DNA of 64,000 nucleotides from Acidobacteriota bacterium (GTDB lineage: Bacteria > Acidobacteriota > Terriglobia > Terriglobales > SCQP01), in the NCBI GenBank assembly GCA_004299485.1, contig SCQP01000016.1:314996-378995 (forward strand), read 5' to 3'. Made by a program: the position numbers and the translations under genes. This document shows positions 1-64,000 of this stretch, piece by piece. Numbering within the stretch: the first letter of the stretch is position 1; every line of letters starts with the position of its first letter. The notes under the pieces were generated by a model. That model worked only from the letters and a program-made list of their open reading frames with translations. It searched no databases and was not told the DNA's origin.

Positions 1-1
1 C

Positions 2-3000
2 GCCCAGCAGCTCACCGTGAAACCCATCGCGGGCGGCGGACCCAACGCCATGCCGGCGCTGAAGGCCAATTTCATCGCCGGGGTGACGGGACTGGCGGGC
101 GACGCGGCCGGCAACCTGTACATCTCCGACGTGAACCACGTGTTCCGCATGGACAACAGCGGCAACCTGACGCTGCTGGCGGGCACCGGCGCCACCCATG
201 TCTGCGCCAACACGGCATCCGACCCCTGCCCGGGCGCGGTCCGGAGCGGGGCGGCGACGGAAGCGACGTTGTCGAACGTCGCGGCCATCGCGGCCGACAG
301 CGGCGGGGACGTGTACGTCGCCGACTATCTCGACAATGTCGTGTGGAAGATTGACACGGCGGGCAAGATCAGCGTATTCGCCGGCACGGGCGTGGCCGGA
401 TACAGCGGCGATGGGGGAGCGGCGAATCAGGCCCAGTTGCTGGGGCCGCAGGGCGTGGCGGTGGACGGGGCCGGAGACGTGTTCATCGTCGCCGGCGGGG
501 CCAACGGCGTTGCCGCGCATGTGCGCGAGGTCAGCGCGGCGGGCGTGATGTCGACCGTGGCCGGGGGCGGAGGCGCCACGCAGGCGCTGGCGTACCCGTA
601 CGCGTCCATCAGCGCGGTGGCGGCGGACGGCAGCGGGCATCTGTATGTTACCGATTTGGGGAGCCCGACGGCGTTCCCGACCCTCACCCAGATCACGCTG
701 GCCAACGGCAACGTGACTGTAGTCGCCGGTGGCGGCACGGTGGCGCCGGCGGCCGGGGCCACCGCCACCAAGGTCAGCCTTTCGGGCCTGCTGGGCGACA
801 GCGTGGACAGCGCGGGCAATGTGTATTTCGCCACGTCGACGGCCCAGGGCGGCCTGTGGGAGATCGCAGCGGGGAGCAGCACGTTGACGCAGGTGATCGC
901 GGCTCCGAACACGTTTTTGGGCGCCATCTACGTCAGCGCGGCGGGCAAACTGTATGTGGGCGAAAACATGCAGGTGTATGAGGCCGCGGCGGGCGGGGCA
1001 AGCGCGCTGGTGGCGGGGAACGGCAACGCCTACGACTCGTTTATCCACGCACAGGCCTCCGATCCGATCTACCCGGCCCTGAACACGGCGCTGGATCCGG
1101 CGGCGGCGTGGTCGGACGGCAGTGGCAACGTGTACGTGGCGACGTATAGAGACAACGACAGCGGGAAACCGGGACGGCTGAGCCTGGTCACTCCGGACGG
1201 CAATATCGCCCAGATCGCGGGCGGCACACCGATGGTGAACCCGGCGGCGGTGGCGGCGAACGCCGCGGGCACGCTGTTTGTGGCCGACAACCTGACCTCG
1301 ACGGTGTACGCGATTACGCCGGCAGGGGTGGTCAGCGCGTACGCGGGCAACGGCAAGACCGGATTCAGCGGGGACGGCGGCGCGGCAACGAGCGCGCAAC
1401 TGGCCAACCCGAACGCGCTGGCGATTGACGGCGCGGGGAACTTGTACATCGGCGATTCGTCGAACCACGACGTGCGGCGGGTGGACGCCAAGACGGGGGT
1501 CATCACGACGGTCGCCGGCATTGTGGGCAGCGGCACCGACAGCGGGGACGGCGGCGCGGCGACGGCGGCGACGTTCAACGGACCGTGGGCGGTCGCGCTG
1601 GACGGGGCAGGAAACCTGTATATCGGCGACAGCAACAATCCGTACGCGGCGGTGACGGCGGCGGACGTGAGCGGGCGGATTCGCGAGGTGAACGCCAAGA
1701 CGGGCATCATCACGACGGTCGCCGGTTGCGCATGCGGCACGCAGGGAGCGGGGGACGGAGCGGCGGCGACGGCGGCCACGCTGGGTCCGATCGGCGGGGT
1801 GGCGGTGGACGGCGCGGGAAACCTGTACATCGCCGACGCGTTCAACGCCAAAATCCGCGAAGTGATCGCCGCCAGCGGCAACATCGTGACACTGGCCGGA
1901 AACGGGGTGGACAACTACAGCACGGGGACCGGCGTGGCGGCGCAGACCGAGATCGGCGAGCCGATGATGCCGCAACTGGACGCCAAGGGGAACCTGTATT
2001 TTGTAGAACGCAACTCGCACCGCGTTCTGGAGGTGGTCAACGCGGTGGGGGTTCCGGTGGCGTCGGGCGCGAGCCTGACGTTTGCGGCCCAGGCGACCGG
2101 CACGACGAGCGCATCGCAGACGGTGACGTTTACGAATCCCGGCCTGGCGGCGGACGCCATCAGCGGGATCAGCGCCTCGGGGGACTTCAGCGAGAGCAAC
2201 AACTGCGGCACATCGCTGGCGCCGGGCGCCACCTGTACGGTGACGGTGACGTTCACGCCGGCGGCGCTCGGGACGCGGAGCGGCACGCTGGCGCTCGCGA
2301 CTAACCTCGGCGCCACCAGCGTGGCGCTGATCGGGACGGGCGCGGCGCCGGCGACGGCGGGACTGCTGAGCAGCGCGCTGAGCTTCGGGAGCCAGGCCAC
2401 GGGCACCACCAGCGGGGCCCAGACGATTACCGTGAGCAACGGCGGGGGCGTGCCGCTGAGCATCACTTCGATTAGCGTGACGGGGCCGTTCGCGCAGACC
2501 AACGGCTGCGGCTCGAGCGTGGCGGCGGGGGCGAGCTGCAGCGTCAGCGTGACCTTCAGCCCGACCGCAACCGGGGCGGCCAGCGGCGCGCTGACGATCA
2601 ACGACAGCGCGGCGGGCAGTCCGCAGACGGTCAGCCTGAGCGGCACCGGGATTGCGCCGGGCGTGGCGATTACGCCTTCGCAACTGGCGTTCGGCTCGGT
2701 CACGGTGGGCACGCCGAGCGCGGCGCTGGGCGTGACCATCGGCAACAGCGGCAGCAGCGCGCTGACGGTGAGCGCGGTGACGGCGAGCGGGGACTTCAGC
2801 GTGGCCGGCAGTTGCGCCACCATCCCCGTCAACGGGAGCTGCAGCCTGGCGGTGATTTTCACGCCGACGGCCACCGGCGCGCGCACCGGCACGTTGACGA
2901 TCACCGACAATGCGTCGAGCGGAACGCAGACGGTGCCGTTGAGCGGCACGGGCGCGGCGGCGGGCCTGAGCCTGACGCCGGCGAACCTGAGCTTCGCTCC

Positions 3001-6000
3001 GACGCTGGTCGGGACGAGCAGCCCGGCGCGGACGTTGACGCTGAGCAACAGCGGCACGACGGCGGTCAGTTCGCTGACGGTGACGGCGGTGGGCGCTTTC
3101 AGCGCCGCCAACAGTTGCGGGGCGACGTTGGCGGCCGGGGCGACGTGCACCCTTCAGGTGCAGTTCACGCCGCAGGTGAGCGGGGCCGAGAGCGGCGCGC
3201 TGGTGATCACCAGCAGCCTGGGCACGCAAGCGGTGGTACTGAGCGGAACGGGCGTGGCGCCGGGGGCGAACCTGAGCGTCGGCGCGCTGCAGTTCGGCGG
3301 CCAATTGAGCGGAACCAGCTCGCCGGCGCAGACCGTGGTGCTGACCAACAGCGGGACGGCGGCGTTGAGCATCACTTCCATCGCCGCCTCCAGCGGTTTC
3401 GCGGAAAGCAACAACTGCACCGGAGGAACGCTGGCGGTGGGGGCAAGCTGCGGCATCAATGTCAGCTTCGCTCCGAGCTCCACGGGCCCGGTGACCGGCA
3501 CGCTGACCGTCACGGCAGGCGGCACGGTGCAGACGGTGGCGCTGAGCGGGCAGGGCACGGCGCCCGGCCTGGCGCTGACGCCGCCGTCGCTGGCCTTCGG
3601 CGCCCAGGCGGTGGGCACGGCCTCGCAGGCGCAGACCATCCTGGTGAGCAACAACGGCACGGCCGCCGCGACGCTGAGCTCGATCAGCGCCAGCGGCGAC
3701 TACACGCTGGTGAGCGGCTGCTCGACGACGGCGCCGCTGGCGCCGGGCGCGAGTTGCCCGGTTTCGGTCACCTTCACGCCGTCGGCCGGGGGAGCGCGGG
3801 CCGGCGCGGTGGTGCTCAGCGGCACGGGCGGGCTGGGGAGCCTGGCCACGCTGAGCGGCACCGGGACCCAGCCGGGGATCCTGGCCAGTCCGGCGCAGTT
3901 GTCGTTCGGCAGCCAGACGGTGGGCGCGCCGAGCAATCCGCAAACCGTCACGATCAGCAACACCGGGAGCGCACCGTTGAGCTTGAGCGGCATCGCGGCG
4001 AGCGGCGACTTCAGCGCGGCGACGACGTGCGGCAGCTCGCTGGCGGCAGGCGCCAACTGCGTCATCAACGTCACGATGAACGCCACGACGACAGGAACAC
4101 GCACGGGCACGCTGAACCTGTATGACAGCGTGGACGGGCTGCATCCGATCGCGCTGACGGGGGTGGGCGTGGCGGCGGGGGCGAGCCTGTCGCCCAGCGC
4201 GCTGGCCTTCGGGAGCCAGCCGATCCCGGGCGCCAACGCGGCGCTGACGGGAGCCCCGCAGACCGTGGTGCTGACCAACTCGGGCACGGCGGTGCTGAGC
4301 ATTCAGTTCATCGCGGTGAGCGGGGAGTTCACAGCGTCCTCGACGTGCGGCGCCTCCCTGGCCGCCGGCGCCAGTTGCAGCATCGCGGTGACGTTTGCGC
4401 CCGTGCTGCAAGGCCATCAGACGGGGGCGCTGACCATCACCGACTCCGCCGGCACGCAGGCGGTGTCGCTGGCCGGTGACGGCAGTCCGAACGGGCTGGT
4501 GCTGAGCCCCTCGGTGCTGAACTTCGGCGGCGTGACGGTGGGACAGCCCAGCCAGCCGCAGACGGCGACGCTGACCAACAACAGCGGCCTGGCCATCAAC
4601 AGCCTGGTCATCACAGCCTCGGGCGAGTTCAGCCAGACCAACACCTGCTCGACGGGCCTGGCCGCGAGCGCCAGTTGCACTATCAATATCACGCTGACGC
4701 CGGCCCTGGCGGGTCCGCTGACGGGAGCGATCTCGTTCACGGGCGCGCTGGCGAGCAGCGCGTCGAACCCGGCCCTGACGATGCGGGCGCGCCGCCTGGC
4801 GGCCGCCAGAGGATCGAGTTCGCTGGCCGTGGTCGCCATGGCGGGCAGCGGCGGATCGGCGTCGCTGACCACCACGCCGACGTCGCTGAGCTTCGGCTCG
4901 GAACCGGTGGGCACGGCAAGCGCGGCGCAGACCGTGAAGCTGACCAACGGCGGCACGGTGGCGGTGAGCGGCTTGACGATCGTGTCGACGCCGGATTTCC
5001 CCTTCACCACGACCTGCACGAGCACGCTGGCGGCCGGAGCCAATTGCAGCGTGGCCGTCACGTTCGATCCCACGGCCAGCGGACAGCGCACCGGATCGCT
5101 CAACATCACCGCTTCGGGCGGCCTGACGGCCCAGGTGGCGATGGTGGGCGCGGCCGGCGCCGCGGCCCCCCAGTTGATGGTTTCGCCGACGTCACTGACG
5201 TTTGCCAGCGAGTTGACCGGATCCACCAGCAGCGCGCAAACGGTGACGCTGAACAATCAGAGCAACTCGGCGATCTCCATTGCGGGCATCACTGCCTCGG
5301 GCGACTTTGCCACCACCAACACGTGCGGAAGTTCGCTGGCCGCCGGCGCCAGTTGCACCGCCGCGGTGACGTTCACTCCCACGGCCACGGGCAGCCGCAG
5401 CGGCACGCTGACGGTGACCTACGGCGGATCGAACACGCAAACGGTGTCGCTGAGCGGCACCGGGAGCGCGCTGACTGCGAGCATCGCCAGCGGCTCGTCG
5501 AACACGGCGAGCGTGACGGCGGGCGGAACGGCTTCCTACGGGCTGGTGTTCACGCCGTCGGCAGGGGCGAGCGGCTCGTTCAGCGTGAGCTGCGCCGGCG
5601 CGCCCCAGGGCGTCAATTGCACGGCGGCGCCGACCAGCTTCACAATCTCGGGTACCCAAGCGGCGGCGGTAACGGTCACAGTCGTCACGACGGCGCGGGG
5701 GAGCCGCGCCGTGCCGCCGCCGGATGCGCCGGCGGGCTGGCCACCGGCCGCCAACTGGGCGCTTGGCGCGCTCGGGCTGTTGCTGCTGGCGGGTTGGCTG
5801 GGGCTGCGCGGACGGGCGCGGCGCCGGCTGGTTGCGGGGATCGGCTTCTGCGCGCTGAGCCTGATGGTGGCGTGCGGCGGCGGGGCCGGGAGCGGCGGGA
5901 GCAGCTCGACGTCGGGCACACCGGCGGGCACCTATACGTTGACGGTTACCGCCAGCGGCACGAGCGGCAATGCTGTGCAGAAGCTGACGCTGATCGTGCA

Positions 6001-6004
6001 GTAG
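2..6004 (+). CDS. Giant cell-surface protein, 5'-truncated by the window edge: NHL-type beta-propeller repeats followed by 11 tandem Ig-like (ASH/HYDIN-like, 'choice-of-anchor D'-type) modules and C-terminal hydrophobic segments
   Basis: The frame is open to position 2 and there is no signal peptide, so the start lies off-window. The first ~670 aa carry repeated 'GDGGAA..A.L..P.GVAVD.AGNLYIAD' NHL-like blades. The 11 modules follow the pattern 'L.FG.Q.VGT.S..Q.VTL.N.G...L.I..I.ASGDF...N.CG..LAAGASC...VTF.P...G.R.G.L'. Two hydrophobic stretches lie near the C-terminus. Confidence 0.85.
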   Translation, partial: AQQLTVKPIAGGGPNAMPALKANFIAGVTGLAGDAAGNLYISDVNHVFRMDNSGNLTLLAGTGATHVCANTASDPCPGAVRSGAATEATLSNVAAIAADSGGDVYVADYLDNVVWKIDTAGKISVFAGTGVAGYSGDGGAANQAQLLGPQGVAVDGAGDVFIVAGGANGVAAHVREVSAAGVMSTVAGGGGATQALAYPYASISAVAADGSGHLYVTDLGSPTAFPTLTQITLANGNVTVVAGGGTVAPAAGATATKVSLSGLLGDSVDSAGNVYFATSTAQGGLWEIAAGSSTLTQVIAAPNTFLGAIYVSAAGKLYVGENMQVYEAAAGGASALVAGNGNAYDSFIHAQASDPIYPALNTALDPAAAWSDGSGNVYVATYRDNDSGKPGRLSLVTPDGNIAQIAGGTPMVNPAAVAANAAGTLFVADNLTSTVYAITPAGVVSAYAGNGKTGFSGDGGAATSAQLANPNALAIDGAGNLYIGDSSNHDVRRVDAKTGVITTVAGIVGSGTDSGDGGAATAATFNGPWAVALDGAGNLYIGDSNNPYAAVTAADVSGRIREVNAKTGIITTVAGCACGTQGAGDGAAATAATLGPIGGVAVDGAGNLYIADAFNAKIREVIAASGNIVTLAGNGVDNYSTGTGVAAQTEIGEPMMPQLDAKGNLYFVERNSHRVLEVVNAVGVPVASGASLTFAAQATGTTSASQTVTFTNPGLAADAISGISASGDFSESNNCGTSLAPGATCTVTVTFTPAALGTRSGTLALATNLGATSVALIGTGAAPATAGLLSSALSFGSQATGTTSGAQTITVSNGGGVPLSITSISVTGPFAQTNGCGSSVAAGASCSVSVTFSPTATGAASGALTINDSAAGSPQTVSLSGTGIAPGVAITPSQLAFGSVTVGTPSAALGVTIGNSGSSALTVSAVTASGDFSVAGSCATIPVNGSCSLAVIFTPTATGARTGTLTITDNASSGTQTVPLSGTGAAAGLSLTPANLSFAPTLVGTSSPARTLTLSNSGTTAVSSLTVTAVGAFSAANSCGATLAAGATCTLQVQFTPQVSGAESGALVITSSLGTQAVVLSGTGVAPGANLSVGALQFGGQLSGTSSPAQTVVLTNSGTAALSITSIAASSGFAESNNCTGGTLAVGASCGINVSFAPSSTGPVTGTLTVTAGGTVQTVALSGQGTAPGLALTPPSLAFGAQAVGTASQAQTILVSNNGTAAATLSSISASGDYTLVSGCSTTAPLAPGASCPVSVTFTPSAGGARAGAVVLSGTGGLGSLATLSGTGTQPGILASPAQLSFGSQTVGAPSNPQTVTISNTGSAPLSLSGIAASGDFSAATTCGSSLAAGANCVINVTMNATTTGTRTGTLNLYDSVDGLHPIALTGVGVAAGASLSPSALAFGSQPIPGANAALTGAPQTVVLTNSGTAVLSIQFIAVSGEFTASSTCGASLAAGASCSIAVTFAPVLQGHQTGALTITDSAGTQAVSLAGDGSPNGLVLSPSVLNFGGVTVGQPSQPQTATLTNNSGLAINSLVITASGEFSQTNTCSTGLAASASCTINITLTPALAGPLTGAISFTGALASSASNPALTMRARRLAAARGSSSLAVVAMAGSGGSASLTTTPTSLSFGSEPVGTASAAQTVKLTNGGTVAVSGLTIVSTPDFPFTTTCTSTLAAGANCSVAVTFDPTASGQRTGSLNITASGGLTAQVAMVGAAGAAAPQLMVSPTSLTFASELTGSTSSAQTVTLNNQSNSAISIAGITASGDFATTNTCGSSLAAGASCTAAVTFTPTATGSRSGTLTVTYGGSNTQTVSLSGTGSALTASIASGSSNTASVTAGGTASYGLVFTPSAGASGSFSVSCAGAPQGVNCTAAPTSFTISGTQAAAVTVTVVTTARGSRAVPPPDAPAGWPPAANWALGALGLLLLAGWLGLRGRARRRLVAGIGFCALSLMVACGGGAGSGGSSSTSGTPAGTYTLTVTASGTSGNAVQKLTLIVQ
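2054..5470 (+). repeat. Intragenic tandem array of 11 ~97-aa (~290-nt) Ig-like modules, each with two conserved Cys
   Basis: I counted the modules directly in the translation, from 'ASLTFAAQATGTTSASQTVTF...' to '...TQTVSLSGTGSA'. The periodic motif is SGDF..N.CG..LAAGA.C...VTF.P. Confidence 0.8.
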
Positions 6005-6274
6005 GCGGCCGGCAAGGTGGCACGGCCACCTCTTGCTGGAGCCGCCCTCCCGGTGGTCGGGCTGTGGCCGAGCGTCGCTCCCCGGCAACGGACGCCCGCT
6101 GGCGCTCGGGGCGTCTCCAAGTTGCCGCGTTAAGTGAACGCCATCGGGGGAGCGCCGATCATCCAATAGTTGGTTGAGCGATAGCCGACGTTGACGATGG
6201 GTGGCGGCATGAGCGGATTCTGTCGGGAAATGCGGCTTTGCCGCAGCGGACTATACTGACGGCAAGGAGGAGAT

Positions 6275-6736
6275 GTGGGAGCACCATTGCCGCCGTTTAC
6301 CCGTGAAACTGCCATAAAGAAAATCCGCATGGCTGAGGATGCCTGGAATGCCCGCGATCCCCAGCGCGCTGCGCTCGGCTATTCGGCCGACAGCCGCTGG
6401 CGCAACCGCAACGACTTCGTCCGCGGCCGTGATCAGATTGTGGCGTTCCTGAAGCAGAAATGGGCGCGCGAGCTCGAATACCGTTTAATCAAGGAGCTCT
6501 GGGCGTTCGAGGGCAACCGCATCGCCGTGCGCTATGCCTATGAAAGCCACGATAGCCAGGGGCAGTGGTGGCGCTCCTACGGCAACGAGAACTGGGAATT
6601 TGATGGGGAAGGGCTGTGCGCGCTGCGCTATTCCAGCATTAACGACCTGGCCCTCAAGGAAAGTGAGCGCCTTTATCATTGGCCGCTCGGCCCGCGCCCG
6701 CTGGACCACCCCGGCCTCACCGAACTCGGTTTGTAA
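6275..6736 (+). CDS. DUF1348 family protein (NTF2/SnoaL-like fold)
   Basis: The sequence '[24 protein letters not shown]...[49 protein letters not shown]...YGNENWEFD' matches what I know of DUF1348. An AAGGAGG and a TATACT lie upstream, although the SD spacing to the GTG is short. Confidence 0.8.
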
Positions 6737-6740
6737 GAGG

Positions 6741-6818
6741 TGGTGCGCCCTGAGAGACTCGAACTCCCGGCCTTCTGGTTCGTAGCCAGACGCTCTGATC
6801 CAACTGAGCTAAGGGCGC
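6741..6818 (-). tRNA. tRNA-Arg (anticodon ACG)
   Basis: The reverse complement folds as a cloverleaf: acceptor GCGCCCT/AGGGCGC, D arm GCTC..GAGC, anticodon stem TCTGG/CCAGA with loop CTACGAA, T arm GGGAG-TTCGAGT-CTCTC, and an encoded CCA. Confidence 0.9.
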
Positions 6819-6890
6819 ACGCGAATACTTGATGGTAGCACGGGTGGCCTCGGCGACAACGGCGGCGTAATCCGGAGCATCGTTACGCGT

Positions 6891-7745
6891 ATGGCAGAGG
6901 CGGCTCCCATTCCAGAGCGGTTGCAAAAGGCGCTCGACAGGGTGCTGTACGCCCGCGGTAGCCCGGTCGCGCAAGCCATGAGGAACTTTCTGAATGGGAC
7001 GTGGTTGGGGGAGCCGCTCCACGTCGTGCTGACGGATATCCCGATCGGACTATGGAGTGGTGCAGCGGTGTTCGATGCCCTGGCGCTGGCCGGCGACAGC
7101 ACGTGGCTTGCTCATGCCGCGGATGCGGCCATCACCCTCGGTCTGGCGGGCGCGCTGGCGGCGGCAGCGGCGGGAGTAACGGATTGGTCGGATGTGGATC
7201 CTCCGGCGCGGAGAACCGGATTGTTCCACGGACTCCTGAACCTGGGCGCCATCGGGATATTCACCACCTCGCTCGTACTGCGCAGGAAGGGGGCACGAAC
7301 GAGCGGCAGGATCGCTTCCTTGCTGGGGCTCGCCATAATGGGCTGCGCTGCCCGGCTCGGCGGGCAGATGGTGTACCAGCAACGCGTGGGAGTGGACCGC
7401 AGCGCAGGTGCGGAATATCCGAGCGAGTTTACCGCCATTATGGCGGCCGAGGCTTTGCCTGCGGGAAAACTGACCCGCGCGTATTACAACTGCACCCCGA
7501 TTGTGCTGGTTCGGCGCGGCGAGCAGATTTTTGCGTTGGCGGAAACCTGTTCCCATTTTGGCGGCCCGCTGGCGGAGGGTAAGCTGCTGGAGGATAGCGT
7601 AGTGTGTCCTTACCACTTCTCGCGCTTTGCCCTGAAGGATGGCCGGGTGCTGAACGGACCGGCGGTGCATCCCCAACCCTGCTTCGAAGTCCGCACTCGC
7701 AAAGGACAAATCGAAATTCGCCTGCCGGGGCACAGAGCCTGTTAG
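6891..7745 (+). CDS. Membrane DUF2231-like domain fused to a Rieske [2Fe-2S] domain
   Basis: The N-terminal half has several hydrophobic helices. The C-terminal half has the Rieske motifs 'CSHFGGPL' (CxH) and 'CPYHFSRF' (CxxH). Confidence 0.8.
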   Translation: MAEAAPIPERLQKALDRVLYARGSPVAQAMRNFLNGTWLGEPLHVVLTDIPIGLWSGAAVFDALALAGDSTWLAHAADAAITLGLAGALAAAAAGVTDWSDVDPPARRTGLFHGLLNLGAIGIFTTSLVLRRKGARTSGRIASLLGLAIMGCAARLGGQMVYQQRVGVDRSAGAEYPSEFTAIMAAEALPAGKLTRAYYNCTPIVLVRRGEQIFALAETCSHFGGPLAEGKLLEDSVVCPYHFSRFALKDGRVLNGPAVHPQPCFEVRTRKGQIEIRLPGHRAC

Positions 7746-7759
7746 CATCCAATTGGAGG

Positions 7760-7786
7760 CCTTCCGCGGAAGGGGTTTTGTTGTTT
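7760..7786 (+). terminator. Intrinsic terminator after the Rieske gene
   Basis: Hairpin CCTTCC-GC-GGAAGG is followed by GGTTTTGTTGTTT, 15 nt after the stop codon. Confidence 0.6.
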
Positions 7787-7991
7787 GCCTTTCTCAATTG
7801 CGAAACCGAAGGAGGACGGCGGCAGGAACGCAACGGAAGGAAACTCGAGGTGCAGGCGTGCGTGTGGCGGGCTGGACAGCGGTGCGAGGTTCTTGCCGTC
7901 TCCCTCGCTTTACGGCGCCCCCGGGGCCGGTAAAATCGGCCGCCAGAACAACCCGGGGAGCCGACAGAGCAGCCCGCCCACCGGCGATAGC

Positions 7992-9722
7992 TCACACGTC
8001 CAGACCGATAATGCGCATGAGGGCCAGGGCGTTGCTTTTCTGCACGACGCCGGGGCGGAGTTTGTGGTCGAAGCTGACGTCGTCGCCTTCGATCTGGTCT
8101 TCAAAGTGCATGTTGCGGACGGCAACGCCGCCTTCGGCGGCGACCGCGGTCAGGGCCAGATCGTGGGTGGTGATCATGCCCAGAGCGGGACGGGCCAGCA
8201 GCGCCCGCAACAGGCCCTGAGCGCCTACGACGCGGTCGTGGGAGTTGGTGCCCTCCAGCAACTCATCGAACAGAAACAGGAGCGGCAGGCCGGCTTGGGT
8301 CAACTCGAAGACCTGGCGAAGGCGCAGAATTTCGGCGTAGAAGCCGGAGCGGCCTAGTTGCAGCGAATCGGCGGTGCGCAGGCGGGTGCCCAGCGCCAGG
8401 GGGCTGAGCTGGAGGCGGCGGGCGCGGACGGGCGCGCCCATCTGTGCAAGCACGGCGTTGATACCCACGGTGCGCAGGAGCGTGCTCTTGCCGGACATGT
8501 TGGAGCCGGAGATCAGCAGCACGCGGGTGGAATCGTCGAGCGTGACCGAATTGCGGACGCAGGTGGCCTGCGGCAGCAAGGGATGACCGAGCTCTTCCCC
8601 GAGGAAATGCGGCGCGCCGGATTCATCGAGCTCGGGAAAGGGATCGCCGGGATGTTCGTAGGCGTAGCAGGCGAGCGAGAGCACCGCCTCGAATTGCGCC
8701 ACCGCATCCAGCCACTGCGCGACCTGAGCGCCATAACGGCGGCGCCAGGCCTCGGCGGCGTAGGCCAAATGCACGCTGTAAAGAAGCGTGAAATCGAGGC
8801 CTTTGCCCAACAGGCTGTCTTTGGCTTCCATCCAGTCGGAAAGATGCGCGAGTTGGCGCAGAGCCGCAGCAGCGCCGGGGAGCGGCTGCGGCAGGCGCTC
8901 GACGACGCCGGCAAATAAGCTCAGCCCGGCGCCATCGGCGCCGCGATTGGCGAGAACGGGATCGAGCTGAGAGCCGAGGCGGAAGAGGACCAGAACCTCG
9001 GCGAGGACGAGCAGAAACAGCCAGGCAAACTGGCCGGTGAGGATGGCGTAGACGAGCAGGAGGATGGCGCCGGCGGCGAGCGCGGCAAAAATCCAGCGCA
9101 GCCAGAGGCGGCGGAAACTGGGCGCGGCCTCGGCCCAGGCGCGCAGGCGGCTGGGGTTGACGCTCTGGTTCAGGTCCTCGCCCAGGGCAGCGATGGTTTC
9201 GCGCAGCTCGACCTGAGGGCGCAGCGCATCGACCTGAGCCTGGCGCCGGCGCACGGCGGCGGGCGCGGCGGGCGCGAGTAGCCAGCCAGCCAGGCATTCC
9301 TGGCCCATGGAGGTGCGGGCGGTTGAGAGGAGTTCGAACAGACCGCCGGCGCCAAAAAGATCGAGATCGGAGGCGTAGGCGTGCTGGGGATCGCGGAAGC
9401 GCTCGCCGGCATCGCCACTGCCGCTCCAGCGATCCTCCAGACGCGCCAGGCCGCGCTCGTAATAGCTGGCAAGGCGCTCGGCGCGGCGGCGGGAGCGGAT
9501 GACGCGGTCGTGCCACCAGAACAGGAAAATGAGCAGCGCCAGCGGCAGCCAGAGCCAGGCGCCGGCGAACAGATGGCGGATGAGTGACAACCAGGCGAGG
9601 ATGAGCCAGCCGGCTACCGTCGCCAGCTTGGCCAGGCCAAGGCGGAGATCGAGGCGCTGGCCCTCCGCCCGCCGGCGGCGCTGTTGTTCGAGGCGGCGCG
9701 CGTATTCAGCAGCGGCGCCCAC
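7992..9722 (-). CDS. MutS-related protein: membrane-embedded N-terminal half plus a MutS domain-V ATPase, with no mismatch-binding domain I
   Basis: Walker A 'GSNMSGKSTLLRTVG', 'FLFDELLEGTNSHDR', and TM stretches 'VAGWLILAWLSLI', 'LPLALLIFLFWW' and 'GAILLLVYAILTGQFAWLFLLVLAEVLVLF'. The track ORF runs to 9803 and overlaps the GAF gene, so I prefer the GTG at 9722, 14 nt after the GAF stop. Confidence 0.75.
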   Translation of the reverse strand: MGAAAEYARRLEQQRRRRAEGQRLDLRLGLAKLATVAGWLILAWLSLIRHLFAGAWLWLPLALLIFLFWWHDRVIRSRRRAERLASYYERGLARLEDRWSGSGDAGERFRDPQHAYASDLDLFGAGGLFELLSTARTSMGQECLAGWLLAPAAPAAVRRRQAQVDALRPQVELRETIAALGEDLNQSVNPSRLRAWAEAAPSFRRLWLRWIFAALAAGAILLLVYAILTGQFAWLFLLVLAEVLVLFRLGSQLDPVLANRGADGAGLSLFAGVVERLPQPLPGAAAALRQLAHLSDWMEAKDSLLGKGLDFTLLYSVHLAYAAEAWRRRYGAQVAQWLDAVAQFEAVLSLACYAYEHPGDPFPELDESGAPHFLGEELGHPLLPQATCVRNSVTLDDSTRVLLISGSNMSGKSTLLRTVGINAVLAQMGAPVRARRLQLSPLALGTRLRTADSLQLGRSGFYAEILRLRQVFELTQAGLPLLFLFDELLEGTNSHDRVVGAQGLLRALLARPALGMITTHDLALTAVAAEGGVAVRNMHFEDQIEGDDVSFDHKLRPGVVQKSNALALMRIIGLDV

Positions 9723-9735
9723 GGCGGCGGGAGCG

Positions 9736-10296
9736 CTAGCCAGCCACGGCCTCCGGCTGTTCCCAGCGCGGGCGGCGGGGGGCGCGGGAGAGGGCGCCGG
9801 CAATCAACGAGGCGGCACGTTCCAGCAAGGCCTGATCGTGCTCGTTGAAGGCGTTGGGGTGGTCGCTATCGATATCGATTTCGCCCAGCACCCGGCCCTG
9901 ATCCAGAATCGGCACCACAATTTCGGAGCGCGTGGCCACCGAACAAGCCAAATAGCGCTGGTCGGCGTGCACGTCGGGCACGATGATGGGAGCGCGCTGC
10001 TTGGCTGCGGCGCCACAGATGCCCTCGCCGACGGGAATGCGCACGTGCGGCGAGGGGGCGCCCGCGAAAGGACCCAGGCGCAACTCGCCGCCTTCCAGCA
10101 GGTAGATGCCCACCCAGTGATAATGCGGCACGCGGGCCTTGAACATGCCGACCAGCACGCGCAGGAGGCCGGCGGCGTCGCTCTCCTCGGCGACCCGCTC
10201 CAGATCGTCGGAAAGAGCCTCGACGCGGTCCAGATCCATCGCCAGGGCGACGTGGGGAGCAGAAGCAGATTCGGAGGCGGCCATGCCCTCCATCAT
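9736..10296 (-). CDS. GAF domain protein (free methionine-R-sulfoxide reductase-like)
   Basis: 'HYHWVGIYLLEGGELRLGPFAG.PS..RIPVGEGICGAAA...PIIVPDVHAD.RYLACS..TRSEIVVPI...GRVLGEIDIDSD' is typical of single-GAF fRMsr/YebR-type proteins. Confidence 0.8.
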   Translation of the reverse strand: MMEGMAASESASAPHVALAMDLDRVEALSDDLERVAEESDAAGLLRVLVGMFKARVPHYHWVGIYLLEGGELRLGPFAGAPSPHVRIPVGEGICGAAAKQRAPIIVPDVHADQRYLACSVATRSEIVVPILDQGRVLGEIDIDSDHPNAFNEHDQALLERAASLIAGALSRAPRRPRWEQPEAVAG

Positions 10297-10518
10297 AAGG
10301 CAGGGGACAGGGGACAGGGCTCAGGGGCCAGGGCTGGCATTCCCGCAGAGAATGTGGTAGCCTAGGAATGGCGCATGTGCCGCAGTCCGCTTTTGCCATG
10401 CGCGATTCGAAACCGCCGCACCGGACCCAACTCTTTGTTAGTGCGCAGCGCCGTTGCCAGTTCAGGCAATACAGGACGTACGCTTCGGCGCCAGGGCCGG
10501 TCGCAGGCCTAAAAAACT

Positions 10519-12066
10519 GTGAACGAAGAAAAACTCAAAATTGCAGTCTTCATTGACTTCGACAACATCCAGATCGGGGTGCGCAGCACGCTCAACCGCG
10601 ACTTCGACCTGGCGCTGGTGCTGGAAGCGCTCAAGGAGCGCGGCGAAGTCGTAACCAAAATCGCTTATGGCAACTGGAAGCGGGCGGGCGAGCTGACCCG
10701 GACGCTGACCCAAAACGCCGTTCTGATGGTGCAACGCGACCTCACGCCGCGCGGCGACAAGAACGGCGCCGATATCAACCTGGCGCTGGACGCCCTGGAA
10801 ATGGCCATCAACCATCCCCACATCAACGCCTTTGTGGTGGTGGGCGGCGACAGCGACTTCATTGCGCTCGTCGAAAAACTGAAACAGTACAACAAGGCCG
10901 TGTTCGTGGTGGGCGGCCGCAGCTTCACCAGCAGCATTCTGCAGCGCAACTGCCGCGAATTCCTCGCCTATGAAAATCTGGTCGAAGCGACCTCGCCCGC
11001 CGAACGCCGGCGGGACGATAGCACGCGGCGGCGGGCGGTGTACACGCTGGAGCGCGCCGTGCCGCTGGTCTATCGCGGCCTCAAGGTGCTGGCCGACCGC
11101 GAAGTGCAGGCGCAGCTCGGATTGCTGAAGAGCACGTTGATCCAGTTGGATTCGACCTTCAATGAACGCGACTACGGCTCCAGCTCCTTCCGCGTGTTCA
11201 TGCAGAAGATGGCCGAAGCCGGCCTGGTGAACCTGCGCCAGCAGGGCAACAGCTTCGTGGTTGAGCCGCTGGAGCGCGAGCCGGTAGCGGCCAGCGAACC
11301 CGCGATCAGCGAGGGTGAAGTCCGGCCGGAGGGGATGGAAGAGGAAATGGACGAAGCCCCGGCCGCGGCGCCGCGCTATGAAAGCGCGCCGCCGGCCGCG
11401 GCCGCGCCCAGCCGGCCGCCGGAAGAGGCGCTGGATCTGTTGCAACGCATTCTGGCGCCGCTGCAGGGCACCAATCCGCGGCCGCTCTATTTGCGCAACG
11501 TGAAGCAATTGCTGCGGGCGGAAGAGCCGAATTTCGATGAACAGCAGTTCGGATTTGGCTCGATCGTGGATTTGCTGCGCGCCGGCCAGAATCAAAACTG
11601 GCTGCGGCTGCAGCGTGATCGCCGGGGCGCGCTGCGGGTATTCATTCCGCCCACCGGCAATGGTGCGCCCGCCAGCGCCTCGCCCGGCAACGTGGGCAGC
11701 GCGGAAGAGGGCAGCGGCGAGGCACGCGACATCGGCAATGGTGCCGAGGCAGGACCAGAAGTGCCCGCCACGGACGGGGACCAACAGCCGGTATTTCAAG
11801 GCGAAGCGGCGGTCAGTGCCGTAGAGGGTAACGGCAACATCGCGGAAGGCCCCGCGGCCGTGGTGGCGGTCGCAGAAGTGGATCCCGAGGATTCGCAAAT
11901 CGCCGTGCTCGGCTACTACAGCGGAATCCATGGCGAGCAAACCGAGGAAGCCCCGCTCAGCCTGGCCGCCGCAGTGGCGGATGGCGGCGGGCGGAAGAAG
12001 CGCGGCGGCCGCAAGCCGAAGGGCGAAGGCGGCGCGGGCCCGCGGCGGCGGAAACCCAAGCGCTAG
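10519..12066 (+). CDS. NYN-domain (LabA/limkain-b1 type) RNase-like protein with OST-HTH/LOTUS-like regions and a basic GR/K-rich tail
   Basis: 'KIAVFIDFDNIQIG', 'AYGNW', 'GADINLALDALEMA' and 'VVVGGDSDFIALVEKLK' are NYN catalytic-core motifs. The C-terminus is 'GGGRKKRGGRKPKGEGGAGPRRRKPKR'. Confidence 0.8.
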   Translation: MNEEKLKIAVFIDFDNIQIGVRSTLNRDFDLALVLEALKERGEVVTKIAYGNWKRAGELTRTLTQNAVLMVQRDLTPRGDKNGADINLALDALEMAINHPHINAFVVVGGDSDFIALVEKLKQYNKAVFVVGGRSFTSSILQRNCREFLAYENLVEATSPAERRRDDSTRRRAVYTLERAVPLVYRGLKVLADREVQAQLGLLKSTLIQLDSTFNERDYGSSSFRVFMQKMAEAGLVNLRQQGNSFVVEPLEREPVAASEPAISEGEVRPEGMEEEMDEAPAAAPRYESAPPAAAAPSRPPEEALDLLQRILAPLQGTNPRPLYLRNVKQLLRAEEPNFDEQQFGFGSIVDLLRAGQNQNWLRLQRDRRGALRVFIPPTGNGAPASASPGNVGSAEEGSGEARDIGNGAEAGPEVPATDGDQQPVFQGEAAVSAVEGNGNIAEGPAAVVAVAEVDPEDSQIAVLGYYSGIHGEQTEEAPLSLAAAVADGGGRKKRGGRKPKGEGGAGPRRRKPKR

Positions 12067-12095
12067 GCTAGAGAATTCGGTCGGAGCTGCAGCAC

Positions 12096-12124
12096 AAGGC
12101 CGTCCCGCCGAGCGGGACGGCCTT
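12096..12124 (+). terminator. 13-bp hairpin downstream of the NYN gene (weak T-tract), extendable to 12086..12138
   Basis: AAGGCCGTCCCGC-CGAG-GCGGGACGGCCTT is followed by GTTGCTGTTG. Confidence 0.5.
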
Positions 12125-12230
12125 GTTGCTGTTGCAGCCTGGGCTTTGCTTCATCGCGGGCGCCCAGCGCGGCTGTCCCGCCGCGCGGCCCGCTCCCAAA
12201 GGCCGCCAAGCCGCTCCGCCGGCGGTAGCT

Positions 12231-12328
12231 TGGAGGAGCCCTGAGCGCCAACAGGCGGACCCTGCCGGCAATCGAAGCCCGCACCCCCAGCGACCATCGG
12301 GAGCGACCCGGGCAAAAAGTGGCGAGCC
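12231..12328 (-). repeat. Interspersed ~110-bp element, copy A (inverted relative to the other copies)
   Basis: The reverse complement aligns along its length with copies at 14990, 27584 and 51363: 'ggctcgccactttttgcccgggtcgctcccgatggtcgct...gcgggcttcgatt.ccggcagggtccgcc...gggctcctccaagctaccgcc'. Confidence 0.75.
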
Positions 12329-12361
12329 CCCGGGGGCCCCTTGCCCCGGCTTCGCTTCAGC

Positions 12362-12396
12362 AAAAAAAATGGCCGTCCCGCCGAGCGGGACGGCCT
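12362..12396 (-). terminator. Intrinsic terminator of the exported-protein gene 12423..13064
   Basis: On the minus strand, GGCCGTCCCGC-TCGG-GCGGGACGGCC is followed by ATTTTTTTTG. Confidence 0.7.
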
Positions 12397-12422
12397 TGTT
12401 GCTGTTGCAGCCTAGCGAATCT

Positions 12423-13064
12423 TTACAGACCCGAGGGGCTGACGACGCAGTTGGAGCACTTGGTCGCTTCGTGAACGACAATGCCCGTCACGACAGCCGC
12501 CCCCGCCGCGATACCAATCGCGACCGGAACCGCCATCGAGGCGCCACCGCCGCCAGCGGCGGCCGGCGCAGCTTGCGCGTCACTGAAAGACACCGCGCTG
12601 CCAGCCTTGACCGTGTAGCTGCTGTGGGCAGACTTCACGGCAACCGAGCCGGCAACGGCCTCAACGTACACTTTCCCCGAAAGGTCATAGACGTTGAAAC
12701 GCGACTGCGAGGTGGTGGGAACCACGGTGCGGGTGTTGAGGGCGACCGGCAGCATGCCGGCAACCTTCACCAGACCGTTGGTCAAACGGATTTGGGTAGC
12801 GCCATTGACGCTTTCCATCCGGAAATTGGTATTAGACGCGGCGATCATGGAACCGCCAGGGAGCACCATGCGGGCGCTTCCAGCGGCACTCGTCGAAACA
12901 ATATCACCGGCTACAATGGCCGAACCCGCGGCGACAGGTTGGCCATTAACAGCCACCGTGCCTGCCATCGGACTCAGAATCGCACCGGTGGTTCCGAACA
13001 GGGGCAGGCACGCAACAGCGGCGGCCAGTCCCATCGTCGCCAAGAACGAACGGCGAATGTTCAT
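12423..13064 (-). CDS. Exported hypothetical protein with a signal peptide and a C-terminal hydrophobic anchor
   Basis: The ATG at 13064 is preceded by AAGGAGG. 'MNIRRSFLATMGLAAAVACLPLFG' is signal-like. The C-terminus has 'AVPVAIGIAAGAAVVTGIVV'. The longer track ORF (to 13226) has no RBS support. Confidence 0.7.
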   Translation of the reverse strand: MNIRRSFLATMGLAAAVACLPLFGTTGAILSPMAGTVAVNGQPVAAGSAIVAGDIVSTSAAGSARMVLPGGSMIAASNTNFRMESVNGATQIRLTNGLVKVAGMLPVALNTRTVVPTTSQSRFNVYDLSGKVYVEAVAGSVAVKSAHSSYTVKAGSAVSFSDAQAAPAAAGGGGASMAVPVAIGIAAGAAVVTGIVVHEATKCSNCVVSPSGL

Positions 13065-13314
13065 CGAAACCTCCTTACATCTGCGGGCAGAAGCAACAGC
13101 ACTACCGCGTACAGTTGTACCATCGGAGCCAGCCGCTTGCAAGTTTATTCTTGTGAGTCGGGCCCACAAATAGAGGAAATTAAAGTGACTGTTGGGGTTA
13201 TGCCCAACATATGGTGCTTCTGGCAAGAAGAGGCACTACAACTAGGTATCCCCTGGGGTAGGCGGAACAGTTGGACGGGTGGACGTGTACAATCGCAGCA
13301 GCACCGGGGTGACC

Positions 13315-14082
13315 ATGGACACAGCCAAATACTTCCCTGCTGTGATTACCGCCCGCCACGACTTGAGCGGCGATTTGTGGACGGTGCGGCTGCGGCTGCC
13401 GCAGCCGTTTCCGTTCCGCCCGGGCCAGTACGCGACCTTGGCGGTGGAAGATGAAAACGGAATCCATGAGCGGCCGTACTCGGTCGTCTCCAGCCCCCTG
13501 GAAGAAGAAATGGAGCTGTTCTTCGAGCTGGTGCCCCACGGTGAGCTGACGCCGCTGCTCTACCGGCTGCAGGTGGGCGACACCGTGCATGTACGGCGCT
13601 CCGCCAAGGGTCTGTTTCAACTGGACCGCAAACGCGGCCACGCGCAGCACCTGATGGTGGCCACGGTCACCGGCATCGCGCCCTTCGTGAGCATGTTGCG
13701 AAGCTGGGCACGGGATGCCGCCTGGGCGCCCGAGGGCACGCGCATGGTGCTGATTCAGGCGGGCAGCCGCTCGTGGGAGTTCGGCTACGCGGAGGAGCTG
13801 CAGCAATTGGCAGCGCGGCTGCCGAATGTGGGCGTGACGCTGGCGATTTCGCGACCGTGGGAAGATCCGGCGTGGGCAGGCGAGCGCGGACGCGCCGAAG
13901 ATCTCGTGCGCAAATACGCGGACGCGGCGGGCTTTGCCGCGGGTCACACGGCGGCGTATCTGTGCGGGCACCCCCAAATGATCGAGAACACCAAGGGGAT
14001 TCTGACGCGCTGCGGTTACCCCAAGGCGGATCTGCACGAAGAGGTGTACTTCATTCTGCCGAAGGTGGCGGCGGGAGCCTAA
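13315..14082 (+). CDS. Ferredoxin-NADP(+) reductase-type flavoprotein
   Basis: It has the FAD motif 'RPYSVVSSP' (RxYS) and the NAD(P) motif 'VATVTGIAPFVSML'. A TACAAT at 13289..13294 favours the ATG at 13315 over the GTG at 13279. Confidence 0.8.
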   Translation: MDTAKYFPAVITARHDLSGDLWTVRLRLPQPFPFRPGQYATLAVEDENGIHERPYSVVSSPLEEEMELFFELVPHGELTPLLYRLQVGDTVHVRRSAKGLFQLDRKRGHAQHLMVATVTGIAPFVSMLRSWARDAAWAPEGTRMVLIQAGSRSWEFGYAEELQQLAARLPNVGVTLAISRPWEDPAWAGERGRAEDLVRKYADAAGFAAGHTAAYLCGHPQMIENTKGILTRCGYPKADLHEEVYFILPKVAAGA

Positions 14083-14123
14083 GTGGCTCGCCACTTTTTG
14101 CCCTGGTCGCTCCCGTTGGTCGC
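14083..14123 (+). repeat. Interspersed element, truncated copy B (first ~41 nt only)
   Basis: 'gtggctcgccactttttgccctggtcgctcccgttggtcgc' is identical to the 5' part of copy D. It fills the 46-nt gap between convergent genes. Confidence 0.6.
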
Positions 14124-14128
14124 ATAGA

Positions 14129-15001
14129 TCAACGGACAAGCCAAGCCGCGGCGGCCTGCGCATCAGCGGGAGTGGCCTGAGCCGGTAAGCGGGCGGCGGG
14201 GAGTTCGGCACCGGCGAGTAGCGGGCCCGCCCAAGGCACCTTCAGCGTCAGCAATGCGGCGGCAAATTCATCGCGCGCCAATTGGGGAATAAAGAGAACG
14301 GGCGCAGCCGCGCCGGTATGGCGGCGGATTTCGGCCAGCAGGGCGGCGGCCTGGAGCCCGCCGTCGCGGAAGAACAGGGGACTGTAAAGCGAGATCGGCT
14401 GCACCGGCGCGCGCGCGGCTAAGGTGGCAAGAAACGCGGGCGCGGGCGGGCGGCGGGTGACCGCGCTACCCAGAAAGCTGACTACCGCGGCCACCGCCGG
14501 CTGCGCCTGCAGACGGGCAAATTCCGCAACGGCACCGCACAGTTGCTCCGCGGCCAGTGACACGTTTCCGGCCGGCGGCATTTCCCACCAGGCAAAGCAT
14601 TCCGAGGGCGTTTCCGGATGGCCTCCCAGCCAGAGCTCGGTACAGACCTGCCGGTTTCGTGGTTCCAGCAGTTGCCAGGCCGCAGTCGCGGGTGCGGTGT
14701 CATCCAAAAGCACGCCGTCGGCCCGGCGATCCAAGGCCGCTAATACCGCGCGCAGTGAGGGAGATTGCAGCGCCGCGGCGGCTTCGGCAGGCGTCGCGCC
14801 GGCACCCTGGCGGCGCTCCAGCCAGAGTCGGCGCCAGCGCTCGCGCTCGCGCTCGTCGCCGGGCACGGCGGGGCTGAGGACCTCGACGGACGCCGCGGCC
14901 AGCAGCGGGCGCAGAGATTCGGGCGCGGCGAGGCGGAAGGGAGCCACGAAGGCGAGTGTACAACAGCCGCAGCTCCGGAACTCCGCAGAGTGGCTCGCCA
15001 C
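14129..15001 (-). CDS. Hypothetical protein with weak resemblance to the phosphate acyltransferase (PTA_PTB) fold
   Basis: The ORF is long with plausible amino-acid composition. 'LRAVLAALDRRADGVLLD' and 'AVAAVVSFLGS' loosely recall Pta motifs. The first 4 codons lie inside repeat copy C, so the true start may be the GTG at 14947. Confidence 0.5.
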   Translation of the reverse strand: MASHSAEFRSCGCCTLAFVAPFRLAAPESLRPLLAAASVEVLSPAVPGDERERERWRRLWLERRQGAGATPAEAAAALQSPSLRAVLAALDRRADGVLLDDTAPATAAWQLLEPRNRQVCTELWLGGHPETPSECFAWWEMPPAGNVSLAAEQLCGAVAEFARLQAQPAVAAVVSFLGSAVTRRPPAPAFLATLAARAPVQPISLYSPLFFRDGGLQAAALLAEIRRHTGAAAPVLFIPQLARDEFAAALLTLKVPWAGPLLAGAELPAARLPAQATPADAQAAAAWLVR

Positions 15002-15098
15002 TATTTGCCCGGGTCGCTCCCGTTGGTCGCTTGGAGTGCGGGCTTCGATTCCCGGCAGGGTCCGCCCGCTGGCGCTCCGGGCTCCTCCAAGCTGCCTC
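14990..15098 (+). repeat. Interspersed ~110-bp element, copy C
   Basis: It aligns end-to-end with copies D and E and lies between two minus-strand genes. Confidence 0.75.
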
Positions 15099-15100
15099 CC

Positions 15101-16120
15101 TTAGACTACAGTCAGGCAGGGGGCATCCGGGCGTGCGGGTTCGACACGGCCGATGCAGACGCCGGGAAAGCCGGGGGCGGCCGCGGCCGGAAGACTGACC
15201 AGCAGGCCGCCGCTGGTTTGCGGATCGAAGAGAAGCGCTTGCAGGTCGTCCGGGATCGCACCGGTGAACTCTACGTCGGGGGATACAAAAGCCTGGTTGT
15301 TGTGCAGGCCCTGCGACTGGCACGTGAGAGCGCAGGCGCGGGCGCCAGGCAGCAAGGGCACGGCCGCCGCCTCCAGGCGCAGATGCACGCCGCTGGCGCG
15401 CGCCATCTCGCGGGCGTGGCCGAGCAGGCCGAAGCCGGTGACATCGGTGGCCGCGTGCGCGCCGGCGGCCAGAGCGGCAGCGGCGGCCTCTCGATTGAGC
15501 GTGCGCATGGAGCGGACGGCGGCCGCAAAATCAGCGGGGTCGAGGGGCTCACCGCGCTTGAGCGCAGTCGTGAGCACGCCGGTGCCGATGGATTTCGTCA
15601 GACACAACTGATCGCCGGCGCGGGCGCCACTGTTGCGCAGCACGCGCGTGGCATCGATCAGGCCGGTGACGCTGTAGCCGAATTTCAGCTCGTCGTCGCG
15701 CAGGCTGTGGCCGCCGCCGAGCGCGCAGCGCGCCTCGGCGAGGATTTCCAGACCGCCTTCGAGGATGCGCTGCAGCAGTTCGGTGCCCTCGCCGGGCGGA
15801 TAGGCCAGAATGGACAGCGCCAGGACGGGACGCCCGCCCATGGCATAAACATCGCTGAGGGCGTTGGCGGCGGCGATGGCGCCGAAGTCGCCAGGATCAT
15901 CCACGATGGGCGTGAAGAAATCGAGGGTCTGGACCAGGGCGGAGTTGGCCGGGGCCGAGGGCGGCAGGCGATAGACGGCAGCGTCTTCGGCGCCCTCAAA
16001 ACCTACCAGCAAATTGGGGTCGTGAAAGCCGTGCAATCCCGGCAGGACGGCCTCCAGCATCTGCGGGCTGAGCTTGGCGGCGCAGCCGCAGGCGCGCGCC
16101 AGTTCGGTCAAACGCCGCAT
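15101..16120 (-). CDS. selD: Selenide, water dikinase (selenophosphate synthetase), Cys-type
   Basis: The N-terminus 'MRRLTELARACGCAAKLSP' carries a Cys at the active site, not an in-frame TGA. A PurM-like body follows ('DDPGDFGAIAAANALSDVYAMGGRP'). The ATG at 16120 has a GAGGA upstream, and the track's 60-codon extension is unsupported. Confidence 0.9.
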   Translation of the reverse strand: MRRLTELARACGCAAKLSPQMLEAVLPGLHGFHDPNLLVGFEGAEDAAVYRLPPSAPANSALVQTLDFFTPIVDDPGDFGAIAAANALSDVYAMGGRPVLALSILAYPPGEGTELLQRILEGGLEILAEARCALGGGHSLRDDELKFGYSVTGLIDATRVLRNSGARAGDQLCLTKSIGTGVLTTALKRGEPLDPADFAAAVRSMRTLNREAAAAALAAGAHAATDVTGFGLLGHAREMARASGVHLRLEAAAVPLLPGARACALTCQSQGLHNNQAFVSPDVEFTGAIPDDLQALLFDPQTSGGLLVSLPAAAAPGFPGVCIGRVEPARPDAPCLTVV

Positions 16121-16175
16121 GTATCGATTATCCTCTGTGGCAGGCGCGTTTGCTAAACTGAAATGGCCCCGAGCG

Positions 16176-17081
16176 ATGCCGACCCCGCCCAAACCAATCC
16201 GCAAAGCCGTGTTTCCCGCCGCCGGGCTGGGAACGCGCTTTCTGCCGGCCACCAAGGCGCAGCCCAAAGAGATGCTGGCGCTGGTCGACAAGCCCATCAT
16301 TCAATACGGCGTCGAAGAAGCGCTGGACAGCGGCATCGACGAAATTGTGATCATCACCGGCCGGGGTAAGAACTCGATTGAGGATCACTTCGACGTCAGC
16401 TTCGAGCTGGAACGGATGCTGGAGGAGAAGGGCAAAACCGACCTGCTGGCGGTGGTGCGGGAAGTGAGCGACATGATCCATGTCGCCTACGTACGGCAAA
16501 AGGAGGCGCTCGGCCTGGGGCACGCCGTGCTGGCCGCGGAAAACCTGGTAGGCGAGGAACCGTTCGCGGTACTGCTGGCCGACGATGTGATTGATGCGCA
16601 AGTGCCGGTGATGCGGCAGATGCTGGACGTGTATGAAGCCACGGGCGCCAGCGTGGTGGCGGTGGAAAAAATTGCGGGCGAAGCGATTTCCAGTTACGGC
16701 GTCGTCAAGCCCGCGCCGGCCACCGACCGGCTACGGCCGGATCAGTTTCTGGGGCCGGTGGTGCGGGTGGCGGATGTAATGGAGAAGCCCCGGCTGGCGC
16801 AGGCGCCTTCGGATTTAGCGGTGGTGGGACGGTATCTGCTGACGCCGGGCATTTTCAAGCATCTGCGGCGGCAGCAACGCGGGGCCGGAGGGGAAATCCA
16901 GCTCACCGACGCCATGCGGGCGCTGGCGCAGGAAGAGCCCTTCTACGCCTACCAGTTCCAGGGCCGGCGGCACGACACCGGCGACAAGCTCGGCTTCTTG
17001 CAGGCGACCGTGGAGCTGGCGCTGAAGCGCGAGGATCTGGGCGCCGCGTTCCGCCAGTACCTGCATGGCCTGCAGCTATAG
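16176..17081 (+). CDS. galU: UTP--glucose-1-phosphate uridylyltransferase
   Basis: 'IRKAVFPAAGLGTRFLPATKAQPKEMLALVDKPIIQYGVEEA' and 'VEKP' are present. The ATG at 16176 follows an extended -10, TGcTAAACT (16151..16159). Confidence 0.9.
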   Translation: MPTPPKPIRKAVFPAAGLGTRFLPATKAQPKEMLALVDKPIIQYGVEEALDSGIDEIVIITGRGKNSIEDHFDVSFELERMLEEKGKTDLLAVVREVSDMIHVAYVRQKEALGLGHAVLAAENLVGEEPFAVLLADDVIDAQVPVMRQMLDVYEATGASVVAVEKIAGEAISSYGVVKPAPATDRLRPDQFLGPVVRVADVMEKPRLAQAPSDLAVVGRYLLTPGIFKHLRRQQRGAGGEIQLTDAMRALAQEEPFYAYQFQGRRHDTGDKLGFLQATVELALKREDLGAAFRQYLHGLQL

Positions 17082-17655
17082 GGTCTTGCCGCGGGCGTTT
17101 TTTGACGCCAGCCCGCTGCAGGTCGCCCCGGCGTTGCTGGGCAAACTCCTGATCCGGCGCCAGCAGGGCCGCGAGCGGCGCGTGCGGCTGGTGGAGACGG
17201 AAGCCTACCTGGGCAGCGGCGATGCAGCGGCGCATTCGGCCGTGGGGCGCACCGCGCGCAATGCGGTTTTATTCGGGCCACCCGGCCACCTCTACATCTA
17301 CCTGATCTACGGGATGCATTTATGCCTCAACGTCTCGACGCTGCCGGATGGGCAGGCAGGCGGGGTGCTGTTCCGCGCGGCCGAAGAAGAGGGTGTGCCG
17401 CCACTGACGCTCTCCGGGCCGGGCCGGCTGGCACGGGCGCTGGACGTAACCCGGGCCAGCAACGGATGCGACCTGACGAAGAGGGGAGAGATTTTTCTGG
17501 CCGACGACGGCTTCCGGCCAGAGGAGATCATAGTGACGCCGCGCGTCGGCATCCGCAAAGCCGCGCTGCTGCCGAACCGGTTTCTGCTCCCGGGCCACGC
17601 TGCGGTGACACGGCCGCGCGGGCCGGTGCTGGAGACGCTGCGCGACAGTAGCTGA
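17065..17655 (+). CDS. DNA-3-methyladenine glycosylase (Mpg/AAG family)
   Basis: 'VAPALLGKLL', 'LVETEAYLG..DAAAHS..GRTARNAVLFGPPGHLYIYLIYGMHLCLNV'. Confidence 0.85.
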   Translation: MACSYRVLPRAFFDASPLQVAPALLGKLLIRRQQGRERRVRLVETEAYLGSGDAAAHSAVGRTARNAVLFGPPGHLYIYLIYGMHLCLNVSTLPDGQAGGVLFRAAEEEGVPPLTLSGPGRLARALDVTRASNGCDLTKRGEIFLADDGFRPEEIIVTPRVGIRKAALLPNRFLLPGHAAVTRPRGPVLETLRDSS

Positions 17656-17724
17656 CGCGCGGCCCTCCCAGCGTTCTTGCCGATTGCATCGGGTGGGGGC
17701 AAACAGCTATTCTGATTCTGCTTT

Positions 17725-18018
17725 ATGGTTACTACCGCGCCATCACCCGAGCCATCACCCGAACTCGCCCGCGAGGGCTGGGACGAATTTCTCGAACTGG
17801 AAACCAGGATTCAGCAGGTCGCCGAGGCGCTGCAAAAGGCGCGTGCCGAACGCGATCGCGCGCTGGCGGAGCTGCGTGCGCTACAGGCGGCGCAGGACAA
17901 GCTGCGGCAGGGACAGACGCAGCAGGAACAGGAACTGGTGACGCTGCGCAAGGAACGGAACGAAGTGCGCCAGCGCCTGGGCCGGCTGAGCAAACTGCTC
18001 GAGGCCGTGGAGGGCTAG
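17725..18018 (+). CDS. Coiled-coil protein (ZapB-like) upstream of zapA
   Basis: The 97-aa product is heptad-rich and high in E/R/Q/L, and sits directly 5' of zapA. The functional label is inferred from position only. Confidence 0.5.
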   Translation: MVTTAPSPEPSPELAREGWDEFLELETRIQQVAEALQKARAERDRALAELRALQAAQDKLRQGQTQQEQELVTLRKERNEVRQRLGRLSKLLEAVEG

Positions 18019-18031
18019 CGCAGGCCGCGCG

Positions 18032-18325
18032 ATGACGGGCAAACTCAGCACGCGCGTCAGCATTTACGATCAGAACTACTCGATCGGCGGCGGCGACAGC
18101 GCCACCATTGAGCGTCTGGCCGAGCGCGTCGACACCAAGATGCGGCAGGTGGCCAAAGAAACGCACGTGGTCGACTCGTTGCGGGTGGCCGTGCTGGCAG
18201 CGATCAACTTCGCCGATGAGAACGAGGCGCTGCGCGGCGAGGTGGAAAAACTGCAACGCGAGGTGGGCGAGCGCGCGCGGGCGCTGACAGCGGATCTCGA
18301 CCACCTGCTCGACCGGGCGGGGTAG
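18032..18325 (+). CDS. zapA: Cell division protein ZapA
   Basis: 'VSIYDQNYSIGGGDS..IERLAERVDTKMRQV......DSLRVAVLAAINFADE' is a typical ZapA core followed by a coiled coil. Confidence 0.8.
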   Translation: MTGKLSTRVSIYDQNYSIGGGDSATIERLAERVDTKMRQVAKETHVVDSLRVAVLAAINFADENEALRGEVEKLQREVGERARALTADLDHLLDRAG

Positions 18326-18333
18326 GCGCGCCC

Positions 18334-19137
18334 ATGCGTCTGCTGTTCATTGGAGATATCTATGGCCATGCCGGCCGGCGCGTAGTGCGGGATTATCTGG
18401 CCGATCTGGCGGCGCAACACCGGGCGGACGTGGTCATCGCCAACGGCGAGAACGCCGCCGGCGGGTTCGGGATTACGCCGCCGCTGGCACAGGAACTGCT
18501 GGGCTGCGGTATTGCAGTGCTGACCGGCGGCAACCACATCTGGGACAAGCGCGACATCGGACCGTGGTGGGAGAGCGCCAAGGATCAGCCCGAGCACGCC
18601 GCCCACCGGCTGCTGCGGCCGGCGAATTTTGGCGATGCCCTGCCAGGGCGCGGCCTGTTTCAGGGACAAACCGCCGGTGGCGAGCCCTTCGCGGTACTGA
18701 ATTTGCAAGGGCGCGTCTTCATGACCCCGCTGGCCTGCCCGTTCCGCACCGCCGACGCACTGCTGGCGCAATTGCCGCCGGAGTGCCGCACCATCCTGGT
18801 GGATTTTCATGCCGAGGCGAGCAGCGAGAAACAGGCGCTGGGCTGGTATCTGGATGGCCGCGTAACCGCGGTGCTGGGCACGCACACGCATGTGCCGACG
18901 GCCGATGAGCGCATTTTGCCGCAGGGAACTGCCTTCCAGACCGATGTGGGCATGACCGGCGCCTACGAGGGCGTGATTGGATCGACCTTCGCCAGCGTGT
19001 TGCCCCGCCTGCTGCACGGCTACCCCGGCAAACTGGAGCAGGCCATAGAAGATGTCCGGCTGTGCGGCACTCTCATCGAAAGCCTGGAGGGCCGCGCCAC
19101 CGCCATCGAGCGCGTCCAGTTGCGAATTGAGGAATAG
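18334..19137 (+). CDS. ymdB: YmdB-family metallophosphoesterase (2',3'-cyclic-nucleotide 2'-phosphodiesterase, TIGR00282 type)
   Basis: 'MRLLFIGDIYGHAGRR', 'VIANGENAAGGFGIT', 'LTGGNHIWDK', 'VDFHAEASSEK', 'GTHTHVPTADERIL'. Confidence 0.85.
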   Translation: MRLLFIGDIYGHAGRRVVRDYLADLAAQHRADVVIANGENAAGGFGITPPLAQELLGCGIAVLTGGNHIWDKRDIGPWWESAKDQPEHAAHRLLRPANFGDALPGRGLFQGQTAGGEPFAVLNLQGRVFMTPLACPFRTADALLAQLPPECRTILVDFHAEASSEKQALGWYLDGRVTAVLGTHTHVPTADERILPQGTAFQTDVGMTGAYEGVIGSTFASVLPRLLHGYPGKLEQAIEDVRLCGTLIESLEGRATAIERVQLRIEE

Positions 19138-19139
19138 AC

Positions 19140-19168
19140 GCGCGCCTATGCGCGCATTTAAAAAATTT
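19140..19168. terminator. GC hairpin flanked by A/T runs (possible bidirectional terminator)
   Basis: GCGCGC-CTAT-GCGCGC is followed by ATTTAAAAAATTT. This AT-rich patch marks the junction with the Fic remnant. Confidence 0.4.
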
Positions 19169-19172
19169 AATT

Positions 19173-19704
19173 GTGAACCCCCGAACGGGATGCTGGATCG
19201 AGTTGTCCGCTGAGATTCGGCCATATCGGGCCTTTGTGCCTGCGCCGCTTCCACCCGATCCACCGGTCAATGTTGGCCCACTTTTGCCGCTGCTAAGCCG
19301 TGCTGATCGAGCAATTGCTGCAACGCGTTCGTACGGAAGGCGATTGGGAGTCATGGCTCGAGTTCTTCCTTGCCGGAATCAGTGAGACGGCCGAGCAGGC
19401 CGCGGCGACCGCGGCTGCGATTCTGCAATTGCTCGAGGAAGATCGGGCAAAGCTTTCCGGCCTGGGGCGAACGCGGCTGTCTGCTCTACACGTACACTCG
19501 GCACTGCAAAAGGCACCGATCTTCTCGATTCCGGAAATTGAGCAGCGGACGGGTCTGGTCTACCCTACGGTGGCCCGCGCGGTTGCAAACATGACCCGGC
19601 TGGGGATGGTGCAGCGATTTGGAGACTCGAACATGCCCATGCTGTTTGCCTACCAGCAGTACCTCGATTTGCTGCAGGAGGGTACCGAGCCGCTGCCGCG
19701 CTGA
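19173..19704 (+). pseudogene. Fic/DOC-family gene remnant with the catalytic core deleted
   Basis: The N-terminal frame 'YRAFVPAPLPPDPPV...LLPLLSRADRAIA' (Fic_N-like) switches frame at about 19295..19305. It continues as the C-terminal 'VRTEGDWESWLEFFLAGISETAEQA...' plus a wHTH-like tail. No HPFxxGNGR motif is present anywhere. Confidence 0.65.
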
Positions 19705-19714
19705 GGGGGTCGGC

Positions 19715-22276
19715 TCAGTTGAGGTCGCGCCAGTTGGGACCGATGCCGACTTCAACCCGAAGGGGTACCGCGAGCGCGGCGACGCCTTCCATGGCGGCGC
19801 GGACCGCGCTTGCGAGAGCCTCGGCCTGGCGCTCGGGAACTTCCAGCACCAGCTCGTCGTGCACCTGCAGGAGCAAGCGCGCGTCATGCGCGGCCAGTTG
19901 CGGCTGCAGGCGGATCATGGCCAGCTTGATCAGATCCGCGGCGGTGCCTTGCAGGGGCGTGTTGATGGCGGTGCGCTCGGCAAAGCCGCGCAGCCCGGGA
20001 TTGCGCGAGTCGAGATTGGGAATCGGCCGCACGCGTCCGAACAACGTGCGCACGCGGCCTTCCTGACGCGCCTGCGCCAGCGAGCGCTCGATGTAGGTTT
20101 TCACGCCCCCGTAGCGCTCGAAATAGCGCCGGATGAAGCCGGCGGCCTCTTTTTGCGGAATCCCCAACTGGCGCGACAGGCCGAAGGCGGAAAGACCGTA
20201 GACGATGCCGAAGTTGACCGCCTTGGCGCGGCGGCGGTGCTCGTCGGTCACGAGTAGCGGCGGCACGCCGAATACCTCGGCGGCCGTAAGGCGATGGATG
20301 TCGGTATCGCCGCGAAACGCCTGCAGCAGGAGCGGATCCTGACTGAAGTGCGCCAGCAGGCGCAGCTCAATCTGGGAGTAGTCGGCCGAAAGCAGAACAT
20401 GACCAGGATCGGCCACGAAGGCGGCGCGGATTTGGCGGCCGATTTCACTGCGGATGGGGATGTTCTGCAGGTTGGGATTGATGGAGGCCAGGCGGCCCGT
20501 GGCGGAACCGGCAATCACAAAGGTGGTATGCAGGCGGCCGGTTTCGGGCCGGATGAGCGGCGGCAGAGCATCCACATACGTCGACTTCAGCTTGCTGAGC
20601 TGGCGATATTCGAGAATCGGGGGAATGACGGCGTGCTCGGCGAGCGTCTCGAGTACATCCACCGCGGTCGAAGGGGTCTTGGTTTTGCCGCGCTTGGCTG
20701 GCGCCGGCAACGCGAGCTTGCCGAACAGGACGTCGGCGAGCTGCTGGGGCGAATTGAGATTGAAGCGGCAGCCGGCGAGCTCGAACACCTGCTCCTGACA
20801 GGCGAGGGCGCGCTTCTCCAAGTCGAGCGAAAGCTGGCGCAGCGGCTCGGGGTCGAGCCGCACGCCGGCGGCTTCCATGGCCTCCAGTACGGGCACCAGC
20901 GGCAAATCGATGTCCCGATAGACCGGCCATTGGCCGGAGGTGCGCACGTGCGCCAGCAGCTCGGTGGAGGCGCGACCGGCGGTGAGCGCGGCCTGGCCGG
21001 CATCGGCAACCTCGGGCGGAAGCGCGAGACGGCGGGCGACGGCCTCCAGCGCGTAGCCGGACTGGGTGGGATCGTCGAGATAGGCGAGCAGGCCGACATC
21101 GGACACGCGGTCGGGATCCAGAGCCGGCCGGGACAGTTGCATCGCAGCCAGGCCCGCACGGATTTCGCGCGCATCAGCCCAGGCCCAGTGGCGCTGCGGG
21201 CTGTGCAAGGCATCCGCCAGCGCGGTGCGGCATTCGGCCACGATGGCGGCGGTCGCAAAACCGGATCGCGTGTCGCTCGTCGAACCCAGACCCAGGCTGC
21301 CATCGAGACCAACGGCCAAGCCGAGAGGCTCCGCGGACTTCAGCAGCGCTTCCAGATCGACAGCCGCATAAGCCTCGGAGACCGGCGGCGGCGCGAGGGG
21401 AACCGCGGGGAGAGCCTGCAACAGGTGATGAAATTCGAGTTCGGTGAAGAGCGCGCGGCAGCGGTCTTCATCGGGGGACTGCAGGCGCCAGGCATCGGGC
21501 TCATAGGCGACAGGGGCCTGCGTAGCGATGGTGGCCAGCTCCTGGCTCAGCAAAATCTGTTCGCGGTTGTTCTGGAGCGATTCGCGGTAGGTTTTGCGTT
21601 CGACCTCGGCGGCATGAGCGAGGGCGGCATCGAGGGAGCCGAAGCGGGCGATGATCTGTTGCGCGCCTTTTTCGCCGATGCCGGGTGCGCCGGGGATGTT
21701 GTCGACGGCGTCGCCGCGCAAGGCAAGGTAATCGGCGACCTGTTCGGGACGGACGCCGAACTTGGCGATGACCTGTTCGGCGTCGTACAAGGTGTTGCTG
21801 CTGGGATTGTAGACCTGCACGTGCGGGCCCACGAGCTGCAGCAGATCTTTGTCGCTGGAAACGACCACGACCTCATCGCCGGCGGCGGCGGCCTGGTGGG
21901 CGAGCGTGCCGATCACGTCATCGGCCTCAAAGCCCGCCAGCTCGAGGATGGGCACGCGATAAGCTTCCAGGGCGCGGCGGATATAGGGAATTTGGGGCGC
22001 TAGCGTCTCCGGGGCGGCGGCACGGTTGGCTTTGTAGGCGGCAAAGCGTTCATCCCGAAAGGTCGGCCCCGCGAGATCAAAAACGGCGGCCAGCGCCTGT
22101 GGCTGCTGCTCCTGGATCAACTTTCGCAGCATGTTCACAAAGCCGAGCACCGCCTGGGTGGGCACGCCGCGGGAATTGCTGAGCGGCGGCAAGGCGTGAA
22201 ACGCCCGGAACACGTAGCCCATCGTGTCAATCAGGTAAAGCTGCCGGGGAGGAAATGTAGCTGAGGGCAAGACCAA
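19715..22276 (-). CDS. polA: DNA polymerase I
   Basis: It has a 5' nuclease N-terminus ('LYLIDTMGYVFRAFHA', 'VVVSSDKDLLQLV') and a polymerase domain ('DYSQIELRLLAH', 'RRRAKAVNFGIVYG', 'QVHDELVLE'). The only start upstream of the conserved N-terminus is the TTG at 22276. Confidence 0.95.
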   Translation of the reverse strand: MVLPSATFPPRQLYLIDTMGYVFRAFHALPPLSNSRGVPTQAVLGFVNMLRKLIQEQQPQALAAVFDLAGPTFRDERFAAYKANRAAAPETLAPQIPYIRRALEAYRVPILELAGFEADDVIGTLAHQAAAAGDEVVVVSSDKDLLQLVGPHVQVYNPSSNTLYDAEQVIAKFGVRPEQVADYLALRGDAVDNIPGAPGIGEKGAQQIIARFGSLDAALAHAAEVERKTYRESLQNNREQILLSQELATIATQAPVAYEPDAWRLQSPDEDRCRALFTELEFHHLLQALPAVPLAPPPVSEAYAAVDLEALLKSAEPLGLAVGLDGSLGLGSTSDTRSGFATAAIVAECRTALADALHSPQRHWAWADAREIRAGLAAMQLSRPALDPDRVSDVGLLAYLDDPTQSGYALEAVARRLALPPEVADAGQAALTAGRASTELLAHVRTSGQWPVYRDIDLPLVPVLEAMEAAGVRLDPEPLRQLSLDLEKRALACQEQVFELAGCRFNLNSPQQLADVLFGKLALPAPAKRGKTKTPSTAVDVLETLAEHAVIPPILEYRQLSKLKSTYVDALPPLIRPETGRLHTTFVIAGSATGRLASINPNLQNIPIRSEIGRQIRAAFVADPGHVLLSADYSQIELRLLAHFSQDPLLLQAFRGDTDIHRLTAAEVFGVPPLLVTDEHRRRAKAVNFGIVYGLSAFGLSRQLGIPQKEAAGFIRRYFERYGGVKTYIERSLAQARQEGRVRTLFGRVRPIPNLDSRNPGLRGFAERTAINTPLQGTAADLIKLAMIRLQPQLAAHDARLLLQVHDELVLEVPERQAEALASAVRAAMEGVAALAVPLRVEVGIGPNWRDLN

Positions 22277-22345
22277 ATTCTAATGCAGTCGCGCCAGGGC
22301 GAACAGCGCGCCGGGGCGATCGGGCATCTTCTATACTACAGTCGC

Positions 22346-23731
22346 ATGAAGCTTTCCGTCGTCGGCGCAGGATACGTTGGTCTGACATCCGGCGCCTGTC
22401 TGGCGGCCCTTGGTCATGACGTGCTCTGCGTCGATGCCGACCGGGCCAAAATTGAGCTGCTGCAAACCGGGGGCGTGCCCATTTATGAACAACGCCTGCC
22501 GGAGGTGATTGCCGCAGCACGCGCGGCGGGCAAGCTCCGCTTCAGCAGCGATATTGCCGAGGCGATTCAGTTTGCGCAGGTCATCTTCATCTGCGTGGGA
22601 ACGCCGCCGGATGCGGACGGAAAGGCGAACTTGGCGGCCGTGGATGCGGTGACGCGCGCCATTGCGGCCCATGCCCGCGGCTACCGGCTGGTGATCAGCA
22701 AGAGCACGGTGCCGGTGCGTACCGGGGAGCAGATTCAGCGGGTGCTGTCGACCTGTGCCCAAGGGCTCGACTTTGATGTGGCTTCGAACCCGGAATTTCT
22801 GCGCGAGGGCACTGGCGTCTACGATTTTTTCCATCCCGACCGGATTGTGGTGGGCTGCAACGAGGAGCGTGCCGGCGAGCGCCTGCGGCAAATCTATGCG
22901 CCGGTGCTGGAGGGCACCTGCCATTGCGGCTGGCATGACCAGCCCAGCCGCAGTTGCGGCAGGACAGCGCCGGTGTGGGTGGCCACCAGCGTCAACAGTG
23001 CAGAACTCATCAAACACGCCTCCAACTCGTTCCTCTCGATGAAGATTTCCTACGCCAATGCCATCGCTGACATTTGCGAACTGGCGGGCGCGGATGCCGC
23101 CGAAGTGCTGCGGGGCATCGGGCTGGACCACCGCATCGGCGAGGAATTTCTGCGGCCGGGCATCGGGTTTGGCGGATTTTGTTTCCCCAAGGACCTGAAC
23201 GCGTTCGTGGAGATGTCAGCCGAACTGGGCTACGACTTCGGGCTGCTGCGGGAAGTGCAGGCCATCAACGCGCGCCGGGTGGAGCAGTTCATGAAGAAAG
23301 TGCGTCAGGAACTGTGGGTGTTGCAGGGCAAGACGCTGGGCGTGCTGGGACTGGCCTTCAAATCCGAAACCGACGACACGCGCCTGTCTCCCGCCTATGC
23401 TGTGGTGCGGGAGCTGCTGCGATTGGGCGCGCACTTGCGTGCGTTTGACCCGCAGGCAATGGGCCGCGCCCGCACCGAGCTCCAAGGCGACATTCACTAC
23501 TGCGATCGCGCTGAAGACGTGGCCGAAGGGGCAGAAGCGGTGCTGATCCTGACCGAATGGCCGGCATTCCGCACGGCCGATTGGGCGGCCATGGGCGCGC
23601 GCATGCGCCAGCGCCTGGTGTTCGACGCGCGTAATCTATTCGCGCCTGGCGAACTCGAAGCGCATGGGTTCCGGCATTGCGGCATCGGACGTGGCGTGGC
23701 CGCAGTGGAAACCCTCGCGCACTCGGAATAG
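22346..23731 (+). CDS. ugd: UDP-glucose 6-dehydrogenase
   Basis: 'MKLSVVGAGYVGLTSGACLAALGHDV', 'GFGGFCFPKD', 'LGLAFKSETDDTR'. The ATG at 22346 is chosen over the track's upstream extension. Confidence 0.9.
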   Translation: MKLSVVGAGYVGLTSGACLAALGHDVLCVDADRAKIELLQTGGVPIYEQRLPEVIAAARAAGKLRFSSDIAEAIQFAQVIFICVGTPPDADGKANLAAVDAVTRAIAAHARGYRLVISKSTVPVRTGEQIQRVLSTCAQGLDFDVASNPEFLREGTGVYDFFHPDRIVVGCNEERAGERLRQIYAPVLEGTCHCGWHDQPSRSCGRTAPVWVATSVNSAELIKHASNSFLSMKISYANAIADICELAGADAAEVLRGIGLDHRIGEEFLRPGIGFGGFCFPKDLNAFVEMSAELGYDFGLLREVQAINARRVEQFMKKVRQELWVLQGKTLGVLGLAFKSETDDTRLSPAYAVVRELLRLGAHLRAFDPQAMGRARTELQGDIHYCDRAEDVAEGAEAVLILTEWPAFRTADWAAMGARMRQRLVFDARNLFAPGELEAHGFRHCGIGRGVAAVETLAHSE

Positions 23732-23751
23732 ACTGGATCTTCCAAGCCGTC

Positions 23752-24021
23752 ATGCCGCGCACGCTTCGTTTTTCCCTGATCGCGCTGGTGGTGATCGTGC
23801 TGTTCTACCTCACCTGGTCGAGCACGCACACCGCCAAGTTCAGCGCCACTGTCTGCGTCACGTACCAGGGCCAGAGCGCCTGCCGCACCGCGCAAGGGCG
23901 CACGCTGCCGGAAGCCATCCGGGCCGCGCACGACAACGCCTGTGCGCAGGTCACCTCCGGCGTGACCGGAACGCTGGGCTGCCAGAACACGCCGGCGACC
24001 CGCGTGACGGAAAATCGATAA
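23752..24021 (+). CDS. Small membrane-anchored hypothetical protein (4 Cys)
   Basis: 'MPRTLRFSLIALVVIVLFYLTW' is an N-terminal anchor. There are no recognisable motifs. Confidence 0.5.
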   Translation: MPRTLRFSLIALVVIVLFYLTWSSTHTAKFSATVCVTYQGQSACRTAQGRTLPEAIRAAHDNACAQVTSGVTGTLGCQNTPATRVTENR

Positions 24022-24062
24022 GCTTGCTTCTGGCCAGCAGCTTGGATTAGGCTGAGCGCGAT

Positions 24063-26285
24063 ATGCCTCGTCTGCTCCCTCTTGCTCTCCTTGGCCTCTC
24101 CGTTGCCCTGTCGGCGCAAGCGCCGGGCGCGGCCGCTCCCGGCGGCTTCACGCTGCGGCAGGTGATGGATTCGCCCTTCCCCAGCTCGCTAGTGGCCTCC
24201 ACGCAGGGCGAGCATATCGCCTGGACGGAAGACCTGCGCGGCGTGCGCAATGTGTTCGTGGCAGATGGCCCCAGCTTCCGGCCCATCCAGCTCACCCATT
24301 ACACCCTCGACGACGGCCAGCAGATCGCGGCGCTGCAAATCACGCCCGATGGCAAGACTGTGGTCTACGCGCGCGGCAGCGAATGGAATCGGCTCGACCA
24401 CACCGCCGATCCAAACAGCAGCGTGGTACAGCCGCAGCAACAGGTGTGGTCGGTGACGCGTGGCCAGGAGCCGGTCTTGCTGGGCGAGATGGGCTGCCCC
24501 AATGAGGATTGCGAGGACATCACCCTGTCACCGGATGGGCAATGGGTGATCTGGGCGGCACGCAACCTGCTCTGGATTGCACCCACATCAGGCAAGCAGC
24601 AGGCGCACATGCTGGTGTGGATTCAGGGCGATAACCTGCAGCCGCAATGGTCGCCGGACGGCAAACGCATCGCCTGGGTGACCCGGCGGCCCGGACATTC
24701 CCTCATTGCCGTCTACACCCTCGGCGGCTCTTACATTCACTACCTTGCCCCATCGGTCGACAACGACTCCTATCCGCGCTGGTCGCCGGACGGTTCCGAG
24801 ATCGTCTTCATCCGCGAGCGGCACTTTGACAAGATTCTGCCGCCGCCGGACGGCCCCGAGCCCGCCGATCTCGAACCGGGGCCAATTCCGGCGGTCAGCA
24901 TTCCCAAGTGGGAGCTGTGGGTGGCCGACGCCACAACCTTCACCGCGCATCGCTTCTGGGAGAGCGGCACGCAGCCGGATGACACGCTGTACCGCACCAC
25001 CATGGGCGATGCTTTGCAGGTTGGCGCCAATCACGAGGTGTTGTTTAGCTCGGAAGCCGACGGCTGGAACCACCTCTACTCGGTTTCGGACGTAACTACC
25101 GATGGCAAGCTCAACACCGCCAAGCTGCTGACGCCGGGGCAATTCGAGATCAAGGCGGTGACGCTGCTGCCCGACAAGACGACGGTGGTGTACAACTCGA
25201 ACCAGAACGATATTGATCGCCGCCACTTGTGGCGGGTGCCGCTCGATGGCAGCAGCGCGCCAGTGGCCGTCACGCAAGGAGCGACGATCGAATGGAGTCC
25301 GGTAGAAACCGGCGATGGCAAGCAACTCGTCTGCCTGGGATCGAGCGGTACTTCGCCGGCCATGCCCTATGTGATTGGCGCCGGGGGCGAGCGCACCATG
25401 ATCGGCGCGTTGCCGGCGGATTTTCCCGGGAACCAACTGGTCACGCCCACGCAGGTGATATTCCCCTCCACCGACGGCCTTCACATTCACGGCCAGCTCT
25501 TCCGGCCGCGCAGCGCCGCGGCGGACAAGCCGCTACCCACGCTGATTTTCGTCCATGGCGGCTCGCGCCGGCAGATGATGCTGGGCTTCCACCCGATGGA
25601 TTACTATCACTACGCCTACGCGGAGAATGAATACCTGACCAGCCTCGGTTTCAACGTGCTTTCGGTGAACTACCGCACCGGCATCATGTACGGGCGGGCG
25701 TTCCGCATGGCGCCCCACACGGGCCCGCGCGGCGGCAAAGAATACGACGATATCGTGGCCGCGAATCAGTATTTGCGCACGTTGCCGTTTGTCGATCCGC
25801 ACCGCATCGGCATCTGGGGCGGCTCCTACGGCGGCTACCTGACCGGCATGGCGCTGTCGCACAACTCCGATCTGTTTGCCGCGGGCGTGGATTTCCACGG
25901 CGTCGAGGATTGGAGCACCATCTATTCGCGCGGCGGGCCGCCCCCAGCGCCCTGGCAGTACGACCATCCTGGACAGAGCGACCAAGTGCCACCGGGTCAG
26001 CGCGGCAATCTCGGGTTCGATTCCTCCCCTGATGCCTATGTCGCCAACTGGCGCTCGCCAGTGCTGCTGATTCAGGGCGACGACGACCGCAACGTGGATT
26101 TTGGGCAGATGATCGGCCTCGTCGGCCGCCTGCGCGCCGCCAAAGTGCCCTTCGAACAAATGGTGCTGCCCGATGAGATTCACGGCTTCCTGCGCTGGAT
26201 CAGTTGGATCCACACCTACGCCGCGACCGCGAACTTCTTCCAGCGGGTACTGCAGGAAGGCCAGACCATCGCGACCAACAATTAG
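24063..26285 (+). CDS. S9-family serine peptidase (prolyl oligopeptidase/DPP-like) with an N-terminal TolB-like beta-propeller
   Basis: It has a signal peptide and propeller repeats 'SPDG..I.W'. The catalytic residues are 'IGIWGGSYGGYL' (GxSxG), 'QGDDDRNV' and 'DEIHGF'. Confidence 0.85.
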   Translation: MPRLLPLALLGLSVALSAQAPGAAAPGGFTLRQVMDSPFPSSLVASTQGEHIAWTEDLRGVRNVFVADGPSFRPIQLTHYTLDDGQQIAALQITPDGKTVVYARGSEWNRLDHTADPNSSVVQPQQQVWSVTRGQEPVLLGEMGCPNEDCEDITLSPDGQWVIWAARNLLWIAPTSGKQQAHMLVWIQGDNLQPQWSPDGKRIAWVTRRPGHSLIAVYTLGGSYIHYLAPSVDNDSYPRWSPDGSEIVFIRERHFDKILPPPDGPEPADLEPGPIPAVSIPKWELWVADATTFTAHRFWESGTQPDDTLYRTTMGDALQVGANHEVLFSSEADGWNHLYSVSDVTTDGKLNTAKLLTPGQFEIKAVTLLPDKTTVVYNSNQNDIDRRHLWRVPLDGSSAPVAVTQGATIEWSPVETGDGKQLVCLGSSGTSPAMPYVIGAGGERTMIGALPADFPGNQLVTPTQVIFPSTDGLHIHGQLFRPRSAAADKPLPTLIFVHGGSRRQMMLGFHPMDYYHYAYAENEYLTSLGFNVLSVNYRTGIMYGRAFRMAPHTGPRGGKEYDDIVAANQYLRTLPFVDPHRIGIWGGSYGGYLTGMALSHNSDLFAAGVDFHGVEDWSTIYSRGGPPPAPWQYDHPGQSDQVPPGQRGNLGFDSSPDAYVANWRSPVLLIQGDDDRNVDFGQMIGLVGRLRAAKVPFEQMVLPDEIHGFLRWISWIHTYAATANFFQRVLQEGQTIATNN

Positions 26286-26482
26286 CTCGCCTGCGGCAGG
26301 CGGCCGAGAGAGTTGTCAGTAATCAGTTTTCAGTGTTCAGTCGGGCGAGACGCCGGTGCGGGCACGGCGGGAATGAAATCGTTCTCGTGGCATCGGATGG
26401 CGCGGGCCCCAGCGCGGCTCTGCCGCGCGCCCCGCTTTGCTCGCGCCCGGTTGGGGGCCCCGAGCCCCAACCCGCCGCTGTG

Positions 26483-26821
26483 CTAGCTCGCCTGCGGCAG
26501 GCGGTCGATCTGGGCAGCAAGAATGAAATCATTCTCGCTTAGGCCGTTGACCGAATGCGTCCAGGTTGTGACGGCGGCTTTGCCCCAGCCGAGACTGATG
26601 TCGGGGTGATGCTGTTCGCGCTCGGCGATGGCGCCGATGGCATTCACAAATTGCAGCGCACTGGCGAAATCGGGGAAGGCGAATTTGCGCCGCAGTTCGT
26701 GTTCGGAGATGACTTCCCACTTGGGCGTCTCTGCAGCCAGCCGGCGCAGGGCATCGCCACGCAGCGGCGCGGTGCCGGCAGGAACCGGCGCACAGTGTTT
26801 TTCGGCGAGAGCGGATGGCAT
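26483..26821 (-). CDS. phhB: 4a-hydroxytetrahydrobiopterin (pterin-4-alpha-carbinolamine) dehydratase
   Basis: 'FAFPDF..AL.FVNAIGAIAEREQHHPDISLGWGKAAVTTWTHSVNGLSENDFILAAQID'. Confidence 0.85.
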   Translation of the reverse strand: MPSALAEKHCAPVPAGTAPLRGDALRRLAAETPKWEVISEHELRRKFAFPDFASALQFVNAIGAIAEREQHHPDISLGWGKAAVTTWTHSVNGLSENDFILAAQIDRLPQAS

Positions 26822-27055
26822 TTTCCCTCCTGAAATCACGGTACCACCAAGTTGTCGCCCCCCGGTGTGAGAGGCTTCCACTCCGCTTTCATCCCAACCT
26901 TCCGCAGCGGCGCGGCATCCCTTACCTCAGAGGCAAAAAGAAAAGCCTGCAGAAAGCCCGAATCCGCGCTGGCGAGCAAGCAGCGTCTGGCAGCGGAATG
27001 TAGCCACTTCTTCGTCGGGCTGATGCGCAATTGTTTGAACTTCAGGAGGAATACA

Positions 27056-27514
27056 ATGGCGAAGAAGATGAAAAACTCGGTTTTGGCGCTGGCCGTGATG
27101 GCGCTGGCGGCCATGGTCGGTCTGGCCATGACCCCGCTGGCGTCGGCACAACAGACACAGGAACCGCAACAGCAACAGGCACAACAGAGTCAGCAACCCG
27201 TAACCGCAACCGGCTGCCTGCAAAAGGCCAGCAACGGCCAGGGTTATGAGCTGACGGATTCTTCCACAGCGAAAACCTACGCACTCACCGCTGCCAGCAG
27301 CGAAGTGGATCTAAGTTCTCACGTGGGCAAGACGGTGACGGTAACCGGCACGCCGAGTTCGGCGCCGGCGGCAGCCGCTACCAATCCCGCCCAGAACCAG
27401 CAAGAACAACAGGAACAACAGCAACCCGAGCAACAGGCCCAGCAGGCGGAGCAGCTCCAGGTCACCAACATTCAAGTGGTGAGCAATAGCTGCAGCGGCG
27501 GCGGGCTTCTGTAA
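27056..27514 (+). CDS. Secreted Gln-rich hypothetical protein
   Basis: AGGAGGA lies 5 nt upstream of the ATG. The signal peptide is 'MAKKMKNSVLALAVMALAAMVGLAMTPLASA', and poly-Q/E stretches flank a small core. Confidence 0.6.
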   Translation: MAKKMKNSVLALAVMALAAMVGLAMTPLASAQQTQEPQQQQAQQSQQPVTATGCLQKASNGQGYELTDSSTAKTYALTAASSEVDLSSHVGKTVTVTGTPSSAPAAAATNPAQNQQEQQEQQQPEQQAQQAEQLQVTNIQVVSNSCSGGGLL

Positions 27515-27538
27515 GTCCTCGCAATGACCACCTCAACC

Positions 27539-27571
27539 GCGGAGCGGCTCCGGCCGCTCCGCTTTTTGTTT
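27539..27571 (+). terminator. Intrinsic terminator of 27056..27514
   Basis: GCGGAGCGGC-TCCG-GCCGCTCCGC is followed by TTTTTGTTT. Confidence 0.75.
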
Positions 27572-27583
27572 CAGGCCAGCGCG

Positions 27584-27693
27584 GTGGCTCGCCACTTTTT
27601 GCCCTGGTCGCTCCCGTTGGTCGCTCGGAGTGCGGGCTTCGATTCCCGGCAGGGTCCGCCCGCTGGCGCCCAGGGCTCCTCCAAGCTGCCGCC
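27584..27693 (+). repeat. Interspersed ~110-bp element, copy D
   Basis: 'gtggctcgccactttttgccctggtcgctcccgttggtcgctcggagtgcgggcttcgattcccggcagggtccgcccgctggcgcccagggctcctccaagctgccgcc'. Confidence 0.8.
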
Positions 27694-27744
27694 ATAGGCG
27701 TCAGGCTTCGCGGTACTGAAATACTGACGTTCTGAAATACGGCT

Positions 27745-28719
27745 CTATTCCGGCACAGCCACCTGCGCGCCGATTTCCTGAAGCACCTGCAGGGCGGTAT
27801 CGGAAGCGTGCTCGGCGGCGTGTCCGCGCAGCACTACGCGATGGGCGCAGCAGGGCAGGAGCAGGCGCTTGACGTCATGCGGGACGCAGTAGTTGCGGCC
27901 TTCCAGCATCGCCCACGCCTGCGCCGCGCGATGCAGCATGAGCATGCCCCGCGGACTTACGCCCAGTTCCAGCGCCGGATGATGGCGGGTGGCATCCACC
28001 AGCGCCAGTTCGTAATCGACCACATCATCGGAAACCTGCACCGCCTCAACCCCGCGCTGCAACTGCAGTATCTCGGCCTGGCTGATGACCGGTTCCAGGC
28101 GCTCGAGTATGCTGGCGCCGGCTTCACCGCGCAGAATGGCGCGCTCGTCGGCCGGCGCCGGGTAGCCCATGCGGATGCGCAACAGGAAGCGGTCGAGTTG
28201 CGACTCGGGCAATGGATAGGTGCCGTGATGCTCGATCGGGTTTTGCGTCGCCATCACCCAGAACGGCTGCGGCAGTGGGTAAGACTGATGATCCACCGTC
28301 ACCTGGCGCTCGTTCATTGCCTCGAGCAGCGCCGATTGCGTCTTGGGCGTGGTGCGGTTAATCTCGTCTGCCAGTAATAGGTTGGTGAACAGCGGACCGG
28401 GATGGAACTCGAAGCGCTCGGCCGACTGGCTGTAAATGTTGACGCCGATCACATCGCTCGGCAGCAGATCGCTGGTGAACTGAATACGCTGGAAGTTGCA
28501 GTCCAAGGCGCGTGCCAGCGCCTGCGCCAGGGTGGTCTTGCCTACGCCAGGGACATCTTCAATGAGCACGTGCCCCTGCGCCAGCACTGCGACTACGGCC
28601 AGACGAACCGCATCGCCGGAGTTGCGCACCACGCGATGCAGCGCCTGCTCCAATCGCGCCAAACCTGGTTCCACGGCGGATTCGATGGGGCTCGCCACGA
28701 GTTGGCTTGATTTTACCAT
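27745..28719 (-). CDS. moxR: MoxR-family AAA+ ATPase
   Basis: 'VLIEDVPGVGKTTLAQALARAL', 'FQRIQFTSDLLPSDVIG', 'LLADEINRTTPKTQSALLEAM', 'ATQNPIEHHGTYPLPESQLDRF'. Confidence 0.9.
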   Translation of the reverse strand: MVKSSQLVASPIESAVEPGLARLEQALHRVVRNSGDAVRLAVVAVLAQGHVLIEDVPGVGKTTLAQALARALDCNFQRIQFTSDLLPSDVIGVNIYSQSAERFEFHPGPLFTNLLLADEINRTTPKTQSALLEAMNERQVTVDHQSYPLPQPFWVMATQNPIEHHGTYPLPESQLDRFLLRIRMGYPAPADERAILRGEAGASILERLEPVISQAEILQLQRGVEAVQVSDDVVDYELALVDATRHHPALELGVSPRGMLMLHRAAQAWAMLEGRNYCVPHDVKRLLLPCCAHRVVLRGHAAEHASDTALQVLQEIGAQVAVPE

Positions 28720-28930
28720 TCGCGGCTCGCGCCGCCGTTACTCGGGCTTTGCCCCGGTGAACGACGCGCGTCGAGCGGCGCCGACCTGTAAAAATGCCCG
28801 CCCCGCTGCCATGCCTTTGCTGGCACAACAGGAGGGCGGGCGGTTGGAGAACAGTTCCGAAGAAGCCCGGCAAGAGGGATGCAACAAGACCCGCCGGCAA
28901 GGGCTGGGCCCCGAAACTATCGATGGGGGC

Positions 28931-28960
28931 ATATTACGGGCGGAAACGCTGCACTGTCAA
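28931..28960 (-). promoter_or_regulatory. Sigma-70-like promoter facing moxR (TTGACA-18-TAATAT)
   Basis: On the minus strand, TTGACA (28955..28960) and TAATAT (28931..28936) lie in an AT-rich patch ~205 nt upstream of the moxR ATG. Confidence 0.4.
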
Positions 28961-29009
28961 GATCAAAAATATTTTCTGGAGCCGCTATAGTCTCTTTGTT
29001 TTCAATCGG

Positions 29010-30104
29010 TTACAAGTGGTCACGACCACCAGCCGTAATGGAACTTTCTGCCCCTCCCAAGTGCAGCCGGGTCAACGACTGCGGTTGCAATAGGCGGAAG
29101 CCTCCCGGAAGGCGGCGATCAAGCCAGGCGCTCAACCCGCCGGTGATCAGTCCCAACACGATCGAGACGCTGATGACGAAGGCGCAGAGGACGAACACGG
29201 CCAGAATCAGCGCGGGCAAGCCTTCCAACCCGACATATTTTGGCGGAACGATCGTCAGGTCGGCGTCATAGTTCACGGCCTGTAGCAGCGGCGTAGCCTG
29301 CGATTTCGTCAGCCCGTGCACCAGAATCAGAAAGGACCCGCTGCGGCGGATCACGCCGCCAACAAGACTGCCGAGCTGGCTCAGACGGGTGCGCGCCATC
29401 TGGGGCGTTGGGTAAGCGATCACCAGTAACTGTGCGTCCGGGGGACGATTGGGCAGGTTATAGTCCGCTACAACCGTCTCGGCACTGAGATTGAATCCGA
29501 CCGCGCGGGCCGGCAGCCAGGCGCAGGAGGCCGCAAACGCTGTTGGCCCTTCGGCATAATGCACGGAATTAGCGGTTTGATAATCGCTGGGCAAATATTG
29601 CGGCAGGCTGGGAATCGTCAAGCCGGCGTTGGCCGAAGCCGGCATGGCGGTGGCAAGATCGCGCATTTGACGGCCGGTCATGGCGGTTAACACATCCATG
29701 TGGACATGCACGAGCCAGGCGCCGCGAGTGAACCAGATCTCGGTATTGCCCGAAGCCGCCTGCGCGTACTTGGGTCCCAAGCTAAAGGCGTGGAAATTCG
29801 CCGGACGAAAGTAGGTAAAGGCGCCGTAGGCGCCACCAGCATCCTGAAAACGAAAGCCCTCGATGTGGATCGTACGACCGGAACGTTGATAGGTATCGTG
29901 CTCGAGGGCTCGCAAGCCGTACTCGCGCATCGCCGCCGCATCCGGCTGCGGCAACTGCCAGCCGGCGCGGGTGAGGACAGTGCTGTGCGCCTTCTGCCAG
30001 CCGTCGAAGAAGGCGGGGAGCGATGCCCCCGGTACGCGCGGTGTGGCGGCCAGTGCCGCCGTGCCGAGAACTGCCAGCGCGAGCAACCAACGAACCCACT
30101 TCAC
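29010..30104 (-). CDS. Hypothetical membrane protein (N-terminal signal/anchor, C-terminal TM segment)
   Basis: 'VKWVRWLLALAVLGTAALAA' at the N-terminus and 'GLPALILAVFVLCAFVISVSIVLGLITGG' near the C-terminus. The GTG at 30104 avoids overlap with the amidase gene. Confidence 0.6.
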   Translation of the reverse strand: MKWVRWLLALAVLGTAALAATPRVPGASLPAFFDGWQKAHSTVLTRAGWQLPQPDAAAMREYGLRALEHDTYQRSGRTIHIEGFRFQDAGGAYGAFTYFRPANFHAFSLGPKYAQAASGNTEIWFTRGAWLVHVHMDVLTAMTGRQMRDLATAMPASANAGLTIPSLPQYLPSDYQTANSVHYAEGPTAFAASCAWLPARAVGFNLSAETVVADYNLPNRPPDAQLLVIAYPTPQMARTRLSQLGSLVGGVIRRSGSFLILVHGLTKSQATPLLQAVNYDADLTIVPPKYVGLEGLPALILAVFVLCAFVISVSIVLGLITGGLSAWLDRRLPGGFRLLQPQSLTRLHLGGAESSITAGGRDHL

Positions 30105-30135
30105 TTCTTTAGTGTAGAACCGAACGCGGTTGCTG

Positions 30136-32001
30136 TCAGCGGTGCGGGGCGGGGACGGAGGCGTCGCTGGCAATAGTAGCTGCGGACGTGCCGCTCAGCG
30201 AAAGAATATAGGTGCGCAGCCCCTGATAAAGTCCCTCGGCAATGCGCTGGCGATAGGCGGCGGTGCGCAGACGGCGGTCATCGGTGCCATTGCTGAGAAA
30301 GGAAATCTCCGCCAGGATGGAGGGCATGCGGGCGCCGATGAGCACCACGAACGGCGCGGTTTTGACGCCGCGATTATCTTCGCCGGTCGCCCGAGACAGG
30401 CTGCGTTCGACATCGGCGGCAAGCTCGTGCGATTCTTCCAGCTTGTTGTTGAGCGCGATGGTCTGGAGCAGGTGCGGCAAGTCATGGATGCCGTCACCGC
30501 TGCCGGCATTTTCCCGCGCAGCCACGGCCAGCGCGCGCGGGTCACGGGTGAAATTCAGAAAATAGGTCTCCACGCCGCGGGTTTGCGGGGAAGGGCCGGA
30601 GTTGGCGTGAATGGAAACGAACAGGTCGGCATGCGCGGCGTTGGCGATCGCGGTGCGCTCCTGCAACGGGATGAAGACATCCGTGGTGCGGGTATAGACC
30701 ACGTTGAGGCCCAGGCGCTGCCGCAATAGTTTGCCCAGACGCAGGGTTACGTCCAGGACGATGTTCTTCTCGTCTAAGCCGCCGCGGCCGATGGTGCCGG
30801 TATCGTGGCCGCCATGGCCGGCGTCGAGCACCACGGTCTTGATTTTGAGGCCCAGGGCGCGGGTGAGGGAATCGCGACCGTTGGCCAGCGGCTTGGCGGC
30901 AGGAATCGGCGCCGCCGGGGCAGGCGCCGCCGTCGTGGCAGCCGCATGGGCGCCGGTAAGGCCGATGATCAGGCGGTCGGGATTGGGATAAAAGCCGCCA
31001 TGATCGGCGCGCACGCCCGCCGTCATCTGCACCACGACGCGGGTGCTGGTACGGTTGAAATTCGCTATACGAATGCTGACGACGCGGCCGTCGCCCACGC
31101 GCAGGTGCGCGGCGCCGGTATTGTCGTGAGCGGGCACGCCCTGGCTGCTGACATCGAAATAGACCAGATGCCGCTTGGGCAGAGCGCCCCGGCTATAGTG
31201 CACTTTGCTGCGCAGCGCAATGACGACGCTGCTGCCATGGCCGTTGGTGAACACCTGCACGCCCTCGATGTTGCCGATATGGACCGTCCATCGTCGCGAG
31301 CGCGCGGTCGCCGCTTCCGCAGCCGCGGCGGGAGGCGGCGCGGCCGCGGCAGGCGCCTCGGGCGCGAGCACCGCCTGCGGGGGCGCGACCGAGGGCAGCG
31401 CTGGCAAGGGGCCGCGGGAAACCATGTACTCCGGTTCGGGAACACGGCGGCCAGCGGCTTCGGCGCGCGCCACGGCGATGCGGGGATCGGCCGGATAGCG
31501 GCGGATAAAATCCCGCAGCCAGACGCGCCCGCTGGCAACATCGCGAAGGTGATAAATTTCGATTTGCGCGAGCGCAAACTCGGCGTTGCGGCGGTAGCTG
31601 GTGTAGGGGGAAAGGCGCAGCAGATCGCGCAGGATCCTGCCGGCCTGGCTGTAGGCGCTGCGATCGCCCCGATCGCGCGCCTGCGCCACTTCGACGCTGG
31701 CGGCGGTAAAGCGCGCGGCATCGGCGGCGGGCGCCTGAGGATTCGCCCACAGCGGCGTCAGCAGTGCCAGGATCCGGTTGTAATCGGAAGTGGTGCGCTG
31801 CGCCACCGGTTTGTGCAACAGCGCCGTGCGCAACTGCTGCACCTGGCGCAGAGCATCGGCGGCTTCCGTGCGCCGCGGCGACTGCGCCCCAAGCGCCAGC
31901 ACCCCGGCCAGCACCAGGGCGCTCCCGCCCGTCAGGAAGCGAAGCTGAAACAAAACACGCAACGTACCTTCATTGTGAGCAGGACAGGCGCGGGGATTCA
32001 A
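30136..32001 (-). CDS. N-acetylmuramoyl-L-alanine amidase (Amidase_3) with AMIN-like and helical N-terminal regions
   Basis: 'VVLDAGHGGHDTGTIG', 'EKNIVLDVTLRLGKLL', 'ERTAIANAAHADLFVSIHAN', 'PSILAEISFLSN'. Confidence 0.85.
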   Translation of the reverse strand: MNPRACPAHNEGTLRVLFQLRFLTGGSALVLAGVLALGAQSPRRTEAADALRQVQQLRTALLHKPVAQRTTSDYNRILALLTPLWANPQAPAADAARFTAASVEVAQARDRGDRSAYSQAGRILRDLLRLSPYTSYRRNAEFALAQIEIYHLRDVASGRVWLRDFIRRYPADPRIAVARAEAAGRRVPEPEYMVSRGPLPALPSVAPPQAVLAPEAPAAAAPPPAAAAEAATARSRRWTVHIGNIEGVQVFTNGHGSSVVIALRSKVHYSRGALPKRHLVYFDVSSQGVPAHDNTGAAHLRVGDGRVVSIRIANFNRTSTRVVVQMTAGVRADHGGFYPNPDRLIIGLTGAHAAATTAAPAPAAPIPAAKPLANGRDSLTRALGLKIKTVVLDAGHGGHDTGTIGRGGLDEKNIVLDVTLRLGKLLRQRLGLNVVYTRTTDVFIPLQERTAIANAAHADLFVSIHANSGPSPQTRGVETYFLNFTRDPRALAVAARENAGSGDGIHDLPHLLQTIALNNKLEESHELAADVERSLSRATGEDNRGVKTAPFVVLIGARMPSILAEISFLSNGTDDRRLRTAAYRQRIAEGLYQGLRTYILSLSGTSAATIASDASVPAPHR

Positions 32002-32051
32002 TGCCTAAAGACACCCGCGTGGGTGACCGATTTGGTGCCGCGCCTCGCACC

Positions 32052-33020
32052 CTAGCGAACGCCGACCGCACGCCGGATGCGTTCCAGGCGCGGCGTCGCC
32101 AGCGCGCGGGCGCGTTCGGCGCCATGGGCCAGCACCGCGGCCAGCCCGGTGGGATCGGCCAGCCACTGCTGATAGCGGGCGCGCGGCTCGCCCAGCACCG
32201 CCTCCAGCGCCTCCGCCAGCGCCTGCTTGGCGGCGGCCCAGCCGGTTCCGCCCGCGCGCAATTTCGCGGCCAGAGGCGCGGCTGCGGCCGCACCCACCAG
32301 ATGACGGTAGAGCTGAAACACGGCGGCGGTTTCGGGCTGCTTGGGCTCGGCGACAGGCGTGGAATCGGTCTGAATGCGCATCACCAGCTTCTGCAGCGGC
32401 GCGCGGTCCAGAAACAGCGGCAGCGTGTTGTCGTAGCTCTTGCTCATCTTGCGGCCGTCGAGACCGGGAATGGTTTCGACCTCTTCCTGAATCAGCGCTT
32501 CGGGCACGACCAGCAAATCGCCGTAGGCGTGATTGAAGCGCTGCGCAATGTCGCGGCACATTTCCACATGCTGCTTCTGGTCGCGGCCCACGGGTACCAC
32601 CTGGGCGCCAAAGGCGAGGATATCGGCGGCCATCAACACCGGGTAGGTATACAGTCCGGCGGTGACTTCGCGTTGCTGCGCCAGCGCGTCTTTAAAGGCG
32701 TGGCCGCGGTCGAGCAGCCCCTTGGCGGTGAAACAACTGAGAATCCAGGCCAGCTCCATCACCTCCGGCACATCCGACTGCCGGTACAGCAGGGCACGTT
32801 CCGGATCAAGACCCAGCGCCAGCCAGGTTGCCGCGATCTCGCGTGTATAGAGACGCAGCTCATCGCCCTGATGCAGCGTTGTGAGGGCGTGGTAGTCGGC
32901 AATGAAGTACAGGCACTGATAGCGCTCGGCGAGGGCCAGCGCCGGACGGATCATGCCCAGGTAATTGCCGAGATGGGGATGGCCGCTGGGCTTGATTCCG
33001 GTGAGCGCGATTTTAGGCAT
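32052..33020 (-). CDS. trpS: Tryptophan--tRNA ligase
   Basis: HIGH-type motif 'GIKPSGHPHLGNYLG', and 'KMSKS' is present. Confidence 0.95.
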   Translation of the reverse strand: MPKIALTGIKPSGHPHLGNYLGMIRPALALAERYQCLYFIADYHALTTLHQGDELRLYTREIAATWLALGLDPERALLYRQSDVPEVMELAWILSCFTAKGLLDRGHAFKDALAQQREVTAGLYTYPVLMAADILAFGAQVVPVGRDQKQHVEMCRDIAQRFNHAYGDLLVVPEALIQEEVETIPGLDGRKMSKSYDNTLPLFLDRAPLQKLVMRIQTDSTPVAEPKQPETAAVFQLYRHLVGAAAAAPLAAKLRAGGTGWAAAKQALAEALEAVLGEPRARYQQWLADPTGLAAVLAHGAERARALATPRLERIRRAVGVR

Positions 33021-33072
33021 GCAGGAAGCGCGCGAATGCGCCGCGGGCGGTTTCTCTGTTGACGCGGGCGGG

Positions 33073-33150
33073 TGGTGCGCCTGGCAGGAGTCGAACCTGC
33101 GACCTCTCGCTTCGGAGGCGAACGCTCTAATCCAGCTGAGCTACAGGCGC
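33073..33150 (-). tRNA. tRNA-Arg (anticodon CCG)
   Basis: The reverse complement is GCGCCTG-TA-GCTC..GAGC-G-TTCGC-CTCCGAA-GCGAG-AGGTC-GCAGG-TTCGACT-CCTGC-CAGGCGC-A-CCA. It lies 52 nt upstream of trpS on the same strand. Confidence 0.9.
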
Positions 33151-33311
33151 GCGACGCGTCCCCCTTAGTTTAGCGCAGGGGACGGGTTGCCTGCGGGCGG
33201 CATGCCGAAAGCACAATTTGCGTAACCGACTGTAAGCAAATGAGTAAACGGGCAGGACAGAAAATCACTCATTCGGGGCTTCGGTTTTGCCGTTAATGTG
33301 AGTACAATCAC

Positions 33312-34442
33312 TTGCAGTCGTACACGAGCGTCACTGTGCCCAAGCTTTTCCGCTCATCGCATATACATCTCTTGCTGGTCATTGGCGTGGCTGCCGCCCT
33401 GCTGTTGCCAGGCGCAGCGCAATCACGCCGCAGACACCGCAGCCATATCCGCCGCGTGCATTACACGCAGAGCTGGAACGCCCGCCCGGTCGCCTACGGC
33501 CTGAGCGCCGACGATGTGACCGGCGGCGAGGACCCAGTCCTGCGCGCCGCGGCAGTGAATGCGCTGGGCGAACGCAACGGCACCGCCGTGGTCGTCGATC
33601 CGAACAGCGGGCGCATTCTCACCATGGTGAATCAAGGACTGGCGCTTTCGGCTCAGTACCAGCCCTGCTCGACTACCAAGATGGCGGTGGGACTGGCGGC
33701 GCTCGATCACGGCGTGGTCACGGAGAATCAGCCGGTACGGATCGCACCCCATGATTCGGTCACCTTCGTCAAGGCCATGGCGTACTCCATCAACGCCTAT
33801 TTCGAGGCGCTGGGCCGGCGCATGGGCTTTGACGCGGTGACGGACTTCGAGCGCGAAGTCGGCTTGGGCGAACGCGCCGGCTGGAACATCCCCGGCGAAG
33901 ATCCGGGCAAAGTGCCGACGCAGCCGGGACCGGGCGGCGTGGCCAAGCTGAGCAGCTTCGGTCAGGGCGTCTACATTTCGCCACTGCAATTGGCGGCGCT
34001 GGTAACTGCCATCGCCAACGGCGGCACCCTCTATTACCTGCAGCACCCGACGACGCGCGAGCAGGTAGCCGACTTCACGCCGCGCGTGAAGCGCCACCTG
34101 AATATCGCCAACTATGCACCTGTCATCAAGGACGGCATGATGGCAGCAGTGATGTACGGCACCGCGCGCGGCGCCCGCATCCGCGGCGAGCACATTCTGG
34201 GCAAGACGGGCACCTGCAGCCGTGACGGCACCCGCTTCGGCCTGTTCGCCAGCTATCAGGGCATCGACCATCCGCAACTGGTGGTGGTGGTGATTTTGCG
34301 CGGCAACGGCGCCGTCTCCGGCCCGCGCGCCGCCGACGTCGCGGGCAAGATCTACGCCGCCCTCGACCGCGAGCACATCTTCACCGCCGAAACCCGCCCC
34401 ACCTCCTGGCCCGCCCTGACTCTCCGCGACGGCGGCTATTAG
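33312..34442 (+). CDS. Penicillin-binding transpeptidase-domain protein (small PBP / class-D beta-lactamase-like)
   Basis: SxxK 'CSTTKM', SxN 'YSINAY' and KTG 'GKTGTC' are present. The signal-like N-terminus is 'LLLVIGVAAALLLPGAAQS'. The start is uncertain: TTG 33312 or GTG 33336. Confidence 0.75.
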   Translation: MQSYTSVTVPKLFRSSHIHLLLVIGVAAALLLPGAAQSRRRHRSHIRRVHYTQSWNARPVAYGLSADDVTGGEDPVLRAAAVNALGERNGTAVVVDPNSGRILTMVNQGLALSAQYQPCSTTKMAVGLAALDHGVVTENQPVRIAPHDSVTFVKAMAYSINAYFEALGRRMGFDAVTDFEREVGLGERAGWNIPGEDPGKVPTQPGPGGVAKLSSFGQGVYISPLQLAALVTAIANGGTLYYLQHPTTREQVADFTPRVKRHLNIANYAPVIKDGMMAAVMYGTARGARIRGEHILGKTGTCSRDGTRFGLFASYQGIDHPQLVVVVILRGNGAVSGPRAADVAGKIYAALDREHIFTAETRPTSWPALTLRDGGY

Positions 34443-34482
34443 CAGCCGCCCTGCTCTTGGGCCGTGCGCAACCGTTTTGCGC

Positions 34483-34512
34483 TTGACATTTCGTGTTTTA
34501 TTCGCCTATAGT
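34483..34512 (+). promoter_or_regulatory. lexA promoter (TTGACA-18-TATAGT)
   Basis: TTGACA is at 34483..34488 and TATAGT at 34507..34512. The -10 ends 8 nt before the ATG at 34520. Confidence 0.5.
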
Positions 34513-34519
34513 GGCGGCC

Positions 34520-35131
34520 ATGGTACTGACCAAGCGGCAACACGAAGTGCTGACGTTTTTGCAGTCCTTTATCGAACGCGAGGGGTATTGCCCAAGCTAC
34601 GAGGAGATCGCCGCGGGGCTGAAGCTCACTTCGCTTGCCACCGTGCATGCGCATCTGGCGACGCTGGAGAAAAAAGGCTGCCTGCGGCGCGGCTTCAATC
34701 AAAGCCGCTCGATTGAGTTGCGGCGGCCGCCGGCGCGGCGCGCGGCCGACCGGGGCGCGCTGCCGCTACTGGGCCGCATCGCCGCCGGCCGGCCGGTCGA
34801 AGCCATCGCCAACGCGGAAGAAATCTCGCTGCAAGACATCGCCCGCAACCGCGCCAGCTTCGTGCTGGAGGTGCGCGGCGACAGCATGATCGAGGATCAC
34901 ATCGTCGACGGCGATTACGTCATGGTGGAGCGGCGCGAAACTGCCGAGGACGGCCAGATCGTGGTGGCGCTGGTGGATGGCGTCGAGGCGACGCTGAAAC
35001 GGCTCTACCACGAGCCCGGCGGCATGATCCGGCTGCAACCGGCCAACGCCAAAATGCCTCCCATTCACGTGGCGGCGAAGCGCGTGCAGGTACAGGGGCG
35101 TGTGATCGGAGTGTTACGAAAATTTCAGTAG
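34520..35131 (+). CDS. lexA: LexA repressor
   Basis: The wHTH is 'LTKRQHEVLTFLQSFIEREGYCPSYEEIAAGLKLTSLATVHAHLATLEKKG'. The cleavage region is 'GRIAAGRPVEA', and the S24 domain has 'VRGDSMIEDHIVDGDYVMV' and 'ATLKRLY'. The track start at 34493 lies inside the promoter spacer. Confidence 0.9.
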   Translation: MVLTKRQHEVLTFLQSFIEREGYCPSYEEIAAGLKLTSLATVHAHLATLEKKGCLRRGFNQSRSIELRRPPARRAADRGALPLLGRIAAGRPVEAIANAEEISLQDIARNRASFVLEVRGDSMIEDHIVDGDYVMVERRETAEDGQIVVALVDGVEATLKRLYHEPGGMIRLQPANAKMPPIHVAAKRVQVQGRVIGVLRKFQ

Positions 35132-35147
35132 CGCGCTGTCGCGTCTG

Positions 35148-35156
35148 TGGTAGAGT
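35148..35156 (+). promoter_or_regulatory. Possible extended -10 (TGgTAGAGT) for the DAHP synthase leader transcript
   Basis: TG-n-TAGAGT lies 14 nt upstream of the leader-peptide ATG. No good -35 is present. Confidence 0.35.
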
Positions 35157-35169
35157 CAGATCTACGTCC

Positions 35170-35241
35170 ATGATTCCCACCTGCATAAGCCGATTTACCT
35201 ATTACTGGTATTACCGGACCAACGGGCGGGATCTGCCTTGA
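35170..35241 (+). CDS. Candidate attenuation leader peptide MIPTCISRFTYYWYYRTNGRDLP
   Basis: ATG..TGA covers 23 codons. Codons 9-15 are TTT ACC TAT TAC TGG TAT TAC (F T Y Y W Y Y). The ORF is AT-rich and is followed by a terminator and the DAHP synthase gene. Confidence 0.55.
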   Translation: MIPTCISRFTYYWYYRTNGRDLP

Positions 35242-35274
35242 GACCTCTCTAGTCCAGGCAGTATCAGAATCCCA

Positions 35275-35311
35275 GGCCCGCTGAAGCGATCTTCAGCGGG
35301 CCTTTTGTTTT
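35275..35311 (+). terminator. Intrinsic terminator / attenuator immediately upstream of DAHP synthase
   Basis: GGCCCGCTGAAG-CGAT-CTTCAGCGGGCC has a perfect 12-bp stem and is followed by TTTTGTTTT. Confidence 0.85.
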
Positions 35312-35324
35312 GCTCAGGAACATC

Positions 35325-36431
35325 ATGTTAATTCGCATGCAGCCCGACGCCACGACGCAACAAACCGGAAACGTCCGCACCCTCCTGGAACGGCTGGGGT
35401 TTACCACCTCGGCGCTGACCTATCTGGGCCCGGGCGTGTACGCGGCCGTGCCCGGCGATGAATGCGAGGAGCTGCCCGAGCCGGATCTGATTGCCGATCT
35501 CCGGACGCAAGGTGCGCTGGCGGGGGTGGCAGCACTGGAGCCGCTCGCGGGAGCCGCCTTGGCGGCGCGGAGCCAACGGCCGCAGGGCACGCGGGTACGC
35601 GTGGGCGGGACGGTGATTGGCGGCAGCGAGGTAGTCATCATCGCGGGACCGTGTTCGGTCGAGAGCCGCGAGCAGCTCGAGCAAACCGCGCTGGGCGCGC
35701 GGGCAGCGGGCGCGCATCTGCTGCGCGGCGGCGCCTACAAGCCGCGCACCTCGCCTTACGCGTTTCAGGGACTGGGCCGCACCGGCCTCGAACTGCTCGC
35801 CGAAACGGGAGCGCGCGTGGGCTTACCGGTGGTGACGGAAGTCATGACCGCCGAAGATGCGCCGCTGGTAGCCGAGTACGCCGACATGCTGCAGGTGGGC
35901 GCGCGCAGCATGCAGAATTTCGCGCTGCTCAAACGGCTGGGCAAGCTGGGTAAGCCGGTGCTGCTGAAGCGTTCGCCCAGCGCCACCCTCGAAGAATGGC
36001 TGGGCGCGGCCGAATACCTGCTGGCGCGCGGCAACAATCAGGTGGTGCTGTGCGAGCGCGGCATCCGGGGCTTCGATCCGCACACGCGCAATACGCTCGA
36101 TCTGAGCGCGGTGCCGGCGCTGCATGAGTTGACCCACCTGCCGGTGCTGGTCGATCCCAGCCACGGCACCGGGCGGCGCGCGCTGATCCCCGCGGCCGCG
36201 CGTGCCGCGGTCGCGGCCGGCGCCGACGGCCTGTGCCTCGAAGTGCACGTGCGGCCGGAAGAGTCGGTGTCCGACCGCGAGCAGGCCATCGCGCCCCAGG
36301 AGCTTGCGGAGCTGATGCCTTCACTGCGCGCCATCGCCGCCGCGGTCGGCCGCACGCTGCCGGCTCCGCTCGCACCCGCGCCGCCCTACGAGGCCGCCGC
36401 TGCCTACTCGACCACGTGCCGGGCGGTATAG
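35325..36431 (+). CDS. 3-deoxy-7-phosphoheptulonate (DAHP) synthase, type I-beta, with an N-terminal ferredoxin-like/ACT-like regulatory domain
   Basis: 'VIIAGPCSVESREQLE', 'LRGGAYKPRTSPYAFQGLG', 'GLPVVTEVM', 'MLQVGARSMQNF', 'KPVLLKR', 'LCERGIRGF', 'VDPSHGTGRR'. The ATG at 35325 has an AGGAA 5 nt upstream. The TTG at 35310 lies inside the terminator T-tract. Confidence 0.9.
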   Translation: MLIRMQPDATTQQTGNVRTLLERLGFTTSALTYLGPGVYAAVPGDECEELPEPDLIADLRTQGALAGVAALEPLAGAALAARSQRPQGTRVRVGGTVIGGSEVVIIAGPCSVESREQLEQTALGARAAGAHLLRGGAYKPRTSPYAFQGLGRTGLELLAETGARVGLPVVTEVMTAEDAPLVAEYADMLQVGARSMQNFALLKRLGKLGKPVLLKRSPSATLEEWLGAAEYLLARGNNQVVLCERGIRGFDPHTRNTLDLSAVPALHELTHLPVLVDPSHGTGRRALIPAAARAAVAAGADGLCLEVHVRPEESVSDREQAIAPQELAELMPSLRAIAAAVGRTLPAPLAPAPPYEAAAAYSTTCRAV

Positions 36432-36441
36432 CGCGGGAGCC

Positions 36442-36735
36442 TCACTGCGCCCCGGGCGGCGGCACGTAAATCGTGGTCTTTCGCGGCTTGGCGAGCTCGT
36501 ACACGAGCAGGACGGCAGCGGCCGTTACCGCCGCGGCAATCAGAGCAACCTTACGCCAGAAAGAATGGTGATGCTGGCCGCCAGCGGCCAAATTTGACGG
36601 AACCTGGGCCGATTGACATTGGAGCCGAAAAACCGTCCATACCTCCCATCGCCACTTTTTGGCAAGCGGCAGAAGCCATTGAAAGCGGCGGAGAGTAATG
36701 ATCCACTCGGAAGCCCGGCAATCATAGGCGTACAC
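36442..36735 (-). CDS. Hypothetical small protein with a C-terminal TM segment (possibly the 3' part of a frameshifted gene)
   Basis: ORF with 'VALIAAAVTAAAVLLVY'. Its reading frame stays open upstream without a start codon and overlaps the 36722..37045 ORF. Confidence 0.3.
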   Translation of the reverse strand: MYAYDCRASEWIITLRRFQWLLPLAKKWRWEVWTVFRLQCQSAQVPSNLAAGGQHHHSFWRKVALIAAAVTAAAVLLVYELAKPRKTTIYVPPPGAQ

Positions 36736-37045
36736 TGCACGCTTCTCGGGCCCACCGAGATACCGGACGGGAAGATTGAGGCTGCCCGCAGGCAGCGTCT
36801 TGCTGCCCAGGGCTGAAGATGCGCTCGTATTCCGTCCGCCGCACCAGTCGCAAGCGCAGCCCGAGGGTGTTGCTGCCGGGCAATTTTCGATAATCGAAGC
36901 GCCACACCGGCTTCACGGGCGGCAGGCGCTGCCCCGCGCAGGGGAGGAGCAGCACCAGGGCGACGGCCGCTGCGCTCAAAATGGACCGGCCTGCCGCGAC
37001 TGCTGAGGTAGGCTTCGCCGCTATGGTAGCGCGCGCTAGCGCCAC
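36722..37045 (-). CDS. Hypothetical small protein with an N-terminal hydrophobic/signal segment
   Basis: 'SILSAAAVALVLLLPCAG' is present. The start overlaps the stop of the upstream 415-aa gene by 10 nt. Confidence 0.35.
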   Translation of the reverse strand: MALARATIAAKPTSAVAAGRSILSAAAVALVLLLPCAGQRLPPVKPVWRFDYRKLPGSNTLGLRLRLVRRTEYERIFSPGQQDAACGQPQSSRPVSRWAREACSVRL

Positions 37046-38283
37046 GGCCGCATCGTGCCTTGATGACCCGTCACCGACTCCGGATGCAGCGGGTGCGGGC
37101 CTGGCAGAGGGGGGAGGATGAACATTTGGATCACGGTGCCATGTAAGATCGCGAAGCGATGGCCATCGGAGGAAAGCGCCTGACGCACGTCGCCCCTAAG
37201 GCTGGCCCCTTGGGCCACCAGCCGGTGGTCCAGGTTGTATGATGGGGCGTCGAAGATGCTGATCCCGCGCCACACGCTATGGCCGCCGACATCGAAGGCG
37301 GGGTGCGCACCGACCATCGGGCAATCCCCGAAAGCGAGCCTTTTTCCGCCCGACGACTCATAGCTAAAATCGTTGCCAGGCCAGGCGCACGCGCTGCCAA
37401 TTCCGGGGACGGGACGGACGATGCCGGTGGTTGTGTCCAGCAAGGCGCCGAATAGTATCATGAGGTTCGGGTTAGCGAAGCCTATGATGCCCCGGTCCGG
37501 CTGGAGGCCCGGCACATCGGTCCAGCCGCCTCCATTCCGGCGGACCGAGTAGCCCCAGCCCGAACTGCCCCCGATCACGTTCGGCCCCGCAACTTGGGCC
37601 GTTGGCCCATCGGTCGACGATTGCCATTTGAGCGTGTCGGTGCGAATCGCAAACCACTCCCAAGTCTTGCCCGCGGTTCGGCTATACGAAAATGAGTTAA
37701 GCAGGACGTGGTCCGGCGATGCGGAAATATCCCAGGTCCAGGGGCGCTGGGGCAGTTTGGCGCGGCGGAGGGGGACAGCCTTGGGTCCGTAGAGCGTGAG
37801 ATCGCTGCCGTCCCAGAGGATGAATTTGCCTCGGGCGGCAAAGACGATCCTCGCCCAGGGCGAATAAGCGGCCACAGTGGTACGGTACTGGAGGGCGCCC
37901 GAACCTGCATCAACAAATATGAGGTTCACTAGGTACGCTTGGTCTTCACTGCCGTTCTGAAGCAATCTGGGCGGCGTTCTTCTTCGTGTTACCCAGCTTG
38001 CGACCAGGACGCCTGGGTCCACGAACCAGATCGAAGAAATTGGCGGCACGCTTTTCTCGCCCACCCCAATGCGGGGGGACGCCAGCGGGCCCGCGAGAAA
38101 GCTGCTGGCGTTGAGTCGCCACGCGGCGGTAACGACAACCGCCTTGGGATTCTCACTCGGGCGAGGGATGCCCGTTGAGGAGAGCAGCGAGACGAGAACA
38201 GCGACGCTCCCGAACACGAGCCCCCAGCGACCGCCCCCCGCCGGCCGCTCAGCGGCCAATGACGCAACCGCACAGGGATCCAT
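37036..38283 (-). CDS. Membrane-anchored hypothetical protein, possibly beta-propeller-like; candidate partner/immunity gene of the RHS toxin
   Basis: The ATG at 38283 overlaps the RHS 3' end by 35 nt. The TM segment is 'RWGLVFGSVAVLVSLLSS', and blade-like strings recur: 'SASPDHVLLN', 'SSGGKRLAF', 'SSDGHRFAI'. Confidence 0.65.
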   Translation of the reverse strand: MDPCAVASLAAERPAGGGRWGLVFGSVAVLVSLLSSTGIPRPSENPKAVVVTAAWRLNASSFLAGPLASPRIGVGEKSVPPISSIWFVDPGVLVASWVTRRRTPPRLLQNGSEDQAYLVNLIFVDAGSGALQYRTTVAAYSPWARIVFAARGKFILWDGSDLTLYGPKAVPLRRAKLPQRPWTWDISASPDHVLLNSFSYSRTAGKTWEWFAIRTDTLKWQSSTDGPTAQVAGPNVIGGSSGWGYSVRRNGGGWTDVPGLQPDRGIIGFANPNLMILFGALLDTTTGIVRPVPGIGSACAWPGNDFSYESSGGKRLAFGDCPMVGAHPAFDVGGHSVWRGISIFDAPSYNLDHRLVAQGASLRGDVRQALSSDGHRFAILHGTVIQMFILPPLPGPHPLHPESVTGHQGTMRPWR

Positions 38284-41200
38284 AAAATACGTCGACCGCG
38301 AAATGCTCCAGTAGCGCCCAAGGATCTACGCCCCAGAACGAGAACGGGCCGATGTATGGGCTGTTGGTGTCGTCGTGCATAAACTGGCTGCCCCGGGGCC
38401 CTTCCACGTGAACACCGTACCCGTAGCGACCATCAGCAGGACAGCCAAAGCCAGCCTTGCAGGCGAAGTTTGCGTTCCCACCGCTTATGAATTCGGGCAG
38501 CGCCGATATCTGCGTGGCTCCGTATCCGTCGGCGGCCAGCCCGGCCAGCAGGCGATCCCGCTGTGCCTCGGTTTGGCCTGGTGACGAAAACAGGAGGTAC
38601 TGCTGATACTGGGAATTGGTAAGCAGCGCGCCGTCTACTTCGTTGTCGTGAGTGCTCGCGTATTGGACGGTCATATAGCCACAGACGCCCTGCAGGCACT
38701 GGAAGGGGGCGGGCCCACCCGGATCGCAGTTGTTGTTCGGGCACTGCGCACCGGAGCCGGAGGCCAGGATCGCCTCCGTTAGGCCACAGCCGGCGTCCGC
38801 ACCGTTGATCTGGCAGCCGCCGCCTGCGCCGCCACCGTCCAGGATGCCGGCAATTTCGCTGTCCAGCCAGCCCATCAAGTCAGCGGGCCGGACAAGGCCG
38901 GTGGGGTCGGTGCTGCTCAGCGGCTGGTTATCGACGTAGGCGTAGGCGTCCCACGTCTGTGGGTTGGCGGGGTTGACCGCGGCCAGCCCCGCCGGGTCGG
39001 GCGAGAGCCAGCGTTTGAGGGCGGGTGATTCGGCGCGATAGGGGAACTGGTAGGGGCCCGCCTCGTAAAGGAAAACACCCGTGAAGGCTGGCCCGCCCGT
39101 CCCGGCGTAGTAGGCGCCGTAGGGGCTATAGGCGAGATCGCCGTCGAAACCGCGCGAGGGGGTGGATTGCAGCCGCCAGCTCCGTTGCCAATCGGCATGC
39201 TCGTACTGCGCCAGCGCGCTGCCCCGGTACACCGCCGCCGCACTGCCCGGCAACGGGATGACGTACCAGATTACCGTCGACTGGCCTTGCAGGTTGCCGT
39301 ATTGCGCACCCGAGGGCGTGTACAACGCCTCCCCGGCGCTGCTGTTCTCTACCATCCGCCCTAGCGCGTCGAACGTCTGCGTCATCCCGTTCTCTCCGAT
39401 CAGCTTTCCGTCGGCATCCCAGGCGTAATCATTGCGCACCTGGCCGACGGGGTCGTCCAGCAGGTCGCCGTCGGCGTTGTAGTTGGGAACGAAGCCGCTG
39501 ACGCTGGCAAACTGGTTCTTGCCGTTGAAGCTCGCCACCAGCGGGCTGCTGCCCCCGCTGGGCGCGGACTGGTTGCCGAAGGTATCAGGCGAAAACGTCT
39601 GACTCCATTCGCCGCCGCAGCTGGCCGCGCTCAGCCGCCCCAGGTCGTCCTGCGTGTACGTGCAGTTCTGGGTGTCGCCCGTCGCAAACGGATCGGTGAT
39701 GTCGAGTGAGGCGAGGGTGCCATTGCCGTTCCAGCCCAGCTTGCCGATGTCGTTGCTGCCGTTGATGTCCAGCGTGTACTGCGTCATGCGCTGGTCATTG
39801 TTGTAGACGTAGCTGTCGTAATCGCCTGAACCGTAGGTCACCGCGTTCACCAGATTGCCAGGGAAGTAGGTCACGTTGCCCACCGGGTTCTGGCCGCTCG
39901 CGGCAGTCACCGACGTAATCCGTCCGGCGGTGTCCGGGTTGTAGGTGACGGCGGGAATGCCGGGCTGCGTCAGGGTTTGCGGCTGGCCATCAAGCCACCA
40001 GCTCTCGCCCATGACGTAGTAGCCGCCCGAGTGCGGCGTCGCCTCGTAAAACTCGCTGGGCCTGCCCATGGCGTCGTAGCCGAAGCCCTCATCGGTGATC
40101 TTAGCACTCGCCGGACCGGTGTAGGCCTCCGCCAGCCGGCCGGCGGCGTCGGTCATGCCGGCGCCGTCGACCGTGGCGCCGTCGTAGACAAACGTCTTCG
40201 CAGGAGTGGCCGCGGCGTTGGGGCCGGAGGGATAGGTGATGGCGGTAACGCGGCCCCAGCCGTCATGGGCGTAGCAAGTTACGTTGCCGGCGTTGTCGAC
40301 ACGCTCGACCAACGAGCCGGCGGCGGTACCGCAGGTGCCGGAGGAATCGAAGGTGAACGAGTTAGTTCCGGATTCCGGTGTGGTCTCGCTCGTTATTCTG
40401 CCCAGCCAGTCAAAGGCGAAGCTGCGGCTTTCGCCGTGCTGGCTCACGCCGTTCAGCAGGCCGAGGGGGCTATAGGTGTACTGTGTCAGGAAGCCGCTGC
40501 CGCCAATCGCCAGGCCGCAGGCGGAGCTGCCTGATTGCGCGCTGAGTTCGCACACCTTCCAAAGGTCACCCCAGCCGTCACGCTCCAGGATGCGCGCCGG
40601 CGTGCCACCCGGCGGGGTGATTTTCGTGGCACTGCCGGTATACGCGTAGCTCGTGGTTGAGGAACCGTCGGGCAGGGTGATGGATTTCGGGCGACCGAGG
40701 CCGTCGAGAACCGCGGTGGTGAAACCCGAGCCGTGCACCGTGCCGAGGCAGGTGGTTTCGTTGTAGGGGTCGCTCACTTGGGTGGCGCGACCCAGGTCGT
40801 CGAGGATGTACTCGATCGTGTCACAGCCGCCGCCGGGCACCGGCGTCTGCGAGAACAGCGTCGCCCCGTAGCCATCGGTCAGCGTGTAATGGGTTGCGCC
40901 CAGGCTGCCGGAGATTTTGGTCGAGACCTGGGTTTCCGTGGGACTGGGATAGCCGAGTGTCTCGCCGCCGCCATCTGGGTTAGATGTGCCGGTGAGGCGG
41001 GCGTAGGCATCGTAACCCAGCGACACGGTCTTGCCGTTCTGGTCGGTGCGCGAGGTTAACTGCCCGGTCCCGCAGTCATAGCCGAATGTGGCCGCGCCGC
41101 TGCCGCCGGGCGCGCTCGTGCTGCTGGGGTAGCTGTCGGCGCAGTTGCCGTAGCTGGTTGAGACGAGGTTGCCGTTGGGTTCGTCCGTGGCCACTACGTT

Positions 41201-42895
41201 GCCGGTGTCCTCGTAGCGGTAGTAGGTGTCGAGCGCGGCGCCTGAGGAGCTGTAGCGGCTGACTTCGGTGGGATTGCCGCGCGTGGTGTAGCTAGCGGAG
41301 AAGTTGGCGTTATGGTTGAGCGCGCCCGAGGAGGCGACCAGACCCGACGGGCTGGCGTAGTTGTCGTAGGTGATCGCCGTCTGGGAGTAGGTGTTCGAGG
41401 CACCGTCCTGCACGGTGATGGTCTCCGGGCGGTCGACGATGTTCGGGCTGGTGTCGTAGAGATAGCTGACGGAAGTGACGCGCCGCGTGGCGCCGCTGGC
41501 GTCGCGCGCCCAGTCGATATCGGTGGCCTTGGTGAGGTTGCCATAGCTGTCAAACGTGGTGTCGCGCTCGGAGACTTTGATGCCATTGAGGTAGGTGATG
41601 GCGGCGGAGGGAAAATCGGGCGTGCCGCCGGTATTCGTGTAGGCGACCTCTTTGAGCAGCGTCTGGCTGTCGGTGTCGTAATTTTTCACATCGGTCGGCA
41701 GGCCGCCGGCGTCGTAGGTCACGACCGTTTTCGAACCGTCGGGCCGGGCGACGGTCATCGAGCCGGTTCCGCGGGTGTAGGTGGTCGTGCCGCTGTTCTG
41801 GCCGCTGTTTTCCGTCACCTGCACGCTGGCGACGCTGCCATCGCCGTAGGTGCACATGCTGCCGTAGCTGAGGGTGGTGACGCCGCCGGCAGGATACGTA
41901 ATCGAGTTCAGCCGGGCAGCGCCGTCGTAGCCGAACTGGTAGTACCAGTGCGTGCCGCTGGCGTACTCGGGCAACACGAGGTACACAGGCACGGTGACGG
42001 TTCCCGAGTAGTCGCTGATGCCGGAGCAATAGCCCGAGGTGTTGGCGGCGATGGTGTTTTCAACCAGCAAATAGGTCGCGTAGCCGGACGAGCCGGGCTC
42101 GGGCACCTCGATCGCGGTACAGGAGGGGTAATGGACGCCGTCGACCGGGTTGGTGCAGCCGGAGCTTTCCGCAATCTCCTTGGTCACCACCGCGCCGGTC
42201 GTGTCGGTCCAGTCGGTTTCGGCGCCGCTGACGCTGTCGGAGATATAGTTGCCGTTGGAATCCTCGATCACGTGGCCACTGTTGCCGCCGTTGGGATAGA
42301 TCACGTCGCCGTGCCTGTCGGTCTCCGACCAGGAGCCGCTCGGGCCGGCGTCGATGCGATAGCCGGAGCCGTCGCTGGCCTCGGTAACGACGGCGCCGCT
42401 GGCGGCGCGGCAGGTGCCGCGCGGGTAGGTCAGGATGCCCTTGGTGGTATAGCTGCCAGGAAAATCGTGCTCGGCCCCGGAGGGGTCGGTGTAGTAGAAG
42501 CCGCCGATGGTGCTCCAGAGGCAGTAGCCGCTGCCGTCGCGCTCGGAGTGGCTCTGGTCGATCGTATTGTTGATCTGGCCATAGCTGGGCCCGACCATCC
42601 AGCCGTTCATGTTGCTGAGGGAGAAGGCCGAGCCGGTGTTGATGTAAATGTTGGAGTTGTAGGTGAGGCCAACCGAAAAGGGCAGCCCGCGGCCGGGCTT
42701 TCGGAATACTGGAATCATCGCGGTGACGGTCGCGTCGCCGGACTCGACCGCGACGGTGCGCGAGCGCGCGCTGTAAACGAAGGGCGGAAAGCCGCCCTGC
42801 GGCGGCTGCTGTGCGGCGGCAACGCTAACACAGGCGAGCGCCAGCCCCAAGGTCAGGATGAGAGAGAGCAAGCTACGTGCCATCCGCATTTTCAA
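38249..42895 (-). CDS. RHS/YD-repeat polymorphic toxin with a Sec signal peptide and an unassigned C-terminal domain
   Basis: The signal peptide is 'MKMRMARSLLSLILTLGLALACVSVAAA'. There are many YD repeats ('YTYDAGGLP', 'YGYDAMGRP', 'YAHDGWGRVTAITYP', 'YTQDDLGRL'). The core-terminating motif is 'YVDNQPLSSTDPTGL' (DPTGL at 38894..38908), followed by a 214-aa tail. Confidence 0.9.
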   Translation of the reverse strand: MKMRMARSLLSLILTLGLALACVSVAAAQQPPQGGFPPFVYSARSRTVAVESGDATVTAMIPVFRKPGRGLPFSVGLTYNSNIYINTGSAFSLSNMNGWMVGPSYGQINNTIDQSHSERDGSGYCLWSTIGGFYYTDPSGAEHDFPGSYTTKGILTYPRGTCRAASGAVVTEASDGSGYRIDAGPSGSWSETDRHGDVIYPNGGNSGHVIEDSNGNYISDSVSGAETDWTDTTGAVVTKEIAESSGCTNPVDGVHYPSCTAIEVPEPGSSGYATYLLVENTIAANTSGYCSGISDYSGTVTVPVYLVLPEYASGTHWYYQFGYDGAARLNSITYPAGGVTTLSYGSMCTYGDGSVASVQVTENSGQNSGTTTYTRGTGSMTVARPDGSKTVVTYDAGGLPTDVKNYDTDSQTLLKEVAYTNTGGTPDFPSAAITYLNGIKVSERDTTFDSYGNLTKATDIDWARDASGATRRVTSVSYLYDTSPNIVDRPETITVQDGASNTYSQTAITYDNYASPSGLVASSGALNHNANFSASYTTRGNPTEVSRYSSSGAALDTYYRYEDTGNVVATDEPNGNLVSTSYGNCADSYPSSTSAPGGSGAATFGYDCGTGQLTSRTDQNGKTVSLGYDAYARLTGTSNPDGGGETLGYPSPTETQVSTKISGSLGATHYTLTDGYGATLFSQTPVPGGGCDTIEYILDDLGRATQVSDPYNETTCLGTVHGSGFTTAVLDGLGRPKSITLPDGSSTTSYAYTGSATKITPPGGTPARILERDGWGDLWKVCELSAQSGSSACGLAIGGSGFLTQYTYSPLGLLNGVSQHGESRSFAFDWLGRITSETTPESGTNSFTFDSSGTCGTAAGSLVERVDNAGNVTCYAHDGWGRVTAITYPSGPNAAATPAKTFVYDGATVDGAGMTDAAGRLAEAYTGPASAKITDEGFGYDAMGRPSEFYEATPHSGGYYVMGESWWLDGQPQTLTQPGIPAVTYNPDTAGRITSVTAASGQNPVGNVTYFPGNLVNAVTYGSGDYDSYVYNNDQRMTQYTLDINGSNDIGKLGWNGNGTLASLDITDPFATGDTQNCTYTQDDLGRLSAASCGGEWSQTFSPDTFGNQSAPSGGSSPLVASFNGKNQFASVSGFVPNYNADGDLLDDPVGQVRNDYAWDADGKLIGENGMTQTFDALGRMVENSSAGEALYTPSGAQYGNLQGQSTVIWYVIPLPGSAAAVYRGSALAQYEHADWQRSWRLQSTPSRGFDGDLAYSPYGAYYAGTGGPAFTGVFLYEAGPYQFPYRAESPALKRWLSPDPAGLAAVNPANPQTWDAYAYVDNQPLSSTDPTGLVRPADLMGWLDSEIAGILDGGGAGGGCQINGADAGCGLTEAILASGSGAQCPNNNCDPGGPAPFQCLQGVCGYMTVQYASTHDNEVDGALLTNSQYQQYLLFSSPGQTEAQRDRLLAGLAADGYGATQISALPEFISGGNANFACKAGFGCPADGRYGYGVHVEGPRGSQFMHDDTNSPYIGPFSFWGVDPWALLEHFAVDVFYGSLCGCVIGR

Positions 42896-42931
42896 CCCTT
42901 CTGTGGCTCACGGTGTGAGCTACTCACGAGG

Positions 42932-42961
42932 AGAGTAGGCGCGTGCTCCGACTCGCGTCAA
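42932..42961 (-). promoter_or_regulatory. Candidate RHS promoter (TTGACG-18-TACTCT)
   Basis: Minus-strand hexamers lie at 42956..42961 and 42932..42937, ~35 nt upstream of the ATG. Confidence 0.35.
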
Positions 42962-43041
42962 GCAATATCGTGACGGGGATGCAAAATGTCACAATTTTGT
43001 GAAAGTTACCGAGCGGTAACCGATCCGCCTCGCAACAACTG

Positions 43042-44154
43042 CTACTCCACCACGTGCCGGGCGGTGTAGGTCTTGCGGTAGTCGATGGTGTACTTCAGCT
43101 TTTTCTGCTTCTGGTTGGTGATGATCAGCGGCTGCCCGTCGGGGGCGACCAGCGCGACTTTGACGTTGCGCCTGGTGCCGTCGAGTTTTTTGTTGGTGGG
43201 CACATAGCTGATCAGGTACTGGCTGCGCACGGCGCCGGCGATGTCGCGGAAGACATCGGAGAAGCCGCCGATGAAGCGCGGCTGGTAATAGCGGCCTCCG
43301 GTTGCGGTGGCGAAGTAACGCATTTCGTTGTCGCCCTGCAGCAGGCTCATCTGCGACATGCCGGTGTAGCCGTTCTCCTGCAGCCACTCCTCCAGCGCAA
43401 AGCTCATGCTGACGCTGAAGATGGTGATGTTCTGCGTCTGCGCGATCTGCTTGCGGAGTTGATCGAAGTTGATGTGGCTGAAGGTATTGAGGCCGGTGGC
43501 GATGAGGATGATGGTCTTGTGGCCCTGAACGCCATTGAGGCGGTCAATCGTGTTGGAGAGGGAATCGAACAGATCACTTTCGCTGAAGTTGGCGAAATGC
43601 AGCGAGGAGATGGCGGCCTGGATGGCGCGCCGGTTGTGGGTAAAGTCCACCACGATGGTGGGCTTGAGATCGAAGGTCTCCAGCGCCACCCAATCCTGCG
43701 GCTGCATCGCGCCGGTGAAGGCGTAGGAGGCGTTGAGGATGTTATAGAGGATGGGATACCAGGTGTTGTTGAACTGCACCAGCAGCACCGCGGTCATGGG
43801 CGCGTCGTTGGTGACCGTCACCTTGTCAATGGTCTGCTTGACACCATCCTCAAAAATCTCGAAATCCTTGGCTGGCAGGTTGGGCACGAACTGGCCATCC
43901 TTGAGCTGCACCGAAACCGGAATCTGAACCTCAGGCACATTGACGCTGAAGTTGTATTGTGGCTTCTGCGCGGGCTTCAGGGTCTGCTGCCCGGGCGGCG
44001 GTGGCGGGGGTGTGGTGGGCTGCGCAGGCGTGGTCTTCTTTTTCGGAATGATGACCGGGCCTTGCTTGGGCAGGCCCTGCGCGAAGGCGGCCGCGGCGCC
44101 CAAGCCAAAAACCAGGGCAAGGATCAGCGCGAGAGATGCAGGATGGCGATGCAT
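43042..44154 (-). CDS. VWA-domain protein of the acidobacterial 'VWFA-related' type
   Basis: The signal peptide is 'MHRHPASLALILALVFGLGAAAAFA'. 'FSVNVPEVQIPVSVQLKDGQFVPNLPAKDFEIFEDGVKQ' is followed by a VWA-like body. The ATG at 44154 avoids an 83-nt overlap with the upstream gene. Confidence 0.8.
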   Translation of the reverse strand: MHRHPASLALILALVFGLGAAAAFAQGLPKQGPVIIPKKKTTPAQPTTPPPPPPGQQTLKPAQKPQYNFSVNVPEVQIPVSVQLKDGQFVPNLPAKDFEIFEDGVKQTIDKVTVTNDAPMTAVLLVQFNNTWYPILYNILNASYAFTGAMQPQDWVALETFDLKPTIVVDFTHNRRAIQAAISSLHFANFSESDLFDSLSNTIDRLNGVQGHKTIILIATGLNTFSHINFDQLRKQIAQTQNITIFSVSMSFALEEWLQENGYTGMSQMSLLQGDNEMRYFATATGGRYYQPRFIGGFSDVFRDIAGAVRSQYLISYVPTNKKLDGTRRNVKVALVAPDGQPLIITNQKQKKLKYTIDYRKTYTARHVVE

Positions 44155-44200
44155 AGGCGAGAGGTTCAGAACCGCTTTCCTTGATGTTAACCCTACACCG

Positions 44201-44899
44201 CTACAGCCGCTTGAGGGCAATCTCGGCTTCGGCCCAGCCGGGAAAGCGGCGCTCCTCGGTGCGGAACTCGGCCGAATGGACACAGCGGCGGCTGCCGCGC
44301 ATTTTCACCGGAAAGCGCAGATGCAGCATTTCGTGGTAGAGGACGTATTCCAGCACGAAACGGGGTACACGCGGCGAATCAAAGACGCGGCTAATGAGAA
44401 TGGCGTTGTGCGCCGGGTCGTAGTGCCCGAGATTGCGGCGCGCCACCGCTGCCGCCCAGGCGAGATTGGGCCGCGCCATCCAGCCGGCAAAAAAACGCTG
44501 GTTGAGATCATCGAACAGCACTTCCAGGTCGTAAAGGCGGCCTTGCGGGGAGCCGAGCTGCTTGCGGCCGCGGATCTGGCGGATGAGATGTGCTTTCTCG
44601 ACCATGTCGCGCCGCCCCAGAAAGCGGCGGTAGCGGGCGTTGTAGCTCTCCGGAATCGGCCGCCGGTAGAGTTTGCGTAAGAGGATGTGCGCCAGCGCTT
44701 CCAGAACGAGTTCCGGCGCCGCTTGCAGCAAATCGCTGAGCCGGATGAGCAGCTTGCCCTGCCGGAGCCGGATGGTGTTATTGATCTGGGCAAACGGATA
44801 AAACTGAATCTCCAGCGCCGGCAGCGGCGTGCGCGGCTTCAGCTCGCGGAAAACGGCCAGAAAGGTAGGCTCTAAATCTCGCATTCGCGGCAGGCGCAC
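44201..44899 (-). CDS. SprT-like/DUF45-like zinc metallopeptidase-fold protein
   Basis: The HExxH motif 'YHEMLHLRF' is followed by 'HSAEF'. Family assignment is approximate. Confidence 0.6.
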   Translation of the reverse strand: MRLPRMRDLEPTFLAVFRELKPRTPLPALEIQFYPFAQINNTIRLRQGKLLIRLSDLLQAAPELVLEALAHILLRKLYRRPIPESYNARYRRFLGRRDMVEKAHLIRQIRGRKQLGSPQGRLYDLEVLFDDLNQRFFAGWMARPNLAWAAAVARRNLGHYDPAHNAILISRVFDSPRVPRFVLEYVLYHEMLHLRFPVKMRGSRRCVHSAEFRTEERRFPGWAEAEIALKRL

Positions 44900-44902
44900 C
44901 GT

Positions 44903-45436
44903 TCATTTCTTGCCGGCGTTGGCGCGGTCCTGTTCCGCATTTTGCAGGCTGTCGTTGGTGGCGTCAAGGCAGTTCTGAAGTTCGAAATGATAGCTGGCGA
45001 GATCGGCGGAGGAGGAGTTGTTTTGAATTTGTTGCAGGTGCGCGAGCATGGCCTGTTCCGCTTTGATGACGCCATCGAGCACTTTGCCGACCTTATATTT
45101 CGGTCCGCCGGGCTGGGGAGGGCTGGCGAGGTCATCGACGGCGTCGTCATATTCGGCCAGAATGGCGCGGTACTGCTGCAGCATGAGGTACAACTGGGCG
45201 GAGCGGCCGGGCGAGGTGGCAGGCGCGGCGCGGATCTTTTCAAACTGATCGAGCCGCACTTGCGCAAAACTCAGCAGCAGCGGCACGCGCTGGTTGAGCT
45301 GGTCGGCGGTGTTGCGCACCTGGTCGGCTTCCTGCGGGGTAAGAGGATCGCGGCCGAGAATTTGGGAGCTGGCTGCCGTGGCGAAGAGCAGCAGCCCCGC
45401 GAGAGCAGCGCCTACGATTTGGGTGCGAACAGCCAT
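44903..45436 (-). CDS. Secreted alpha-helical hypothetical protein
   Basis: The signal peptide is 'MAVRTQIVGAALAGLLLFATAASS'. It is tightly packed in the uvrA-downstream gene string. Confidence 0.55.
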   Translation of the reverse strand: MAVRTQIVGAALAGLLLFATAASSQILGRDPLTPQEADQVRNTADQLNQRVPLLLSFAQVRLDQFEKIRAAPATSPGRSAQLYLMLQQYRAILAEYDDAVDDLASPPQPGGPKYKVGKVLDGVIKAEQAMLAHLQQIQNNSSSADLASYHFELQNCLDATNDSLQNAEQDRANAGKK

Positions 45437-45906
45437 TGCAATAACTCGTAGTTCAGATCCGTGAAGTGATCGACCGCGGCCTTCACTTTCGCCTGCTGGC
45501 GGAAACCGACCGATTGCTCGAGGCCGCGCAAGCCAAAGCTGATGCGCTGGATGTTTTCCTCGACGTGTTTGATGCCGTCCTTCTTCCCCAGCTTGACCTG
45601 CGTCTGCAGCAGAGCGCAGGCCTGATCGGCGTGTGCCGTCATCTGCGCCATGTACTGATCGGCGGCCGAGGCATCGTGAGCCTTGAAGCTGGTGTCGGCA
45701 AAGGTGTAGTCATAGGCGGCCATGGTCGCCAGGGTTTCGGCGAGTTTATGGCCCTGCTGCTTGGCGGCTTTGGCCTGCAGCTTGGCGTAGTTTTGCACCC
45801 ACTTGGGGTCGAGATGAACGGCGCTCGTAGAGGCGACCTGCGCCGCCAGCCCAGCCGGCAACACGACCAGCAGTGCCAACACCAACATGCGCGAACGAAC
45901 ATGCAC
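45412..45906 (-). CDS. Secreted alpha-helical hypothetical protein
   Basis: The signal peptide is 'MHVRSRMLVLALLVVLPAGLAAQ'. Confidence 0.55.
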   Translation of the reverse strand: MHVRSRMLVLALLVVLPAGLAAQVASTSAVHLDPKWVQNYAKLQAKAAKQQGHKLAETLATMAAYDYTFADTSFKAHDASAADQYMAQMTAHADQACALLQTQVKLGKKDGIKHVEENIQRISFGLRGLEQSVGFRQQAKVKAAVDHFTDLNYELLQWLFAPKS

Positions 45907-45943
45907 AATCCTAGGATGCCGCTTTCCGCTTAGGGTGACAACC

Positions 45944-48886
45944 TTATGCGGACACGGGCAGCAGCAGCGGCGCCAAAAATGGCGCGGTGAGTGATTCCTG
46001 GGCTTCGGCGACCATTTCCGGCGTCCCTTCCGCCACCAAACGACCGCCGCGCTCGCCCGCTTCCGGACCTAGATCCAGGATCCAATCCGCCGACTTGACG
46101 ACTTCCAGATTGTGCTCAATGACGACCACCGAGCCGCCGGTTGCGATGAGCCGGCGAAAGGCGGCCAGCAGCTTGGCAATGTCGTCAAAGTGCAAGCCGG
46201 TGGTGGGCTCATCGAACAGAAACAGGGTGCGGTCGGCGGAACGCGGCTGGGCAAGATGCGCGGCCAGCTTGAGACGCTGCGCCTCGCCGCCCGACAGTGT
46301 CGTCGCCGACTGGCCCAGGCGCAGGTAGCCAAGGCCGATTTCTTCCAGCAAGCGCAGCGGCCGCACGATTTTGGGCTGATCGGCAAAAAACTCCAGCGCC
46401 TGGTGGATGCTCATCTGCAGGACCTGATGAATGTTGTGCTCTTTGTACTCCACCTCCAGCACTTTCGCCTGATAGCGTGTGCCATTGCACTCCTCGCAGA
46501 CCAGCTCGACATCGGCAAGAAACTGCATGTCCACCGTCACCACGCCTTCGCCCTGGCAGGTTTCGCAGCGCCCGCCGGGAATGTTGAAGGAGAAATGACC
46601 GGCGCGCAGGCCGCGGCGGCGGGCGCCGGGCTGGCGCGCGAACAGCTCGCGGATGCCGTCGAAGGCCTTCATATAGGTCACCGGATTGGAGCGCGGCGAG
46701 CGCCCGATCGGCGACTGATCGACCAGAACGACTTCACGGACGTAGCTGAGGCCGTCGATGCCGCTGCAGCCGGTCCATTCCGCGCCGGCGCCGGTATCTT
46801 CCTCTTCTTCGGCCGCAGCTTCCACCCGGTGCAGCACGCGATGGAGGTTGCGATACAAGACCTCGTGCAGCAGGGTACTTTTGCCGCTGCCGGAAACACC
46901 GGTAATGGCGACGAGCAAGCCCAGCGGAATTTCGACCTCGAGGTGGGCGAGGTTGTTGGCGTGCGCGTCGTGCACGGTCAGCGCGCGGCGGCCGGGATGT
47001 TGCCGCTGCGAGGGTACGGGGATCGACCGCTCACCGCGCAGATACTGCCCGGTCAGGGAAGCCGGAGTGTGTGCGACCTGCTGCCAGGTTCCCATGGCCA
47101 CCACCTCCCCGCCTTGTTCGCCCGCGCCGGGGCCGAGATCGAGCAACTGATCGGCAGCACGCATCACCTCCGGATCGTGTTCCACCACCAGAATCGTATT
47201 GCCCATGTCGCGCAGCTCGAGCAGGATGGCGATCAGGCGCTGGGTGTCACGCGGGTGCAAACCGATGGAGGGCTCATCGAGCACGTAGAGCGCGCCGACA
47301 AGCTGGCCGCCGAGGCAGGCAGCGAGCTGAATGCGTTGCGCTTCGCCGCCGGAAAGCGTCGAGGCCATGCGATCGAGCGTCAGGTACTCGAGGCCCACTT
47401 TGCGCAAAAACTCCAGCCGGCGGTGAATTTCCAGCAGAACGGGCTGAGCGACGGCGGCTTGCCCTGGGCTGAGCACCAGGCCGGAGAAAAACGCCTGCGC
47501 GCGCTCCACCGTCATGGCCGTAACCTGGGCAATGTTGGCGGTCATCTTGCCTGCGGAACGCAACACCACGGCAAGCGCCTCCGGCCGCAGCCGCGCACCG
47601 CCGCAGTCCGGGCAGAGGGCATAGTTGCGATAGCGGCTAAGCAGCACACGCACATGGACTTTATATTTCTTCCGCTCGAGATAGGCGAAAAAGCCGCGCA
47701 CGCCCGGGAAGCGGCCGCTGCCCTCCCACACCCAGTGCTGTTGCTCGGGGCTGAGCTCGCGCCAGGGACGGTCCAGCGGCACGCCCGCCAGCGGCGCGTA
47801 GCGCCGCATCACGTTGCGCCAGCGCGTGCCCCGGGGCGTGTTCCAAATTTCAATCGCGCCCTCGGCCAGGCTGCGGCCGGGGTCGGGGATGACGCGGTCG
47901 CGGGCAATCTCGCTGGAGCGGCCAAACCCCTGACAGCGCGGGCAGGCGCCGTAGGGGTTGTTGAAGGAAAACAGCCGCGGTTCGGGCGTCTCAACGGCAC
48001 GGCCACAATGCGGGCACTCCAGATGCCCGGCGACGCGCCAGCGCGGCGGCACTGTCTCGCCTTCGGTTTCTGGAACAAATTCCAAGGCGGCCTCGCCGCC
48101 CTCGCGGATGGCGGTTTCCAGCGCCTCGACCAGGCGCGGGCGCTCGTCCGGCTCGACCCGCAGGCGGTCCACCAGCGCATAGATCGGTTTGCGGAAATTC
48201 AACTCCAGCAGCGACTCGGGGGTGGAGAACTCCACCGTCAGGCCGCTCTGCCAGAGGCGGTTGAAGCCGCGGCCGCGCAACTCGGCGAGCCGCTCCTTCA
48301 TGCCGTTGCGCATTGACTGGCGCGGGGCCTGGCCTGGCTGCGCCACGCCCCCCGCTTGACGCTCGGCCGGGCTGGGGGCCCCAGTAGCCCCAGCCCGGCC
48401 CGCGCGTTTGGCCGGCGCCTTGACGGGAAACAGCACCAAACAGCGGCGGCCGTTCACCTGCGCGAACAGCCGCGCCACCACGCTGTCGACATCCTCGCGT
48501 TCGAGCGGGCGGCCGCACTCGGGGCAGAGCGGCGTGCCGGCGCGGGCGAAAAGCAGGCGCAGGTAATCGTAGATTTCCGTCGCCGTGCCCACCGTGGAGC
48601 GCGGATTGCGGCTGGAGGTTTTCTGCCGGATGGCAACCGCGGGGGCGATGCCGTCGATGGAGTCGGCATCGGGCTTTTCCATGCGCTCCAGAAATTGGCG
48701 CGCGTAGGCGGACAGCGATTCCACGTAACGGCGCTGGCCCTCGGCGTAGATGGTGTCGAACGCCAGGCTGCTCTTGCCGGAACCGGAGACCCCGGTGACC
48801 ACCGTCCAGGCGTTCAGGGGCAGAGCGACATCGATGTTTTTCAGGTTGTGAACGCGAGCGCCGCGGATCTGAATTGTTTCCGGCAT
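45944..48886 (-). CDS. uvrA: Excinuclease ABC subunit A
   Basis: 'IRGARVHNLKNIDV', 'GVSGSGKSSLAFDTIYAEGQRRYVESLSAYARQFL', two ABC modules and zinc-finger Cys clusters. Confidence 0.95.
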   Translation of the reverse strand: MPETIQIRGARVHNLKNIDVALPLNAWTVVTGVSGSGKSSLAFDTIYAEGQRRYVESLSAYARQFLERMEKPDADSIDGIAPAVAIRQKTSSRNPRSTVGTATEIYDYLRLLFARAGTPLCPECGRPLEREDVDSVVARLFAQVNGRRCLVLFPVKAPAKRAGRAGATGAPSPAERQAGGVAQPGQAPRQSMRNGMKERLAELRGRGFNRLWQSGLTVEFSTPESLLELNFRKPIYALVDRLRVEPDERPRLVEALETAIREGGEAALEFVPETEGETVPPRWRVAGHLECPHCGRAVETPEPRLFSFNNPYGACPRCQGFGRSSEIARDRVIPDPGRSLAEGAIEIWNTPRGTRWRNVMRRYAPLAGVPLDRPWRELSPEQQHWVWEGSGRFPGVRGFFAYLERKKYKVHVRVLLSRYRNYALCPDCGGARLRPEALAVVLRSAGKMTANIAQVTAMTVERAQAFFSGLVLSPGQAAVAQPVLLEIHRRLEFLRKVGLEYLTLDRMASTLSGGEAQRIQLAACLGGQLVGALYVLDEPSIGLHPRDTQRLIAILLELRDMGNTILVVEHDPEVMRAADQLLDLGPGAGEQGGEVVAMGTWQQVAHTPASLTGQYLRGERSIPVPSQRQHPGRRALTVHDAHANNLAHLEVEIPLGLLVAITGVSGSGKSTLLHEVLYRNLHRVLHRVEAAAEEEEDTGAGAEWTGCSGIDGLSYVREVVLVDQSPIGRSPRSNPVTYMKAFDGIRELFARQPGARRRGLRAGHFSFNIPGGRCETCQGEGVVTVDMQFLADVELVCEECNGTRYQAKVLEVEYKEHNIHQVLQMSIHQALEFFADQPKIVRPLRLLEEIGLGYLRLGQSATTLSGGEAQRLKLAAHLAQPRSADRTLFLFDEPTTGLHFDDIAKLLAAFRRLIATGGSVVVIEHNLEVVKSADWILDLGPEAGERGGRLVAEGTPEMVAEAQESLTAPFLAPLLLPVSA

Positions 48887-48904
48887 AGTCCAGAAACCTT
48901 CAGT

Positions 48905-49945
48905 TTAGCAGGCGGCCGCGCGAACCCATTGCACCAGCGCTTGCACGGCTGCGACCGGCGTGGCAGGTAAAATGCCGTGGCCCAGGTTGAAAATAAAGCC
49001 CTTGTGGCCGCGGGCCTGGCGCAGGAGATCCTCCACCGCGGCGCGCAGAACCGGCAAAGGCGCGAGCAGCAGCGTGGGGTCCAGGTTGCCCTGCAGGGCG
49101 GGAACCCGCCCCGGCAGAGGCTCAAGCCGCCGCCAGGCTTCGCGCAGTTCCACGCGCCAGTCAAGGCTCAGTACATCCGCGCCGGTTTCCGCAAGTAGTT
49201 CGAGGTAGCCGGAGGTGCCGGTGGAAAAATAAATCACAGGAATGCCGGCCGGACGTAGCGCCTGCACCAGACGCTGGTTGTGCGGCAAAACCCAGCGGCG
49301 ATAATCCTCCGGCGGCAGCGTGCCCACCCAGCTATCGAACAACTGCACCGCTGCGGCGCCAGCCGCGGCCTGTTCGGCCAGAAAGCCGGCGAGACCCGAG
49401 GTTAGTTTGCGCAGCAGCTCATCCCAGGCAGCAGGCGCTTCGCGCATGAGCTGGCGCGTGTGCAGAAACTGCGTCGACGGGCCACCCTCGATGAGATAGC
49501 TGGCGAGCGTAAACGGCGCGCCGGCAAAGCCCAGCACCGGCAAATCCGGTCCAGCATCAGCCACGCATAGCCGGATGGTTTCGCTCACAAAGCCCAGGGC
49601 GCCGTGCCAGTCTTCCGGCAGCCGCGCCACATCGGCCGCCGTGCGCACCGGCGGCGCAAGCCGCGGACCTTCGCCGGCGACGAATTCCAGCTCCAGACCC
49701 AGCGGTGCCGCGGGCAGGAGCAGGTCGGCGAAGATAATGGCGGCATCGACACCCAGCTTGCGGGCGGCGGTGAGCGTGACTTCAGCGGCGAGCGCCGGCG
49801 TACGGCAGATTTCGAGCAGCGAATAGCGTGCCCGCACGGCGCGGTACTCGGGCATGTACCGTCCGGCCTGGCGCATGAGCCACACCGGCGGCCGGTCGAC
49901 CGGCTGCCCGGCACAGGCGGCTCGGAAACGCTCCGCGGAGGTCAT
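48905..49945 (-). CDS. hemE: Uroporphyrinogen decarboxylase
   Basis: 'PPVWLMRQAGRYMPEYR' is present. The ATG at 49945 overlaps the upstream stop as ATGA. Confidence 0.9.
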   Translation of the reverse strand: MTSAERFRAACAGQPVDRPPVWLMRQAGRYMPEYRAVRARYSLLEICRTPALAAEVTLTAARKLGVDAAIIFADLLLPAAPLGLELEFVAGEGPRLAPPVRTAADVARLPEDWHGALGFVSETIRLCVADAGPDLPVLGFAGAPFTLASYLIEGGPSTQFLHTRQLMREAPAAWDELLRKLTSGLAGFLAEQAAAGAAAVQLFDSWVGTLPPEDYRRWVLPHNQRLVQALRPAGIPVIYFSTGTSGYLELLAETGADVLSLDWRVELREAWRRLEPLPGRVPALQGNLDPTLLLAPLPVLRAAVEDLLRQARGHKGFIFNLGHGILPATPVAAVQALVQWVRAAAC

Positions 49946-51309
49946 GCGCGCTCCGCTGCCAGCCGTTCGACCGAACGCAGCACCGCGATGACGTCCTGGC
50001 GCCGGGAGCGCGGGTTCATCGCCACCATGCGGAAGCAACGGCCGCCGTCGAGCACCGTCGAGCTGAGATAACCCTGTCCGCTGGCGTTGAGGGCTTCTTT
50101 AATCGCCCAATGGCGGCCATCGCTGGATTTGCCGCGCAGGCGGAAGCAGAAGATGTTGGCCTGCGGGCGATGTACCGGCTCAAGAATCCGTGAGCGGCTG
50201 CAGTAATCATGAGCAGCGTCGGCCGCAGCACAGACCGCTTCGGTGAGCGCCGCGAAAAAGCGCGGACCGTAGGCCTGCCACACCAGCCATACCTTCAGGG
50301 CCTCGAAGCGCTGCGAGCAAGCCAGCGTGAACGGCCCGACATCGGGGATCTCGCGCCGCACCGGACTGAACAGATACGGTGCGTTTTGCTCGAACGCACC
50401 CCGCAACCGCACACCCGCGCGCACCAGAACCGCACCCGCGGTCAGCGGCATGAACATCATTTTGTGCGGATCGAAGGCAATCGAATCGGCCTGCTCGATG
50501 CCGCGCAGCAGGCGGCGCAGGTGCGGCGAAAAGGCCATGCCGCCGCCGTGCGCCGCATCCACATGCAGCCAGACGCGCGTACCGCGCTGGCGTCGCAGGG
50601 CCGCGGCAGCGCGGGCGAAGGCTTCCAGATCGTCAAAACTGCCACAGGGCGTCGAGCCGCTGGTGGCGACCAGAATAAAGCGCCGGTAACCGGCCCGGCG
50701 CGCGCGCCGCACCACGGCCGGAATCGCCGCGGCATCGGTGCGGAAGGCGGCATCGAGCGGCAGCGGAAACACGCAGGCCGTACCCATGCCCATGATGCCG
50801 GCGGCGCGCGCCACGGAGTAATGCGTCTGCACGCCCGCGAGAATGGCAACCTTGCCGGTGGCGCCGCTCTCCCAGGCTTCCGGCGCCAGCGCCGCGCGTG
50901 CCGCTTGCAGCGCGGTGAGATTGGCGAAACTGCCCCCTGGCGTCAGCGAACCTTCGGCGGAATCCGGATAGCCGAGCAGCTTCTTGAAGCGGCCCATGAC
51001 TTCCCGGTCGACCAGCGTCGCCGCGGGTGACATCTCCCACACCGCTATGCTCTGATTCAGCGCGGCGACAACCGATTCGGCCAGCGCGGCGAGCGGCACC
51101 GGAGCGCAGATTTGCTGCGCCATGGCGCGGGGATGACTTTGATGCAGGCTGGCGGCGCACAATTCCCGCAGCCAGCCAGGAGCGCGTTCGGCGCCGCCGC
51201 GGGCGCTGCGCAGCAGCGAGCGCGTGCGCTTGAGAAAATCGGGCGCCAGCACCGGGCCGCCACCGCGGCACAGCTCCGCCACCGCCAGATCGCTGAAAGC
51301 GCGGCCCAA
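49942..51309 (-). CDS. Pyridoxal-dependent (group II) decarboxylase
   Basis: 'HVDAAHGGG' and the PLP lysine in 'FDPHKMMFMP' are present. The track ORF's first ~45 codons are just the translation of repeat copy E, so I place the start near the TTG at 51309, with uncertainty. Confidence 0.8.
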   Translation of the reverse strand: MGRAFSDLAVAELCRGGGPVLAPDFLKRTRSLLRSARGGAERAPGWLRELCAASLHQSHPRAMAQQICAPVPLAALAESVVAALNQSIAVWEMSPAATLVDREVMGRFKKLLGYPDSAEGSLTPGGSFANLTALQAARAALAPEAWESGATGKVAILAGVQTHYSVARAAGIMGMGTACVFPLPLDAAFRTDAAAIPAVVRRARRAGYRRFILVATSGSTPCGSFDDLEAFARAAAALRRQRGTRVWLHVDAAHGGGMAFSPHLRRLLRGIEQADSIAFDPHKMMFMPLTAGAVLVRAGVRLRGAFEQNAPYLFSPVRREIPDVGPFTLACSQRFEALKVWLVWQAYGPRFFAALTEAVCAAADAAHDYCSRSRILEPVHRPQANIFCFRLRGKSSDGRHWAIKEALNASGQGYLSSTVLDGGRCFRMVAMNPRSRRQDVIAVLRSVERLAAERA

Positions 51310-51362
51310 ACGGCGTAATTGCGCGGGATTCCATGCCCTGGAGATCCAGTCTTCCGTGGACA

Positions 51363-51472
51363 GTGGCTCGCCACTTTTTGCCCTGGTCGCTCCCGATGGT
51401 CGCTTGGAGTGCGGGCTTCGATTCCCGGCAGGGCCCGTCCGCTGGCGTTCAGGGCTCCTCCAAGCTACCGCC
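51363..51472 (+). repeat. Interspersed ~110-bp element, copy E
   Basis: It aligns with copies C and D and ends 20 nt upstream of the acyltransferase ATG. Confidence 0.8.
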
Positions 51473-51492
51473 AAATCAGGCATGTACGTTCA

Positions 51493-52683
51493 ATGATACC
51501 TTGGACGAAGTTGGCTTTATCACCGCAAAACAAAGGCAGAATCGCGGAACTGGACGGCCTGCGCGCCATTGCGGTGCTGGCCGTCATCTCGTTTCACTAC
51601 ACCATCGGCACGGTCTGGAAGAACGCGATCACAGGCCTGGGCTGGGCGGGCGTCGATCTGTTTTTCGTCCTGTCGGGGTTTTTAATCACCTCGATTCTGC
51701 TCGCCAGCCGCGAGCGGCCGCATTATTTCTCGACGTTTTACGCGCGCCGCACGCTGCGCATTTTTCCCATCTACTATTGCCTGCTGGTCATCTACCTGCT
51801 CGCCGCGGTGGCCTGGGGCGGACCGCAGTCGTGGACCTACTGGACGATGCACGCCCTGTATCTGTCGAGCGTGGTGGCCTATTTTCATGGCTGGCTGTTC
51901 CAGGCGCCGGTGTTTGTCTATGCCGGACTGGCGGTGCTGTGGTCGCTGTCGATTGAAGAGCTGTTTTATCTGATGTGGGCGCCGGTGGTGCGCTGGGTGC
52001 GGCCGGCGCGGCTGTGGCCGCTGTTGGCCGCCGTGATCCTCACCGCGCCAGTCCTGCGCTTCGCGATCCATACGCACGCGTTTCCGGAATATGAGTTCTT
52101 GCCGGCGCGCTTCGATAGTCTGGCTTGGGGCGCGGCGCTGGCGCTGCTACTGCGCTATCGCAGCAACCTCCAAAAGCTGCCGCAATGGCTGCGCGGGGTG
52201 GGGTTGAGCGCAGGCGGAGCGTTCGCGCTGCTGGCGCTGGCCACCGGCGGCTCGCGCAGCAATCTCTGGATGGCCACCTTCGGCTACTCGCTGCTCGCCA
52301 TCGCCTTTGCCGGACTGATCGGCTGGACGGTGCTGCGGGCGGGCAGCACCGCGCCGCTCTGCCGTTTTCTGCGGCTGCGGCCCGCGCGCCAGCTCGGCAC
52401 CGTCAGCTACACCACGTATTTGATCCACTATCCGGCGCTGGCTCTGGTAGGCGCCGCGGCGACCACCTGGTGGGGATTGCAGCTAAACGGCAGCGTTGCC
52501 GGGGTGTTTGGCCGCGACCTCATCAGCCTGGCACTGGCACTGCTGGTGGCCGCGGCCTCCTGGCGCTGGCTGGAAAGCCCGCTTTTGCAGCTCAAAGACC
52601 ATTGGAAGCCTGCGATTGGTCATGTGCGTGAACCGGCGCGGCGGCCGATACGTACAGTAGAGGCAGGAACGGAATTATCGTAA
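51493..52683 (+). CDS. Acyltransferase family 3 (OafA/YrhL-like) membrane protein
   Basis: 'ELDGLRAIAVLAVISFHY' is followed by ~10 TM helices. Confidence 0.8.
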   Translation: MIPWTKLALSPQNKGRIAELDGLRAIAVLAVISFHYTIGTVWKNAITGLGWAGVDLFFVLSGFLITSILLASRERPHYFSTFYARRTLRIFPIYYCLLVIYLLAAVAWGGPQSWTYWTMHALYLSSVVAYFHGWLFQAPVFVYAGLAVLWSLSIEELFYLMWAPVVRWVRPARLWPLLAAVILTAPVLRFAIHTHAFPEYEFLPARFDSLAWGAALALLLRYRSNLQKLPQWLRGVGLSAGGAFALLALATGGSRSNLWMATFGYSLLAIAFAGLIGWTVLRAGSTAPLCRFLRLRPARQLGTVSYTTYLIHYPALALVGAAATTWWGLQLNGSVAGVFGRDLISLALALLVAAASWRWLESPLLQLKDHWKPAIGHVREPARRPIRTVEAGTELS

Positions 52684-52722
52684 TATGCTGCGAAGTAGAG
52701 GCGGTGGGACGAGGTAAGAACT

Positions 52723-53256
52723 ATGTTCTGCAATCAATGTGGGGCGCGGTTAGATGCCAACGTGGCCTATTGCACGCACTGTGGCAAGGCGGCAGTCACA
52801 GCGCCGGCTTTAGCGGCGCCGGGGCTGCCGCCGCGATCGGCAGTGGGCCGCGTGACCAAGCATCGCAACATTCTGGGCGTGCTCTGGATTGTCCTGGGAG
52901 TAATCGGGTTGCCCGGCGGACTGGTCCTGATCGGATTTTCCAGTTTCAACAACACTTGGGACTGGGGCTGGGGTGGCCCCTGGAGTAGCGGTATGCCGCA
53001 CTTTCTGGGACCGCTGATGGGCGGTCTCGGCACGGCCTTGTTGATTTATTCCGTGCTGACGATCATCGCCGGCGCGGGCCTGCTGATGGCCCAGAGCTGG
53101 GCGCGGATGCTGGCCATCGTGCTGGGCATCATCCGGCTGATCAATATTCCCTTCGGAACGGCGCTGGGAATTTACACGCTCTGGGTGCTGCTGCCCGACG
53201 AGTCGAATATTGAATACGGCCAACTGGTGCAACAGCGCGCGCGTGTACTCAGTTAA
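52723..53256 (+). CDS. Zinc-ribbon membrane protein
   Basis: 'MFCNQCGARLDANVAYCTHCG' is followed by 3-4 TM helices. Confidence 0.65.
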   Translation: MFCNQCGARLDANVAYCTHCGKAAVTAPALAAPGLPPRSAVGRVTKHRNILGVLWIVLGVIGLPGGLVLIGFSSFNNTWDWGWGGPWSSGMPHFLGPLMGGLGTALLIYSVLTIIAGAGLLMAQSWARMLAIVLGIIRLINIPFGTALGIYTLWVLLPDESNIEYGQLVQQRARVLS

Positions 53257-54101
53257 CTGGCGCCGGCAGCGGTTTCGGGCTTGCCCTGCAGCTCGGCAAT
53301 CCAGGACAGAATGCCGCCGGCGACGGCTTCGTAGCCAGTTTCAATCATCAGCATGTGGCCGCAATCGTAGACCTGCAGCGGGCATTTGTAGAATTCTGAC
53401 AAGCACTTCTGCTCGCTGATCGGAATCAACCGGTCGTCGCTGCCGCCAATCACCAGGCAGGGCGATGTGACGCGGCGCACATCGACGCTGACCAGACCGA
53501 CCGCCATCTGCATGGAAGCGCGGCCGGAATCGGGTACATCGCGGTGCGCGATGTCGGCGCGCACCTCAGGCGTCAGCCGGTTGTTGACCAACCGGTCCTG
53601 CAGCGATGCATCCAGCACCACCGAGCCGCCGCACATGGGCCACACCACTTCCTTCCAGGGATGGCGCAACAAATGCCGCCACATGGAGCCATATGCCCGG
53701 CGGAACATGTGCCAGGGCGGCGCGCTGGCCAAAAAGACATAGCCCGGCTGCCGGTGGGATTCGGCGAGTTTCTGCGCAATCAGACCACCCATGCTGTGAC
53801 CGACGATGACAAATTTGCGGCCGATTTCGGCCATGGCCGCCGCCACCCAGAGCGCGTAGCTCTCCACACTGTAGGTGCCCATGCGCTGAGCCGTGGCCGG
53901 GTCGGTATCCTCGCCATGACCGGGCAGCTCGAGGGCGTAACTGCAAAAACCGCGCTCGGCAAACCAGGCTTGAAACGGCTCCCAGCCCCAGATCCCGCCG
54001 CCCAGGCCGTGGACGAGCAGCAAGGGCGCAGACTGCTCCGGCCCGTCCGGAATCGCGGTCAGGCAATTGAGTTGTCCATACCGTTCGCGTCTTATCTGCA
54101 T
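53253..54101 (-). CDS. Alpha/beta-fold hydrolase
   Basis: It has the nucleophile elbow 'VGHSMGGLIA' and the 'LLLVHGLGGG' oxyanion region. Confidence 0.8.
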   Translation of the reverse strand: MQIRRERYGQLNCLTAIPDGPEQSAPLLLVHGLGGGIWGWEPFQAWFAERGFCSYALELPGHGEDTDPATAQRMGTYSVESYALWVAAAMAEIGRKFVIVGHSMGGLIAQKLAESHRQPGYVFLASAPPWHMFRRAYGSMWRHLLRHPWKEVVWPMCGGSVVLDASLQDRLVNNRLTPEVRADIAHRDVPDSGRASMQMAVGLVSVDVRRVTSPCLVIGGSDDRLIPISEQKCLSEFYKCPLQVYDCGHMLMIETGYEAVAGGILSWIAELQGKPETAAGAS

Positions 54102-54256
54102 CGGTGGTGGACTCCAGCCTCCAGCGGCTACATCATAACGTGCCCGGAGGCCAGTACAACCAAAAAAAATGTCATGGGGGGAGCCGTCTCGCCGCCCCCT
54201 GCATATGATGTCTGCGCCTCTAGGCGCGGCTGCGTAAAGCGGGCTAAAATTTCAGC

Positions 54257-54889
54257 ATGCGCGTACATGCATTGGTGTTTGGGGCCGTTGTGGCGGCCGT
54301 AACCCTGGCGGGCTGTCATTCCTCCCCCCATTTAGGGCCGCAACCCGCTCCGCCCGGCAATTTCGCCGCCGCTATTCAAACGGATTTGGGGACGATTACG
54401 GTGCAACTGTTTCCCAAGGCGGCGCCGCTGACGGTGGGTAATTTCATCGGCTTAGCGGAGGGGACGCAAAAGTGGGTCAACCCGCGCACGGGTAAAATCG
54501 AAGCCGGCAAGCCCTTCTACAACGGTCTGACCTTTCATCGCGTGATCCCCAATTTCATGATTCAGGGGGGGGACCCGCTGGGCAACGGCAGCGGCACTCC
54601 CGGCTACGCGTTCGCCAATGAAGTTTCGCCCGACCTGACTTTCGACCGCCCCGGGCGGCTCGCCATGGCCAACGCCGGCCCCAACACCAACGGCTCGCAA
54701 TTTTTCATTACCGTGGCGCCCTATCCTTCGCTGAATGGCAATTACACTATTTTTGGCCAGGTGATCAGCGGCCAAAACGTGGCCGACGCCATCAGCCAGG
54801 TGCCGCGCGACGGGAGTGACAATCGTCCTCTCACGCCGGTCCATATCATAAAGATCACCATCCACCGGACCGCCACCACCGCCCCCTAA
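54257..54889 (+). CDS. Cyclophilin-type peptidyl-prolyl cis-trans isomerase, lipoprotein-like signal
   Basis: 'FHRVIPNFMIQGGDP', 'LAMANAGPNTNGSQFFIT' and the N-terminal 'VTLAGCHSS'. Confidence 0.9.
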   Translation: MRVHALVFGAVVAAVTLAGCHSSPHLGPQPAPPGNFAAAIQTDLGTITVQLFPKAAPLTVGNFIGLAEGTQKWVNPRTGKIEAGKPFYNGLTFHRVIPNFMIQGGDPLGNGSGTPGYAFANEVSPDLTFDRPGRLAMANAGPNTNGSQFFITVAPYPSLNGNYTIFGQVISGQNVADAISQVPRDGSDNRPLTPVHIIKITIHRTATTAP

Positions 54890-54903
54890 GAGAGGCGCCA
54901 CCC

Positions 54904-56385
54904 ATGCTTCGCACCGGCGTTGCGCTCTGCTGTTTGCTGGCGTTGAGCCTCTGCGCCGCGGCGCAGAAGCCGGAAACGACCCCAGCACAGCCGGACCCGC
55001 TGGTGGTGCAGTTGCTGGCACAGGCGCGGCAGGCAACCGCATCGGTTCCGAGTCTGCTGGCGCCGGCGATGCTGAGCGCGATTGCGCGCGATGAGTTGGG
55101 GCCGGGGCGGCGCCGCCGGCACGAGACGTCCGGCGCGGACCAGCCGGCGCTGAGCGATTTCCGCGCCGCGTTCGCGATAGCGCTGGCGCTGCCGTCGGGG
55201 ACGGGCGACCCGGTGCTGGATACGGCGCGCGTTCAGGTCAAAACCGAGGTCGAGCAGGAAGCCGTGGCCGAGCTGGCGCGGCACGATGAGGCCGTCGCCG
55301 CCCTGCAACTGACGCGCTCCGCCGATGTACCCAAAGAACCGCTCTACAGCCAGCTCATCATGGCGATGGCGAGGGCGCACGCGCCAGAGACAAGCGAACA
55401 GAAGAGGCTCGATGCCCTCGCGGCGCTGGTCGATGAGTGCGAGCGCGTGACCGGAGCCTTCCCTTACCGGGGCGTAGCGGCACTCCTGCGGCGGGCCGAC
55501 AATCCCGGCCTGGATCAAATGCTGCTGGTGCAGGGCGGCTACCAATGGGCGAAGCAGGAAACCGACCCCCGCCGCATCGAAGCCGCGGTGCCGTTTCTGC
55601 TGGCCGGACATCGCAAGGAACCGGAACTGGACCAGGAACTCCAAAGCACCATTGCGGCGCAACTCAGCAGCTTGCGCACCGGGCCGCTGACGCTTTCGCA
55701 AACCACGTACACCGCAGCGCGCGGCCTGCTCACGGTGCTCCGGCTGCTCGATCCGCTCCAAGCTGCGCAGTGGGCGCAGCAGTGGCCGCAGATGGATTTG
55801 AGCGCTGGCGGGCAATTCCGCGGGCGCTTTGGGCTGCAACCGCGGCGGCGGTTCCAACTGCAGCTTCCGCCTCCCGCCGATGCAGCCGCAGACGCCGATC
55901 GCTCCGCGCAGGCAGCGGCGTGGCAGCAATTCCGGAAACTGGTGCACGAGGCCGAAAGCCAGCGGCATCGCAATCCCAATGGCGCGCTGGCGCTCGCCGG
56001 ACAGGCGAGCGGTATGCTCGATGCAAGTTTGTGGCCGGTGGCGCTGCCCGAGGCGGTGCGCGTGGCGGCAATGGAAAAAGAGCTGGGCGACCGCGAAGAT
56101 GCCGCCGCGCTGCTCGAAAGTTGCCTCGACGAAGCCGACCGCCAGGCCCGCAGCGACGACGCCGCCTACCTGAACGGCGATCCCGACGCCCTTGCCGGTA
56201 TCGCGCAGGACGCCGGCCGCGCCGGCGCAGCGGTGCTGGAGGCCTATAGCGAAGCGGCGCGCGTGGATTTTGCCGCAACCGCAGCCCACGCCGAAAGCGC
56301 GCAATTTACGCTGCTCAAGCCGCTGGTTCTGGCGCGTGTGGCGCTGGTCGGCGCCCTCGCCGCCCGGGAGGCGCAGCCGCACTGA
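54904..56385 (+). CDS. Secreted alpha-helical hypothetical protein
   Basis: The signal peptide is 'MLRTGVALCCLLALSLCAAAQ'. Its stop overlaps the pheA ATG (TGATG). An equally long antisense ORF is rejected. Confidence 0.55.
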   Translation: MLRTGVALCCLLALSLCAAAQKPETTPAQPDPLVVQLLAQARQATASVPSLLAPAMLSAIARDELGPGRRRRHETSGADQPALSDFRAAFAIALALPSGTGDPVLDTARVQVKTEVEQEAVAELARHDEAVAALQLTRSADVPKEPLYSQLIMAMARAHAPETSEQKRLDALAALVDECERVTGAFPYRGVAALLRRADNPGLDQMLLVQGGYQWAKQETDPRRIEAAVPFLLAGHRKEPELDQELQSTIAAQLSSLRTGPLTLSQTTYTAARGLLTVLRLLDPLQAAQWAQQWPQMDLSAGGQFRGRFGLQPRRRFQLQLPPPADAAADADRSAQAAAWQQFRKLVHEAESQRHRNPNGALALAGQASGMLDASLWPVALPEAVRVAAMEKELGDREDAAALLESCLDEADRQARSDDAAYLNGDPDALAGIAQDAGRAGAAVLEAYSEAARVDFAATAAHAESAQFTLLKPLVLARVALVGALAAREAQPH

Positions 56386-56936
56386 TGGCAACCATGGCGA
56401 TGCCGGTTGCGATTCAGGGTATCGCCGGCTGCTTTAGCGCCGCCGCCGCCGCCATCCTGCAGCCAGGAGCCGAGCTGCTTGCATGCCACTCATTTGAGGA
56501 CGTCTTTGCTGCGCTCGCGAGCGGCCGGACGCAGCGGGCAGTTGTACCCGTCGAGAACTCTCTGGTTGGGGCGATTGGGCCGGTGCAGCGCCTGCTGGCG
56601 GCCAGCAGCGTCCGGACGCTGGGCGAGCACACGCTGCCTATCGAGCAGTGCCTGATCGTGCCGGTACACACCGCCTTGGCCGGGGTTCACCGCCTGATTT
56701 CCCATCCGGTGGCGCTAGCGCAGTGCCGCCGGTTCCTGGTGCGGCATCCGGAGTGGCAGGCAGAGCCGTTCTTTGACACGGCCGGCAGTGTTCGTGAAGC
56801 CAACCTGCGCCACGACACGGCCGCCATTGCCGGTGCTTTGGCAGCAACCACTTATGGAGCCAGAGTGGTAGAACATGGCATCGGTGATCGGGCGGATAAC
56901 GTTACCCGATTTTTGCTGATCACGCCGGCAGGCTGA
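56385..56936 (+). CDS. pheA: Prephenate dehydratase catalytic domain only (no ACT domain)
   Basis: 'VAIQGIAGCFSAAAA', 'AVVPVENSLVGAI' and 'ISHPVALAQCRRFL' are present. The protein ends 'NVTRFLLITPAG*', where the ACT domain normally begins. Confidence 0.8.
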   Translation: MATMAMPVAIQGIAGCFSAAAAAILQPGAELLACHSFEDVFAALASGRTQRAVVPVENSLVGAIGPVQRLLAASSVRTLGEHTLPIEQCLIVPVHTALAGVHRLISHPVALAQCRRFLVRHPEWQAEPFFDTAGSVREANLRHDTAAIAGALAATTYGARVVEHGIGDRADNVTRFLLITPAG

Positions 56937-56974
56937 GGCGTCATAACCCCTAGATAAGTCGTTTGTAGTTGCGC

Positions 56975-57003
56975 TTGCTATTATCAGATTTCATGCATAT
57001 ACT
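56975..57003 (+). promoter_or_regulatory. lon promoter (TTGCTA-17-TATACT)
   Basis: The hexamers are at 56975..56980 and 56998..57003 in an AT-rich intergenic stretch. The -10 ends 11 nt before the ATG, and no SD is visible. Confidence 0.45.
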
Positions 57004-57013
57004 CTAATCAACT

Positions 57014-59467
<2,454 letters not shown>

Positions 59468-59470
59468 GCG

Positions 59471-60484
59471 CTACTCGAGTAGCTGGCCGCTCACGCCTGC
59501 AGCGGTGACAGCCGCCCCTGGCGTGGCGTCGCGGATGTAGCCCAGGGCAAAATATTTCGTGTCGGCACTGTCCTGTGTGGGCGGTGCGACGCTGGTGATT
59601 TTGCCCGCGGCGCGGCCCTCGGATTCGATGGCAGCGCCGGCCGCCACGTGCGCCGCAAAACCAAAGGCGCTCCAATGCCGGTGTACGGCACCGCGGGCGC
59701 GGATGCGCTCGACGATCTCCTGCCCGATATAGCACCCCTTGGTAAAGCTGAGGTGATCCATCTGGCCGGTTTCCTGCGGCAGTTCGGCTTCAGAGATGTC
59801 AACCCCATACAGAGGCTGGCGGGCGAAAATGCGGTCCCGTTCCTGAGCGGCCGGCCCCGCTGGCTGCGCGAGTGCTTGCAGGCGCTCCCAAAGAGCGGCG
59901 GCGGCGGCGGCGGGCGCGACGAATTCGAGTTGCGGTATGCCCGCCGGCGCGCTCGCCAGCGTCCAGCCGCCGGATGGATGCGCGAGCCCCTGCTGCGGCT
60001 CGGGCGCGGGAGCGCACCAGCCAGCCTCTGCTGCTATCTCGGCCGCACGCGGGCCGCGCAGCCGAAGCGCCGACCAGGAGGCGCTGCGATCCTCGATCGT
60101 CAGCTTCGAAATAAAGACAAAGCGGCGCAGGCGCTGTTCGAGGCCTTCGCGCTGCGCCTCATCGGTGAGCAGCAAAAAGGAATCGGGCGCGGTGCAGACC
60201 AGGTCGAGGCTGGCCAGAATGTGGCCCTTGGGGTCAAGCTGAAAACCCGGCGCCCACTGACCCGGCACCAGATCCCGCACATTGGTGGTGATCATGCCGT
60301 TTAGCCACTTGCGCGCCTCTGGACCTTCCAGGGCGAGCACGGCGCGCCAGCTCGCGTCATAGAGCAGCAGTTGCCCGGCCGGCCAGGGGTGAAATTCCAG
60401 GCCAGGTGAGGAGACGGCGGCAATCTGGCCGCCGCGATAGGGCGTTACGACCTGGCCGGAAGCGGCAAGCGGAGTAGTACGCAT
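59471..60484 (-). CDS. ygfZ: Folate-binding YgfZ/GcvT-like protein
   Basis: It has the signature 'FTKGCYIGQEIVERIRARG' and a GcvT-like N-terminal fold. Confidence 0.8.
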   Translation of the reverse strand: MRTTPLAASGQVVTPYRGGQIAAVSSPGLEFHPWPAGQLLLYDASWRAVLALEGPEARKWLNGMITTNVRDLVPGQWAPGFQLDPKGHILASLDLVCTAPDSFLLLTDEAQREGLEQRLRRFVFISKLTIEDRSASWSALRLRGPRAAEIAAEAGWCAPAPEPQQGLAHPSGGWTLASAPAGIPQLEFVAPAAAAAALWERLQALAQPAGPAAQERDRIFARQPLYGVDISEAELPQETGQMDHLSFTKGCYIGQEIVERIRARGAVHRHWSAFGFAAHVAAGAAIESEGRAAGKITSVAPPTQDSADTKYFALGYIRDATPGAAVTAAGVSGQLLE

Positions 60485-60959
60485 CTCTCTTCTAGCGTGC
60501 CTGAGAGAGACAAAACCGGCAAGGCCTTGCCTACTTGCTGGTATTCGCCGGTACAGCCCAGATTCCGCCTTTGGGAGCGGCGAACTAAATTGAAATCCTC
60601 TGCTATGTTGAGTTTAACCACGGAGTGCGAGGGCACGGGATCGTTTTGAAACGGGCAGCAGTATGACATCTTCTCCGCGAGAGGTAGTTTTTACCGCGAC
60701 TTTTCCTGGACAGCAATTTCGCGAAGCGGCGCAGCGCACCCAAGGACGGGCCACGAAGCGCCGCATCTCCTTTATTCATAGCATTTGGCGCTCACGGCAG
60801 CGCCGGGCATCCACGGTGGGTGTCCACCGCCCGGGGGCATTTGGCCCAGGCCCCGGCGTGGTGGCGTTTCAGTTGCAAGGATATAGGCAAAGCGCAAGCT
60901 ACACAGGAACCGGGCAAGAATAAAAGGCAACGCGAGAAACGGTGCCGAGAGGAGTTGGG

Positions 60960-61457
60960 ATGGCGACCCGCACACAATTACAACTGGAGCCGCTCAGCGG
61001 CTGTATTCACGAACAATTCCTGCAATCCGAATATGAACGCCAGCGCCGGCGCATTTACACCCTGTGCCGTTGGATGCTGAGCGATGCGAACCGGGCGCGA
61101 CGGATGGAAATCAATATCTTCCTGGACGCCTGCCGGGGCGCCGACAGCGGCCACGGTCTAAGGGAAGAGATCATGGATGGGGAGCGGCTGGTCGCGCATT
61201 TCGCCGTTCATTTCCGGGGATTATTCGCGAGCGACGCTGCTGCTGCCGGTGGCGGTGGCGCGGCGCCCCCATCCGGCCTGCGGCTGCGCGAGGCGGTGCG
61301 GCAGCTTCCGGCGGGGCAACGGCTGCTTTATCTGCTCCACGAGCTGGAGGGCTATCCGCCGGCGGTGCTGGCCGATTGGCTCGACCTCGACCCCGGCTAT
61401 TGTGCGCGCCTGATCCATGAAGCGCGGCTGCAACTGCGCGACGCCGTGGCCGCCTAG
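60960..61457 (+). CDS. Sigma-70 family (ECF-like) sigma factor
   Basis: The region 4 HTH is 'LREAVRQLPAGQRLLYLLHELEGYPPAVLADWLDLDPGYCARLIHEARLQLR'. Region 2 is divergent. The ATG at 60960 has a GAGGAG 6 nt upstream. Confidence 0.6.
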   Translation: MATRTQLQLEPLSGCIHEQFLQSEYERQRRRIYTLCRWMLSDANRARRMEINIFLDACRGADSGHGLREEIMDGERLVAHFAVHFRGLFASDAAAAGGGGAAPPSGLRLREAVRQLPAGQRLLYLLHELEGYPPAVLADWLDLDPGYCARLIHEARLQLRDAVAA

Positions 61458-61490
61458 CGCGTTAACCGCAACCACGGTTACACTACCTGA

Positions 61491-62927
61491 ATGAGCACTG
61501 TACTGGATTCGAAGCCGGCTGCGGCCGGGGATTATAAAGTTGCCGATCTGCGCCTCGCCGATTGGGGCCGCAAGGAAATCACCATTGCCGAGCAGGAAAT
61601 GCCCGGCCTGATGTCGATCCGGCGCAAGTATGCGCCCGAGCGGCCCCTGGCCGGCGTGCGCGTGAGCGGTTCGCTGCACATGACAGTGCAGACGGCGGTG
61701 CTGATCGAGACGCTGCGGGCGCTGGGCGCCACCGTGCGCTGGGCAAGCTGCAATATCTTCTCCACCCAGGACCATGCCGCCGCGGCCATCGCGCTGACGG
61801 GCGTGCCGGTGTTCGCCTGGAAGGGCGAAAGCCTCGAGGACTACTGGTGGTGTACGTACCAGGCGGTGTCGCACGCGGATGGGCTGGGACCCCAGCTTGT
61901 CGTGGACGACGGTGGCGACATGACGCTGCTGATCCATAAAGGCTACGAGCTGGAGAACGGTTCGGACTGGGTCAAGTCGCCTTCTGCCTCACATGAGGAA
62001 AAAGTGATCAAGGACCTGCTGCTGCGCGTGCACGGCGAAGATGCGCGGCGCTGGCATAAGATCGTCGAAGCCTGGCGCGGCGTGTCGGAAGAGACCACGA
62101 CCGGCGTCCACCGCCTGTACAAAATGCAGGAGACGGGCACGCTGCTGGTGCCCGCCATCAACGTCAACGATTCCGTCACCAAGTCGAAGTTCGACAACCT
62201 CTATGGCTGCCGCGAATCGCTGGCCGATGGCATCAAGCGCGCCACCGACGTAATGGTGGCAGGCAAGGTGGCCGTCATTTGCGGTTACGGCGATGTGGGC
62301 AAGGGCTGCGCGAAATCGCTGCGCGGCTTTGGCGCGCGGGTGATTGTCACCGAAGTGGACCCGATCAATGCGCTGCAGGCGGCCATGGAAGGCTTCGAGG
62401 TGACCACCGTCGAGGACACGCTCGGCCGGGGCGATATTTACGTCACCTGCACCGGCAACTGCGAGGTGATCACGGTCGACCACATGCGCCACATGAAGGA
62501 TCAGGCGATCGTCTGCAATATCGGCCACTTCGACAATGAGATCCAGGTGGACGCGCTCAACGCCGCCGCCGACGCCCAACGCACCAACATCAAGCCGCAG
62601 GTGGACCAGTACCAGTTCACCGGCGGCCACAGCATCTTCCTGCTGGCCGAAGGCCGGCTGGTGAATCTGGGCTGCGCCACCGGGCACCCGAGCTTTGTGA
62701 TGAGCAACAGCTTCTCCAACCAGACGCTGGCGCAGTTGGATCTGTGGCGCAACCGCGACACCTACAAGCCCGGCGTCTACACGTTGCCCAAGAAGCTCGA
62801 CGAAGAGGTCGCCCGCCTGCACCTGGAAAAAATCGGCGTCCGCCTGACCACCCTTACCCCCCAGCAGGCCGACTACCTGGGCGTGCCCGTCACCGGCCCC
62901 TACAAGCCCGATCACTACCGCTACTGA
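61491..62927 (+). CDS. ahcY: Adenosylhomocysteinase
   Basis: '[26 protein letters not shown]', '[13 protein letters not shown]', '[10 protein letters not shown]', 'GHFDNEI'. Confidence 0.95.
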
Positions 62928-62938
62928 GCGGGCAGAAC

Positions 62939-63877
62939 GTGCCCTCGCACACCGAACCTCCGGCGGGCGGCTTTCCTCATCAACAGGTGGGGCGAGCGCT
63001 CCTGGTCCATGCGGATTGCATGGCCTGGATGCACCACGCGCCGGAACACTCGATTCACGCCATCGTGACCGACCCGCCCTACGGGTTGCGCGAGTATGAA
63101 TCGGCCGAACTGGAGAAGCGGGCCGCGAAGACCGGAGGCATTTGGCGCATTCCTCCCAGCTTTGACGGCGCGAACCGCCAGCCACTGCCCCGGTTTACGG
63201 CGTTGAACGCCAAAGAGCGCCGCGAGATCAGTATTTTTTTTTCCGAATGGGCCGCAGCGGCGGCGCATGTGCTGCGGCCCGGGGGGCATGTTTTCATCGC
63301 GACCAATTCGTTTTTGTGTCAACTGGTCTACGCGGCGCTGGTGGAAGGGGGCCTGGAGTTCCGTGGTCAACTGGTGAGAATTGTACGAACCTTGCGCGGC
63401 GGCGACCGGCCGAAAAACGCAGAGGAGCAGTTCCCGGATGTGTGTTCTTTGCCGCGCGGCAGTTACGAGCCCTGGGGCATCTTGCGCAAGCCCATGCCAA
63501 AAGGAATGCGCCTTTCGGACTGCCTCAGTGAATACGGAACTGGAGGCCTCCGGCGACTCCAGGATGGATCACCCTTCGCAGACGTGATCGAGGCAGGGCG
63601 AACTTCAGCGCAGGAGCGCGCGCTGGCCAACCACCCCAGTCTAAAGCCACAGGCTCTGCTGCGCGCGCTGGTGTTCGCATCGCTCCCCTGCGGCTCTGGG
63701 ACAATCCTTGACCCGTTTATGGGGTCCGGGTCAACCCTGGCCGCTGCCAACGCACTCGCCGTGGGATCCATCGGCATCGAGCGGAGTGCTGCATTTTACC
63801 AGGCCGCCCCGGACAACATTACGAGGCTGGCGAACCTGGTTGTACCGCAGGATCAGCTATCGCTCACGCTCGCGTAG
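62939..63877 (+). CDS. Beta-class N6/N4 DNA methyltransferase (PF01555-like)
   Basis: The 'IVTDPPYG' motif IV precedes the C-terminal 'ILDPFMGSGST' motif I. The GTG at 62939 is 12 nt after the ahcY stop. The track's longer ORF overlaps ahcY out of frame. Confidence 0.8.
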   Translation: MPSHTEPPAGGFPHQQVGRALLVHADCMAWMHHAPEHSIHAIVTDPPYGLREYESAELEKRAAKTGGIWRIPPSFDGANRQPLPRFTALNAKERREISIFFSEWAAAAAHVLRPGGHVFIATNSFLCQLVYAALVEGGLEFRGQLVRIVRTLRGGDRPKNAEEQFPDVCSLPRGSYEPWGILRKPMPKGMRLSDCLSEYGTGGLRRLQDGSPFADVIEAGRTSAQERALANHPSLKPQALLRALVFASLPCGSGTILDPFMGSGSTLAAANALAVGSIGIERSAAFYQAAPDNITRLANLVVPQDQLSLTLA

Positions 63878-64000
63878 CTCGCGGCACTTATAGATCCAGT
63901 TCGCCGTCATTCGGGCAGCGCCGGCCGGTTTGACGCTCGCGGTGATGGTTCGGCGGCTCGTGCTCGAGCGGCCCGAAAACTGCCAATCGCTTTTGGACAA

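Follow-up and report, generated by a model that had tools for sequence, protein, structure and literature searches.

Small non-autonomous repeats are common, and the mode of movement is mostly unknown, as in the case of the RPEs, ERIC and many REP-like families. The MITEs (Correia, ERIC, RUP) are small repeats of this kind, which often lie within operons and are sometimes fused in frame, and they are defined by terminal inverted repeats (TIRs) together with target-site duplications (TSDs). The IS91/ISCR elements have neither TIRs nor TSDs and are characterised by one fixed end and by variable termination at look-alike sites; the target of IS91 is GTTC/CTTG. Elements of the IS200/IS605 family and the PATEs likewise lack TIRs and TSDs, contain strand-specific subterminal hairpins, use a tetra- or pentanucleotide target on the 5' side and carry their active strand on the lagging-strand template (PMC5027513). 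That Y1 HUH transposases target the lagging strand is established (PMC5027513, PMC6006769). REP sequences and REPINs are high-copy intergenic palindromes of 20–40 nt or inverted doublets thereof with a GT[AG]G hairpin foot, which form subfamilies in individual genomes as well as across genomes and presumably undergo processing as single-stranded DNA (ssDNA) (PMC6006769). Finally, the RPEs are single palindromes of ~100–150 bp without a known transposase, which occur between genes as well as in frame within unrelated genes, adding a peptide segment to the product, and about half of the copies are genic in some RPE families (PMC10969869).

Here we describe a repeat family from the genome of an uncultured member of the Terriglobales (3.3 Mb on 22 contigs, 64.6% G+C, 98.8% complete), starting from a stretch of 64,000 nucleotides (C14:314996-378995), which we refer to as the window. 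The element is lineage-specific and, to our knowledge, undescribed, and a literature search on such repeats in Acidobacteria retrieved no description. By analogy, it appears closest to the RPEs (PMC10969869) in its behaviour and to the single-strand elements of the REP/IS200 type in its inferred mechanism, but it fails the defining tests of MITE, REP/RAYT, PATE and IS91-passenger membership. It differs from the RPEs in belonging to another phylum, in having no sequence in common with them, in its asymmetric, multi-hairpin architecture and in its low proportion of genic copies (~4%). Compared to REP sequences and REPINs, it is long (111 nt in the main subfamily) and contains three different hairpins, and there is no RAYT gene in the genome; compared to MITEs, both the TIRs and the duplications are absent. 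The label "REP/MITE-like", which had been given to the repeat in an earlier, sequence-only reading of the window, is appropriate in kind for a high-copy, sharply bounded and lineage-specific element without TIRs. The family shows unusually clear footprints, namely a single-strand fold with covariation, an orientation linked to replication and not to transcription, one fixed and one slipping end, a one-base target and a length that is always a multiple of three (3n). Together they allow ideas on the movement of such elements to be tested in the Acidobacteria, a dominant and poorly studied soil phylum. For the assembly, binning and strain typing of these genomes, the element is a nuisance as well as a marker.

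The extents of the copies in the window were set by a covariance model and BLAST (Table 1). Four full copies in the window belong to the main subfamily F1, a fifth copy is a short form of 41 nt, and a sixth is a diverged member of subfamily F2. The F1 copies show 91–95% mutual identity over ~111 nt, which is far beyond chance. The five stretches listed in the sequence-only reading are all present where they had been placed, but this list overlooked the diverged sixth copy and is a large undercount of the family, since whole-genome BLAST retrieved 119 full and 22 partial copies of F1 (111 nt) alone. F2 (114 nt) yielded 12 full and 12 partial matches, and six of the latter 12 represent the 5' halves of copies of F3 (153 nt), which equals F2 plus one further perfect hairpin and is present in ~8 copies. 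F2 and F3 together amount to ~40 copies, and the genome contains the element about 160 times. We distinguished 25 sequence clusters (subfamilies), and each species has subfamilies of its own.

Table 1. Copies of the element in the window, hairpins of copy D and neighbouring features (positions refer to the window).
Feature	Position	Strand	Remarks
Full F2 element, 114 nt	6017..6130	+	C14:321012-321125; diverged, ~73% identity
Copy A, full F1	12220..12330	-	Inverted orientation
Copy B, 41-nt short form	14083..14123	+	Element positions 1-41, ends GGTCGC
Copy C, full F1	14990..15100	+	3' end abuts stop codon of minus-strand AIRS-family gene
Intrinsic terminator (hairpin and T-run)	27539..27562	+	Upstream of copy D, outside the element
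Copy D, full F1, 111 nt	27584..27694	+	C14:342579-342689; 98% identity to F1 consensus
P1, 5'-terminal hairpin GTGG-CTCG-CCAC, then T5	27584..27595	+	Element positions 1-12
P2, central hairpin GC(TC)CC-GNT-GG(TC)GC	27610..27624	+	Element positions 27-41; conserved 2x2 internal loop
P3, long 3' hairpin	27647..27691	+	Element positions 64-108; P3a CGGCAG/CTGCCG and P3b GGTCCGCCC/GGGCTCCTC
3' flank TAGG of copy D	27695..27698	+	NNNG instance (G at +4)
Copy E, full F1	51363..51473	+	Between divergent decarboxylase and acyltransferase genes

The edges of the element are sharp, as an alignment of the F1 copies with their flanks shows that conservation falls from 90–100% to background exactly at the 5' GTGGC and at the 3' GCCGCC-A. 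No TIRs were detected, since the GTGGCTCGCCAC... and ...AAGCTGCCGCCA ends are not complementary and no inverted pair occurs within the copies, and the flanks of the 119 F1 copies have nothing in common that would indicate a target-site duplication. The previous statements that the repeat lacks TIRs and that no transposase is nearby were both correct, and the recurring pseudo-peptide that had been attributed to translation of the element indeed corresponds to its -3 frame.

The neighbours of the window copies were identified by Pfam, which bears out the intergenic position assigned to these copies before. Copy A lies downstream of a NYN/OST-HTH gene, copy B starts directly after the stop codon of a FAD/NAD oxidoreductase gene, and copy C abuts the end of an AIR-synthase-family gene on the opposite strand. 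Copy D, which had been described as following a terminator, has this intrinsic terminator on one side and the 3' end of a gene for a MoxR ATPase on the other. Copy E is indeed located 20 nt 5' of the start of the acyltransferase gene, with a divergent pyridoxal-decarboxylase gene on its other side. We also observed a perfect 43-nt direct repeat at window positions 12098-12140 and 12371-12413, which contains a terminator-like hairpin (GGCCGTCCCGCCGAGCGGGACGGCC); its two copies are 273 nt apart, flank copy A at a distance and may represent a local duplication.

Because minimum-free-energy folding was uninformative, with Z-scores of 0.07 to -1.8 for single sequences at 69% G+C, which is no better than shuffles, the pairings were tested on the consensus sequences of independent subfamilies. 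Over the 25 subfamilies, a fold consisting of the three hairpins P1 to P3 showed 82.4% paired cells and 11 pairs in which both sides had changed (39 cells), compared to 32–55% paired cells in slid controls. Its covariation score was 0.194 vs. 0.115 for shuffles, and none of 500 shuffles was as good. P1 is a hairpin of 4–5 bp starting with GTGG (GCGG in 8 subfamilies) with 97% of the cells paired; 8 subfamilies have C:G in place of U:A, and one has A:U in place of G:C. The outer pair of P2 is switched from G:C to C:G in 4 subfamilies, and its internal loop turns into Watson-Crick pairs in diverged copies (L228, L233). P3 consists of P3a (consensus CGGCAR/YTGCCG, 91% paired) and P3b (GGGAYGCCC/GGGCRTCTC, 80% paired, with a 3x3 internal loop in F1) and ends in an apical loop of 11 nt; A:U is replaced by G:C in 8 subfamilies, and three pairs of P3b are changed on both sides. 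In addition, the modules inserted in the longer subfamilies are perfect hairpins with compensatory variation. Among the F1 copies themselves, the variability of paired positions was not significantly lower than that of unpaired ones (p=0.16). A G:U (G:T) wobble pair in P3 is conserved in 23 of the 25 subfamilies, and the fold therefore belongs to the plus strand only, either as RNA or as single-stranded DNA.

The sequence-only reading had likewise proposed a strand-specific, partly covarying structure, and this part stands on account of the conserved wobble and the 11 pairs with changes on both sides, but it does so in a different fold. The helices GCCCTGG/CCAGGGC and GCGGGC/GCCCGC suggested at that time showed 75.8% paired cells, which was matched or exceeded by 447 of 500 shuffles, and a single pair was changed on both sides. 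The covariation analysis thus supports P1, P2 and P3 instead of these helices. Regarding the change to G15011:C15078, which had been called compensatory, both bases are present in the sequence, but T22G and A89C are independent polymorphisms, which occur jointly in 4 of 127 F1 copies vs. 3.3 expected (Fisher p=0.74). Another alternative pairing (GCTTGGAG/CTCCAAGC) was found in F1 only and was dropped.

The plus strand of the element coincides with the G-rich strand in 109 of 138 full copies (79%), and the orientation follows the sign of the local GC skew in 104–109 of these copies at four different window sizes of the skew calculation (p<=2e-9), where GC skew is a mere proxy for the direction of replication in an assembly of 22 contigs with no leading-strand bias of the genes. 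The fragments are concordant with the skew in 27 of 35 cases. The genes themselves showed no co-orientation, as 50.2% of 1920 crude gene calls agreed with the skew; for a skew that reflects replication, this would be unusual. With regard to the genes, which were taken from our own crude gene calls, 24 copies between same-direction pairs are in sense and 42 in antisense orientation, 28 copies lie between convergent and 25 between divergent genes. The copies are clustered, and nearly all intergenic gaps of a region can hold one, all of them in the same orientation.

The sequence-only reading had proposed looking for a shared motif at the insertion sites, and such a motif exists on the 3' side: a G is present at position +4 in 92% of 89 F1 copies. 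This target signature, NNNG, applies to every subfamily and genus examined and also to the 41-nt short form. The 5' flank is random, without a conserved base at positions -15 to -1, and its sole signal is that C is rare at -1. We know of no report of either a replication-linked orientation or an NNNG target for the RPEs. Insertion at stop codons was considered as well, but the excess was merely slight (9 and 7 copies vs. ~3). Most fragments are 5' pieces which have kept the 5' end and lost the 3' end. At least nine short forms end exactly at position 41 with GGTCGC, each followed by NNNG, and this internal GGTCGC loosely resembles the true 3' end. One F2 copy is nested in a short form of F1, and the insert amounts to exactly 114 nt without any duplication.

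The consensus lengths of all 16 multi-copy subfamilies are divisible by three (105, 108, 111, 114, 132, 135, 153 or 174 nt), and in the alignment of the subfamilies, single indels comprise 1 or 2 nt and sum up to multiples of three. The consensus sequences have 3 to 6 open frames out of 6, and at least five in 12 of the 16 cases, vs. ~3.4 expected. An analysis of the coding potential of the regions flanking the F1 copies yielded no coding flank for 58, one for 40 and two for 21 copies. Although most copies are intergenic, ~4% of the total are genic. In-frame candidates were judged by eye from their translations, and 6 were accepted from 13 obtained automatically, 12 of which were inspected. 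The six convincing in-frame insertions affect RsmG, a hydrogenase maturation protease, ThiE, an acyl-CoA ligase, a FkbM methyltransferase and a PIG-L protein. The segments that the element adds to enzymes comprise 35–58 residues. The remaining candidates were rejected as spurious long GC-rich ORFs, e.g. one on C21, where the element is truly located upstream of an efflux adaptor gene. For ThiE, the orthologues in G013, G003, G009 and G006 are without the insert, and the gene is filled in frame here with a net gain of 36 residues and no duplication.

Extending the search to the whole genome and its relatives had been suggested before. With a covariance model built from the subfamily consensus sequences, one uncultured Terriglobales family gave matches in 21 of 28 genomes and in 3 of 7 genera, and all of the 300 further genomes examined from the class, which represent 131 other genera, were negative. 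The carriers are metagenome-assembled genomes (MAGs) of uncultured Terriglobales/Acidobacteria with tens of copies, and more than 130 in three genomes. None of 15 congeners carries a copy at the loci orthologous to three insertion sites of the window, and the regions were too diverged for an empty-site comparison in the intergenic DNA of congeners. For one gene from a cluster dense in copies, the relatives retrieved from metagenomes had at most 80% identity and no elements, and the synteny was lost. The F1 copies of the congener G013 (loci L002/L034) are 95–98% identical to the F1 consensus of the genome studied here, while an orthologous oxidoreductase gene shows only 82% identity, which suggests that an active source of the element may have been exchanged recently between species by horizontal spread. 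We also noticed chimeric copies in two genomes (L242:595 in G321 and L239:61 in G325), in which different tandem hairpin repeats (GGCGGAATTTCC...GGAAATTCC) have taken the place of the 5' half, with P3 and the NNNG flank retained. These chimeras suggest that hairpins are exchanged as modules.

We lean towards the view that the repeat is a non-autonomous mobile DNA element, specific to one uncultured Terriglobales family, which is processed as single-stranded DNA at replication forks. A putative enzyme resembling the HUH Y1/Y2 enzymes of IS200/IS605, REP/RAYT or IS91 would begin processing at the fixed 5' end and stop at the 3' end, or early at a pseudo-end, and the strand would then be pasted beside NNNG without a duplication. 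Most genic insertions would be removed by purifying selection, and some would survive owing to the frame-neutral length, which would hold the total length at 3n. Four traits agree with what has been established for HUH single-strand transposition at replication forks (PMC5027513, PMC6006769): each end has a hairpin that is strand-specific, TIRs and TSDs are lacking, the folding strand coincides with the presumed template of the lagging strand, and a fixed start is combined with a slipping stop. The last of these traits fits rolling-circle transposition of the IS91 type as well. The ~4% of genic copies, on the other hand, seem few to account for such strict 3n lengths and count against the ssDNA model.

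Candidates for a mobilising enzyme were searched for in the assembly and in congeners. Y1_Tnp (PF01797) gave no matches in the 98.8%-complete genome itself and was positive in 3 of 16 congeners. The only transposase-like element found in the assembly is located on contig C20 (2531 nt, outside the window), where a gene for a tyrosine recombinase (306 aa) is followed by one for a Zn-finger/Y2 HUH transposase (399 aa). This IS91-family unit is probably cut at the contig ends and is also present in G005; Y2_Tnp occurs in 2 of 16 congeners, and G005, which is one of them, has few copies of the element. No similarity or motif in common with the element was found on C20, where the ends of the unit may be missing from the contig, and no copy adjoins any of the Y1 or Y2 genes found. 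Self-BLAST of the assembly revealed no multi-copy insertion sequence. Genes enclosed by inverted pairs of the element were considered as sources of the enzyme, but by eye they are toxin-antitoxin, regulator and permease genes and not transposases; at C10:91192-92842 (outside the window), for example, two inverted copies enclose an Xre-antitoxin/RES-toxin-like pair and a HigA-like gene. Because MAG binning often loses insertion sequences and plasmids, the absence of the enzyme is weak evidence. Its gene probably resides on a mobile replicon or an insertion sequence missing from the metagenome bins. An enzyme outside the bins is in line with F1 being 98% identical between species vs. 82% for the orthologous gene.

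Among the known modes of single-strand movement, two may be considered for the element in a strict sense, both of which we regard as improbable. First, it could be of the REP/REPIN type and depend on a RAYT, or it could be a PATE of IS200/IS605 origin that relies on TnpA(Y1). In favour of this, the element has subterminal hairpins, neither TIRs nor TSDs and an orientation in agreement with the lagging-strand template, and P1 opens with GTGG at the foot of the 5' hairpin, similar to the GT[AG]G foot of REP sequences (PMC6006769). However, there is no Y1_Tnp gene in this genome, none of those in the 3 of 16 congeners lies beside an element, and no Y1 transposase correlates with it. Furthermore, the asymmetry of the element sets it apart from an inverted REP doublet, P1 bears no resemblance to P3, in contrast to the similar end hairpins of IS608, and the left end of the element lacks a conserved 5' target motif, the only conserved flanking base being the G four bases 3' of the element. 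Second, and with a similarly small chance, the element could travel as a non-autonomous passenger with the IS91-family rolling-circle transposon on C20, which has a Y2 HUH transposase and a tyrosine recombinase. A Y2 transposase is at least present in the genome, and rolling-circle transposition with one fixed end and a variable stop, again without TIRs or TSDs, fits the 5'-anchored fragments and the GGTCGC pseudo-end; but C20 contains neither an element-like sequence nor a motif of it, NNNG is unlike the IS91 target, and Y2_Tnp is missing from most element-rich genomes, being restricted to 2 of 16 congeners including the copy-poor G005. More weight, although we still hold it to be rather unlikely, is given to an undescribed class of mobile elements, in which a frame-neutral, strand-specific ssDNA with three unlike hairpins, a fixed start and a slipping stop would enter the lagging-strand template on the 5' side of NNNG and leave no duplication. 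Its mover would be neither a recognisable Y1/Y2 HUH transposase nor a DDE transposase and might be a host replication or repair protein. If this were true, the strict 3n lengths achieved via compensating indels would imply that the lineages regularly traverse coding sequence.

Two further explanations invoke RNA. A family of functional RNAs that spreads because of its usefulness, consisting either of small RNAs or of UTR modules that act in cis, e.g. as stabilisers or terminators, would account for the strand-specific covarying fold with its conserved G:U pair, for the many copies placed tightly between operon genes and for the resemblance of P1 and the following U5 in F1 to a weak terminator. 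We nevertheless give it little credence, because the random 5' flanks leave no common promoter, the orientation ignores the genes (24 sense, 42 antisense) and tracks replication instead, and conservation of the U-run does not extend to F2. Nor would RNA genes be expected to show species-specific bursts, 5' fragments, genic copies in frame or the 3n rule, and the earlier suggestion of a small-RNA module gained no support. Rfam contained no match to the element at gathering score over the whole window, and the E-value mode returned only noise at copy D (E>5). Specific versions of this explanation were rejected as well: GGGCTTCGATTCC...CCA looks T-loop-like, but ARAGORN was negative at all copies, arguing against an origin from tRNA or tmRNA, and P1 with T5 was dismissed as a terminator because the U-run is unconserved and sense copies downstream of genes are not enriched. 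A retroelement-like repeat, whose antisense transcript would serve as a template for reverse transcription from its 3' end at nicks or Okazaki gaps, with truncations arising from incomplete copying, seems very improbable to us. The truncated copies do always keep what corresponds to the 3' end of a minus-strand RNA, and retrotransposition of group II introns is likewise biased by replication. Yet the G:U wobble of the plus strand would give C-A mismatches in an RNA from the minus strand, a poly-A or primer-like tail is absent, and both ends of the element are exact. Processing of the element as single-stranded DNA remains the reading we prefer.

Apart from the copies of the element, two further features of the window were recorded. 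The first 6004 positions (1-6004, +) contain the 3' portion of a gene whose product exceeds 2000 residues and has NHL-like repeats together with at least nine tandem domains of ~100 residues each, which correspond to a DNA period of 300–306 nt. At positions 7761-7839 (+), Rfam identified a CyVA-1 RNA motif with 42.5 bits, just over the gathering score of 41.4.

Follow-up and report, generated by a model that had tools for sequence, protein, structure and literature searches.

A candidate leader-peptide attenuator upstream of a DAHP synthase gene in an Acidobacteriota genome

Proteobacteria and Actinobacteria offer well-documented cases of classical attenuation. In its Escherichia coli forms, pheL-pheA and trpL-trpEDCBA, the leader follows a four-segment design with pairings 1:2, 2:3, and 3:4, the position of the stop codon lets a terminating ribosome block region 2, an intrinsic terminator stands directly before the structural gene, and the antiterminator is about as stable as the terminator. 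The element reported here resembles them in these traits, although masking of region 2 at the stop codon is a prediction from a footprint model; its antiterminator and terminator fold at -26 versus -25 kcal/mol. The Tyr, Trp, and Phe T-boxes of Firmicutes are likewise tRNA-charging-responsive terminator/antiterminator switches in the 5′ leaders of aromatic biosynthesis genes, a likeness that extends to the element as we propose it. T-boxes, however, bind uncharged tRNA directly, exceed 200 nt, and carry a conserved T-box sequence, whereas the element is about 145 nt long, is built around an open reading frame (ORF), and has no T-box match in Rfam.

The closest precedent is aroR-aroF of Corynebacterium glutamicum, in which the DAHP synthase is of a different class from the enzyme encoded at our locus. 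Two papers present it as an attenuator of a DAHP synthase gene whose logic is experimentally established (PMC11802643, PMC3890552). Stalling of the ribosome on the leader raises downstream transcription (Neshat et al. 2014, as summarized in PMC11802643), and the aroR leader has been seen by RNA-seq (PMC3890552). The AroR cluster is F-Y-F, without Trp, and Phe limitation is the only limitation reported to act. By description, the two systems share a short leader ORF with Phe and Tyr codons 5′ of a DAHP synthase gene and the use of several aromatic amino acids in one leader; they differ in that aroR-aroF belongs to Actinomycetota and its cluster lacks Trp. A preliminary description of our locus, made from the sequence, knew of no experimentally described case in an Acidobacteria-like genome or on a DAHP synthase of this class. 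Attenuation of a DAHP synthase gene does have a precedent in aroR-aroF. We found no description of the element from Acidobacteria in the openly accessible literature searched, so that absence is not proof.

We analyzed a 64-kb stretch of DNA (the window), in which the following features lie between lexA and the end of the DAHP synthase gene.

35148..35156, forward strand: putative extended -10 promoter element of the leader transcript, TGgTAGAGT, recognized by eye and by conservation
35170..35241, forward strand: leader ORF, 23 codons plus TGA, MIPTCISRFTYYWYYRTNGRDLP, read directly from the raw sequence
35175..35183, forward strand: region 1, UCCCACCUG, codons 2-5, predicted anti-antiterminator, paired with region 2 in the minimum free energy (MFE) fold of the free leader
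35194..35214, forward strand: regulatory codon cluster TTT ACC TAT TAC TGG TAT TAC (F T Y Y W Y Y), codons 9-15, read directly
35223..35238, forward strand: region 2, CGGGCGGGAUCUGCCU, last five sense codons, partner of region 1 or region 3 in folds
35256..35280, forward strand: region 3, AGGCAG..AUCCC..GCCCG, 3′ half of the antiterminator from folds, overlapping the 5′ arm of the terminator
35274..35311, forward strand: intrinsic terminator from a terminator scan, 13-bp stem (35274..35286 with 35291..35303), loop CGAT, and U-tract to 35311
35316..35319, forward strand: AGGA Shine-Dalgarno sequence of the DAHP synthase gene, read directly, 5 nt 5′ of the ATG at 35325 and outside the terminator hairpin
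35325..36431, forward strand: DAHP synthase gene, type I-beta from Pfam, NCBIfam, and PDB matches, 368 amino acids, with a putative N-terminal ferredoxin-like-type domain from a family profile

Reading of the raw sequence bore out the 23-codon ORF of the preliminary description, which closes with a TGA at 35239..35241, and its 6 aromatic residues among the 7 of codons 9-15. Among 351 ATG mini-ORFs of 10 to 60 codons on both strands of the window, the leader ORF alone has 6 aromatic residues in a run of 7, and 100 Markov-1 random 64-kb sequences yielded no such ORF. Aromatic triplets have a frequency of 5.3% in the window, and leaders are 23% aromatic versus the 5% expected from triplet frequencies. 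The leader features are not chance. Another mini-ORF, at 43085..43207, reaches 5 of 7 aromatic residues; by eye it seems to lie inside coding-looking sequence, possibly on the opposite strand, with no terminator seen, and we set it aside as probable chance.

The catalytic barrel of the downstream product is of the I-beta class (NCBIfam PRK08673, 410 bits versus a cutoff of 335; TIGR01361, 361 bits versus 268), with a Pfam DAHP_synth_1 match at an E value of 8e-74 and 1VS1 (E 2.5e-93) and 1RZM (E 3.7e-82) as the closest solved structures. Its N terminus had been described as an ACT/ferredoxin-like allosteric domain. As a family, such N-terminal domains belong with the ferredoxin-like regulatory domains: an N-terminal family profile that includes the window sequence matches residues 1-79 of the Thermotoga maritima enzyme at an E value of 5e-21 (1RZM, 1VR6, 4GRS). 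The window clade itself is strongly diverged in this domain and carries an 8-residue insertion. The 80 N-terminal residues alone returned nothing significant from PDB or Pfam, with no PDB match and, in Pfam, only PF18152 at an E value of 0.078 over residues 1-29. The domain is 36 to 64% identical to those of four window-type sequences (L001, L002, L004, and L005) and 14 to 23% identical to homologues outside the window-type clade. We infer that attenuation and allostery through the N-terminal domain would together give two layers of control.

The terminator hairpin, GGCCCGCTGAAG-cgat-CTTCAGCGGGCC, is followed by TTTTGTTTT, which ends at 35311. The scan returned a stem at 35274..35303 of 13 pairs, 9 of them G-C, with a 4-nt loop, and the structure folds at -25.2 kcal/mol. 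An earlier reading of the hairpin as perfect, with 12 bp and a 4-nt loop at 35275..35311, is right in pairing, loop, and position, and the stem extends to 13 bp when the flanking A-U pair 35274/35303 is counted. From the end of the U-tract (35304..35311) to the DAHP synthase ATG there are 13 nt, and both this spacing, read from the raw sequence, and the type I-beta assignment, from PRK08673 and TIGR01361, agree with what had been described. Because 13 nt leaves no room for a promoter after the terminator, the terminator lies inside the 5′ leader of the DAHP synthase gene, and the promoter of that gene must lie 5′ of it.

Two further pairings are predicted in the leader. The antiterminator 2:3 (35221..35282), which takes up GCCCG from the terminator 5′ arm, has a folding energy of -26.1 kcal/mol, although its z score against dinucleotide shuffles is just -1.75 in the window. 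Its segments are those proposed at the outset, except that AGGCAG starts at 35256 and not at 35257. In the MFE fold of the free window leader, region 1 pairs with 35223..35231, and the 1:2 segment folds at -20.5 kcal/mol (z score, -2.1). Region 1 had been missed in the preliminary description; it completes the four-segment design.

Conservation of the aromatic mini-ORF upstream of orthologues, on which the first reading had been staked, was found: ORF, terminator, and antiterminator are kept in about 100 related loci from soil bacteria. A simple scan located an aromatic leader ORF plus terminator 5′ of DAHP synthase in 39 of 80 related genome loci, and a covariance model built from 22 main-type leaders matched 45/80 genome loci and 48/80 metagenome loci at an E value of <0.01. 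Most of these loci come from Acidobacteriota (Terriglobales), and some others from Gemmatimonadota and Ignavibacteria. The model matches the window at exactly 35167..35312 (19.2 bits, E 0.005), a match that says little alone because terminator-only local matches score about the same. Terminators occupy the equivalent place in other leader subgroups, and in most leader-carrying related loci they lie 9 to 55 nt 5′ of the DAHP synthase start (98 to 133 nt in L050 and L054). The window-type clade comprises seven sequences, namely, the window, L001, L002, L004, L005, L081, and L088. A metagenome scan gave no relative of the window above 60% protein identity and added two window-type leaders only (L081 and L088). 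The leaders of L004 and L005 are nearly identical, with the same peptide and the same folds.

Genomic context bears on the simplest alternative, that the hairpin is merely the terminator of lexA and the aromatic mini-ORF a chance frame in the spacer. The lexA gene lies upstream on the same strand (ATG at 34520, to 35131), the terminator scan of the window found no terminator between it and the leader hairpin, and lexA transcripts must meet that hairpin. Because lexA has no terminator of its own, the leader hairpin also serves lexA read-through transcripts. However, lexA is the upstream neighbor in the window group, the main group having a Flp-pilin-like gene in that place (identified by eye from translations), and where DAHP synthase lies behind chorismate mutase, the leader stands at the head of that operon; the ORF-plus-terminator module is present in all these settings. 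Its ATG is invariant in 38 aligned leaders. Together with the outcome of the random sequences and the promoter position dictated by the 13-nt spacing, these observations make it extremely unlikely that the hairpin is no more than a lexA terminator. On this comparison of sequences, the element follows the DAHP synthase, not the upstream neighbor.

Three mutually exclusive helices, 1:2, 2:3 (the antiterminator), and 3:4 (the terminator), are predicted in all seven window-type leaders and in 67 distinct main-type leaders. Within the window type, the terminator stem CCCGCUGAA/UUCAGCGGG is invariant across the seven loci. The equivalent of region 1 varies in the six other loci and is still complementary to their region 2, and the middle helix of 2:3 differs in a compensatory manner (GGGAU:AUCCC in the window, GGAGU:ACUCC in L001, and GGGUGUG:CGCAUCC in L081). 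Across 39 loci, the sequence that follows the final aromatic codon pairs with the terminator arm more stably than dinucleotide shuffles do (mean z score, -3.4), and 35 of the 39 fall below -2.

For covariation, the 22-sequence main-type alignment A3, in which pairing was 88 to 96% and compensatory changes were few because its sequences are 82% identical, was replaced by the 71-sequence alignment A6. The antiterminator, which was left out when the main-type alignment was built, pairs in 86% of cells over the 67 distinct main-type sequences versus 30 to 42% in slid controls. Changes on both sides occur at 10 of its pairs and in 31 cells, and its covariation score was reached by 0 of 500 shuffles, a control that ignores phylogeny. 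The 1:2 plus 3:4 state pairs in 90% of cells, with compensatory changes at 20 pairs, on an alignment fitted to that structure. Pairing of region 1 in the main family amounts to 88.5% of cells, or 86% with compensatory changes at 14 pairs on the fitted alignment. Covariation is thus partial, and within the main family it is modest because the sequences are related.

Such helices could also be set by an RNA-binding protein, uncharged tRNA, or a small ligand, with a real switch and an incidental ORF. Conservation of the alternative helices is what this explanation would expect, the leader has no Shine-Dalgarno sequence, and codons 3-4, CGA-UUU, are nucleotide-invariant in 63/63 main-type leaders with zero synonymous variation, an RNA-level constraint inside the ORF. 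In the main family, however, the aromatic codons of the unpaired linker vary just synonymously or to another aromatic codon: codon 13 is Y (TAT in 37, TAC in 14) or F (6), W14 is present in 50/63 and F15 in 57/63 leaders, and the codons that follow vary freely. The leaders keep their ATG and an open frame. Every leader subgroup has the aromatic cluster, and although the subgroups are unrelated in sequence, the frame is always rich in F, Y, and W. The RNA is short (about 145 nt) and has no conserved unpaired motif besides the codons. A search of all Rfam families at E values up to 10 over 34000..37000 gave sub-threshold matches only, on the terminator hairpin; the best, Trp_leader (RF00513), scored 19.3 bits versus a gathering threshold of 41 (E 1.4) on the terminator only, and no other leader family appeared up to an E value of 10. 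We regard these matches (MIR7510, Trp_leader, Bp2_287, and CyaR) as chance or generic hairpins. A switch that dispenses with the ribosome is accordingly very improbable, though least so of the alternatives.

In a further reading, the leader is translated but does not sense tRNA charging: it acts either as a small functional peptide or through TnaC-like nascent-peptide arrest, in which a free amino acid is sensed. Arg-Phe and the aromatic run are conserved as peptide in most subgroups, as this reading would have it. But if free aromatic amino acids induced the arrest, DAHP synthase would rise while the product is abundant, the wrong sign for a biosynthetic gene; the N- and C-terminal parts of the peptide differ between subgroups, tracking RNA pairing; and in the window group, where the peptide has 20 to 23 residues, the aromatic run is its only constant part. 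We therefore consider arrest or a peptide function very unlikely.

The 5′ end of the transcript is probably very short. No Shine-Dalgarno sequence was found upstream of the leader ATG at 35170, and a sigma-70 consensus scan returned no full promoter for the leader; the -10-like element was recognized by eye and by conservation, with no -35 match found for the window leader. GTGnTAnAnT is kept in 6 of the 7 window-type loci, L088 reading CGGCTATACT, and the distance from the -10-like element to the leader ATG is 13 to 14 nt in the four window-type loci checked. Other leader subgroups carry TTGAC-17-TAAnAT, which ends 7 to 9 nt 5′ of the leader ATG. Since the leader has no Shine-Dalgarno sequence and its ATG lies 13 nt after TGnTAnAnT, its translation probably starts behind a very short 5′ untranslated region (UTR). 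Neither this short 5′ end nor its want of a Shine-Dalgarno sequence had figured in the preliminary description.

We folded the leader with a 28-nt ribosome footprint masked and with the 3′ arm of the terminator not yet transcribed. When Trp13 occupies the A site, the terminator 5′ arm is taken up by the antiterminator; when the RNA carries no ribosome, or one placed at the stop codon, that arm stays free. While the 3′ arm is unmade, the masked leader thus behaves as had been predicted. In this model, region 2 stays accessible for stalls from Phe9 to Trp13 and is masked once the ribosome sits on the stop codon; a stall at Tyr15, the last Tyr, would reach 35224 and remove the basal helix of the antiterminator. 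Most regulatory codons of the window type fall in the loop that separates region 1 from region 2, so a stalled ribosome would not cover region 1.

Taken together, the conserved ORF, terminator, and antiterminator, the mutually exclusive pairings, and the masked folds support the attenuator reading with which the locus was first described, and the element likely controls the DAHP synthase gene as a ribosome-mediated (leader-peptide) transcription attenuator. We infer the following course of transcription start, leader translation, stalling, and regulated termination. Transcription would start probably a few bases 5′ of the ATG at 35170, and a ribosome would translate the 23-codon leader as RNA polymerase nears the terminator. 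With charged tRNA-Phe, tRNA-Tyr, and tRNA-Trp plentiful, the ribosome would reach the stop codon at 35239 and cover region 2 (35223..35238); region 3 would then be free to join region 4 in the terminator, and RNA polymerase would stop at the U-tract (35304..35311). Scarcity of any aromatic aminoacyl-tRNA would stall the ribosome within 35194..35214; region 2 would then emerge unpaired and pair with region 3 (-26 kcal/mol), sequestering GCCCG of the terminator 5′ arm and allowing polymerase to read into the DAHP synthase gene. If the leader were not translated, region 1 (35175..35183) would pair with region 2, and the terminator would again form.

The element is very probably a real and apparently undescribed member of the textbook trp/phe type of attenuator, and it leaves the concept of attenuation unchanged. 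It nevertheless differs from pheL and trpL in several respects. It would control the common first step and not a terminal branch; its codons mix F, Y, and W, not one amino acid; most of its regulatory codons sit outside region 1, in the loop that leads to region 2; and it has no Shine-Dalgarno sequence and probably a very short 5′ UTR. By its Rfam score it is also unlike Trp_leader in sequence and structure.

On balance, we favor the view that the element is one of a large undescribed leader family, absent from Rfam 15 and the papers searched, which would subject entry into the shikimate pathway to classical attenuation across Acidobacteriota, extending to Gemmatimonadota and Ignavibacteria. 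One peptide, made from a leaderless or nearly leaderless transcript, would read the aminoacyl-tRNA pools of all three aromatic amino acids, and the codons appear to track the operon, with Trp where DAHP synthase stands alone (Terriglobales) and Phe and Tyr only behind chorismate mutase. The covariance model is ready for the annotation of soil genomes and metagenomes, and the family would offer a natural system in which to test attenuation on leaders that are leaderless or lack a Shine-Dalgarno sequence. For Acidobacteriota, it would provide a concrete and abundant example of attenuation with a clear physiological logic and a marker of transcription-translation coupling, in which the committed aromatic step may follow the joint charging state of tRNA-Phe, tRNA-Tyr, and tRNA-Trp, probably atop the allostery of the enzyme.

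The raw sequence of 35148-35327 matches the preliminary description, with an aromatic-codon leader ORF and a hairpin standing in front of the DAHP synthase (DAHPS) gene. The window has a G+C content of 65.6%, and the parts of the locus are as follows.

Up to 35131, same strand, upstream of the leader: lexA (TIGR00498, 199 bits)
35170 (ATG) to TGA 35239..35241: leader ORF of 23 codons, MIPTCISRFTYYWYYRTNGRDLP (read directly)
35194..35214: aromatic codons 9-15, TTT ACC TAT TAC TGG TAT TAC (read directly)
35274..35303: perfect terminator hairpin, 13 bp including an outer A-U pair, loop CGAT, with a T-tract to 35311 (terminator scan; -25.2 kcal/mol by folding)
35316..35319: Shine-Dalgarno AGGA of the DAHPS gene (read directly)
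35325 (ATG), 13 bases past the T-tract: DAHPS gene, 368 residues

By its matches to Pfam DAHP_synth_1 (E 8e-74) and NCBIfam PRK08673 (410 bits) and TIGR01361 (361 bits), with 1VS1 and 1RZM as the nearest solved structures, the protein read from ATG 35325 is assigned as a type I-beta DAHP synthase. The closest DAHP synthases (73-74% identity) come from Terriglobales MAGs, and thus the earlier guess of an Acidobacteria-like genome was right. An ORF upstream of lexA (33312..34442) has a penicillin-binding-protein transpeptidase domain (PF00905, E 1e-37), with scores far short of the thresholds for named PBP families.

The gap between the T-tract and the DAHPS ATG is just 13 nt, so the promoter of this gene must precede the terminator, and the terminator is therefore part of a 5′ leader. 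One alternative is that the hairpin is the lexA terminator and the aromatic ORF a product of chance. The terminator scan found no terminator belonging to lexA itself, and for this reason the hairpin probably also stops transcripts reading through from lexA. Six aromatic residues in seven were found in a single one of the 351 ATG mini-ORFs (10-60 codons) of the window and in none from 100 Markov-1 random 64-kb sequences; the aromatic run is therefore not chance. Across related loci, the leader and terminator travel with the DAHPS gene and not with lexA, and we regard this alternative as the least probable of three unlikely ones. A second aromatic-rich mini-ORF in the window (43085..43207, MVYFSFFCFWLV.., 5/7 aromatic) appears by eye to lie in coding-looking sequence, with no terminator seen after it, and is probably due to chance.

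Conservation was assessed, as had been proposed, in 80 loci around DAHPS relatives on one-genome-per-species contigs, together with 80 metagenome loci. A plain scan looked for short ORFs that start with ATG and have clustered Phe, Tyr, and Trp codons, followed by a hairpin and T-run; it recovered the pair upstream of DAHPS in 39 of the 80 genome loci. The ORF stop lies 19-36 nt from the terminator, which in most of these loci ends 9-55 nt before DAHPS (98-133 nt in L050 and L054; L012 and L059 fit the shorter range after allowing for match offset). The leaders fall into several subgroups: the window type, M-x(5-6)-RF-x-YW-YY..GRSLP (the window, L001, L002, L004, and L005, plus L081 and L088 from metagenomes); the very common MTRFSTFRLFGRYWFPFAAEVQDRSQSP type; the MTRFTYFFAFTRYWFTRVAA.. 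and MHAFRFTSFTFAGWPF.. types; and Phe/Tyr-only types in Pyrinomonadaceae (MRNIDRNNFSFFYFYFYGETAEVRLR), Angelobacter (MQANRFSFAFSYRYFFTG..), Ignavibacteria (MIRCTSFYYFYFSTK..), and Gemmatimonadota (MSQITAFFGFRFFWSTP..). With R1, a covariance model built on 22 leaders of the main type, full-length matches (E<0.01) were obtained in 45 of the genome loci and in 48 of the metagenome loci, out of 80 in each set. In the window it matched exactly 35167..35312 (19.2 bits, E 0.005); terminator-only matches score about equally, so this weak match is counted as consistent with membership and nothing further.

The gene before the leader is lexA in the window group, and by eye it looks like a Flp-family pilin in the main type. 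In main-type loci (e.g., L016, L024, L046, and L068), the upstream ORF ends in ...VILVLVIGTVRLIG.NANNAF.SVASSL (SVASSL also given as S.ASSL), approximately 100-300 nt before the leader. Where the plain scan found no pair before DAHPS, the gene lies downstream of chorismate mutase, with or without prephenate dehydratase, and in these chorismate mutase-DAHPS operons R1 places the leader at the operon head, with chorismate mutase (Pfam CM_2, E 1e-24 to 1e-26) as the first gene past it. These leaders are located as follows.

L056:1459-1593
L029:1403-1558
L060:1440-1590
L030:1814-1959
L009:1949-2107
L035:1343-1497
L034:1174-1336
L013:1758-1902

The operon-head leaders and the other Phe/Tyr-only types have zero Trp codons. 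A Trp codon is present in 58 of the 67 leaders of the larger main-family alignment, nearly all of them before stand-alone Terriglobales DAHPS genes, most of whose leaders contain Y-W-F. This relation between Trp codons and operon content fits the logic of the pathway and is confounded with phylogeny. In one Acidobacteriaceae MAG (L080:439-2500), a 1.9-kb insert beginning just past the attenuator terminator splits a main-type leader (439..595, 122 bits) from DAHPS (from 2501). The insert encodes a reverse transcriptase and group II intron maturase (ORF 1001..2386; RVT_1 E 1e-39, GIIM E 1e-19), and the leader has lost several aromatic codons (MTRFSNLRPLSRYCFTV..).

Folding confirmed the proposed antiterminator, in which region 2 (35223..35238) pairs with region 3 (35256..35280) in competition with the terminator, and it added a region 1, UCCCACCUG (35175..35183, codons 2-5). 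In the free leader, UCCCACCUG pairs with CGGGCGGGA of region 2 and the terminator forms. The energies of the 1:2, 2:3, and 3:4 helices are -20.5, -26.1, and -25.2 kcal/mol. The masked folding suggested in the preliminary description was done with a 28-nt footprint as ribosome mimic and the terminator 3′ arm taken as untranscribed. Centered on Trp13, the footprint gave the antiterminator as the minimum-energy fold, in which GGCCCG of the terminator arm is sequestered. The terminator 5′ arm was unpaired when the RNA was free or the footprint lay at the stop codon. A footprint on the last Tyr codon extends to 35224 and abolishes the basal helix, so the aromatic codons are not all equally well placed.

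All seven window-type leaders, folded independently, form the three alternative helices. Their region 1 varies (CCCACCUG, UUCCCGCC, CCUCUUCGCCGCC, CGCACUCCACCGC, CACCGCUCC, and CGUUCCGCCC) yet is in each case complementary to its own region 2, which accounts for the lack of conservation at the N terminus of the peptide; in the middle of the 2:3 helix, both strands differ among the leaders (GGGAU:AUCCC, GGAGU:ACUCC, and GGGUGUG:CGCAUCC). R1, whose structure does not include the antiterminator, served to align 67 distinct main-family sequences. The antiterminator was paired in 86% of cells, versus 30-42% with a slid partner, and was altered on both sides at 10 pairs (31 cells), with a covariation score reached by 0 of 500 shuffles. 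The 1:2 plus 3:4 state was paired in 90% of cells, with 20 pairs altered on both sides, counts biased towards that state because the alignment was fitted to it. The segment from the last aromatic codon to the terminator loop captures the terminator arm better than its dinucleotide shuffles do (mean z -3.4 over 39 loci, below -2 in 35 of them; window z -1.75). The analysis thus shows the parts of the element, that these are conserved along with the gene, and that the pairings exclude each other and covary to some extent.

Such pairings would also serve a terminator/antiterminator switch worked by something other than a ribosome. Several observations nonetheless suggest that the leader frame is read. 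The leader ATG is invariant in 38 of 38 aligned leaders, and aromatic codons make up 23% of leaders versus a 5% aromatic triplet frequency. RNA pairing does not account for the conservation of the main-family Y-W-F (codons 13-15), which sits in the linker joining regions 1 and 2; codon 13 is TAT in 37, TAC in 14, and TTT (Phe) in 6, W14 is TGG in 50 of 63, and F15 is kept in 57 of 63. F7 and F17 are split between TTC and TTT, and codons 16 and 17 are otherwise variable. A non-ribosomal switch seems improbable, if the least so of the alternatives. Action of the nascent peptide, or of a functional small peptide, is rather less probable still. CGA-TTT (Arg-Phe, main-type codons 3-4) is nucleotide-invariant in 63 of 63, which would fit pairing with GGAUCG of region 2. 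CGA-UUU also occurs in Angelobacter-type leaders and in the window type, where four of seven leaders have it and it sits at codons 8-9, not within region 1 (window 35191..35196; the exceptions are L002 CGG-TGT, L081 CGG-TTT, and L088 CGT-TTT).

No Shine-Dalgarno sequence precedes the leader ORF. A TGnTAnAnT element (35148..35156, TGgTAGAGT in the window) is conserved in 6 of 7 window-type loci, its distance to the ATG being 13-14 nt where checked, and is the putative leader promoter. MTRFTY, Gemmatimonadota, and L059 leaders have a good TTGAC(A/G/T)-17-TAnnnT promoter ending 7-9 nt before the ATG, and thus their transcripts would be leaderless or nearly so if it is used. The lexA promoter (TTGACA-18-TATAGT, 34483..34512, 11 of 12 consensus matches) ends 7 nt before ATG 34520, the likely start, and the listed start (GTG 34493) falls within it; lexA thus looks leaderless, which would fit the nearby leader ORF.

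We consider it likely, from comparison of sequences, that this is classical ribosome-mediated attenuation of DAHPS, sensing the charging of tRNA-Phe, tRNA-Tyr, and tRNA-Trp; the leader promoter, leader translation, stalling, and regulated termination are steps that we infer. Unlike in trpL and pheL, most regulatory codons of the window element are found in the loop joining regions 1 and 2, and a stalled ribosome would therefore sit between these regions and not on region 1. Speculatively, a second ribosome that is queued or initiating at the very short 5′ end might cover region 1.

Allosteric control may be added to attenuation. A profile built from 20 homologues, the window's included, over roughly their first 80 residues matched the ferredoxin-like regulatory domain of the Thermotoga maritima enzyme, residues 1-79 (1RZM, 1VR6, and 4GRS; E 5e-21). 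Identity of the window N terminus (35325..35579) is 36-64% with L001, L002, L004, and L005 and 14-23% with homologues that do not belong to the window-type clade, and an alignment of N termini reveals an 8-residue insertion in this clade. Alone, it matched Pfam PF18152 at only E 0.078 and had no PDB match. The regulatory-type domain of the clade is thus strongly diverged compared with the remaining family members, and the two-layer control proposed earlier, attenuation plus allostery, is plausible.

No Rfam 15 family matched the leader at threshold. Of described systems, aroR-aroF of Corynebacterium glutamicum comes closest; in it, an F-Y-F leader peptide attenuates a DAHPS-containing operon induced by Phe limitation (PMC11802643) and the aroR leader was detected by RNA-seq (PMC3890552). 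On attenuators or leader peptides in Acidobacteria, the literature searched yielded general statements only, among them a statistical survey of leader-gene distances (PMC4833913), and earlier mention in older comparative-genomics papers is possible. The concept of attenuation itself is not new. The putative DAHPS attenuator nevertheless merits description. Comparison across loci supports its interpretation as a new member of a textbook class, one that is abundant in a little-studied phylum.
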